From the human T2T-CHM13v2.0 reference genome, Homo sapiens, in the NCBI RefSeq assembly GCF_009914755.1, contig NC_060939.1: 64,000 nt of DNA. One strand, 5' to 3'. Made by a program: the position numbers and the translations under genes. Positions 1 through 64,000 of this stretch are shown one piece after another. The notes under the pieces are model-generated. The model ran no database searches. It had not been told where the DNA came from and saw only the letters and a program-made list of their open reading frames with translations. The number at the start of each line of letters is the position of its first letter. Positions within the stretch are counted from its first letter, which is position 1.

Positions 1-126
1 TCTTTCCAGAGTCTAGGTGAGACCTGGAGCACCAAAGTGTTAGTTAAATAAAAAATGTACACATGCGTACTCCAGCTTTTAGAGGCTGGACTGTGTTCAC
101 TTTGAACTACTTTAAAATGAGCTCTA

Positions 127-275
127 GGCTGGGTGCAGTGGCTCATGCCAGTAATCCCAGCATTTTGAGAGGCCGAGGCAGGCGGATCACTTGAGGTCAT
201 GAGTTGGAGACCAGCCTGGCCAACATGGAAAAACCCTGTTTCTAGGAAAAATAAAAATAAAATAAAGTAAAATAA
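127..275 (+). mobile_element. Alu left monomer only (FLAM-like or right-arm-deleted Alu)
   Basis: Left arm followed directly by an A-rich tail. TSD aaaatgagctcta (114-126) / aaaataagctcta (269-281). Confidence 0.85.
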
Positions 276-431
276 GCTCTACACATCTTGGAAGAAAGTG
301 AGAAATATCACTATGAATAAATCCTATTAGAAACAGGTCTTTTTATGCACCCTGGCAGGCTGGTTGGCCCGTTCAGACACACCTTGAAATGTGCAAATCG
401 AATACACAGGGTGGCCCTCAGCCTGTAGTAT

Positions 432-596
432 CTTGCTGCTCAAAGCATGGTCCATGCACTAGCACCAGTGGTATTGCCTCAGAGCTTGCTAGAAATGCAG
501 AATCTCAGGCCTTACCATAAAACTGCTGAATCGGAATCTACATTTTAAGAAGATCCCAGCTCATTCATATACATAGTAAATGTCAAGAATCGCTGC
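432..596 (+). mobile_element. MER5A1-like hAT-Charlie MITE
   Basis: ctcaaagcatggtcc...gagcttgctagaaatgcagaatctcaggcc...gaatctacattttaagaagatccc. Confidence 0.75.
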
Positions 597-699
597 TTTA
601 GGGCCCGTTAGAAATACCTGTGGATCCACATCTACTTTGCCAGCCTTACCCTTGCAAATGTTGCTTTGAAAGATTGCCAGGTAGTGCTCAGGCATCTGA

Positions 700-1020
<321 letters not shown>

Positions 1021-1094
1021 TTATTTTGACATGCAGCAAAGATTGAGAATGGCTAGAAATGTGTTTTTCTTATTGCCCTTATTCCTGAAAATAT

Positions 1095-1262
1095 GATACT
1101 TGGACCACCTGTATCTGGTGCTTGCAGAAAGGACTGATTTCCAGGCAATATCTCAGAATATGGAATCAGAATCTTAGAAGTAGGGTAAGGCACTGAAATT
1201 GGTATTTTCCATAAATTTTGTAGGGGATTCCTATGTATACCAAAGTTTAAAAACCTCTGCCC
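1095..1262 (+). mobile_element. MER5-family DNA element
   Basis: ggaatcagaatctt...ggggattcctatgtataccaaagtttaaaaacctctg. Confidence 0.55.
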
Positions 1263-1299
1263 TAGGAAGAGGAATGATGGAGAAGTGATATGAGTGCTC

Positions 1300-1730
1300 C
1301 TGGGTTTTTTGCCTGTCTGGAATTCCTTCACTACCGCCAATACCCCCATTTTGTAACATTATTCTTTTGGAGATCCACTTCTGTTTTCAGTCCACCTGGA
1401 TTAGATACGACCGACCTTTCCTCCTTCCAGAAGTGAGCATGTGATCTAGGCCTTACCAGTGAAAGAATTCCTTCCCCCTGCCCACAGCCATTGCTTAAAG
1501 ATTGAGCACAACTCAGGGTTTATGAATGAGATTGGCACCATTTCTAGAATTATTGGGGGAAGAGATGCTCTTTTTGCTAGATTCCTGAGCAGAAGTCTTG
1601 GGCTGCTGGAGGTCATCTTTGCTAACCTTTGGGGGAACCTGTCAACACAGAAGAGGGCTGAGGCAGATGGAGGTGGCAAGAAGGGCACCCTGCCACTCAC
1701 AAAGCCCTGAGAATGACTTGTGTGGATTCA
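1300..1730 (+). mobile_element. Old MaLR LTR (MLT1K/L-like)
   Basis: gagcatgtgatctaggcc...ttccttccccctgcccacagccattg...gggctgctggaggtcatcttt. Confidence 0.55.
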
Positions 1731-1784
1731 GGCCTTTAAAGCTGACTGCAGCACAACTTGACATTAGGTATTAAATGAAGAATG

Positions 1785-2064
<280 letters not shown>

Positions 2065-2080
2065 TCAGGACTTCTCAGAT

Positions 2081-2393
2081 TATTATTTATTTATTTATTT
2101 ATTTATTTTTAGAGACAGGGTTTCACTCTGTCACCCAGGTTAGAATGCAGTGGCACGATCCTACCTCACTGCGGCCTTGGACTCCTGGGCTCAAGGGATC
2201 CTCCTGCCGCAGTTTCCTGAGTAGCTGGGACTACAGGCACATGCCACCACAGCTGGCTCATTTTTTTTATTTTTGTAGAGACAGGGTTTCACTATGTTGC
2301 CCAGGCTGGTCTGGAACTCCTGGGCTCAAGTAATTGTCCTGCTTTGGCCTCCCAAAGTGCTGGGATTACAGATGTGACCCATGATGTCCGGGC
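2081..2393 (-). mobile_element. AluJ with (TAAA)n tail, inserted in a MER103C remnant (~2010-2440)
   Basis: Reverse Alu with ctcctgggctcaag in both arms. Flanks ggtcaaata...ggacttctcaga|gtccttaatatg resemble MER103C. Confidence 0.9.
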
Positions 2394-2529
2394 TCAGAGT
2401 CCTTAATATGTCAAAGTACATTGTAAGTTTCTAAGATGTTGCATTTAACACGGGTAGATCTAAAAAAAAAAGATATAGCGGGTTATGGTATAGTGTCCCT
2501 TGGGAAAAAAGGGCAGGAAGCATAGGTTA

Positions 2530-2720
2530 AATGGTTTACAAAGTATTTTCACACCTATCATTTTATTTAATGCTTCCAAGAGTTTTTGAGGGGAGCACTT
2601 TTGCCACAGATGAAGAAAATAAGTCTCAAGGAGTTGGGTGAATTGCCTAAGGCTGCCCAGCCAGCTGGCAGCTGCCCTAAATCCCCAGGGGTCAGTGGCA
2701 GAGTAAGATGCGGGAGACTT
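2530..2720 (-). mobile_element. MIR
   Basis: acagatgaagaaaataagtctca...gaattgcctaaggctgcccagc, reverse MIR core. Confidence 0.6.
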
Positions 2721-3369
2721 GGCAGCTCCTGACCCCAGCACTGGTCATTCTGATGTTCCCCTCTGCCGCCCGAGATGGCATTTCCTGGAATGAAAAGGAG
2801 CCAAGGTGGGTTGGTTGGTTGTGAGGATACCACAAGATTACAGTGAATTATGCATGTGTTAACTGATGCTGATGTGGTACAAATAAACTCATGCCCCCTC
2901 TCTTTTAGGTGGTTCTTCAAAAAGTCTTTGCAGAGACCATTACTGTTGGAAATTAGAAGCAAGAAAGGAGTTGCCCCAAAAACAATACAAGGGAGTTCTA
3001 ACCTTTGTTTCCAATTTAATGAAGGCTCCCCTGAGATTAAAGAAACGTAGGTGCATAGGCTTGGAGAAGCTCCTCTCTCCAGACAACGTTATTCCCATCC
3101 CCTGGTGTTCCCACCTCCTGTTGCTATGCTAGTATAAGCTGACACTCTTGGGGAATGATTTTAAAAAAAACAATTTGGAAGTTTTAGCCAACTCAAACTT
3201 AAGAATGTCCTCAGATTCATAATGTGCTGAGGCTAGATTTATCTATCAGTTCATGAAACATTCAAAATTATAAAACCAGAAAGTAAAACAGTGTTTTTTG
3301 ATCTAAACCTCATGTTCCTTCTTCTATATATACCACATGAGAAGAATTTACAGAGAAAAGACAAGGTTG

Positions 3370-3560
3370 AAATACCGGCTTCACTGAGATTTAGCTGCAT
3401 GATTTTAGGCAAGACAAAAAACCACCTCTCTTGAGCGGTTTCCTCAGCTATAAAATGGAGGAAATGATGTCTATTCTGCAGGAGTGTTGTAGGGATGAAA
3501 TGACACAAGTTATGTGGACTGCACTTTGAAAATTCTAACACGAAAAGCAAATGTTACTTA
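3370..3560 (+). mobile_element. MIR, followed by a degenerate (TAC)n tract to ~3650
   Basis: gctgcatgattttaggcaag...gtttcctcagctataaaatggag...gttgtagggatgaaatga. Confidence 0.7.
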
Positions 3561-5944
3561 CAATACTTGACCAAGTATTACTACGGCCACTACTACCTGC
3601 TACTCACTGTTACTACTTTTACTACTACTACTATTCTACAAATAATAATAATCTCACAGTAGAAATAAATAGTGGAGTATTAAACTGAGAGAAAGCAACA
3701 AAGAGAGAGATGATAACATTGAATCTCTTTCCCCTTTGTGTTGTCCCTCATCCAGATCTTGGAATAACAAAGTAATGTCTTTCTTAACTAAGACTTGATT
3801 TAGGAAAATGACAACAGACATTTCCAAAGTGTTTCATCATTGACAGAGTGAGTTCATGCCCATTATGTTGTTTCGTGAATTCACACAGTGTTTCTAACTA
3901 TGCCTCCTGTGCCAAGCCCCGGGTTAAGGACCCGTGGGTCCTTTCATCATCAAACACTCCCACAGTGAAAAAGGAGTGTGAGGCAGATCTCTGCCAGGCA
4001 TCGGCCCTTAACACGGCAGGAGCTTGCCTTCATGTCTAAGCCCAGCACAGAACTGCTCAGTAAAATCATTTGTTTTGAAAAGAGTACTTTTACAAGCTAA
4101 AAGTACTGTCAGGGGACAATCCTGGTTCACATATTTTCCCCCATTTTCTCACCACGGGCCACACTTTTAGGCTGAAAACACAGCATAATTTTCATCACTT
4201 TGAGATTTCTTATATTTTTACAAATCTAATGTGGTATTAGCATCTACCTTTCAGCTCTGAGAGTCAAGATGCAGATACAGGCTCTAAGATGAACTTAGCA
4301 ATTTTGTTCAATCAACATTTATTGAGTGCCCTTGAATGTGAGGCAAATTGTGAAGTGCCACGGCCTTTGCCACTTAGGTCAACAACCAAGTTTGGCCACA
4401 CAGGTGCTGGAACACAGCCAAGTGAAGGAGCCTTCTTTGCTGGAGATAACATACAACCTAAAGGGAAACTTCAGTCCTTGTTATTACACGTCTTTCTTTT
4501 CTGCTGGGCCATGTGCACAGAGAAACACAGGAATCTTTTTTATTTTAATTGTGAAACATTCCAGCTAAAAAACATCCTCATGGCTGGCATGTTTAATTGC
4601 GCTCCTGAGAGGCTGTGTCGGTGAGACTTCAGGATGAATCACCCGCAGTCCCATTGGTCTCACCAAGAACCCATTGATGTTTCATAAATCCAAGTCGGTA
4701 CGAATCTAATTGAGTTACCATGCTGAATTAGCTCACATCTAAATGGCATTCATGTCTACAAATGGAATAATTAGAGTCTAGAAAATGGGATATATCAAGT
4801 GGCATCCCAAGTGATAACAGAGAGGCATTTGTATTCATTCAATCAACTGCTTTAAAAAAAAAAAAAAAGCTGCTATAAGACTTGACTTAGGCCGATGATT
4901 AGATGCAGTGTTTGGGCATTTGGTTTCTTTCTTAATATTTATATTTACCTCCAAGAGTTTCCTTTACTCATTCTTCAGATATATGAAGAGAAAGGTCAGG
5001 CCTGAAGTTATTTTTGACCACATGGTTTCAGAAACCAAAAAAAGAAAAGGAGGAGGGGACAGTCTCATTTCAACCTACAGATTTGTTTGTTTTTGTCGAT
5101 TGGAAATGGCTTCCTTATTTTATTCCTTTTGAGCTTCATTTTTTTTTCTTCTACATTTGCTTCTAAGTACACTGGCTAAGATGAATTCACACCCTGGGAG
5201 GCATATGGATTTGGACGTGAATGCCAGACCATCCTCTCTTTGAGAAGTACCTAAGTACCCAATCATAAAAAGTAAAGCTTACTCTTTGGTCCAGAAAGGA
5301 TCTCATTAAATGGCTTTATTTCCAAGTTACTTTAGTTCTGAAATTTTAGGATATCTGAATTTAATGCTCCTTCGATTAACAGTTCAACTCAGCAAATATT
5401 ACAGAACAGGAAGAAGGCATTTTGACTAGGCAGGCTAATGGCCTCCTTCTAATTCACACAGTAGTCTTCAATCTAATTTACATGCTTAGTTTATTTATTA
5501 CCCCAATTAAGTTTTGCAAATAGTTTGCAATGAGGTCCCCATGACCTCATAACTCACAATTACTCTTGGGATCTCCTGCCCACTTTGGCATGTTTTGAAT
5601 AATACTGCAATATCTTCCAGGAAAAGATTGTACTTAGGAAATGATGGATGGTGACTGTGAGCACCTTGTCCATAAAAGACAGAATCTGAAATGTTTCTTG
5701 GACATTGGATTTTGGATTTTGGATTATCAATGCTCCCTGTGGCCACTCTTTTTCTCATAATCGCAGCTTCCCAAGTCTGTTGACTTTCTCATCAAAGACG
5801 AGGATGCTTTTGTGTTAGTAGTCTGTATCTGCTGTAAGGCCAGCTGTACATACACATCTGTGCATAGTATTATTTGATGGGGGCCACAAGACCTTATATC
5901 TATGACCCTATTCCAACTCAACAATTTACTCTAATTAGTCCATT

Positions 5945-6152
5945 AAAATTTGAACTGGTGAAATCCAAATTAAGTCTGTAGTTTAATATTATTATACCAA
6001 TGTCAATTTCTTAGTTTTGACAAATGTACTATGGTTGTATAAGATGTTAACATTTAGGAGAAGCGGGGTAAGAGGTATACAGGAACTCTCTGTACTATTT
6101 TTGTAAATTTTCTGTAAATAGAAAATTATTTCGGAAGAAAAAGTTTAAAAAT
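5945..6152 (+). mobile_element. L1ME/L1MD 3' end
   Basis: ccaatgtcaatttcttagttttgacaaatgtactatggtt...ggaactctctgtactatttttg. Confidence 0.8.
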
Positions 6153-6294
6153 ATCTTTGTATCTGCAATTAATCCCAAATGTTAATTATGTCTTTACAAG
6201 ACCTTTTCTTTTAAAGTCTATTCAAGCACGGACCAAATGAAGACATTTGTTTGGGGTGGAAAGATTTGTGTGTGTAGAGGGGTGAGATAGGAAG

Positions 6295-6427
6295 AGGACC
6301 TGGTATGAGTCCCAGCTCTGACACGCACCAGCTGGGAACCTTAGGCAAGCCCTTTACTCTCTTTATGTCCCAATTTCCTCATCTGAATGGAGGTGTTATC
6401 AATAAGGTCATCATTTTAGGGCTCAGT
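6295..6427 (+). mobile_element. MIR (interrupted by L1PA)
   Basis: gagtcccagctctg...ccttaggcaag...tttcctcatctg. Confidence 0.7.
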
Positions 6428-6439
6428 AAGAAACAAATG

Positions 6440-7005
6440 TATGCTATTTCTGAGGCCTCTGTTATGTTACATTGGTCTATGTATCTGTTTTGGTACCAAT
6501 ACCATGCTGTTTTGGTTACTATAGCCTTGTAGTATAGTTTGAAGTCAGGTAGCGTGATGCCTCCAGCTTTGTTCTTTTTGCCTAAGATTGTCTTGGCTAT
6601 AAAGGCTCTTTGGTTCCATATGAAATTTAAAACAGTTTACACCATGGAATACTAGGAAGTCATAAAAAAAGAATGAATTCATGTCCTTTGCAGGGACTTG
6701 ATGAAGCCGGAAACCGTCATCCTCAGCAAACTAACACAGGAACAGAAAACCAAACACCGCATGTTCTCAGTCATAAGTGGGAGTTGAACAATGAGAACAC
6801 ATGGACACAGGAAGGGGGAACATCACAACCGGGGCCTGTTGGGGAATAGGGAGAAAGGGGAGGGAAAGCATTAGGACAAACGCATGAGGGGCTTAAAACC
6901 TAGATGACGGGTTGATAGGTGCAGCAAACCACCATAGCACATGTATACCTATGTAGCAAAGCTGCACGTTCAGCACGTGTATCCCAGAACTTAAAGTAAA
7001 ATTAA
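6440..7005 (+). mobile_element. 5'-truncated, 5'-inverted L1PA (L1PA8-10-like)
   Basis: Antisense ORF2 segment (~6444-6638) fused to a sense 3' end (6639-7005). TSD aagaaacaaatg at 6428-6439 and 7006-7017. Confidence 0.9.
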
Positions 7006-7149
7006 AAGAAACAAATGGGAAAATAATGATTATGTTTTGGGAAGCTAAAAAATTGTACACATTTTTTAAAACACCTCTGATGGAGAGAGATGTCAAGGGT
7101 AAAATAAAGTTGGGGAGTGATCAACAATGTACAATAGAAATCATGGAAA

Positions 7150-7310
7150 GAAAGATCTAGAAGAGACTTTGTGATTAATGAGTCCTATCTACCTTTACAG
7201 ATGAGAAAACAATATTGCAAAAAGACTAAGTGACTTTTCCAAGGGTCACGTTACTGGTCAGAAAAAGAATTCGCATCTTCTGATATCCAAGCCAGTGAGC
7301 TTTCCACTGG
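7150..7310 (-). mobile_element. MIR/MIR3
   Basis: tttacagatgagaaaac...aagtgacttttccaagggtcac. Confidence 0.6.
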
Positions 7311-7560
7311 GCTGTGGTGTTTCCCAACGTTGTGTTTAAAACTGGCCCAAACAAGGGGCAAGCAAAGTGATCTGCTGGGTGTTTCCTTCCAGTTTTGACT
7401 TGAAAAGCACCCCCTGTCACTCCTAATATTTTATTAGTATGTAGCTATAATGAATTTCTAAACAAAAAGCCTTACCTATTAAGGATGGTCTAGTTATTAA
7501 TGTAGAGAAAACTTATTAAAATAAATGCAATTGGAGTACTATGTAAAATTCAAAAAGCCT

Positions 7561-8115
<555 letters not shown>

Positions 8116-8912
8116 TATATCTATATAAACTCTTAGGAAAGCTTTCAAAAGCTCATGTCAGTCTTCCTCAAGGTCTCAAGGAAAGAGGATTTCTCTCTGC
8201 TTCTTTTCACACCTGAAATCATGCAATATTAAAGGACAAATTAATCCATTTCACTGCAAGTTGGGCTAATACATTGACTACCCTGCATAAGTTAGACCCC
8301 AAAAGAACACTCAGAAAAGAATCACCCCAACTTCCAGGTTAGTTGAGACTGCACTCTTAATGTTAAATATTCCCACTGTAAGTTACTATAAATTTCATTA
8401 ACTGGTTACATGCTTCTTATTCTAGTCTACGGGTATGTCCATTTATCTCCATATTGTAAATTACCTTGTGCTATTTACCTAGTTTATGTTAACATCTCAT
8501 TGGTAATTCAGTCCTTGAGTGGGTACTTTCTGAAATAATGAAATAATCAAATGCAAATTGGCTTAACATTTTAAATGCTGTACCCAACAAAAGGGCGGAG
8601 TATGGAAAAGTGACCTGGATGAAATCTTAAATAGGCTTTAATTCTAAACTGGGGCGGGGCAGGTAAGAGGAGTTTGCATCTAAACGAAATACATTTATTC
8701 TTTACCTGGACTCTCTGCATGGGAAGACAGATGTGGGAACACTGGCTCAATCCACTCAGCTTTTGAGAGAAAAGTTTTCCCAGGAACTATGATCCAGTTT
8801 TGGGGAAAAGGCCATCTTGGCTGACAATAATTGAGAGAGTTCTGGTACAGTTTTGTGTAACTACTAAGTTCTGGATTCATTTATTCAAGCCATTTATTCA
8901 TCTGAAAAATAG

Positions 8913-9427
<515 letters not shown>

Positions 9428-10164
9428 TGAACCTTAATTCAAGTGGCTTAATTAAAAAAAAAAAGTGTTACATGATGAGGAAATCCTGAGTTGGGCAGCT
9501 CCATCAGCAGCTGCTCAGTGTAGTCACAAAGTGCACAGGTCCCTTCCATCTCTTCCCATTGCCTTCAAGTTGATTTAGGATGCATTTCCGAAAGATGGAC
9601 TAGGAGTGGGGTTATAGTTGATAAGTCATTACTTAATGTCATTGCATCCCGTTAGGAGGAAGAGGTATGTAGAGAAGGGTTTAGAAGAATCATAGAAAAT
9701 TTCAAAAACAAGAATCCTGGTCATTGTTGTCCATGCCTATGTCCATGAAGCCTTCTGTGAAAAGGCTATCCTTACAGTGGGAAGAGGGCCTCATGCTATC
9801 TTAACTGAGAAGTTCTCCCTAATATCGACAAGCATCTGATAATTGGGCCTGTGTTAGCTTTTCCTACAGGAAATGAACGCACTGGGCAGGTCTGTGTGAG
9901 CATGCGGACCTCTAGACAAGTATCCTTCCCATTGTAAAGTATTAAATCAACTTCCTGAGAGTGTAACAGACACTAGGATTCCTGCTGTGTGTATCTAGGA
10001 GAGGAGAGCTATGTACTGGTACACACACCTGAATGCCTATAAATATATATATTTCAGTTACTGTCATTTTGCCCTGAAAAGATAGATCCACTCCAGGTCA
10101 GTGGACAAAATCCAAACATGCAGTCTCAGACCATGGTAAGTTCACGGAAGCAACTGTCACCTGC

Positions 10165-10214
10165 ACACAGTCTCTCAGAAACAAGTCTCTCAAAAACACA
10201 GTCTCTCAAAAACA
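10165..10214. repeat. Short tandem repeat, 3 x ~16 bp (acacagtctctcaRaa)
   Basis: acacagtctctcagaa / acaagtctctcaaaa / acacagtctctcaaaa. Confidence 0.8.
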
Positions 10215-11664
10215 AATGTGATCATTTGTTTTTGTCTTCTATAATTAGGAATTCTGCAGATCATCAGTTGGTAATTAACAGAAATATTCTGATGATTTTT
10301 GCTAAGGCAAGAAAACTCTTCAATTTTTATGCTAAATTCCTTCAACTGATTCAACTTGACAAAATCTCCAAAGCTTGGCATCATGAAACCTCACTCGAGA
10401 AGTTCTAGCCTATAATTTTTATTTGTTTTTACTACTTTTAAGTTTTGGAAGAAAGAGGACAATCTGAGTTTCATTTTTAAAGCTGTTTCTCTGGGATCTA
10501 TAAAGACTCAGTTCAACCCCCTGCACCTTCTCCATCTTCACCCACCAGATTCTGTGATGCTAGTTCACATCCAGACTGGGGAGCTGGCAGCTTGCAAACG
10601 TCTGTGAGCATAAAGAAAAAATTCAAATACTTTCACAAGACTAATATGAAAAAAATAATCTAAGAAGCATTTCAACAAGAATTGCAACCAAAAGTGTTTC
10701 TGATTAACTTTCAGGCAGCTTGTCAAAGCCCTGAGTGACCTGTTTCTAACGTAAAGCTGTTTGTGTAGCCACGCTATTGTTCTTGCACCAGATGGAAACT
10801 CTTCAGAAGGGCCTTCCCTTTCCAGGAGCTCTGTCTTTATTAAAACACAGTCTGTGGTCCTAATTTGTTCATATTTGCACTCTCTAGCCCCTGGCACACA
10901 GGGGGGTACTACTTATCAAATGGCAATGAATAGTCATTGCTAAAGGTTGTGGGATTTCCTGTAGGGATAAGGTGTTTCTTGCTATGAACCCACAACATGC
11001 AGGAAACCAAATGTCAAGACAGGTTCATTGATTAATTGAGAAAATTAACTTTTTCCCCCAATTTTTAAAGTGGAAGCAACACTGAAAATAACATGAAAAG
11101 AGCTGAAACATTGAAAATAACTGAAACACTGGAAATAACATGCCTACATCTCCTCCAGCATGGCTACAAAAGGAAATTGCTTGCATCCCTTTAAATTTTG
11201 CATAAAAATCAACATCTCTCTCCTAGACCTAACTGTGTCTTTAGACAAAACCCAAAGCCTCTCTTGTATTATTGTAAATAACATCTCATAAATCCAAAGC
11301 TAAGGCAAAACAGCAGAAAGCTCAGTGATATTTAAATCAGCAAAATGTAGACCACATGCTCAGCCACATTCACATTTTGTTAAAATTATATGCTTTAAAA
11401 ACCAATTAGTAGAATGCATTATGTATGGACATAAATAATCTGTTACTAACACACCTGCATGAGAAGACCATGAGAAAAGCCACTGATAAGGACCCATCAG
11501 TAGGAGCCATTACTGCATCAGTTGTTGCCGAGGCTACCTGCTCAGGCATTGCTACTGAAAGTGGGTCAGATTTCATCATCAGGGAATGTAATGACAGCTT
11601 GGTCTCCATATCCCATCCTGAAGCATCAAAATCTAACTGTTCAACAGTCTGCTTCAATGTATGT

Positions 11665-11935
11665 GCTTGTTGCTCAAAGTGTGGTCCAAGAACCAGCAGC
11701 ATCAACATCACCTGGGAGCTTGATAGACAGGCAGAATCTTAGCACACATGCATACTCATATGCAGAGAGGCGCGCGCGCACACACACACACACTCGCATG
11801 AACACACACCTCCCATACTGTGCTTCCACTGCAACCCCAACTACCACTTCCACCCACATCATCGTAAATTATAACCTGCCTTTTAGCAAGATCCTCAGGT
11901 GTTTCATATGCACATTAAAGTTTGACAGGCACTGG
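11665..11935 (+). mobile_element. MER5A1 split by a ~130-bp CA/CG-rich insert
   Basis: ctcaaagtgtggtccaagaaccagcagcatcaacatcacctgggagcttg...[insert]...ttttagcaagatcctcaggtgtttcatatgcacattaaagtttga. Confidence 0.85.
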
Positions 11936-13465
11936 TGTTTATCACTCTAAACGTAAATAATTTTTCTTCAGCATCTCTTATTTTACTGGTTGCACCACAA
12001 AATGCACATAACCCAAGTGATTGTTTATCAGTATACAAAACACAGAGAGAGGAAATTTTCCCCAAGGAGGAACAGACTGAATAGTATTAACAGTGCTTTA
12101 AACTGTAATGAATTCCCAGTCTAATTCACGATGAGGTTTCAATTTATACCACATTTAGAGTACTACAGGTTCAAGTAATCACTGCAGTAATTAGCTTACT
12201 TCCAGTCCTCCAAAATAAACCCACTAATTTTTGCAATCAGCCTTCATTTGGTTAATCACCAGTTTAATTGATTTAATTAGTTTGATCTGCAAAATTAGTC
12301 AAGTGTAAATACTGTTTTGTAAACAGAGTTTAGCTCCAAGCTGTAAGATAGGGAATTCTAATTCAAACCTAGAGTTAATAACAAACCCACACATACAGAA
12401 TTTTGTCGTGGAGTACAGCAGTTGCAAGTTTTTAAGAGGAAGGCCTGTGGATGTTCTGGTGAATTGGAATTGTGCTGTTGTAATTACAGTATTGTCTAAG
12501 CTAAGATATCTCTTCTTATCAACCAGCTCTAACACTATACAGTAATTGTGTTTCGAAGATTAAAAGGAATTCTTTGTCATTTTTCTTTTCAAATGATCTG
12601 GCTCAAATAACCCTAATGTTGAGAGAATTGTCCAGATTTGAATTTCAAATTATTTTTAGTGTTTTCAGTCTTGCCCACTAAAGGATATTTTAAACATTTC
12701 CTAAAACAAACGTTTTTGATTTTTTGAAGAGAACATGTCTACTTACATTACATTAACAAGATGTAGTACACACCGTGTGATGTAAAATACATCTTTACTT
12801 TTTACTAGGTTTTTGATAACAATAAATTTGACAAGCTAAAAGTTCCTTTTAAACCCCTCCCAGATGAATTCATTCTAAGTGCTAAATTCATTAGATTCTC
12901 TGTAGAATAAGACAGTCTTTCCATTTAAAGTCTCTGCCTGGAATATTGTAAATGAGTGGGGAATTAAGCAGGCAGGTACTTGTTTATAGACTGTATTTTC
13001 CAGATTGCTTCTCATTACTGAGCCACTGTTAGTGCTGTCTCCTTGGAATTTTCTACACCTTTGCGCTTGATCTCTTCTTTAAAATACTTAATTATTACTT
13101 GGATACTTTGGGATTCCTTTAGTTGTGCTACTAAGTGAAATATTTAACCTGGATTAAAAAGTATATTGGAAGAGTGGTGCCGCAAATATTTATCAAATTG
13201 TAATTAAGAAGGCAAAATAACCAAACTGGACCACCTACAATTTTTACAATGCAGTGAATGCCGTAACAGAGGCTGAGAACGGGGCATGGAAGCATGTAAA
13301 TTTATGCCCTGTTAACTTCCATTAACATTTTAAAAAATCTGTTTATCAGTTTAGAAAAAGGGTGTGGTCTTTTTTGTTCCAGAGAAAATGTTGAATTTAT
13401 CTGTAAACTATACATTTATCTTGTCTACAACCCTCATGGTGCTTCAGCAATGCTTTCTTCTAGCT

Positions 13466-13764
13466 CAGGATTTTTCTAGGATGAGTCAGATAGTAAATAT
13501 TTTCGGCTTTGCAGACCATAACATCTCATCACAATTTCTGAACTCTGCAGGCAGTCAAGATGGAAATGAATGGTGTGGTTATATTCCAATAAAACCGTAT
13601 TGATGGATACTGACGTTTTAATTCCATGTGATTTTCTCATATCACAAAATATTAGTCTTCTTTTGATTTTTTTCAACCGCTTAAAAAGGTTAAAATCATT
13701 CTTAACTCATAGGCTATACAAAAGTGGGGCAGCCAGATTGTCCCATAGTTTCCCCTCCCCTTGC
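13466..13764 (+). mobile_element. MER58B-like hAT-Charlie
   Basis: cagatagtaaatattttcggctttgcag...ttccaataaaac...cacaaaatattagtcttcttttgatttttttcaacc. Confidence 0.8.
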
Positions 13765-13811
13765 TAGCTGTTATAGGTCAGGTGGCTACTGAGTGTTCAT
13801 AGAGACATTTC

Positions 13812-14104
13812 TGCCAGGCACAGTAGCTCATTCCTGTAATCCTACCACCTAGGGAGACCAAGGAGCAAGGACTACTTGAGGCTAGGAATTCAAGACCAGT
13901 CTGGCCAACGTGGTGAACCCCCCGGCTCTACTAAAGATAAAAAAAAATTACAAGTGGTGGTGCACACTTGTAATCCCCGCTACTCAGGAGGCGGAGACAC
14001 GAGAATCACTTGAACCCAGGAGGCAGAGGTTATAGTGAGCCAAGATCACACCACTGCACTCCGGTCTGGGCAACAAAACGCGACTGTCTCAAAAAAAAAA
14101 AAAA
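13812..14104 (+). mobile_element. Alu (J-like left arm, S-like right arm)
   Basis: Full dimer with A tail; no TSD found. Confidence 0.88.
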
Positions 14105-17100
14105 TTAAATTTGGAAATGTTATTTCCAACTATACCACTTCACAAGCCATTTCATTACCTGCCATTTCAAATTTTATGTCCATATCATAATATTGCTCCT
14201 TGCTTACAGAAGTTGCTTCACATGCTAGATACGAAAGTCACAGGGGCAACTGGGACTTAGTAGCTGGTGTTAAAGAAAAAGTAAAAAAGGCCTGGAAACA
14301 TTCCAACATGAGGTCCAACCTGCATTCTTAAGAGGCTCCAAGGCAAAGAAAATTAGGACTTCCCTTCCACTTCCAGGTGCATTTAATGTTCATTTAAACT
14401 CTTTTGGTGACATTTTCCTTATTGAATATTGTTCTAAATTAATTTTACGTTTATTCGATTTTACTTGAAGTAAAATACTGTGGGGAGTGGGATTTGTTGA
14501 AACACTACAATATGATGTGTCCATTTCTGTTCTTCCCTAGAATGACTCTGAAATATCTTCTGGAAGCTTTTGCAGATATATAATGTGGATGTAATTTCTC
14601 ATTTCCATTATCTCCAACAAGGCAGCTGGAACCATCACCAATGGGGCCTGATGACTATGTTTCAATAAGCCCTTACTTTTCTACAAAAAGATGAGGATCC
14701 TAAAATGGTGTTATCTCAAATCATTTCACAAGTATTGCTAGAGAACTCCAAAAGACAGACAGCAGGGTTTTTTGTTTGTCTGTCTTAACAATGTAACTGT
14801 TTCATGTCATCAGCCACGGTAGCATGCTTAGAAGTTCTCACTGCATCTTAGTGGGCGCATGACTTTTGGAGGTCCTTCCGTTTTTCGGAACCACCTCTTT
14901 TCTGTAGTCTTTTCACCGAATGTGCCTGCCTTGCTGACCTTGGGACACTCCCACATGGAAAACTACAGGTAGAAAATGTTTGATAAAAGGGAGTACGATT
15001 CAAAAAGATGGGGTGCCATGGACACACATGGATTGAACATATTCTAAGCTTACAAGGCAGAAATGAATAAGTGGAAATCGAATAGGCTAATCGACCAAGC
15101 GTAGTGCAAGCAAATACTGTAAGAGTTGGAACCCTGAGTCCACAGCGGTGTGCCGCTGCCAGGAAAGTCTTGAAGAAGGGAAGAGAACTACATAAAAGGA
15201 GAGAAAGAGCATTGTAAGCATTGAGAAAGGCATTGCTTCATTGTGACATTTTTTTTTTTGTTTTTTTTTTAATGAAGCCTTCCTGTTTCAGTTTGGCATA
15301 TTTAACTTGTCTGAAATTTCCCTCTGCAGGATTTATATGATTAGCACCTTTTCCTAACTTCTTGCTGGACTTAGGCAGAGGTGGCTGAAGAAGGAAACAA
15401 GTCAAAACCAGAGTCAACTGCTTTGAAAATCTCTTCTTATTGTTTCTCTAGGTTTGTTTAGATCCCATAAGATAGGCAATTGTTACATCTTATGACAGCT
15501 TTCCTGAGCTTTTTAGGTATAACTTTGTACCCATGAAACCTTCAAATTGTTTGTGTGGTGTCTACATTTCCCAACAAGGAAAAGGATCTACACTTGCAGA
15601 TTTTAAGCATCTTGGATATTTAAAAATTCTCAGGGTATTTGTGTGAAATTGGTAAGGAATTCTGCGGGGAAAGAGGAAAACTGCCTCACAGATGAACCTG
15701 CCCTCCTGGGAGTTCCAAGTGCAAACAGCAGTAGGATTCAGAATCTTAACTTTTTTTTCGCATTGCAAGAAGCCCCCAAATTTATATGCCAGAATGTATC
15801 TAGGTTAGTACGTATATTTGGCCAAGGTACTCAGGGCCCTGCTAAATTCCCCAATGTTTTTAGAGTCAGTAAACTTTTCAGATCTTGGGTGCTAATTTGT
15901 ATCATTTGCAAAAACAACCGCGAAAGCTATTTGGTGCTTGCAATGCAATTACTACTAAAGAGGTTTTGGGGTATTCTCATTAAACTGCGTCCCAGATGTT
16001 TTTGCCCTCGTGATTTGTGTTGATCTGTTCTTTGTCAGTTCTAATTATCGATCAAGATGAATGAATTAGTCATCCACTCGGTGAAAAGCCTCTTTATGCA
16101 TATGATTGAGACCCAAGCTAAAGGATCCTTCAGAGGTATCTGTCCAGTCTTGGAATGGACCATTTCCTCTGCATGTGTGCACAAACAGTGGAACGGCATT
16201 GCTGTCTTTTTCTCGAATACATTTGTTGGGGATGTACATATAATTTGTGGTACGTGTGTGTGCACGTAAATAAGCATGCAGAAAGATAGTCGCACATTTC
16301 TGGACTGACTGTACATCTATACGTAACCCCTCCCTCTTCTAGTACAATATTTTATATTTGAAGGCTTTCATGTGAATAACATTTCCACGGGGAAATCTCT
16401 AATCGCTGAGCTAGGAGAAAAACAGTGCCCTAGGAATCCGATTACAATATTTTAGTATGCTCACTTCCCTTGGAGTTGCGACCGGTATGCTCTTAACAGA
16501 GATACAAACTACCCAGTGGGCACTCAGTACACCTCACAAGGGATTAAGGCACCTTGTGAATATGCATTACCTCGGCTGCCTGCTGTGTCGGCGGGCATGC
16601 TGGCCATCAGCATTCGCTAAAGCAATGCTGGCAGTATCACTCTGGCATGATGCCACCACATATGAAATGTGTGTGTCTTTTATTAGTTCCTCCCAATGCT
16701 CTTGGGAACACGTTGGCCATCTAACAAAGATTCTTTGAACTGGGAATTCAAATGGATTTGGATAGGCAAAAAATGTCTGTCTGGGAGGCAGATGGAGGAG
16801 GAAATAGCAGCAAGCAGCAGGTATAGTAATTTGTTAGCAAATGCCGATGCTTCCACTCATCAATGTATATTACAAAGGGGGAGAGGAGCCTTTATTTCTG
16901 CAGTGACAGCAGGTGACATCACCTATCCCAACTAAAGGAAATGTGACTGAAAATTGTGTGTGTTGAAAATGGAGAAATTAAATCTCCTTCATTGAAGATA
17001 TATGATAAGCATCTTCATTGTGTTCATTGGAGTCTGATTGTGTGTGTATTTGTGTGTTGTGTTTCTATACATCACACACCCACACCCACACACACACAAA

Positions 17101-17444
17101 CACGCCTATTCTCCAGATATCTGGGACACTTAACCAAAGAATTGTCATTCATGTACACTGACACTAATTTTTTTAAAAAACTATTTTTAGCATTTGGAAG
17201 ATAGCTCTGGGGGAATCTTGCAGTCCTACAAACACATCCTTGGGATGTTAATTTGCCTTCAGGAATGGATGAAGCAGGCTGCACCTCTTCATGAAGGCCA
17301 CCACTGGTGAGCCATTTTTCAGTATATAAAAATGTTTGTCTGTTTGGTTTCCAATTAGCTGAGAGGCAAACCCTTCCCCTGATATCAGACAGAGCCTCTG
17401 TGACTGCCACAGAACAGTTTTCTTACTGTCCCTTTAAAAAGGCC

Positions 17445-18380
17445 AGGGAACTTTGGCAATGAGCCTCAAGAAGCCTGCAAAAGGGCCAGGTGCAATGACT
17501 CATGCAGGTAATCCCAGCACTTTGGGAGGCCAAGGCATGTGGATTGCCTGAGACCAGGAGTTCAAGACCAGCCTGGGCAGCATGGCAAAACCCCATCTCT
17601 ACTAAAAATACAAAAAAATGACCCGGGCATGGTGGCACAAACCTGTGGTCCCAGCTACTCAGGAGGCTGAGGTGGGAGGATCACCTGAGCCCAGGAGGGT
17701 GAGGCTGCTGTAAGCTGAGATCACAGCACTGCACTCCAGCCTGGGCAATCGGAGCGAGAGCCTGTCTCAAGAAAAAAAAGAAAAAAAAAAAGCCTTAAAA
17801 AGTTTATACCCTTTGACCCATCTCTATCCCTTCTAGGAGCCTTTTGTAAAGAAACTAGCCTACATACCTAAAAATGTTTATGCATTTATGTTAGTTACAG
17901 CCTTAATAATAACAGTGAAAAATTGGAAAGAGATTCCCTTATTTTGACTCATTTAGGTTAAGTAAACTATGCTATATCCAGTGAATTATCATACATCTGT
18001 TAAATACATTTACAAAGATATGAAATATATTTACAAGCTTATATTTATAAATATATTTATAAATATATGTTTATATACTATAATTATTAATGTATTAGTA
18101 TGTTCATTATTATATAAATATAATACGGTTAAGTGCATTTACAAATTTATATTAACAAGAGAAATATGTATGTTATAATGTTAAATTAAAATTGCATCTC
18201 TGGTCATTAGGGGGAAGCAGTTTCTAGTATGTTGGAAAAAATTTACACCTTATATAAAGGAATGACTGGAAGTCAGTGTACCAGTTTTGTCTCTAAGTGT
18301 GAAACTATGATTGAGTTTCCCCCTTCCCTCTACTTTTCTACAGTGTCCAAATAATCTGTGCACAATGAGTGGTGATTATA
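17445..18380 (+). mobile_element. L1ME 3' fragment interrupted by AluJ, with AT-rich tract ~18000-18190
   Basis: ctttggcaat...ataccctttgacccat...ttctagga...ggttaagtaaactatg. Confidence 0.6.
17484..17791 (+). mobile_element. AluJb
   Basis: ggaggatcacctgagcccagg; degenerate TSD aagcct..aaaag. Confidence 0.92.
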
Positions 18381-19712
18381 ATATGGAAGTAAAGTTTAAT
18401 TTTGGAACTAAATGGGCAAGGATATTTGCCTCTATTGCGAGAGGTGGGCAGCAGACAGACTGGAGGAGTTTTGATCTATTATTTGGTAACTCCATATAAG
18501 TCACATTCCTTTTAGGGCTGGGGTTGGGTCTGGGTGTGGTGGCAGCTCAAGGAAATCATCTTTCTATTTCTAACTCTGAATTAGTTTTCCATATGGGGTG
18601 AGGGATGGAGAACATCCAGTCGGAGCGAAAATTCTCAGAGAGATGCCCATAGGTCATTCTATGAGATAGGAACATAAGAACCTTCTTCGCCAGTCGTTTA
18701 AGAGCTCCACTTGCCTGTAGGTGAGAAGATGACACCCATGAGGAAAAGACAGGCAGGGAGCTGGCAGGGAAGGAGGCCAAGCAGTGGACCAGTGGAGTGG
18801 TGGGGCTTGGGGCATGGCTAGGAAGCAGCTAGCCTGGACTTGAGAAGTTTGACAGTTTTATATGTTTCTTATACTTCTTTTGTTCATTTCCTTTTGGCTT
18901 TCCCTTGGCATCTGATAACTGGCTTTAAGACCAGTCTCTCTCGAGCTATTGCCTGTGCTGTAACCAGAGAGTTGAGGCAGGACAGGTGGCAGGAACTGCA
19001 GACCAAATGCGCTTAGCCTCTGCCTGTCCTTTTGGAGGAAGCCAAAACTCATGGCTGTTTATATTGTCATCATTTGGTTAAGGCCAAAAGACCATTTTCA
19101 GATGTCTTTTAAGTTACTTTTTAATTTATACTTAAAATTACATAGCCATATTTTGCTAGAGAACAAAAAGTATATTCATAACTTGAAGTCTGAATTTTTG
19201 CTTAAGTTTGCGTCAAACTTGCAGAAGTCACTCGTCAAATCCTAATGGAAGTGTCCTAAAGACCATGTCTACAAGGGGTTGAATCCTTGGCTGACGCTTT
19301 GAGGTGTCACCTGCGCTGACACCACTGTGGCCTCCTGATTTGGGCCAGGGCCTCACCTCCTCTTGTGGGCACTACCTTTATAGCTCCCCTTCTCTGGGTT
19401 AATTTCTGATGAATTCTTACCAGCTTGCTGCTTGTCACCTGATTGTCAGAGTCGCAATGATTGGATGGAAACGCAAAATACAGGGAATCATGCAACCCCC
19501 TTTGATCAGGAGTCAGACCTCTCTCTCCCACCCCATCCTACCCTTGAAAAAAAAAGAGGCACACTGCGTAAGAAAATACATCAAGGCGATATAAAACAAG
19601 AGAGTGTGGGGGCAGGAGTGTAGTGATTTAAGCTTTTCAGAAACTATTTTTCAGAACAAAAGACTGGCAATAAGGAAAAAATTTAATTGTACATGACAGT
19701 AAAAGCAAAACT

Positions 19713-20042
<330 letters not shown>

Positions 20043-21429
20043 TTACTTTCACATTTTAAAAATAATCCAGAATTTAAATGACAAGGGAATTTATAAAATT
20101 ATATGTATGTGTGTATATATACTTATATTTATTTATTTATAGGTGTGACTCCACAATTCAGCAACTGCTGTGCTGCCTACTACAAATCACAGCTCATTTT
20201 AAAGCCTTAACTTAGTGTTAAATAAGAGGCGAGAGTTAATTTAGGGAGCGATTACAGTGGAGGCGTCTTAGAGCAACAGTCATTGCGGCACAATTAGTCT
20301 TCAATTTGTAATTGAGAGTAACTCCCACAGGACTAACTCAATGATGAATTTCAAATAAGGAGACTTCAAAACTATGAGGAAAAATGGCTAATTACAAGCT
20401 AAGGGAAAAGGGAAGGTGGTGAAAGAAAAGAAGTTGAATCTATACGATTTGACTGGTGATTCCTTAAAATCCGGAATTGCCAGAAGGCTTTGCAATTGCA
20501 GTCAGCAGAGCCACATGCAGAGTAGAAATAGGAAAAAAAAGCCAATATAGGAATTGGCGATTGGCAGAATACACACTGCGGCCCACTGTTGATGGGAAAG
20601 GCTTTGGTCTAAACATGGACAAAGATCAGGCATTATGTGTGCCACTGGCCTAAAAAGTACTTTGCCTTTGGTTAAAGGTATGTGGCAAGGATCAAAGAGA
20701 GAGGCTTCAGCTTTGCCCATTCTGGAGCTAAGCAAGCCCATATACAGCTGTGGGCTGGGCCAGTGCGGAAACAGCCTTTTGAAACAGCCAGCACACTGTT
20801 GAGGGGGGTCTCAGCTCTGAGGCTTCCCAACCAGCATCATACAGGCTATTCACAGAGAGCCCTGCCACAGGCTTTTGTCAGCTGCTCCTCTGGCATCCAA
20901 GGCAGAGGACCAACTTGCAGCTCCTCTTTCTGCTTCCCAACATTTTACAGGGTTGGGGAAGCTGCCTTTACTTCCAACTCAGTGGCAGAGAGCAGAGGGC
21001 ATTTTCCACTCAGGAATGCGCCCAAGAATGAAGACCTTACTGTTGGTGACGCCACCCCACTGCTCCCTCTTCTGATTTTCCAGTGGCTCCAGCCATGGAT
21101 AACCTTATGAGGAAAGACTTTGACAACTCATTTACCCCTAGGGTGCCCACCATTCAGAGTGGGTGCAGGACCTGTGCCTTGGCCAGAGCATCTGTAGAAG
21201 CCTCCATTGTAAATAGCCAGAGCTCCAGAAAGTACAACCTGAGGCAGCCCCCTTCTTGTTTTGCGTAAATCCAAATAAATCAATACCTACTCTCCACCCA
21301 AGAATCTCATTTTGCTCGGAGACACCCACTCCCAAAGAAAACAGGACAATATTTCTTGCGGTAGCCTTGGGATCTATAAAGGGCTGTGCTTCGCTTTAGT
21401 GTGCTGTCCACCTGCTGTGACTATTTTGT

Positions 21430-21925
21430 GTTTTGCTTCTAGTAGCAGAGCCCCTGTTCCACTAGTAATGAGGTTTACCCCTCCCAGTGAGTGACGGGCA
21501 TGACTCAGCCCTACAAGAATTCCCCATTCCCTTTGCCACTGTGATTGTTTCAGGGATAAGCACACAATCCAAGCAGGGCCATATTGTCGCTATAAGACCT
21601 TTTTATATGGATGCTAGGAAAAAGAGGACATCTTCTTTGCTCGGGTCATGAGATGTAAGGACTGAGTAAGCCAAGACCCACTGGGAGCCATTTTTTTCTC
21701 TCATGTGAAAAAAACCTGACTTAGAGTGAAGCCAAACCAAAGGAATCAGAAGTGAGAGCTGAAGACAGACAAAACCCTGAAAACATTATTGAGACTCAGG
21801 ATCCACCCATGCCTGAAGCCAGTGAGTGCACTCCTTGACTTCCAGCTACTTTAGCTAAAGCCTTGCTTTTTGGCTCAAGCTACTTTGAGTTGAACTTCTG
21901 TCACTTATAAACAATGAGAGTCTAG
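21430..21925 (+). mobile_element. MLT1K-like MaLR LTR
   Basis: gccactgtgattgtttcagggataagcac...cccatgcctgaagcc...tttgagttgaacttctgtcacttataa. Confidence 0.7.
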
Positions 21926-22316
21926 GCTTACATCAAAGAGAGAATGGGGTCCACATTAGATTTTGCAACAGGCCCAATTTGTATAGCTATATAACCCACT
22001 GGGCCATATATTCCTACAGAAACTCACATGTAGTTTGGAGAAAGGGAATAATGGAGATCTTTAACCAAATTGTCTTGTGCTATAGTCAGGCTTGGGAAAG
22101 CAGTTTGTCTGATAGGCTGTGTGTTCCTTGATGGCAGGAATTACATTTATCTACTAGTTTTCCCAGAACCTAGTAGATGCTCAGAAATTTGGCTGACTTG
22201 ATTTTACTTCTCACAGGTGACACCATGATGTTAGAGCTGATGAAGCAATAACTACAGTAAATTTAGTTCTTTTTACTGAGTTTCCTCTGTGTGAAGGCAG
22301 TCCAGAATTTTCAGTG

Positions 22317-22740
22317 TGTCTTAGATTGGGTTTCTCTGAAAGCAAACCCTGTAACAAAGACTTGGGTGCAGACTGTTTGTTTGGAAGAAGAGAATGAAAA
22401 GAGAGAGGAGCCAACAAAGGGTGGGTTAATGTGCTAGTTACTGCTGCAGGCAACTGGGCTCACGCCACTGCAGACCTTCTGAGGATCATGCAGAGCAAGC
22501 CTCAGAAACACTAAGCCTCAGAAACAGCAAGCCTCCCACACTAAGATGGGAGGCTGGGGCATTCACCAACAGACACATGATCCACATTGACTGAGTGGTA
22601 TCTTCCAGAGTATAACCTTTCATCCCCCAACACACACACCCACTGTGGATTACATCTGTGCATGGCTGAGTGGCCTGCACCTTAGAGAATGTTGAGCAGA
22701 AATTGCAGTACGTATAATGGTGTATGGAAGAGTCTGCTAC
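22317..22740 (-). mobile_element. LTR16-family (ERVL) LTR
   Basis: tgtcttagattgggtttctctgaaagcaaaccctg...gacttgggtgcagactgtttgtttgg. Confidence 0.7.
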
Positions 22741-22989
22741 AAATATGTGAAACCAGACAACCCAGGGGATACAGTGTGGTGAGCAAGCATCAACTATAGG
22801 TAGTCAATATTCCTAATAACATTTGGAGTTCAGATACCTAGAAAGGTAAGAAAGGTATATGGCATTATTGGTGGTATTCTTGGAAGAAAGACATTCGGCT
22901 ATTTCTTGGCATTAGAAACACCATTTGTACAGTAAATCTTGAGAAGTGTCCACATGAGCATGTGTGACTGCATGCATTCAAGTGTTCAA

Positions 22990-23095
22990 ATGGCACAAGC
23001 TTCATGAGAACAAGGCCTCTGTCAGTTTTAGCTCATTGGTGTATCTCATTGTAGAACACAGTTCCTAGAACGCAGTATATGCTGAAGATAACTTA
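22990..23095 (+). mobile_element. L2 3' end
   Basis: aagcttcatgagaacaagg...gtatctc...tagaacacagttcctag...cagta. Confidence 0.55.
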
Positions 23096-23184
23096 TAGTC
23101 TGGTGGGGAGATTTGTTGTGAATGTTAAAAGAAGTATTGCTTGGGGACTATGTATTATTTCTAAATAATTTCGAATTGGAAATT

Positions 23185-23700
23185 GCAGTTTGGCAATTTC
23201 CATAAAAATCTGACCTAAAAAAAACAATTTCTAGGAAAATATCCTATAACTGTGAGAATATCCTGCAGCCATATGTGTCCATAGGCACAAAGAAGTGCAT
23301 AGAAGTGCTACACAATTCTGTGCAGCACTGTGTAACTGCAAAGAATTAAAAGCACCTGAAGTGCCCACAATAGAGGTTTGGTTAAGTAAATTAAGGTAAA
23401 ACCACACTATGTAACACTATGCACGTGTTAAGAAAATTGAGGCAGGTTATAGTACTAATATGGAACACTCCTAAGATACACTGCTAACCTTTTAGGTGCT
23501 GAACAGTGTGGATAGTATTATGTCGCTTGTGGGGTATGTATATGTGTTTGTATGTGAGCTGAATACCTCTGGAGGGACACAGAAGAATCTAGTAACAGTA
23601 GCCTCTAGAGAGAGGAGCTGGGGTCTAGGGACAGAGGTAAAAGGGAGACCACCTGTTTGGTAGTGTTTTAATTTTGTTTACCATGCATATATATTACTAA
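23185..23700 (+). mobile_element. L1ME4-like 3' end followed by a (TGGA)n-like tract to ~23780
   Basis: gcagtttggcaat...ggtttggttaagtaaattaaggta...ctctggagggacacagaagaa. Confidence 0.7.
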
Positions 23701-23916
23701 TTGGATAAGTAGAGGATGGATGATTGGATGAATGGACAGATGAATGGATAGAGACAGAGATAAAGCCAGTAGAGAATGATGGTTGTTACATGAAATAAGA
23801 GCAAGAAACAATTTGCTCAGCCTTTACATAAAACCTGTAATCAAGATTACATTTATTCAACACAATCTGTGTATGCCTTATAAATCAGCAGTAAAAACAG
23901 TAGAAGCTATCCTGTT

Positions 23917-24221
23917 GGCCGGGCTTAGTGGCTCATGCCTGTATTCCCAGCACTTTGGGAGGCCTAGATGGGATGATTGCTTGACCCCAGGAATTCAAGA
24001 CAAGCCTGGGCAAGATGGCCAGACCCCGTCTCTGCAAAAACTGAAAAAATTATCCAGGCATGGGGGCACGTGCCTGTTGTCCCAGCTACTCGGGAGGCTA
24101 AAGTGGGAGGATGGCTTGAGTTGGGAATTTGAGGCTGCAGTGAGCTATGATTGCACCACTGCACTTCAGCCTGGGTGACAAAAGAGAGACCTTGTCTCTA
24201 AACATATCAAAAACAAAAAAC
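23917..24221 (+). mobile_element. AluJ (Jo/Jr)
   Basis: ggaggatggcttgag...tttgaggctgcagtgagctatgatt. Confidence 0.92.
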
Positions 24222-24239
24222 TTTGTATCTTATGTAAGT

Positions 24240-24418
24240 TACTTCATTTATTCTGCACGCCACCATCACAGAGCAACATGTTATTGTACGTAAACCTATA
24301 CCTTACTCACAGATGAATAAATTGAAGTTCAGAGAGGGGGAATAACTCACCCAAGGACACACAATTTATAAGACACAGTCATCCAGTTTTGAATTCAGGC
24401 TTGCTGATTACAAAGCCA
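24240..24418 (-). mobile_element. MIR
   Basis: cacagatgaataaattgaagttcagagagg...ctcacccaaggacacaca. Confidence 0.65.
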
Positions 24419-25329
24419 ATTAGTTATCACTGACTAAAATCAATGGTGATATTGCAGAAAATTACAATTTTATACAAAGTGGACTTTGGCTATTGGCAAG
24501 CTTTGAAAAAATGTGTCCAACAGCGTTCTCTCCACGTTTTGTTTTTCACTAAATAAAAGTCATCGATTCATTTCAGACTTATTTTGAAGGTCAGGAAAGT
24601 TATTCATTCATCGTCCCTAAATGTCCAGATCCACAATACACAAAATAAACTTCTTCAATAAAGTTCGCCCAGCTCCCCATTAATTCCACTCCAATTTCAC
24701 CTTCTGGGAAAGCCTGGAGACTGGCTGGCGAGGAGGCTGGTCCCTCTTTGCTGTGGAGGTCCTATGCTGATCCTAACACAACGCCCAGGCCCCACACTGC
24801 TGAAAGTGGTTGCTGCCAGCCAGACGGCTAATCATCATTATTTCCTGGAAAGGCCCTCTGAGACCTTGAGCATAAAAGAGCCTATTTCAAACCGGAGGAT
24901 GCTCTCTGGTCCGTACGGTACCCACAGGGACACAGCAGTAGTTGCAGTATCAAGAAGCTACTGACATGGATCTGAAATGACTTTTATAACAGCGGCAACA
25001 AAAAAAGGCCTCAGCTGCCTCTAGGAACGCATCTAACAACATCACACCATCACCCTCGGCATCGACACTAGCTCAATTACTGGGCTCACCTGAGCTCTGC
25101 AGTGGGCAGCTGCATCCCGGGGCTCCTGCTCTGGGTTACCCCCTTTCTGTATTTTGGACACCCTAAATTGCTTTGGCAGCGAGTTAGCTAGCTGCGCCAC
25201 ATAAACATTGTTCTTCAGGACTGGGTCACTTTTAACATAAGCTACCAAAACCTGCCTAAATGTTACTTCAAGCAAGTAACTGAGTACAATGCTTTTGAAG
25301 AAAAAACAATTTTTTTGGCTTAGCAACAG

Positions 25330-25730
25330 TACGTGTTCTTGGGAAGCAACTGTGAATATTCAAATACTGTAATTGGAGATGATTTACCTTGTTTTGAATT
25401 AACTAAAATTCCATTGTTAAGCACAAATACTGCTCCACTAAATCATCATGCTTTAATAGGTCCACGTGAGCAGGTTACCGAGCGCATTAGGATTTATAAC
25501 GCTCCTGGGAAGCTGACCACTGTATTACGCTTCCTGCTGCTAGGTAATATGCATGACACATTTCTGGACACTAATTCATTTATTTAATAGTAACAGCATG
25601 CAAAAACAGAGTTCAAAATGAGGCTGACAAAGGAGGTATAAAAGTTTTATTAATCCATAGCTAATCAAAGGCCAGCGGAAGGCATACAATGGTGGCATTT
25701 ACAGACCATATCGAATGTGAATAAATTAAA
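25330..25730. promoter_or_regulatory. Candidate conserved enhancer
   Basis: Repeat-free with retained CpGs. Motifs: SOX-like cattgtt/acaatgg, E-box cacgtg, TCF/LEF-like atcaaag, taatcc, ttttatta. Motif inference only. Confidence 0.35.
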
Positions 25731-26459
25731 TTTTTGTTTCCTAAAATCTTACTAATAGGATATATTCGACTTGAAACATTTATACTTTTAATTACAGAGG
25801 CAGGCAATTTGGAGCTGGTTTCTAGCTGCACTTTCCTTAAAAGCTACAACTTTGCATCAAGGATCAACACAAATCCTGTCATCAGCTATCGTCTCAAACA
25901 TGATCAATTACAACACAAGTGGCCTCATGCCAAATATTGCAATGTTGTTTATTTCATTGCTGGTTTAATTATACTCTGTCAATCATTACAAAGTTATTTT
26001 TCTCTGAAAGACAAGGAGTATCTACTTTATTGTTATCCTATCACCCTGGTTACTACACAAAGCACATAAACAGGTAGCATAATGCCTCTTACGGGAAACC
26101 TTTTTTACAGTTTGATGGCTCAGTTATTCAACAAATCAGAGCAAAGCAAAAAAGAGTTTGAAGTACAAGCAAAGGAGACCATTAGGAAAGACCAAGAAAC
26201 CCTGAAGTGCGTGGGAAGAATCCTTCTCTTGGCTTAGTTCAGTGGCATATTTTGGGAGAATATTTGCTCAACATTTCTAAGTCAAAACAAAAGGAAATGA
26301 AGGCATCTGAAATATAAACCTCTCCGTATTCCAGAATTCTAAGCACATTCTATTGCTCAGAGAATTTTGTAGCGATCAGATAGTTCTAACATAATAACCT
26401 TGTATGAATATTTTTCTCATATTGAAGGTGAGAAAGAGATCACAGAATTTTCCATGGCA

Positions 26460-26760
26460 ATATTTTCCTGAGTGTATTTTGCAGCAGATAAGCTAAAGAG
26501 GTTTTGGAGATTAGGAGGTTTAATATTAAAGAAGGGTTCCATGGTCAAATGAGTTTGGGGAATGCCGGATTAAACAACGCTGTGTAAACATGTATCTTTA
26601 AGTAGGTTTCCTCAGTGTCTTTAATATGCTAATGGACAATGTGAAACTACAAGAGGAGAATATGGTATGAGGCATTTCCCATATTTATTTGATTGTGGAA
26701 TTTTTGCTGAAAAGAATAAAGACCAATGTATCCCAAAATACAATTTAGGAAATACCAACA
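26460..26760. mobile_element. MER103C-like DNA element
   Basis: gggttccatggtcaaatgagtttggggaatgc...ctttaatatgctaatg...gcatttcccatatttatttga. Confidence 0.75.
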
Positions 26761-27229
26761 TAAGGCATATCATCTTACGTTGACAATCAGGGCATACCAA
26801 TGGATCTCACATCTTCCCTGGTAGGTCTCTAGATGTTGCCCCCACCATCGCTCTCTGCTACCTATTGATAGAAGCCCACCCAACATTTTTCCCTCAGGGA
26901 CTTCACAGTCAGCTTGAAAATCCACACACAAACTTCTAACACTGATCTCATAGCCCTTAACCCAGAAGATTCTGGAAATACCTGTTAGTCTTCTGTACTT
27001 TATCTCTAATAAAGTACAAAAGATGGGCATTTGGATTTATTTTATATACTCAGGACAATAGGCCTGAAAAGGTGGTAAATATTTTTTGGTCATTGCAAGG
27101 TTTACAAAAATCTCTAACATTGTTTAACCAGGCACATACGGGAATCAGACAAAAAATTAACAGCCCCCACCCCTAGATCACAGTTGTATTTTCACACTGT
27201 TGGATGTTATTCATTCAGAAGAGCACTGG

Positions 27230-29177
27230 GGCTTACTAAAAAACTACTAGAACTGTTAAGTAAGTGTAGTAAGGTCACAAAATACAAGGTCAATATTGAA
27301 AAATCAATTGTATTTCTATATACTAACAATAAACTCTTGGGAATTGAGTTTTTAAAAATATAATTTACAATAGAATTAAAAGTAAAGCACTTATGTATAA
27401 ATCTAACAAAATAAGTGTAAGAGTTGCATCATGAAAACTACCAAATATTAATAAGAAACAATACAACTAAATAGAGAGCTGTAATGTGGTCATAGATTGG
27501 AAAACTCAGTATTGTTAAGACCATAATTTTCCCCAATGTGATCTGTATAGTCAACAAAATCCTAGTCAAAGCATCAGCACAGGTTGGCAGCAGACAGAAA
27601 TTGACAAATGATTCTAACATTTATATGGAAAAGCAGAGAATCTAGAATAGCCAAAATTATTTTGAAAAGAAAAACAAAATTGGAACACCCACACTAATTG
27701 ATCTCAAGGCTTACTCTAAAACTACAGTAATCAGTACAGTGCAGTACTGGCATAGAATAGACATGTAGATCAATGGAATAGAACAGAAAGTCCAGAAAAA
27801 TGCCCACACAAAAATGGGCAAGTGACAATCAACAAAGGCGCCAAAGTAATTCAGTGGAGAAATAAGTCTTTTCCAACAATGGTGTTAGAATAACTGGATT
27901 CAATTAAATGCCAAAAAATGAATCTTAATCTTTTCTTCACACACCATATAAAAATTAACTTAAGATAAGTCATAGATATAAATGTAAAATCTAAAACTAT
28001 ATAGCTTCTAGAAGAAACATATGACCTTAGGTTGGTAAAGATTTCTTAGTTATAACACAGAAAGTGCAAACCATAAATGAAAAAATTGATAAATTAGGCT
28101 TTATCAAAATTGAAAACTTTTTCTCTTCTAGAGAAAAAGACTCTTTCTAGAGAAAGAGTCTCCTAGACTAGACTAAATTATGAAAATGGAATGACAAACT
28201 GTAGGCTGGGAAGAATATTTGCAAAGCAAACATCTGATAATGCAAAAATCGCCTTGCAAATATCAGATATTTGCTTTGCATTTATCTATCTAAATGAAAA
28301 TATCCAGAATATATTTAAAAATTCTTACAACTCAATAATTAAAACAGAAAAACTCAATTTTTTAAATGGTCAAAAATTTGAACAGATTTTACCAAATAAA
28401 ACACATAAATCATTAGAAAATGCAAACTTAAAACATGAGATACCATTACATAAACATCAGAATGGCTAAACATGAAAAAGTCCAAAAGTATAAAGGACTT
28501 ATGAAGAAATGAATCAATTCAAACTCTCTTACTTTACTGGTGGGAATGCAAAATGGTACAGTTACTTTGGAAAAATAGCTGGTAGTTTCTTGTAGAGTTA
28601 AATACATATTTACCATACTACCCAGGAATCCCACTCCTACGTATTTATTCAAAAGAAATGCAAATGCATATCTACACAAAACCTGTACGCTAATGTTTGT
28701 AGCAACTTATACAGAATTGCCACAAACTGGAAACCTCTCAAATATCTTTTAAAGGGTGAATGGATAATAAATTATGGTACATTCATACAATGGAATATTA
28801 TTGAGCAATGAACAAGAACATACTGATACATGAAACAACATGGATGAATTTCAGAAATGCTGCTAACAGAAAGATGACAGATACAAACACTTATATATTG
28901 TATGGTTCTATTTACATAATAACCTTGAAAAGAAAATACAGAGACAAAAATATGATCAGTGATTGCCAGGGGTTAGGAGTTGTGGGAGAGGACTGACTAC
29001 AAAAGGGATATAAGGATGCCTTTTGTAAACGTTGGGGGTGATACAAATATTCTATATCTTGAGCGTGAAGTGGTAAAAGCACTATACATTTAATGCAAAG
29101 TCAGCGAACCATACAGCTCAAAAGGGTGGAATTTTACTATGTGTAAATTATACTTCAGTAAACCTGATTTTTAAAAT
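27230..29177 (+). mobile_element. L1ME1-like ORF2 3' half and 3'UTR
   Basis: ctactagaactg...aaggtcacaaaatacaaggtcaata...; ends gtgtaaattatacttcagtaaacctgatttttaaaa. Confidence 0.85.
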
Positions 29178-29739
29178 AGGACATAAATTCGTGCTTTGGT
29201 TCATCTTACATTTTATCTAACATATCCGCATGAAAGATCATTCTACAATTTGGTGGTATTAAGCATTTTAAATACAACTTTTAAATTTTTCATTCGGAGC
29301 GTTGTTTGGTGGATTCTTGGTGTTAAAAATTATGTTTGACATAGGTACCAAACCACAGTGAAATTTCCCTACATAAAGAGGTGAAATACATTGGTGTTAC
29401 TATGAGAATTCTTAATGGAAGGAAGTGGCCAGCCAAAACACCACAAATAAACGGAAACTATCACATGTTGTGACTTTGCCTTCTTGGTCTGAAACTCCTC
29501 AGTCCCTACTCTAATCAGGGAATTTTGAGCATCTTGGCTAGCCTAGTAGTTAGAAAGCCTGGTCATCAGGGAAATGAATGATTGCACTTCGTAACTCCTG
29601 ACTTACATACTACACAGTGCTCTGATCAGCTGCTTCAAGTGTTCCCATTAGTTAACTTACTGCCTCTGGTATCATCTCCATTTCCTTCTCTTTGCACTCA
29701 TGCTAGCATGCTTATTTAGAAAGCCAACATTCCTTAAGC

Positions 29740-30450
29740 ATAGAATTATAAGAAAATACTATAAGCCCTTCTGTGGATGCAGTGAAAACCTAGAGGAAAT
29801 GAATATTTTCTTTAAAAAAAAAAAGACTAAAATTGACTTACATTACTAAAAGTCATAGAATTGTACACTTAAAAATTGCACATTATCAAAAGTCATTGAA
29901 TTTTGTGACATGTAAATTATACCTCAATAAAGCTGTTTAAAAAGAATTTATTTAAAAAACTGATTTACAAAACAGGACAAAACTTGAATAGATCAGTTAT
30001 CATAGAAGGTATGTAAAAATAATTGAAGATCAGTCATTTTAAAAAGAATCAGAATTAAAGAGTGTCACAGCTGAGTTCTGTTTCATCTGTAAGGAAAAGG
30101 TCATTCCTTTACAATTCAAAATATTATAGATCATATTAAAAGTTAGAAATTGCCCCAACTCATTGCATGACTCCAACAAAATGTTAATACCAAAACCTGA
30201 TTAAAATTGTACAAAAATGGAAAATGATAGCCTGATCTCACTTAGGAATTGAAATGCAAAATATCAAATAAGTATTAACAAAGAAAATCCAGTAGCATAT
30301 CAAAACAATGCTCTATGACCAGGTAGGGTTTACTGCAGAAATGTAAGGAAATTCAAGATTATGGAGTCTCTCAACATAGTAGATGACATCAACAAATTAA
30401 AGAAAAAAATAACATGATCATATAATTAAATGCCAACAAAGCTTTTGTTT
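29740..30450 (+). mobile_element. Old L1M ORF2 fragment with nested short L1M 3' end (~29843-29955)
   Basis: gaaaacctagaggaaatgaata...ttaataccaaaacctga. The nested piece ends tgtaaattatacctcaataaagctg and is flanked by aaaattgacttaca / aaaactgatttaca. Confidence 0.7.
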
Positions 30451-30493
30451 TTCTCAGAAACAGTTGCACTCCTTGGGTGTTTGTTTTGGCCCA

Positions 30494-31301
30494 TGATAAT
30501 AGTCTGGATACATGTCCCCACTGGATCTCAGGTTGAAATTTGATCCCTGGCTGGGTGCACTGTCTCATGCCTGTAATGAGACAGTGGGAGGCTTTGGGAG
30601 GCTGAGGCAGGAGGATCACATGAGCCCATGAGTTAGAGAGCAGGCTGCTCAACATAATGAGATCCCCGTCTCTACAAAAGAAAAATTTAAAAAGTAGCTG
30701 GTGTGGTGGTACATACCTGTAGTTCCAGCTACTGGAGAGTGTGAGGCAGGAGGATTGCTTGACCCCAGAGTTCAAGGCTGCCGTAAGCCATGATTGCACC
30801 ACTGCACTCTATCGTGGGTTAAAGAGTAAGACCTTGAAAAAAAAAAGAAAAAAGAAAGAAAGGAAATGAAAGGAAAAGGAAAGGAAAAGGAAAAGGAAAA
30901 GGAAAGGAAAGGAAAGAAAAGAGTTTTATTCCCAGTGTTGGAGGTGGGGCCTAGTGGGAAGTGTTTGGCACATCCCTCATGAATGGCTTGGTGCAGTCCT
31001 GCAGTTGAGTGAGTATAGGTTCTGTTAGTTCCATGAAAGAGCTGGTTGTTGAAAAGATCCTGATACCTCCTCCCTGCCTTCTCTTGCCTTCTTTCTTACC
31101 ATGAGATCTCTGCACATGCCAGCTCCCCTTTGCCTTCCATCATGAGTGGAAGTAGCCTGAGGCCCTCACCAGAAGGTGTGCTGGCACCATGCTTCTTGCA
31201 CAGCCCTCAGAACCCTGAGCCAAATTAACATCTTTTTTTTTCTTTCAGTAAATTACCCAGCCTCAGGTATTCCTTTATAGCAACACAAATGGACTAAGAC
31301 A
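30494..31301 (+). mobile_element. MSTB-like solo MaLR LTR interrupted by AluJ
   Basis: tgata...ttggaggtggggcctagtgggaagtgtttgg...cctcaggtattcctttatagcaacacaaatggactaagaca. 5-bp TSD gccca/accca. Confidence 0.88.
30549..30923 (+). mobile_element. AluJ with (GGAAA)n-expanded tail
   Basis: ggaggattgcttgacccc...ttcaaggctgc; purine tail at 30837-30923. Confidence 0.9.
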
Positions 31302-31589
31302 ACCCATGAACTCATCCCCTGGGTATCAGCCACTCTGTCAGGTAATGCTAACCCGGGAAAGTATGAGGATCTCCTCACAATCTGTCAGAACCTATAGCTT
31401 CAGGAAGTGGGGGATTTATTTTTCCTCACTTTTCAGGGCAAGTTTCTTCAAGTGACACTTCCGGTGAACACATGCACAGACAAATATGGGGGCAGTAACT
31501 GAGAAGGCTCCAGCTTGAAGATTAAGCTGTCATAAAGAGGAGGACAAAATCAGAAAGAAGTGTAGGAAGACTAAGCCAGTGTCCAGATG

Positions 31590-31720
31590 CTGACACAAAT
31601 CAGTTTATGGCTTTTGCTCACCTCTTCAGCTTTTCTAGGCCTCAGTTTGCTTGCCTGTGAAATGTGGAGCTCTTTAGATCCCTTGGTTAGGTTCTTGTCT
31701 GCTCCAGAATTATATGATTG
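31590..31720 (+). mobile_element. MIR3-like
   Basis: ggcctcagtttgcttgcctgtgaaatg...gctccagaattatatgatt. Confidence 0.55.
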
Positions 31721-31948
31721 CTCTGCTTGACTAACTTTGAAAGATATACAGGGAAGAATTAACTGCACATTGAGTAAGGTCTGTGAATATTGAGCTTTAA
31801 TATGAAGGTTGGAATTCTTCCCTGGTATTTATTTTTAAATTTAATTTAATTTAATTTAAACATTTTTATGGGTATGTAATACTTGTACAAATTTCCTGAT
31901 ATTTTGATCATGTCTTATTATCAATTCTTTTCTTCTGTAAGAAGTGAC

Positions 31949-32231
<283 letters not shown>

Positions 32232-32416
32232 TAGTGCCTGACTGCTTGGCTGTTTATGGGAGAAATTAATGGCAAAGAGCATTCAATAGGCAAAGTTGTG
32301 TTTTGCACACAATTTTAAAGCAGTGTACCTAAGGCAGTATTTATCAAATAGAACAGATGTAACTTGTATTTTAAAAGTGGGTTGGGACAGTAAAATATGA
32401 ATGGAAAAATACTTGG

Positions 32417-32770
32417 TGTTTTAGTCCATTTGGGCTGCTCTAACAAAATACCTTGACTAGGTGGCTTATAAACAATAGGATTGTTATTGTTTTTGTAAGC
32501 CACCCGTCAAGATTAAGGTGTCAGCAGATTTGGTGACTGGGGAGGGACCACTTTGTCATAGACCAATGTCTTCTTACTCTAACCTCAAATGGTAGAAGGG
32601 ACCAGGGGTCTCTTTGGAGCCTCTTTTATAAGGAAATTAATCCCATTAATGAGGGCTCCTCCCTCATAACTTAATCACCCCCCAAAAGGTCCCACCTCCT
32701 AATACATCATCTTGGGGGTTAGGATTTCAACATGTAAATTTTGGGGTACACAAACATTTAGACCATAGCA
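32417..32770 (-). mobile_element. MLT1A/MLT1A0 MaLR LTR
   Basis: tgttttagtccatttgggctgctctaacaaaatacc...caaacatttagaccatagca. Confidence 0.85.
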
Positions 32771-34039
32771 TTAGTTTTAAATAAAACACATCTCACACTG
32801 AGTCTCCAAAGGAGGTATCCCATCCCCCAAACAGGGTTAACCTCAGCTAGCTCTCCTCCCTCCTTCCCTTTCTTTCCAGCAGAGTCTCAGAGGACTAGCA
32901 TTTCTTAGAACACCTTTGGAAAATGCTAAAATCACAAAGTGTAAACTTGCCAACTGAGAAATAAAAACAAAAGTCACCAAGACTTCATGTTTGCCTTTTG
33001 TGGGCTGTTTAAGGCATTAAAAGCTAAATGAAACCATTTTTTTTTCTCACGATCATGTGACAAACCCTGTTTTCCAAAGGTGACTGCGTTCTCTCTGCCT
33101 CAGGAGGTAGATGTGAAATTAGAGAGGTGTGGGCTGCTCAGAAAGGCCCAGGCGGCAGCCACGGAGATGGATTTGTTCACCATTCCTGGGTAAGAGCAGC
33201 AAGCGTCAGGGAGATCAAGTCATCACTGCCCTAAATCCCCAATCATGTCGGCCTCCACTTCATAAACCAGTGGGGCAGGCAGCCACGCGAAAGCCTAAAG
33301 GTTAAGCACATACCATTGACCTGAGAGAAACGAGTTTTCTCACATCATTAAATACAGCCTTGACTGATCACACCAAAAAGTGCCCTGGGAGCATTATTTA
33401 AGGCTTAGCTGTTCCACCTGCATTTGTGTGACACAAAATCAATATCTTTCCCCTGCCTTTGTTTGCCTGGATTATGTTTAACTACTAAATGGCTTTTAGG
33501 ACACCAATTAGATTTATCATCTTGCATTTTACACAGGCAGGTGTGTGAACAAGAAAAATAGGAATATGTCTTCATTTCCTTTCCCTCTAGGTTGTTAGCA
33601 CAAGAAACATGAAACAGCTTATCTGGAGTATGCTTCTATGTCACAGATACACGATTTATAATCCTTATAGCAGAAATGTTTTCCCTTGACCTAGAAGACT
33701 TCCTTGACAATGGTGCTTTTAGAGAACACTGTAAGAATAAATTATTTAATAAATGCATGGAAACAATTGACTCTTCATTTGGGGGAAAATATTAAATCTC
33801 AAGTTACACATATATAAACAAATTTCCAGGTGCTTTAACTTCTTTAATGCAAGAAGAAGAGGTACTAGACAATAGAAAACAATAATTAATAAAATAATAA
33901 AGGAAAAGATTAATGTATTTGACTATGTAAAACTTCTGAAGGGCAAATATAATTCAAGTAAAGTTAATGTTATCTAACCTTTATTCAATACTTATTATGT
34001 GATAGGAACTAAGCTAAATCTTCACATATATTGACTTCT

Positions 34040-34530
34040 ATATATATATATTATATATATATGGATTATAAGGAATTGGCTCACATGATTATGGAGGCTG
34101 AGAAGCCTCAAGGTCTATAGTCAGTGAGCTGGAGACACAGGGGAGACAATGTGTAGTTCCAGTCTGAGTCCAAAGACTTGAGAACCAGGAGAGCCAACAG
34201 TGTAAGTTCAGGTCCAAAAGCTAGCAGCTCAAGATCTAAGAAGAGCTGATGTTTCAGTTCAAGTCTAAAGGCTAGAGAAGACCTAAGTCCCAGTTCAAGT
34301 GGTCAGACAGGAGGACTTTTCTCTTACTCAACCTTTTGTTCTATTAAGGTCTTCAGTTATTTGGATGAAGCCCATCTACACTAGAGAGGCAATCTGTGTT
34401 ACTCAGTCTACCAAATCAAATGTTCATCTAATCCAGAATCGCCCTCTCAGACACATCTAGAAGAATATTTGGCCAAATATCTGGAAACCCTATGGCCCAG
34501 TCAAGTTGACACATTAAATTAATTGTCACA
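34040..34530 (-). mobile_element. MLT2B-like ERVL LTR
   Basis: ttataaggaattggctcacatgattatggaggctgagaag...cagtcaagttgacacattaaattaattgtcaca. Confidence 0.85.
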
Positions 34531-34639
34531 CTGATATTGTCCTCCTTTAGATTGCTTAACCAGAAACACACAGCCAGAGTGGTAGAGTCAAACCTTGTAA
34601 CCGCCTCTGTCTGAAACCATACAAGTTCTGTCTTAGAAA

Positions 34640-35350
34640 CTGAGGGAAATACTTAAAAATATTAGACAAAGGAAAAAAAAATAACAAGAGTTTTTATGAA
34701 TCAATAATATTGATGAGTACCCCTTATCAATATTGGCAAAGAAAATTTTAAAAACATACAAACAAAACAGGCAATTACAAAGGAAATGGATGTTAATAAA
34801 AATAAATATGCTTAATCTCTTTAATGATCAAAGAAATACAATTTAAAAGAATGAGGCATCATTACAGATACCATATTAGACTTGAAAATTACTAGAATGA
34901 TTATTCCCAGTGTGGGCTAGGAGAAAAGAAAGTGGCACATTTATACACAATTATTACAAAGTTTTAGGGAGGTCAATTTGAAGAAATATATCAAAATTTA
35001 AACATACACTATTTTTGACACAGAAATCTCTTTTAGGTAGTTCTCCTACAGACATACATATTGGTGCAGATATATTTACAAAAATATTCATTACAGTATT
35101 GTTAGTGAGAACAAGGTATTACAAACCAATTAAATGTCCATCAGATAAGAGTTAGGTTAAGTTATATGTTCATATAGAAAAATTCTATGCAGCTGTTAAC
35201 AGAATTTTTAAAAGGGAAGAAATGTACACAACATAACTTGGATAAAAACGAGGTACACAATCATATGCATATTATGGTCTTGTTCTTATGTGAATATATA
35301 AAGTTCATAGGAGAGTTTTTACTGAAAGATGTAGATAGTTGTTGGGGGAG
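34640..35350 (+). mobile_element. L1ME fragment
   Basis: aatgatcaaagaaatacaattt...ctatttttgacacagaaatctc...taaatgtccatcag. Confidence 0.6.
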
Positions 35351-35409
35351 GGAGCAGATGAAGTCAGGCCCTGAGCCATTACTTTAAAACTTTTGTTTTC
35401 TTATTCCTT

Positions 35410-35640
35410 GAGTCAGATTTACCATAAAGTTAATGAAGTCTAAGCTTCAGGTTCTCCCACTTGTATGAATCTCTCTCAAGGACCTGGGAGGGGCCTTAGC
35501 AGTGTGTTCACATAGCCATATGTTTTTGCAAATTTACAGAACTAAAATAATGCAACTTAAATCAGTTAAGGCAACTGACTCAATTTCAATTGAGACTTCT
35601 CTGTCACATGTCCTTTCATGTTGGGTGCATAGAGTTATTT
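35410..35640. mobile_element. Arthur1-like hAT-Tip100 fragment
   Basis: taatgaagtctaagcttcagg...ctgggaggggccttagcagtgtgttcacatagccatatgtttttg. Confidence 0.7.
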
Positions 35641-37459
35641 TTTTACCAAAGTCTTCTCCTAACGCAAAGCTTTTAGCATACTTTGACTTCCATTCAAACT
35701 TCCCATCTCCTATCTCTTTATTATTACCGTCTATTATAGGTTTTCATCCTCTGTCTGCAATTTCAAATTCCAAAACAAGCTATGAACAGTTTTATCAGTA
35801 TTCTTTTGACAGCAAAACTTTATTTGATTGAAGTTTAGTTAGTGGGAAAACCTGACCCGAACTGACATGAGACTATTAAAGATTCTCCTTTTCCCACTTA
35901 GAATGAACATCATGTTTTGCTGCAGAAATAATTATGCCTTTGATAATGGGTGTTGCCCAGTCCCCAAGGAGTTTTTAAGCAATAAATGCTGACAAACAAA
36001 ATGCACAACGGATGAGAGAAAACAAAAGATTAGGTACTGACCCTTCTGAAATAGACTTTTCAGAAATAATCTAGGATATGGTTTAAAAAAGAACCAAGTC
36101 TTTCCTGTTTGGACACAAAGGAGCATCTCTGGCAAAATAAGCAAGTTGTCAACATATCTTATGTGACACTGAGACTAAGTTTGCCTTAATTTATTTTTTT
36201 GTTTATATAATTAATTTATTTAATTTTTTGGCCAATGTTAACGAGATCACTAAGTAGGTTGCCTTAATTTCTAATGAAGTCCAAACCTTTACAGTTCCTG
36301 ATCCATGTTCCAAGAGTGTCAAAACAATGCTGATTATAGCCTGTGCCTTAAAGGTGGGTTTCAGATGGAGAGCACCAGCCTGTGAGTACACATATTGACA
36401 TAACCAGTACAGGTTTGCCTGTGTGTGGAGAAGAACTTCAGTAGAGAGGAGGAGAATCATCGGTTAGTCCAGTTCCTCCCTCTTGTATTCTACAACAAAG
36501 CATCTGGTATGTAGAACACTGAGCATGGGCAGAAAGCCTGGTTTATGAGTGCTGAGTAGTACTGATCATAAGGAAAATCCATTGTACTGTAGGATCAAAA
36601 TGGCTTACATTTAGCTATAGAAAGCGATTATGCTGTAAACAGACTCAAAGTCATTAGTAGGAGATGCAAGTCAGAACAACAAGGAAACGCTACTTTTTAC
36701 CCATTGTGTAGGCAAACATTAGAGTGATATGATGCCTTGTGCTAGTGGTGGTGTAGATACTCAGGAACACCTGAGCATTACAGGTGGTAATGATGCCTGG
36801 AGAGGCCATTCTGGAAAGCAATCTGGCAGCAAATCTCAACACATCACAGCAGTTGTACTTTGGTTGGGGTGTGGAAAGAAGAGAGTAGCTTTGTATAGGC
36901 TGATAACAAGTGGGCTGTGCACTCAGGAGTCAAAGAGTTTAAGAAAATAAGCAAAACATACTGAATCAGTATAAATTTTGCCCAGTATTTCAGCAAAATA
37001 TTGGGAAACTAAGGTGAAACAAGAAGGAGGAAAACATAGAGGTGAACTAAGAAAACTACTGAAATCTAAACACACAACACAGAGGTTTCATCTGACTGAA
37101 CTGCAGGGAAAACAATAATAATAGTAATAAGAATAAAAATAAATACTATGTGAACTGCATTATCATTCTAAACTTTGAAAATTCTCAATTCCTAAATATA
37201 GCAGGGCCGTCAGTCTTAGAAAGAGGATTGTGAACCTTTATTTTAGTTTTATAGGAAAAGATGACTTTCTAAAATTTTACTCTCAATATTTAGCTTTCCA
37301 ACATGTTAAACCAAACCTGATAAAGGCAACCTGCAAAAAATCCCACTACTAACATCACACTAATGATGACAGACTGAATTATTCCCAATATCAGATAGGA
37401 CTCAATATGTCCGCTCTGACCACTTCTGTTCACATTATACTGGCAGATTATCTCCAATA

Positions 37460-37643
37460 AAGCCTTGAGATGACAACAACGCTGGCCAATAGCTTGATTT
37501 CAGCCTTGTGAGAAACTCTGAGCCAGAGAATCTAGCTGAGCTACCTCCAGATTCTTGAACCACAAAAACTGAGGTAATAAAATGGTTTTGAGCCACTAAC
37601 GTTTTGGGCTTTTCTGTTATACAACATTAGACACATAATAATA
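37460..37643 (+). mobile_element. MLT1E/F-like LTR 3' part
   Basis: ttgatttcagccttgtgagaaactctgagccagag...gagccactaacgttttggg. Confidence 0.65.
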
Positions 37644-38107
37644 CTATGCTCTATTAAATGCTACTAGATCTAAGAATTGAGTTTATCAAGGTCACATGAT
37701 ACAAGGTCAATATAGAAAAATCCATTGTATTTCTATATTCTAGCTATAAACAATTGCAAATTGAATTTTAAATATTCTATTTACTTTGGCACCTCATAAA
37801 ACCTATTAAATACTTGAGATAAACTTAGCAAAACTTGTTTGTTGAAAACGACAAAATATTCCTGACAGGGATTTTACAAGACCTGAATAAAAGAGAGATA
37901 TACCATGTTCATAGATGGTAGGCTTCAGTATTGTTAAAATACCAATCATCACCAAATTGATTTACAGATAAAATGCAATTTCAATCTACATGTGAACAAG
38001 GAAGTTTGTAGAAACAGACAAGCTCATTTTCAAATTTACATGGAAATTCAAAGAGCCTGGAATAGCCAGAACAATTTTGAAAAAGAACAAAGTTAAGTCT
38101 TTAAACT

Positions 38108-38478
38108 ACAGTAGTTCCTCCTTATAAGTGGTTTCATTTTCCAGTTTCAGTTACCCATGGTTCAACCACAGTCTAAAAACAGGTGAGTGCAGTATAATAG
38201 GATATTTTGAGGGAGAGTGAGAAAGAAGGAGACCACATTCACATAAATCTTGTTTCTCTATATTGTCACAGTTGTTCTTATTATTAGTTATTGTTAATCT
38301 CTTACTGTACCTAATTTAGAAATTAAACTTTATCATAGTGATGTAAGTATAAGAAAAAACATAGTGTATATAGGGTTCAGTACTATCTGCAGTTTCAGGC
38401 ATTCACTGGGGGGCTTGGAACATATCCTTAGGATCTAGGTCTAGGAACATTCCCCTAGGATAAGGGGGAACTACCATA
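38108..38478. mobile_element. MER44A-like TcMar-Tigger element
   Basis: cagtagttcctccttat...tagggttcagtactatctgcagtttcaggcattcactggggg...ggataagggggaactac. Confidence 0.85.
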
Positions 38479-40869
38479 CCTGGTTTCAAAACTTACTCTA
38501 AAGATACACTAATAAAGATAATGCACTGTCATAAGAATGTCTACATAGCTCAGTTGAACTGAAGAAGGTTTAGATATAGCTACAGACATGTAAGTTAAAT
38601 TTATTTTCAACAAATATGCCAAAGTTATTCAATATGGAAAAGGCAGTCTCATCAAAAAATAGTGCTGGTACATTTGGATATCTAAAGGTAAAAACAAAAA
38701 CAAAAATCTGAACCTCAATTCTAACTTTAAACTATAAACAAAACATATGTGTGATAAAAAAAACTTTTATCCAGAAATATAAAGAATTCTTGCAATTCAA
38801 TAATATGAATATAAATAACCTAATTTAAAAGTGGTCAAAAGGAACACCAGCAAGATGGCAGAGTAGGAAGCCCTGGACCCTCCTTCCCCTGACAAACACT
38901 CCAATTTGGCAACAATTCACAGATAAATAAATTCTCTTTGTAAGAAATCTAAAAAGTAACTGAAAGGCTCTTGCATCATGGATTAATGCAAAATCAGACT
39001 TACTGAAACTGGTAGAGAGGTTTAAGACATCTGCTCACCAGAATCCCTAACCCTGGCACAGTGGCCTACAATCAGGAAAAGACCCCCTAACTTTCAGCTT
39101 CTTTCAGGGAAGGGAAAGAGTTGGTTCACATGTCCAGTGCCTCAATTTTTTTGAGACGGTGCCCCAGACGGCTGGTTTCTGTTTTGCCAAACTTGAGCTT
39201 TGGTGGGATCAGCACAATCTAGCTGCTTGACAGGAAGAGAGATGTCATCTTGGGCTGGTAGATAACATAGATCCTTCTTCTTGCAGTAAGTAGACAAAAA
39301 TCTCAACTCTCAGCTACTCCCTAGAGTGGGAAGAAGTTGATCTATGTCTCCAGCACCCAGCTTCTCCAGTGCTACCAAAAGAAAAGGCGTCTGTCTTTCT
39401 AGTCTTGGAACACTCATGGGTCCAGCACAGTGTAGAGACCTTGGGGAGAAATAAAGATGGTGGCTTAAACTGGTAGATGCCTCCTGGCTCAGCACAGAGC
39501 AAATAGTGGGGGGAAAAACCCCACAGTTGCCTGCTCTACCTGTCTAGTGTGCAGACATCAACACAGAGAGTCAAGGGAAATAAAGAAACTGGCAAAGATA
39601 TTCCAAACAAACAAACAAAATAAATTCCCAGAAACCAACCCTAATGAAACAGAATCATATGATTTATATGACAGAGTTACCTGTTATAAAGATGCTCACC
39701 AACATCAAGAGAAGAACGCATGAACAATGTGAGAATTTCAGCAAAGAGATAAAAAATATTAAAAAGTACCCAACGAAAATCATAGAGCTCAGGAACATAA
39801 CTGAAATAAAAATTTACTAGTGGTTTAGATTAGATGAAGAAGAAGGATCAGTAAATTTGAACACAGATCATTGGAAATAATTCAGTCAGATAAAGAAAAA
39901 GAGAAAAGAATGAAAAAGAGTGAAGAAAGCTTATGGACTTATGGAACACCATCAACTGGGCCAATATACACATTATAGGAGTCTCTGAAGGAGATGAGAA
40001 AAAGAAAGGACCAGAAAAGTTATTCAAAGGAATAATGGTATAAATTTTCCCAATTTGGGGAAGGAAGCAAGCATTCAGTTCCAGGAGACCCAAAGGACAC
40101 CAAATAAGATGAACCTAAAGAAATTGATGTTATAGTCAAATTGTCAAAAGTCAAGGACAAAGAGAGAATTGTGAAAGTGGCAAGAGAAAAGTGACTTGTT
40201 ATATACAAGAGAATTTCCATAAGACTATCAGCAGAATTTTCAGGAGAAACTTTGCAGTCCAGAAAAGAATGGGATGATAAATTTATAGTGCTGAAACAAA
40301 GGAACTACCTATCAAGAATATTATACCTGGCAAATTGTCCTTCAAAAACAAAGCAAAAATAAAAGATTTTCTCAGATAAAAGTGGAAAAAGTTTATCATC
40401 ATCAGACCTGCCTTAGAAAAAATCTAAAGGGAGTTCTTCAAGTTGAAATGAAAGAATGCCAAACAGCAAAACAATAGTCTAAGAAAATAAAAAATTTATT
40501 GGTAAAGATAAACATAGAGATAAACACAGAATACTATATTACTGTAATAGTTATAGGTAAACCATTTTTTATTTGAATATAAAAGTGAAAAGACAAAAGT
40601 ATTAAAAATATAACTTTAAAATATTTTAAAAGATACACAGTATGAATAGATGTAAATTGTGACAACAATAACATAAAGTGTGTGGGCATTAAAGTGTAGA
40701 ATTCCTGTCTGCAATTGAATTGAAGCTATTATCAACTTAAAATAGACTGTTATAACTATAAGGTATTTTATGTATGTGCCAAGATAACAAGAGTGAAAAA
40801 AAAAACCTATAGGAGTTACACAAAACAAAAAGGAGAGGAATAAAAGCATAACAGTACCAAAAAAAATCA

Positions 40870-41262
<393 letters not shown>

Positions 41263-41951
41263 CTACCTGAACTATCTCTCAAAAAATAAATAAAGTGGGG
41301 CTACATAAAACTAAAAAGCCTTTTGCACATCCAGCAAAGAAAATAATCAACAAAGTGAAAAGCTGACCTATAGAATGGGGGGAAATATTTGCAAACCATG
41401 TATCTGATAAGAGATTAGTTTCTAAAATACATAAGGAACTCCTCCAAGTCAATAACAATAAAACTAATAACCTGATTTTAAAATGGGCTAAGTAACTGAC
41501 TAGACATTTCTCCAGAGAAGACATATTAAACTAACAGGTATTAACCTGATTTTAAAATGTGCTAAGAAATTGAATAGACATCTCTCCAGATAAGATATAT
41601 TATACCAACATATTATACCAATGGCCAACAGGTATATTAAAAATGTTCCACATCACTAGCCATCAGGTAAATGCAAATAGAAACATATGTCCACATGCAG
41701 ACTTGTACACAAAGGTTCATAACTGCTTCAGTCACAAGAGCCAAAAATCTACAAGCAACCCAAATGGCTATCAATAGGAAAAGGGACTACCAACATGTGG
41801 TATACCTATCGAGTAGACTACTACTCTGAAATAAAATGGTAAAAACTACTGATACACATAATGCCATGTATGAATCTTAAAAACATTTTGATAAGTGAAA
41901 GAAGCCCAACACAAAATAGTACATATTATATGATTCCTAAAATCAATATGA

Positions 41952-42244
<293 letters not shown>

Positions 42245-42891
42245 GAGAGTGATACCATCTTATATCTGTCACAATGTATTGGCAAGAATGTGGAGATATT
42301 GGAACACTTGCATACCGTGGGTAGGAATGCAAAATGGTCCAGTTGCTATGAAAAGCAATACAGAGGTACCTCAAAAAATTAAAAATAGAACTATCATGTG
42401 ATCCAGTGATCCCACTGCTAGGTATCTATCTAAAAGAATTAAAATCAGTATTCCAAGGAGATATTAGCACTCCTAGGTTCATTGCAGCACAATTCACAAC
42501 GGACAAGATGTGGAAACAACCTAAATGTTTATCAACAGATGAATGGATAAAGAAAATGTGGTACATGCACACAATGAAATAATATACATCCTTAAAAAAA
42601 GAAAATTCTGCAATATGTGATGACATCTACATACTTTGAGATCATTATGCTAAGTGAAATGAACCAGTCACAGAAAGACAAATACTGCATGATTCCACTT
42701 ATATGAGGTGCCTAAAATAGTCAAATGCATAGACTCAAAGAGTAAAATAGTAGTTGCCAGAGGTTGGGGATAGTGGAAATGGGATGTTACTAATAAATGG
42801 GCATAAAGTTAGCTAAACAAAATGAATAAGCTCTAGAAATCTGTAAGTATAGTCAACAAGAATATATTACACACTTTAAAAAATTTGTTAA

Positions 42892-43175
42892 GGCTGGGAA
42901 CATTGGCTCACACCTGTAATCCTACCACCTTGTCGGGGCTGAGGTGGGAGGATCACTTGAGCCCAGAAATTCAAGACCAGTCTGGGAAACATAGTGAGAC
43001 CCTATCTCTAGAAAAAAATATTTTAAATTAACCTGGTGTCATGGTGGATGCCTGTAGTCTTAGCTACTTGGGAAGTTGGGGTTAGAGTATCACCTGAACC
43101 TGGGAGGCCAAGGCTGCAGTGAGCCGTGCACCCCATTCTGGGCAATAAAGTGAGACCCTGTCTATCTCAAAAAAT
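42892..43175 (+). mobile_element. AluJ followed by AT-rich low-complexity tract to ~43255
   Basis: ggaggatcacttgagcccag; ccaaggctgcagtgagc. Confidence 0.88.
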
Positions 43176-43316
43176 TTTTAAATTTAATTAATTTAATTTA
43201 ATAATTTAATTTAATTGTTAATAATTAAGTTAAATTTTTTATTTTAATTTAATATGAGAGAGATCATGTTAAGTATTCTTATCAACATCAAATTTAAAAA
43301 ATTTAATGGTCAAAAG

Positions 43317-44471
43317 ATTTGAAAAGAGATTTTACCAAAGAAGTTAAGTGACTAGCCATTAAACACATAAAAATATTTTTCAACACTTTTATTAGGAAAA
43401 TGCAAATTAAAATGACAATGAGACTAGGCATGGTGGCTCACACCTATAATCCCAGCACTTTTGGGGGACGAGGTGGGAGGATGGCTTAAAGTCAGGAGTT
43501 TGAGGCAAGCCTGGGAAACATAGCAAGGCCCACTCTCTACAAAATTTTAAAAATTAACCAGGCATGGTGATGCAAGCCTGTACTCCCAGCTACTCAGAAG
43601 ACTGAGTCAGGAGGCTCACTTTAGCCCAGGAGGTCAAGGCTGCAGTTAACTATGATTATGCCACTGCATTCCAACCTGGGCCACAGAGCAAGATTCTGTC
43701 ACAAAAAAAAAAAAAAAAAAAAAGGAAAGAAACAAAGAAACAAAACCCCACAATGAAATACAACTACATACCTGCTAGAAGGATTAAAACTAAAAAGACT
43801 AACCATACTAAGTATTGATGAGGATATAGAGCAACCAGAATTCTTATACATTTATGATGGGAAGTAATATGTACAGTGATATTAGCAAAAGTTTGGCATT
43901 TTCTTTTAAAGTTAAACATATATTTATCACACAAACTGGAAATCCAACTTCTAGGTATTTACCTAAGAAAAATAAAAACATATGTCCACACAAAGACTTG
44001 TACACAAAAGTTCATAACTGCTTCAGTCACAAGAGCCAAAAATCTAGAAACAACCCAAATGGCTATCAATAAGAAGAGGGACTACCAAAATGTGGTATAT
44101 CCATCAAGTGGACTACTACTCCGAAATAAAATGGTAAAAACTACCGATACACATGACACCATGTATGAATCTTAAAAACATTTTGCTAAGTGAAAGAAGC
44201 CCAATACAAAAGAGTACATATATGATTCCTAAAATCATATAATATAAAATCTTATTTTATATAAAATCATTTGTATAAAATCCTAAAATGGAAAAAGGTA
44301 ACTTATAGTTACAGAAAGCAGAGTAGTAGATGCCAGGGATCAAGATTAGGGCAGGTAGAGAACAGATCCAAAGAGGCAAGAGAAAACTTTAGTGGTTGTG
44401 AAAATGGTTAATAATCTTATTTTGGGAGGCGATTGCACAGGTAAGTGTATTTGTCAAAAACCATCAAATTG
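43317..44471 (+). mobile_element. Old L1ME, part 2 (host of the NMNAT1 retrocopy; last ~65 bp at 48614-48677)
   Basis: L1ME 3'UTR ...tgtatttgtcaaaaaccatcaaattg | tagacttactatgggtgcactttatgtaaattataccccaataaagttg. Confidence 0.82.
43422..43746 (+). mobile_element. AluJ
   Basis: ggaggatggctt; ggtcaaggctgcag; flanked by acaatga on both sides. Confidence 0.9.
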
Positions 44472-44569
44472 GCTCTCTCTCACCTGCTGTCATCTAAGAC
44501 ATGGCCTTGCTTCCCTTTCACCTTCTGCCATGACTAAATTTCCTGAGGCCTCCCCAGCTATGTGGAACT
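44472..44569 (+). mobile_element. THE1 (THE1C/D-like) MaLR LTR fragment forming the 5' exon of the retrocopy
   Basis: ctctctctcacctgctgtcatctaagacatgg...cttctgccatga...tttcctgaggcctccccagctatgtggaact matches THE1 sequence downstream of the TATA region. It ends where the consensus continues GTGAGTC (splice donor) and lies inside the TSD. Confidence 0.85.
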
Positions 44570-44625
44570 ACAACAAGAGAGATGTCACAGTTTTCCATTT
44601 AGATCAACAACTTCAAGTTCTTAAC

Positions 44626-45769
<1,144 letters not shown>

Positions 45770-46692
45770 GAATTCTACAGCATGATGTTTTGGACTTCCC
45801 TTTTCGGGATTTGAAACAACCTGGGTTTTAGTAACTGGGGAAAGAAATTGTGACGCTGTTGCCTAAACTAAAGCTTAAAAGTTTAGTAAAAATCAGTGGT
45901 AAGTTAAAATCAGGGTTTTTTCCCTTTTATCAGAAATTGCTAAGATGAATTTTTTTGTATGTTTTTTTTAAAAAAAGAATGTACAATCTCTTTATCTTTA
46001 AAACAAGAGATTAGCAGCACACTAAAACCAAAAGAATTTTCAGTGAAACTAGCTATGAGTAAGAAGTCAAAAAGCAACAGCCTAGCTCTACCACATATAA
46101 GAAGTAAAGTGTGAAAAACAAAAGTTCATTGAAAATTCTAACTTTGGTTATGAAGGGAATTGACATTTTATTGATGCCTGCTGCTGGGTAATCTGCAGCT
46201 AGGGTAGACAAAGGAAGGAAATCTTACAGTGGTGATCTTGTAAAATGCACCATTGATAAATCATCTCCAGTTATGCAAAATAAAGGTTGTGAATATGCCT
46301 GGCAGAAACATTGCACCAATAGTTAGTTCTCTGTGGCACACATCAAAGTGGCCAACTAAATTTTGGCAAGACCTATCTGCCTGGAGCTTCACCTTTGGAA
46401 GAAGGGAGTGAGGTCCAAGCCCTTGTATGTTTAGAAAGGTACGCAGGTTATTTCTGATGCCCCCCAGAGGTAGAGAGCTACTGCCTTACACTCTATACAC
46501 ATTTATTTAGGCTTGTTGTGGGTTATGCTCTAGCCCTGGCCATCCGCCCTGTCTTTATCTTCAGGAACAACTTCAGAAAGGACATCAGGCTACATTGAAT
46601 CTAGAAAACCACAGAAATTGAGGGGACTCATTCAAGGATTTTATAAGTCTGAATGCTCTTAACCTTTATTGGTAGCTTAATCAAAAGACCTG

Positions 46693-46815
46693 AGTGGGGT
46701 GCAGTGGCACATGCTCAGTAATCCCATCTATTTGGGAGGCTAAGGCAGGAGGATCACTTGAGCCCAGGACTTTGAGACCAGTCTGGGCTAAATAGTGAGA
46801 ATTTGTCTTTAAAAA
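46693..46815 (+). mobile_element. FLAM/Alu monomer in the retrocopied 3'UTR
   Basis: ggtgcagtggcacatgc...ggaggatcacttgagcccagg...aatagtgaga. Confidence 0.8.
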
Positions 46816-47258
46816 CTGGAGTTTCTGAAGAACCCTGCTGTTTCTGTTTCAGCCTACTGTGAATCTGCCATTTGTGAATTTAATCAGAAAAAGGGTCTGT
46901 TTTCTTATACTTTTTTTCTTCTTGTCCTTTTGTGTGAAGTTTAACCAAAAGTAGTAGTCTCAAATAATTAGTCTTAGCTTTATGTTGAAAACACAAGCTT
47001 GTTACATAGTTTGCTACCGATTAAAATGTTGTAGAAGTTTTACCAATTTGTAAAGCAAAAAGACCGGAGATAGCTTTCTGTAGAATAGTTTTAGGGTTTG
47101 TAAAATAGTTCTATGATAGAAACAAAACTAAAGTTAAATTTCTAATGAAAATAGAATAATTTGCCTTTTGGCAATTTCTATTTTATACCTACACCACCCC
47201 AGATGAAGGGTTTGTAACTGCAGAAGAAAAAAAAAAATACTTAGAAATGTGCAACTGG

Positions 47259-47545
<287 letters not shown>

Positions 47546-47567
47546 CTACTAAAGAAATGTGCAATTG

Positions 47568-47854
47568 GGCCAGACACGGTGGCTAATGCCTGTAATCGCA
47601 GAATTTTGGGAGGCCGAGGTATGAGGAGTTCAACACCAGCCTGGGCAACATGGCGAAACGCCATCTCTACAAAAATACAAAAATTAGCTGGCATAGTGGC
47701 AGGCACCTAGAGTCCTAGCTACTGGAGAGGCTGAGATACGAGGATTGCTTGAGCTCAGGAGGCAGAGTTTGCAGTGACCTGAGATCATGCCAGTGCACTC
47801 CAGACTGGATGACAAAGCGAGACCCTCTCTCAAAAACAAAAACAAAACAAAAAC
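47568..47854 (+). mobile_element. AluJb-like with left-arm deletion
   Basis: ggccgaggtat|gaggagttc; gaggattgcttgagc. Confidence 0.88.
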
Positions 47855-48553
47855 AGAAATGTGCAATGTATAGTCAGATCTGAATCTACAGTTTGAAAGA
47901 GAAAAATGTTAAATAAAGTTAAGCTAAGACATGTGCTACCACTCCCAACTTACTCTTACTGAAACCATCAGGCCACCTCCCAAAGACAGGGAGGGAGCAA
48001 AGCCTGACACCTAGCATGTTTCAGGATCCATCTGCCAAGTGAATGAAAGGTTGGAATCTCAAATCCTAGAAAATCTCAAATCCTAGAGTTCAAAGTTGTT
48101 TTTCTCCTCTTTGGCTTTTTGCAGTTTAAGAGTTGAAGTAGCCCTAAAAAATAATGATTGAGCAAGATGAAGCTATCAGAAATGAACTTTGATTTTTTCT
48201 CGGGAACTATACCTAGTTCATCGGAAGTGTTGTGTAAACTGCATAAAGGTTCCACTGCTACAAATCTCTCTCATACTGTCATGCCTTCCTGCTTAGAAGT
48301 GCCTGTTCCCTGCTCAGCTGTGACTCTACTGACCTCAGGACATCACTGGACAAGGCATGTGGGAATCCTTGCAGGAGCCCTGGTAATAATGAAATGGAGC
48401 AACAATTTTGTAGAAAGAATGAGCTGCTTGGCTTTTTCTCCCAGTGCTGAGGATGCTGTTGATGCCGCCTCATAATAGCGTAGTTTTGGGTGTCATCAAG
48501 GACAGAACTTCCCCTTTGAATAATGGAAATTAGAACAATGACCTTCACAGGGG

Positions 48554-48559
48554 AATAAA
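48554..48559 (+). terminator. Poly(A) signal of the retrocopied NMNAT1 mRNA
   Basis: AATAAA about 27 nt upstream of the decayed A tail and the 3' TSD. Confidence 0.75.
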
Positions 48560-48819
48560 TATTAATGACTGATATGACTTTCTTTAAGGAAGAAGGAAAA
48601 AATCATCAAATTGTAGACTTACTATGGGTGCACTTTATGTAAATTATACCCCAATAAAGTTGATTTTAAAAATAAAATCTGAAGAAACAATGAATTCAGA
48701 ATTAAACAGCATATTGAACACAGCTGGAGAAAGAAGTAGCATACCGGAATATCAATCACTGGGAGTTACTCAGAATGTAACACAGAGACAAGGAGATCAA
48801 AAATATTAAAGAATTTAAG

Positions 48820-49127
<308 letters not shown>

Positions 49128-49879
49128 TTAAGAGAAGGTGAAATGAAAAGGGCTAACATACATCTAATCAAAGTCCTAGAAGAATAGAAGTAGAATAAAA
49201 AGAAGGCAACAAAAATAATGGCTGAGAATTTTATGGAATGGATGAAAGATATACATTCACAGGTATAAAAATTATGGCTACTACCAAACAGACTAAAATG
49301 ATTAAATAAATCCTAGACATATTGTGGTAAAACATCAGAGAACCAAAAACAAAATGAAAACGATCTTACAAGCAGCAAGAGAGAAAAGCCAGAGCACCTC
49401 CAAACAATAACAATTAGATGAACAGCAACAATGGAAGCCAAGAGATGGTGAATTATAATTACCTCAAATAGCTGAGCAAAAAGTAAATATCTGCCTACAA
49501 TTCTGTACCCAACAAAGCTATCTTGTAAGTTTTAAAATTATCCTCCTCTTTTAAGAATGAGGGCAAATTAAACATTTTTTTATTTTAAAAATAGAAACAG
49601 AAATGGTGAGAGTTTACCACCAACAAACTTTTATTAAAGAAACCTCTAAAAAATATTCTTTAGGAAGAAGGAAAATTCTCTAAGATAAAAGGTCTGAGAT
49701 GAAAGAAGAAAAGATGATCAAAAATATTGGTAAACTGTACAGTTGTTTATCCATATCAAAATAACAATATATAATTAACGGGGTTAAAAAGAGCATCTAA
49801 ATTCTGAGCAAGAATGTTATAGCATTGAAAGGTAGCAGTCTGATCAAAGTGTTCTTGTATTATTTAGAAAGGTGGTTAA

Positions 49880-50008
49880 CCCATTTATGCTGGAGGTTGC
49901 AAATTTTTTGTGTGAAAAATCAGACCTTGGCGATGACCTTCAGCAGTAGGATACAAATAACTCACACAAGTTTAGCGTTCCAATAGTGGAACACCAGGCA
50001 TAATTGGG
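49880..50008 (-). mobile_element. MER85 (non-autonomous piggyBac, PGBD3-derived)
   Basis: TIRs cccatttatgc / gcataattggg. TTAA target duplication at 49876-49879 and 50009-50012. Internal cagaccttggcgatgacctt. Confidence 0.92.
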
Positions 50009-50546
50009 TTAAGATATTAATTAACTTTAGACTTAAAGATGCATATTAAAATTTTGAGGGCAATCAATAAAAGAATAGAAAATGGCACGTATAACTCCAA
50101 GTTTGACAGAGAAAACAATGAGATAAGAAAACAAATCAAACTCAGTCAACCCAAAAAAGTGCAATAGATCATTCCATGGCCTATAAGGCCATGGTAAAGC
50201 TAGTGGATTTTGATCCAAGGGTAGAATTCTGCTGGAATTCTGGAAGATCCAAGATAAATGTGAGATATGTTCATTCCCAGTGCCCATGGGGCTTCTCTTC
50301 TGATGAAAGGCATTTTCAATTTAGCTCAGAGTTTCTCATTGGTTGACTGTAGCCCAACAAGGCAAAGCTTTAAGTCCTACATCCAGTCCTCTGCTCACCT
50401 ATGTCGTGAAAATCCAGTGGCTCAGCTCCTCACTGCCATCTGTAATCTTCGAATAATAGCATATCCAGTCTGCAGATATGTGTAGAAAAATACTCCCAAA
50501 CCAGAAAACCTACTCCTTATTAGGGCAATCAAGATCCTCCCAATCT

Positions 50547-51320
50547 GAAAGGGGAAACTTCTTACACTGTTGATGGGAATGTAAGGTAGTACAGCCATAC
50601 TAATGGCTGGAAAACAGTATAGAGGCTCTTCTAAAAACTAAAACTAGAACTACCATATGATCCAGCAATTCCACTACTGGGTATACACTTTAGAAAATCA
50701 GGATATCAAAGAGCTATCTGTACTCCCATGTTTATTGCAGCACCATTCACAACTGTCAGGATATGAAATCAACCTAAGTGTCCATCAATGGATGAATGGA
50801 TAAAGAAAATACGTATATATTTTTTTCTAATATATACATATTCGAATATATATGTGTATATATATGTGTATATATGTATATATGTGTATATATGTATATA
50901 TATTCGAATATATATGTGTGCATATATATATATATATACACACAATAGAATATTAATCAGACACAAAAGAGAATGAAATCCTGTCATGTGCAGCAACATG
51001 AATGGAACTGGAGGTCATTATGTTAAGTGAAATGAGGCTGGAAAGAGTAAGGGGGAGAGGGAGATGAAGAGAAGTTGATTAATGTGTACAAATACACAGT
51101 TTTACAGAAGAAATAAGACGTTAGTGTTTGATAGCTCAGTAGGGTGACTATAGTTTATAATAATCTACCATATATTTAAAAATACCTAGAATAGAATAAT
51201 AATTCAAATGTTTCTAGCATAAGGAAAAGATAAATCTTTAATTATATGACTGTATTAAATTAATACATGGACCATGAAAATATATAATATATATAAATTA
51301 AAAATAAAATTATTAAAAAT
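50547..51320 (+). mobile_element. L1MA (MA3/4-like) 3' end
   Basis: ctaccatatgatccagcaattccactactggg...ggaactggaggtcattatgttaagtgaaat...agtagggtgactatagttt. Confidence 0.85.
50810..50945. repeat. (TA)/(TATG) microsatellite inside L1MA
   Basis: tatatatgtgtatatatatg...; two tattcgaata palindromic cores. Confidence 0.9.
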
Positions 51321-51794
51321 GGAAAAAATAACACATAGGATAAAAACCAAAAGATCCTCCCAGTCTCACAGAAGCAGTCAAACACATCTGATATCCAAAA
51401 TATTTCTAATAAGATTTCTAGAAAGAGATAACAGAGAAGATGGAGGGGAACAAATAAAGACATACTAAATATTTCTAGGAAGTGAAGAGATATTTAAATT
51501 ATTATATGGAAAAGGCATGTTAACTATCTATAGAAATAATGGGAGCAGGGAAGACCATAATATACAGACAAATCCTGGAGACATTTGAAAAAAAAGAAAA
51601 TTCTTTTAAGCTTCCAGTATGTGCATATATGTTTGGGGGCATGGTGCAAGAGATTACTTACTAAAGAACGGCAATTAAAACAGCACTGACTCCTTAAATG
51701 TAACAAACAATTGAAAGCAGTAGAAAAAAATGTAAGTGCTGAGGGAAAAGGATTTAAAACTAAAGTGCTATACTCAATTAATAAAGAATTCAAG

Positions 51795-52300
51795 TTGTCC
51801 GAATAATGTTACCCCCCTCCAAATGTAGCTGCCTTCAAATCCCTGGAACCTATGCCTATGAATGTTTTCTTACATGGCAAAAAAAGGACTTCAGTGATGT
51901 GATTAGATTAAGGATCTTAAAATAGGGAGATTATTCTGGATTATCTACCTGGGCTCTAAATGCAATGATATCATAGCCACAGGGAGGTGGAGGGAGATTT
52001 GACAGACAGAAGAGGATAAGGTAATATGACCATGAAAGAAAAGAATGAAATGATACAGCCATGAGTCAAGAAATTCTCAGCCATCCAAAGGCAGAAGATG
52101 CAAGAAATAGATGCCCCTGCAGAGCCTCTGGAGGGTAGCCCAGCTCTATTGGCACCTTGACTTCAGCATAGTCATACTGATTTCAGACTTCTGGGCTCAG
52201 GAACTGTGAAATAATACATTTCCGTTGTTTTCAGGTAGTTTGTTGTTTTTAGTCTCCATGTTGCAGTACTTTGCTATAGCAATCACCAGAAATTAATACA
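51795..52300 (+). mobile_element. MLT1C/D MaLR LTR
   Basis: ttacatggcaaaaaaaggacttcagtgatgtgatt...gagattattctggattatc...tttcagacttctgg. Confidence 0.82.
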
Positions 52301-52574
52301 GTGAGCTATTACCAAACTATTTGACTGGAAATTATCGATGAAGTACAGGAGAATTTACACCTTGTCTATGACAATTCAGAGGTTACTAGAAAGACTGAGT
52401 CAGTGTTTCAAAGCCAAGAAAAGACATAAACACCCCAAGATTCAAAGCAGCTTAAAGTAAATCTAATATTAAATTACTAACATACATTAACAACTTATAA
52501 AAATGGGGACAGCACAGATTTTAATCAACAGTAGTTTATTTGAGAATTTTCTATTTGAATCAGCCTTCTCTTAG

Positions 52575-52883
<309 letters not shown>

Positions 52884-55202
52884 TGTGTTAGTGTTTTAAA
52901 GCTATTTGATATCCACACCAGCATCTAGAACAGAATTATTTCAAAAAATCATTTTTTTAGGAGCTTTTCACTGCTCTAATCTTCACATCTAGTGAGGTGG
53001 AGTAATAGCCAAATATCACAACACAGCTTCAGATCATAAATGTACTACTAGCAAATTCAACTACCCTCCCTCCTTAAACATTTTGAATTTTCTTTCCTTT
53101 ATGTAAATTCAATACAGCAGTAGCCTCTACCATTTCTCTTTAAAGCACACACACATACTGGAACTCACGATAAATGCTCCTTTAGTAAAAGACATCATGA
53201 TCACATAGTAATGGTGATTTACTACTGACCCCGTTGTATGGATGCATAAATCAACCAAACCGTCATTTCACAGGATGCCACTGTACTTGTGATATACTGT
53301 TCCACATCTTTACAGATACCTCTTTAATTAATTAGCTGGATATATTAGGATAACCAGAAAACAAACTATAGATTTTTCAATGAACATTAAGCCTATCCCC
53401 AGCATTGTAGTATGTACTAGAGAATATACAAAATAGCAAAAATAAAAATAATTAATTAATTAATTAAAAAAAAAAAACCTTGCCATCTTCTTGGGGAAAG
53501 AAGGTCCCACACAAAACAACTGGAAAACTATGTTAAAGAATACCTGATAAAATGCTAAAGCTTTTCTGAGGCTTCATTTTACTTCTTCCCAAACAAATGA
53601 ATGCAGCCGAACACAGGGACTACAACTGACCTTTTTACAACTGAAAACTCATTAACTGATTTTAATCATTTTTTATACTTGTTGCCAATTGATTAATTTG
53701 TATAATGAAAAACATACTTGATGTATCTATTAACTAGGGTGTGACTAGGACGTCCCATTTGTTTGTCTGCCTTATATGCCATTTGGAGTTGAGACTACTT
53801 GTAAAGCGCAGCTGAAATTGGAAGGTTGCTCTGGGAGAATGGACTCAGTGTCAGCGGAGTTTGTGAATGATGTAAAACTTTAACAGTGTCAATCATGGCA
53901 GTCTTTCCAGATGATTCTGAATGCCTCGCCAAGCTTTACACGACTGAAGAAAATTGCCTTCCATGAAGTGGTACCCAAAACTCCAGCCCTAATTAGTGCA
54001 TCTAATTCAGTAAAGCTTTGTCCTCTTAAGCGTTGCTATCACTTTGCTAGCCATAGATTAACATCTAGGTAGTGCAGGTGCTTTAGCGCCACCCTAGAAT
54101 CAAGCAACATGCATAAAGCAATCTTAAACACAGGTCCAGAAAGAAGCATGTATTTCTTATAACAGTACCAGCCAGAAATAGTTTTTTCTAGATGCCTTTC
54201 CATTCCAGGCCTAAGCTAATGTCACCCTTGCTTGTTGGCAGGACCATTTAGCCCACATGGTGGAGAGCAGTGTATGTTTCTCTAGTACATGCCATTATTT
54301 ATTGACTATCTGCCTCACTTGCATCTGTGAGATGTAGAAACTCACCAGTGGTTTCCAAGGCCATCAGTTTTAAACGGCACCATCCATCACAAAATGGAAA
54401 GGAGTGATCAACGTTCCCTGAACTGCAATGCATTATACGAGGGTCAGCAAGTGGGAGTCATGGTTGGCGACACAATTGCTGGCCTCAGGTAGCATATCCA
54501 TCCTTCCAGCTGTTCTGATCCATATGGGTTCAATGAACTGCAGAGAGTGCAGGACTCTTCTCATTGAGAGTATCTGCTGTAAGTCTTTCATCCAAACCTC
54601 ATCATAACAAGTGTAAGGGAAGCTGACAACCATTTATCTAAACTTCATCTGGTAGCCAACTGCTGACAAAGAGGAAAACATGCACATTAGTGAGCAGACA
54701 GATGTGATCAGGGAAATTAAGGTGTTCTTATCTTGAAGAAACCAAAGATTTTAAATATAGGGAAAAAAATTTAGTCATTACGTCAATGCCAGATAGAAAG
54801 CCACTAGTGCTGTTTTCCCTGCTTAGTAAATTCCAGGGCTGTCCCCAGTAGTCCTGACACTCAATTTCTTATAACACAGAGCTATTAGGATAATATTATA
54901 CAAACCTTCAGTTATCAAAATCAAGATTCTTGCTTTAATTTCTAGGGCCTAGAAATGGATTTCAAAATAGTAAATATTGCCTTTTTTCCTTATATTTTGG
55001 GTCCCAGTTTTAACTTTGCCCCAGACCAGCAAATTTTTCACCCCAGGAATTTCTTATTGATATTTGACGTATAGCCTATGTAAAAAGTTAAAATATATGA
55101 TGGTGTATAAGTAAAAAATCCCTGGAATGCTTCCTTAACATCTCTGACCTTCGTATTTTCATCTGTACAATGTGGATCACGATAATTGTACTCCTCTTAA
55201 CA

Positions 55203-55428
55203 AAGTGGTTCTCAAAGAAGGGTGATTTTCATCCCTCATGGGACAACTGACAAAGTCTGGAGACATTTTTGGTTGGCACAAGTAGGGGGAGGGGAGTGCC
55301 ACTGTGCCACTGGCATCCAGTGAATAGAGGTCAGGGGTGCTGCTAAACATGCCACAGTGCACAGGACAACCCACAACAAAGAACTGTCCAGCCCAAAATG
55401 ACAATAGTGCCAATGGTGGGAAACTCTG
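55203..55428 (+). mobile_element. MER20 hAT-Charlie MITE inserted in a MIR (~55125-55500)
   Basis: agtggttctcaa...tctggagacatttttggtt...ggtgctgctaaacat...aaactctg. 8-bp TSD tcttaaca/ccttaaca. Confidence 0.9.
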
Positions 55429-56059
55429 CCTTAACATCATGTGGTTGTTGTAGAAATCAAAGCAGATGCCTAGTGAAAAATGTTATGAATAGTGATAATC
55501 GTAATAAGATGTCTTAATTTGTAGCTTGTCTGTACGTTGCAATGCAAATTAGACTCTTATAAATGAAGCATAAAATGTGAAGGACAATAATTGCCAAAGA
55601 AAAAATCTTCATTGAAAAATATAAGGGTGGAATTGTGGTGACGCAGAGGCTGCCCTAATCACACCACTAAAAGCTTGGAAGTTGGCCTGGGTAACCAAGA
55701 TCGCATTGCTCTCTCCACCAGGAGCTCAGGAGAATCATCCACCATCTCTGGGAGTGAAATCAGCTGCGAGGCTGGGGGATAAGTTCTGGAGCAAGGTCCA
55801 CTGGGCTGGATTCCTCTGTAATGGGTGATCGAGTGGCATGTAAAGTACAGGGCCAGCTGCCTGATCTTGGTTTATGCCTCATGAAGGGCTCTCAGGATCA
55901 AAGGACTGGTGAAGTATCACTGGTGAGGCCACACTGGGATAGGAGTTAATGGGCAGAGTGACTGGCAGGCAGGGATATGTCAGAAGGGAATGGAAAGCAC
56001 AAAATTGCCAAATATATTATTCTAAAATATTATTATTATTATTCCCAAATATCTTCCTT

Positions 56060-56585
56060 TGGTAGTGGATCAGGTCATGGCCTGTTTGCTCTCAGATCTA
56101 TTCTTTGTCCTTCCCTGCTCTGCTCAGTCTAGGGGGCTGGGGAGGCTTGCAGGCTGCCTTCCATATGCCCCCATGTCAACGGGCATTTTACAGTGTTTGG
56201 CTAATGAGAAATAGGAGGGCAGAAGGAAGAGAGAAGCCAGAGGACCTCTTCCGTTCTCTGCTTCTGGTGCCTGTCGGGTATCACGTTCTTGCATCACCTC
56301 TTTAGTATCAGTGTCTATCAGAATGGTCTTCTGTGGTTTCAGCTTCCATCAGGTGCCCCCAGCCTCTGAGCTGTGGTAACACCACTTCCTCCACTCCACT
56401 TCCTCCCTTTGTCCCTCCAGTCTAGGCGTGTAGCTTCCTGCTACTGCTAACCTCTGTGTTGCTTTCTTGTGCTCTTTTCATCTTCTCAGCTCTTTCTGCA
56501 CCTGTGTAACCTGTTCTTTGCACTAAATAAATTTCCTCTGATTTAAGAAGAGTGATTCCTTCTTTCTGGTTGGACCTTGAACGAA
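56060..56585 (+). mobile_element. LTR33-family ERVL LTR
   Basis: tttggctaatgaga...gagagaagccagag...ccctccagtctagg...gcttcctgctactgctaa. Confidence 0.65.
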
Positions 56586-56699
56586 GGTCCTATTTTGATA
56601 TTTTTTAGAGTAGAAGGTGGGGTACAATAGTGTGACACCTGGAACTCATGGTTATGCAGGTACAGCAAGAGCAAGGAATCAAAAGAATACAGAAGCAGT

Positions 56700-56770
56700 T
56701 GATATTCATCTACTTAACAGGTATTTGTTGAGCACCTACTATAAACTGGAAATTGTGCTGGGTATGGAAA
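56700..56770 (-). mobile_element. L2 3' end
   Basis: attcatctacttaacaggtatttgttgagcacctactat...tgtgctgggt. Confidence 0.65.
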
Positions 56771-57876
56771 TTTGTTTTGAAACAAAAAATGCACTGCTTG
56801 TAACTTTCAACAAGTAACATAAAGAACTACAAAATTACTATATAATAGTGAATTGCTCTACTTAAGATATTTAAAAGCCATTTAAGAAGTCTGGCAACTC
56901 AAATAAATGCAGGAAACAGCACAAACCTTTCCATCAAAATAGCAGTTGAGCCAAAGTTCAGACTTAATATATTGGAGACAGAAGTTATAACTCTCCAGGT
57001 TTATCATTTCTAATATGAATATCATTAAGCCGCGTTTCCAAACCCCCAAATAATAGCCAACCCAGCTACATTCTGTTCCTTAGAGTGATGCTTGGGGAGC
57101 AACGTATTTTTGAAAAGATTCTTTTCCAGTTTAAAGTCATATATCAGAACCAAGAAGTATGAATAGGCCTTGGATTCGAAGTTTGCTGGATGGTTAAGCA
57201 AGCTTGTTAGGCAACCAGCTACATCGGAATATTTACATAGAGAAAGAAAGAGCAGTTTTAAGACCGGCTGATGATTCAAGACATAAAATACATTTATTCT
57301 GTGAGCTGTTTGGGGGATATAGTAAAACATAAATATAACTGAAAACCTAAATTGTTGAGCCAACTGAAGAGACTCAGAATCAAATTCTATTCATATACAT
57401 TTGCATGGCTTCCCTTGAAATCAACAGGCACTACATGTATACCTAAGGGCATTATATTTACATATTTTGCCCATTGCTGGCTTGGAGTAATTTTTTCTAT
57501 AATAAGAATAGAAGAGAAGTTTATAGTTCACTCGCTGTTTTCATCTCTTTGTTCCAGTGTATTTCACGAAATACAAAAGAGTCTCACGAAGTTTTCATTG
57601 CTGTTGAAAAGGTAAATTGAGGCACTCATAAAGTAAATTGTCCCCAAATTGTCTTATAAATCACTGGCTGATTAAGAAATCCAAAATTTTAATTTGACAC
57701 GATGCCACCCTTTCTGAAGATACAAGAATGATCAGATTTTCTCTGTGTAATAATACGTGTGGGCTTAGAAAGCACAATACTTCATTAAATTCCTTTTCTA
57801 GATATAAACACAAAATAGAATTCTTAAGAAAAAAAATAAAACCTTTGGTGTGGCATAGATTTTGTTTAAGATGCAC

Positions 57877-57882
57877 TTTATT
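57877..57882 (-). terminator. Candidate minus-strand poly(A) signal
   Basis: AATAAA on the minus strand followed ~35-80 nt downstream by a U/GU-rich tract (ggttttattttttttctt...ttttgtgttt). Confidence 0.3.
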
Positions 57883-58753
57883 TAAACAGAGATAGTTAAC
57901 ATCAGTGGCTGGTTAGCAGCTGAATAATTACATTAAATATATTCACCTCAGTGAAGACTGAAAACAAAGAGATAGTAAGTAATTTTTTTTACAAGTACCC
58001 TGCTGTCATAGCAGCTGATCATGTTTAATAGCAACCAGTATTTCCACTAATTTTGCAAGAAAGACATGTTGGAGATAATTTCATCTTCTAGAGTAACTGT
58101 AAATAATCTTCTCAGAAGTGAGTTTACAATGACACCATATAGCATAACCACCAGCGAACAACTTGGAAACGTAATTTTTAGAACTGTAGTATTTGCAAAT
58201 TAAAGGATTGATGTTAACTTCAGTCAACAGGGAAAATAAACTTGATGAGTAGAATACATTAATATCAAATCAGGTTTGTAGATAACATATACGTTTCATG
58301 CGATATCCCAAGGTGTCTGGGTGTCGCACTTTCTTTCTCAAGAGAACCTCAAAGGAAATCACTATTCATTCTAATTGTATCATTTTAATATTCATCTTGT
58401 AAACAATGCAACATTTTTGCATGAAGTTAAAAAAATTCAGGTCACTTTTTAAAATAAATCTTCAAGGAACTGGGGAATTAGAAAATCTAGTTTATTTTTT
58501 AATTGATAACAAAGAACATCAGAGGACCACAGGCATCATGACATCATGGTTTTCTTTTTATCATTAAATACAATTATGTAAACGGGAAGACTCTGCAGTT
58601 ATTCCCCAAAGTAATATACAAACTCTAAAATGCAGGATGTTCACATAGCATAAATATAAACAAAATGAAAATTAAAAGCTATGAATTTTTTAAAGTTTGA
58701 CCTATTGTGTAGATGTCAGTTATGTTATTTTGATAATTAACAAGCAAAAATAG

Positions 58754-59174
<421 letters not shown>

Positions 59175-59302
59175 GGCCCAATATAGTATTAAAAGAAATG
59201 TAACCATCCCTTCCTGTAGGTGCTCTACAATTTCTTAATTATCATCATAATTTCCACTGATTATCTTATGCTTCATTATTAAGATATAAAAACACAAAAT
59301 AA

Positions 59303-59723
<421 letters not shown>

Positions 59724-59765
<42 letters not shown>
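59724..59765. repeat. (TA)~20 microsatellite grown from the Alu tail
   Basis: Uninterrupted tatata tract. Confidence 0.95.
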
Positions 59766-59770
<5 letters not shown>

Positions 59771-59842
59771 AAAAAGATTTTATCTCTGGAAAATGAGAAT
59801 AAAAGTTTTTTTGTTGTTTCTATAGATATTCTGCTTATGTAG

Positions 59843-60141
<299 letters not shown>

Positions 60142-60969
60142 TAGAAAGTACTTATTTTCGCAAAGTACTTAACACATAAGTAGAAGGAAATATTACAACA
60201 CAGTTAATTTATAATTCCTCAAATCCCTATCGTTTAAGTTAGTCTTCAAAGGCTCTGCAAAACACAGAAACTCAATGTATTACAAAGAATTAGACTAATT
60301 CAAAAAGGAATATCACAAATATTTATAACCTGTTTAGGAAGAGCTATAAGAGAATAGAATTTCCTTGCGAAGAGGTACCAAATGTTCTCTACTGAAGTGA
60401 GAAGTGCACGTGTTATTAAATAATATCAGCCATAAATAGATATTTCTTATTCTAGTTATGCACTGAGTTTTGATCCTGATAAATAACTTGTCAACACTTT
60501 ATATAAAGCAACTGATATTTTATCATTTTTAAATTTTAAGTGACCAAATATACAAAATGCCATAAAAATTGTTACTTGTACAATTATTAAAGCCCAACTG
60601 GTAACTAGGAAGAAAAAAATGATTTTAGTAAGGGCTTAAATGAACAGAAAAGTAGTGCATTTTCTAGAAAATATAATCTCAAGTATCCCGATATTACATA
60701 TTTCCTTACAATATTTTATGTGTATAACAACTGACTTTTAAAACCTGACTTGTATGGCAAAAAGTGGCATCATATAAGAAAAATAAAGCACTGCACTTCT
60801 TCCTGTTAGGTCAAAAATGTTGGGAATTGAAGACTTTCAGTTTGTTTTAAATTAGAAGAGGCTTTGTGACACTTTAAAATGGAAAAATAAAAAACTTTTA
60901 ATTAAATATCTAGAAAAGGAGATATTTTACTCAGAAAAAAATCTATCTTTACAGTAAATTATATTCATA

Positions 60970-64000
<3,031 letters not shown>

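What the first reader, a model, noticed from the sequence alone, without database searches (positions are those of the whole stretch)
44456..44640. NMNAT1 retrocopy begins with a THE1 LTR exon spliced to exon 2: fossil of an LTR-promoted NMNAT1 isoform
Seen in the sequence: inside the 16-bp TSD, the insert starts with 98 nt of THE1-type LTR (44472-44569) ending ...cagctatgtggaact. It is followed immediately by acaacaag..., exactly 56 nt before the NMNAT1 ATG (44626). Recalled knowledge: THE1 LTRs continue ggaact|GTGAGTC, a functional splice donor. NMNAT1 exon 2 starts at c.-56 with ACAACAAG. MaLR LTRs act as alternative promoters and first exons in oocytes and early embryos, and some are DUX4-activated. 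Inference: both sides of the junction fall on splice boundaries, and only the transcribed part of the LTR is present. The template was therefore probably a spliced mRNA that started in a THE1 LTR at the parent locus and skipped the canonical exon 1. Because the copy was inherited, the isoform must have been present in the germline or early embryo. This points to a possibly undescribed LTR-driven NMNAT1 (nuclear NAD+ synthesis) transcript in simian primates.
Basis: partly seen in the sequence, partly recalled or inferred. Interest (0 to 1): 0.92.

Follow-up and report, generated by a model that had tools for sequence, protein, structure and literature searches.

The report
NMNAT1 pseudogene starting with LTR exon
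This dead copy of the NMNAT1 gene was made from an old messenger RNA that began inside a retrovirus-like repeat and was spliced onto NMNAT1 exon 2, but that repeat is no longer found near the human NMNAT1 gene.

Summary
A 16-bp target-site duplication (15 of 16 identical; 0 of 200 shuffles match it) brackets a 4.1-kb NMNAT1 retrocopy, 44472-48597. RefSeq annotates only 44570-45385.

The first 98 nt are a piece of a THE1/MST-group MaLR LTR.
- The piece starts 23-35 nt after the LTR's A/T box in 21 of 29 genomic copies.
- It ends where 23 of 29 copies continue with GT (17 with GTGAGT).
- The next base is the first base of NMNAT1 exon 2, which follows an AG acceptor in the parent gene.

Both sides of the junction are splice sites, so the template was almost certainly a spliced LTR-NMNAT1 mRNA.

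BLAST finds no such LTR from 145 kb upstream to 25 kb downstream of exon 2. Three exact 17-mer cores, at least one present in 28 of 29 known copies, put the nearest sense copy about 0.93 Mb upstream.

The promoter LTR was therefore most likely lost or never fixed. Trans-splicing remains possible. Other primates could not be examined.

This is a new example of known phenomena and of moderate interest. No paper linking NMNAT1 to an LTR was found.

The parts
44456..44471 (+). 5' target-site duplication (AAAAACCATCAAATTG)
   Evidence: 15 of 16 identical to 48598-48613. It is the only such pair between the two flanks, and 0 of 200 shuffles gave one.
44472..44569 (+). 98-nt LTR-derived first exon of a THE1/MST-group ERVL-MaLR, running from about the LTR start site to its splice donor
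   Evidence: Non-self genomic copies are 83-88% identical. Full LTR copies match only over their positions 251-348. An A/T box lies 23-35 nt upstream of the piece start in 21 of 29 copies. GT follows the piece end in 23 of 29.
44570..44743 (+). NMNAT1 exon 2, with 56 nt of 5'UTR and the ATG at 44626
   Evidence: 90% identical to C1:9515080-9515254. The parent has ...tttgtag immediately before ACAACAAG.
44744..45239 (+). NMNAT1 exon 3, interrupted by a later Alu insertion (about 44807-45128) that has its own roughly 17-nt target duplication
   Evidence: 44738-44811 and 45115-45239 match C1:9518655-9518832. The Alu and its flanking repeat were read.
45240..45385 (+). NMNAT1 exon 4
   Evidence: 45238-45387 matches C1:9524092-9524238 at 88.7%.
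45386..48585 (+). NMNAT1 exon 5: end of the coding region (stop about 45767) and the 3'UTR. It includes two Alus (47215-47508, 47564-47864) and AATAAA at 48554-48559.
   Evidence: 45381-45894, 47999-48386 and 48394-48572 match C1:9525362-9527625. The sequence was read.
45895..47258 (+). 3'UTR stretch kept by the retrocopies but missing from today's parent gene
   Evidence: 45895-46690 is found in 4 of 4 other retrocopies and 46811-47214 in 3 of 4. The only match at the NMNAT1 locus is 49 nt in the intron between exons 3 and 4.
48586..48597 (+). Short, decayed A-rich tail
   Evidence: Parent and copy align to about 18 nt past AATAAA and then diverge. The copy continues with an odd CTTTCTTT and then A/G-rich sequence up to the duplication.
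48598..48613 (+). 3' target-site duplication (AAAAATCATCAAATTG)

Best explanation
NMNAT1P5 is an L1-made processed pseudogene copied from a chimeric, spliced mRNA. Transcription began at or near the start site of a THE1/MST-group MaLR LTR. The LTR's own GT donor, just after GGAACT, was spliced straight to the normal acceptor of NMNAT1 exon 2, bypassing all canonical 5' exons. The mature mRNA (LTR exon, exons 2-5 and the full 3'UTR) was reverse-transcribed into chr15 in the germline or early embryo of an ancestral primate. The copy's divergence from the parent is about 0.11, similar to the other four NMNAT1 retrocopies. The promoter LTR is not at the human NMNAT1 locus today. Most likely it sat in intron 1 or upstream of the gene and was later deleted, or it was a young insertion allele that never became fixed. 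Shown: the anatomy and both splice boundaries. Inferred: the cis location and later loss of the LTR.
For: - The insert is bounded by a significant 16-bp duplication that includes the LTR piece.
- The LTR piece ends exactly where 23 of 29 genomic copies have GT and 17 of 29 have GTGAGT.
- The next base is the first base of exon 2, which in the parent follows an AG acceptor.
- The piece starts 23-35 nt after an A/T box in 21 of 29 copies.
- No other part of the LTR is present in the window.
- Exons 2-5 are joined without introns, and the copy ends about 18 nt after the parent's AATAAA.
- The other four retrocopies carry normally spliced canonical 5' exons. GT follows all three exon ends in the parent; only exon Y has a spliced-in 5' end, and AG precedes it. 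NMNAT1 retrocopies therefore record real 5' isoforms.
- Franke 2017 (PMC5538554, passages read) states that MaLR LTRs carry a start site, a donor near the 3' end of the LTR and sometimes an AUG.
- The parent locus has changed since: about 1.36 kb of 3'UTR kept in the retrocopies is gone from it. Loss of an LTR is therefore plausible.
- The piece is as similar to genomic copies (mean 87.3%) as they are to each other (86.7%). This fits an LTR that was young when it was transcribed.
Against: - No LTR of this group, in either orientation, lies in C1:9370001-9540000.
- No sense copy with any of three exact cores lies between C1:8580645 and exon 2.
- The best genomic matches to the piece are on other chromosomes or far away on chr1.
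- The start-site position rests on spacing from an A/T box found with my own loose pattern, not on start-site mapping data.
- The poly(A) tail is short and decayed and is preceded by an odd CTTTCTTT.
- No other primate genome and no RNA data could be examined.
Confidence: 0.6

Rival explanations
1. Trans-splicing: an LTR-initiated RNA from another locus donated its first exon to NMNAT1 pre-mRNA, and the product was retrocopied.
For: It would give the same exact donor-acceptor junction. No source LTR is near NMNAT1 in this genome. The closest copies, L002 and L006 at 87-88%, share three variants with the piece (read by eye) and lie at C1:148.1 Mb and C16:76.8 Mb.
Against: From general knowledge, inter-locus trans-splicing is rare in mammals. 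The three shared variants also occur in other copies (5 of 29 and 7 of 29 for two of them), and the copies compared were chosen for similarity. The private 1-nt insertion of the piece is found nowhere else in the genome.
Confidence: 0.12
2. The template came from a duplicated, intron-containing NMNAT1 copy that lay downstream of an LTR and has since been lost.
For: All five retrocopies carry 3'UTR sequence that the present gene lacks. The template gene therefore differed from today's locus.
Against: No trace of a second intron-containing NMNAT1 exists: exon 2 has 7 matches, namely the window copy, 4 retrocopies and the parent's exons 2 and 3. A deletion in the single parent explains the 3'UTR difference more simply.
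Confidence: 0.08
3. Cis-splicing from an LTR still in the genome but missed: 0.93 Mb or more upstream, or too decayed to detect.
For: Sense copies exist at C1:8580645, 8389736 and 8269293. C1:8580645-9370000 was screened only by exact 17-mers.
Against: A first intron of 0.9 Mb or more crossing several genes is unlikely. 28 of 29 known copies hold at least one of the three cores, although those copies were chosen for similarity. The BLAST set detects a 68-89% identical fragment in the window.
Confidence: 0.08
4. L1 reverse transcriptase switched templates from NMNAT1 mRNA to an unrelated LTR transcript during insertion (a Buzdin-type chimeric retrogene, recalled).
For: Two RNA sources lie inside one duplication and one tail. 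No LTR is near the parent.
Against: The switch would have to leave NMNAT1 exactly at the first base of exon 2 and enter the LTR RNA exactly at its donor. These are two independent single-base coincidences in about 4 kb and about 0.4 kb.
Confidence: 0.04
5. There was no chimeric RNA: a 5'-truncated retrocopy landed next to an older LTR fragment.
For: None beyond adjacency.
Against: The duplication encloses the LTR piece. The flanks on both sides are not LTR. There is no repeat of the sequence before 44570 at the 3' end.
Confidence: 0.02

Closest known systems
LTR-initiated chimeric transcripts from MaLR LTRs in oocytes and zygotes (Franke et al. 2017, PMC5538554; passages read)
   Same: The LTR supplies the promoter, the start site and a first exon that ends at the LTR's own donor and is spliced to a host exon. 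An AUG can lie in the LTR exon.
   Different: Here there is no RNA and no LTR at the host locus. The only record is a retrocopy, and the tissue is unknown beyond germline or early embryo.
THE1-family LTRs as alternative promoters: THE1B for CSF1R and THE1D for WNT5A in Hodgkin lymphoma (PMC6558280; abstract and passages read)
   Same: Same LTR group acting as an upstream promoter for a spliced host transcript.
   Different: Those LTRs are present in the genome and act in tumour cells. This one is absent from the human locus and acted in an ancestral germline.
DUX4-bound MaLR LTRs forming new first exons (Young et al. 2013, PMC3836709; passages read)
   Same: Primate MaLR LTRs form first exons of annotated genes in testis and DUX4-expressing cells.
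   Different: NMNAT1 does not occur in that paper's main text (0 occurrences). No DUX4 site can be assessed, because the promoter part of the LTR is not in the retrocopy.
Retrocopies as records of how parental genes were transcribed (e.g. PMC7692494; search listing and start of abstract only)
   Same: A retrocopy preserves the exon structure of an old transcript.
   Different: Here the preserved first exon comes from a repeat that the parent locus no longer has.
Template-switch chimeric retrogenes (Buzdin and colleagues; recalled, not read here)
   Same: Two different RNAs lie within one L1-type insertion.
   Different: As recalled, the junctions in those chimeras do not fall on splice sites. 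Here both sides do.

Membership tests
L1-mediated processed pseudogene | Exons joined without introns | tested here: met
   Exons 2, 3, 4 and 5 of C1:9515080-9527625 are contiguous in the window apart from later Alu insertions.
L1-mediated processed pseudogene | Target-site duplication flanking the insert | tested here: met
   16 bp, 15 of 16 identical, 0 of 200 shuffles. It begins with a run of A, as at L1 endonuclease sites (read; the site preference is recalled).
L1-mediated processed pseudogene | Poly(A) tail after the parent's polyadenylation site | tested here: inconclusive
   Homology ends about 18 nt after AATAAA. What follows is CTTTCTTT and then about 12 nt of A/G-rich sequence running into the A-run of the duplication.
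ERVL-MaLR LTR, THE1/MST group | Belongs to a dispersed LTR family with many copies | tested here: met
   1664 candidates for the 98 nt. 13,094 places match the 34-mer 3' core plus donor with at most 3 mismatches. Copies show TG...CA ends.
ERVL-MaLR LTR, THE1/MST group | Subfamily assignment (THE1A-D, MSTA, MSTB and so on) against a repeat library | not testable with these tools
   No Dfam, Repbase or RepeatMasker was available.
LTR-initiated chimeric gene transcript | First exon ends at the LTR splice donor and joins a canonical host acceptor | tested here: met
LTR-initiated chimeric gene transcript | 5' end at the LTR transcription start site | tested here: inconclusive
   The piece starts 23-35 nt after an A/T box in 21 of 29 copies. 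Three copies fall outside that range, and 5 have no box by my loose pattern; in 3 of these an Alu tail sits there. No start-site mapping data were used.
LTR-initiated chimeric gene transcript | A sense-oriented LTR upstream of the host exon at the host locus | tested here: not met
   None in C1:9370001-9540000. The nearest sense core match is 0.93 Mb upstream. Only this human genome was tested.
LTR-initiated chimeric gene transcript | RNA evidence for the junction | not testable with these tools
   No transcriptome data were available.
Template-switch chimeric retrogene | Junction set by the reverse transcriptase rather than by splice sites (feature as recalled) | tested here: not met
   Both sides of the junction are splice sites.

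The most novel reading that the evidence does not exclude
The retrocopy is a fossil of inter-locus trans-splicing in an ancestral primate germline. An LTR-initiated RNA from another chromosome donated its first exon to NMNAT1 pre-mRNA. This would explain why no source LTR lies within about 0.9 Mb upstream of the human gene. A milder version, which I think more likely (about 0.45), is a 'ghost' promoter: the pseudogene is the only surviving record of an LTR insertion at NMNAT1 that was later deleted or never fixed. Its exon carried an in-frame ATG 22 codons upstream of the NMNAT1 start.
Probability: 0.12. Interest if true: 0.7.

Novelty: new member of a known kind. Interest (0 to 1): 0.42.

Why it matters
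This is a clean case of a processed pseudogene acting as a record of an old LTR-driven transcript of a housekeeping NAD-synthesis gene.

Because the LTR is absent from the human parent locus, the pseudogene may be the only remaining evidence of a past promoter insertion. That possibility can be tested directly by looking at the NMNAT1 locus in other primates.

It also shows that the RefSeq span of NMNAT1P5 covers only about a fifth of the retrocopy. In addition, the parent gene has lost part of its old 3'UTR.

It does not point to a present-day human NMNAT1 isoform.

Tried and rejected
**Searching further upstream of NMNAT1**
Only C1:9370001-9540000 was read base by base.
- The stretch from 8.58 to 9.37 Mb was screened only by exact 17-mers.
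- A 34-mer with up to 3 mismatches gave 13,094 places but only 100 were listed. It could not be used to screen the region.
- A 37-place pattern was rejected as too long.

**Looking for the source LTR by private indels**
- The 29-mer holding the 1-nt insertion is unique to the window.
- The 26-mer holding the 2-nt deletion has 64 places, none on the short arm of chr1.
- Neither identifies a source.

**Other dead ends**
- The first alignment of LTR copies mixed strands and was redone.
- I first thought, from memory, that the piece was MST rather than THE1. I dropped this because no repeat library was available to test it.

**Paper searches**
- NMNAT1 with the whole word LTR gave 10 papers, 9 listed. 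None is about an LTR-driven NMNAT1 transcript, judged from titles and abstract starts.
- The NMNAT1P1-P5 names gave 5 papers, all gene lists or association studies by their titles, with 0 occurrences of NMNAT1P5.
- In the wider term mixes, none of the 20 listed papers held NMNAT1.
- Supplementary tables of embryo or oocyte chimeric-transcript papers were not searched. They could list NMNAT1 in other species.

Full report
**What is in the window**

The window is chr15:57722001-57786000 of T2T-CHM13 (G000:C15).

AAAAACCATCAAATTG sits at 44456-44471 and AAAAATCATCAAATTG at 48598-48613. This is the only 16-mer pair with at most one mismatch between the two flanking zones, and 0 of 200 shuffles produced any.

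Between them lies an NMNAT1 retrocopy.
- Exons 2, 3, 4 and 5 of the parent gene (G000:C1:9515080-9527625) are joined without introns.
- A later Alu sits in exon 3 at about 44807-45128, with its own target duplication.
- Two Alus lie in the 3'UTR.
- AATAAA is at 48554-48559. Homology to the parent ends about 18 nt later, followed by a short decayed A-rich tail.

The copy therefore runs from 44472 to 48597. RefSeq's NMNAT1P5 (44570-45385) covers only its first fifth and omits the LTR piece.

**The 98-nt head**

44472-44569 is a repeat. The genome search gave 1664 candidates, of which 40 were scored; non-self hits were 83-88% identical. The aligned copies are LTRs of the THE1/MST kind, beginning TGATATGG and ending CTAATACA. 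A 34-mer covering the LTR's 3' core plus donor has 13,094 places with at most 3 mismatches.

Five full-length copies align to the window only over their own positions 251-348. Neither the promoter part nor the LTR tail is present, and the flanks outside the duplication are not LTR.

In 29 genomic copies:
- The bases after the position of the window's last LTR base are GT in 23 and GTGAGT in 17. Six copies lack GT.
- An A/T box (TTTAAAAG or similar, found with my own loose pattern) begins 23-35 nt before the position of the window's first LTR base in 21 copies.
- Three copies fall outside that range. Five have no box by my pattern, and in three of those an Alu tail sits there.

Franke et al. 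2017 state that MaLR LTRs carry a start site, a splice donor near the 3' end of the LTR and sometimes an AUG (PMC5538554, passages).

I could not assign a subfamily. Zuo 2023 reports that MSTB, MSTA and THE1A-D are found only in simians (PMC10735291, passages).

**The junction**

Base 44570 starts ACAACAAG, 56 nt before the ATG at 44626. In the parent the same ACAACAAG is preceded by ...ttcctttgtag. Both sides of 44569/44570 are therefore splice boundaries.

The other four NMNAT1 retrocopies (C3:192983011, C14:75244682, C4:148773411, C1:163688718) carry canonical 5' exons instead. These map to C1:9485759-9485930, 9486346-9486419 and 9487722-9487854. In the parent, GT follows all three exon ends. 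Only the third exon, which I call exon Y (C1:9487722-9487854), has a spliced-in 5' end, and AG precedes it. NMNAT1 retrocopies thus record real 5' isoforms, and this one records a different isoform.

A reverse-transcriptase template switch would need two independent single-base coincidences. A landing beside an old LTR fragment is excluded by the duplication. I put about 0.85-0.9 on a spliced LTR-exon 2 mRNA as the template.

**Where the LTR came from**

- BLAST of the 98 nt against C1:9420001-9540000 gave nothing better than 15 nt at E=1.2.
- BLAST of the 98 nt plus five full LTR copies against C1:9370001-9540000 (145 kb upstream to 25 kb downstream of exon 2) gave only two 27-nt hits at E=0.001 in one place, for one query.
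- As a control, the same queries find both the 98-nt piece and a second, 68-89% identical LTR fragment at 31114-31302 in the 64-kb window.

I therefore screened with three exact 17-mer cores, at least one of which is present in 28 of 29 known copies. Those copies were chosen for similarity, so this sensitivity is optimistic.

| Core | Nearest places on chr1 around exon 2 (9515080) |
|---|---|
| A | + strand at 8269293 and 8389736, then 12108618 |
| B | only a minus-strand copy at 8987442, then 10398638 |
| C | + strand at 8580645, then 18015065 |

The nearest sense copy is thus 0.93 Mb upstream.

The piece's private 1-nt insertion occurs nowhere else in the genome. Its 2-nt deletion form occurs at 64 places, none on the short arm of chr1.

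**Reading**

The LTR most likely lay at the NMNAT1 locus when the retrocopy was made and was later deleted, or it was a young allele that never became fixed.

- The parent has demonstrably changed since. About 1.36 kb of 3'UTR (45895-47258) is missing from the parent, where C1:9525888 abuts an Alu. Its first part is kept in 4 of 4 other retrocopies and its second part in 3 of 4.
- The piece is as close to genomic copies (mean 87.3%, 29 comparisons) as they are to each other (86.7%, 405 pairs). This fits an LTR that was young when it was transcribed, with the same selection caveat.
- The Kimura two-parameter distance (K2P) from copy to parent is 0.114 over 975 columns. The other four retrocopies give 0.112-0.145.

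Trans-splicing, a lost duplicate gene and a missed distant LTR remain possible.

**Literature**

- NMNAT1 with the whole word LTR: 10 papers, 9 listed, none on an LTR-driven NMNAT1 transcript by title and abstract start.
- The NMNAT1P1-P5 names: 5 papers, with 0 occurrences of NMNAT1P5.
- Wider term mixes: none of the 20 listed papers held NMNAT1.
- Supplementary tables were not searched.

**Verdict**

This is a new example of two known things: LTR first exons, and retrocopies as transcript fossils. The twist is that the promoter LTR is gone from the human gene. Interest is moderate.

Noticed in passing
window 45895-47258; parent G000:C1:9525888: About 1.36 kb of NMNAT1 3'UTR is present in this retrocopy. 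Its first part (45895-46690) is also in 4 of 4 other retrocopies and its second part (46811-47214) in 3 of 4. It is absent from the present NMNAT1 gene, where the breakpoint abuts an Alu. The parent seems to have lost it after the retrocopies were made.
   Followed up: partly
L032-L035 (C3:192983011, C14:75244682, C4:148773411, C1:163688718) and C1:9485759-9487854: The other four NMNAT1 retrocopies keep different canonical 5'UTR exon combinations. Call the exons 1a (C1:9485759-9485930), 1b (9486346-9486419) and Y (9487722-9487854). L033 has 1a+Y+2, L034 has 1b+Y+2, and L035 has 1a+2. L032 has Y+2 plus an upstream piece that only looks like 1b by eye. In the parent, the donor of exon Y is followed at once by an Alu.
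   Followed up: partly
window 44560-44628: The LTR exon's last ATG (44560) is in frame with the NMNAT1 ATG (44626), 22 codons upstream, with no stop between. The parent's exon-2 leader is also open in that frame. The chimeric mRNA could have encoded an N-terminally extended NMNAT1. By rough reckoning this would arise by chance about 1 time in 8.
   Followed up: no
window 44570-45385 versus 44472-48597: The RefSeq NMNAT1P5 span covers only the first fifth of the retrocopy. It omits the LTR exon, the end of the coding region and the 2.8-kb 3'UTR.
   Followed up: yes
window 31114-31302 (+): A second, more diverged fragment of the same LTR group (68-89% identical to genomic copies).
   Followed up: no
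L002 (C1:148114528), L006 (C16:76828540), L005 (C1:70342152): In 3 of 29 LTR copies an Alu poly(A) tail sits exactly at the LTR's A/T box. L002 and L006 are 99% identical over the 99 nt compared and share flanks by eye in the alignment, so one appears to be a duplicate of the other on a different chromosome.
   Followed up: no
window 46006-46054; C1:9522156-9522204: A 49-nt stretch of the retrocopy-only 3'UTR matches the NMNAT1 intron between exons 3 and 4 at 92%. This is unexplained.
   Followed up: no
window 47238-47870: Two adjacent Alus are each flanked by the same AGAAATGTGCAA word, which occurs three times. This suggests either two hits at one site or a tandem duplication.
   Followed up: no
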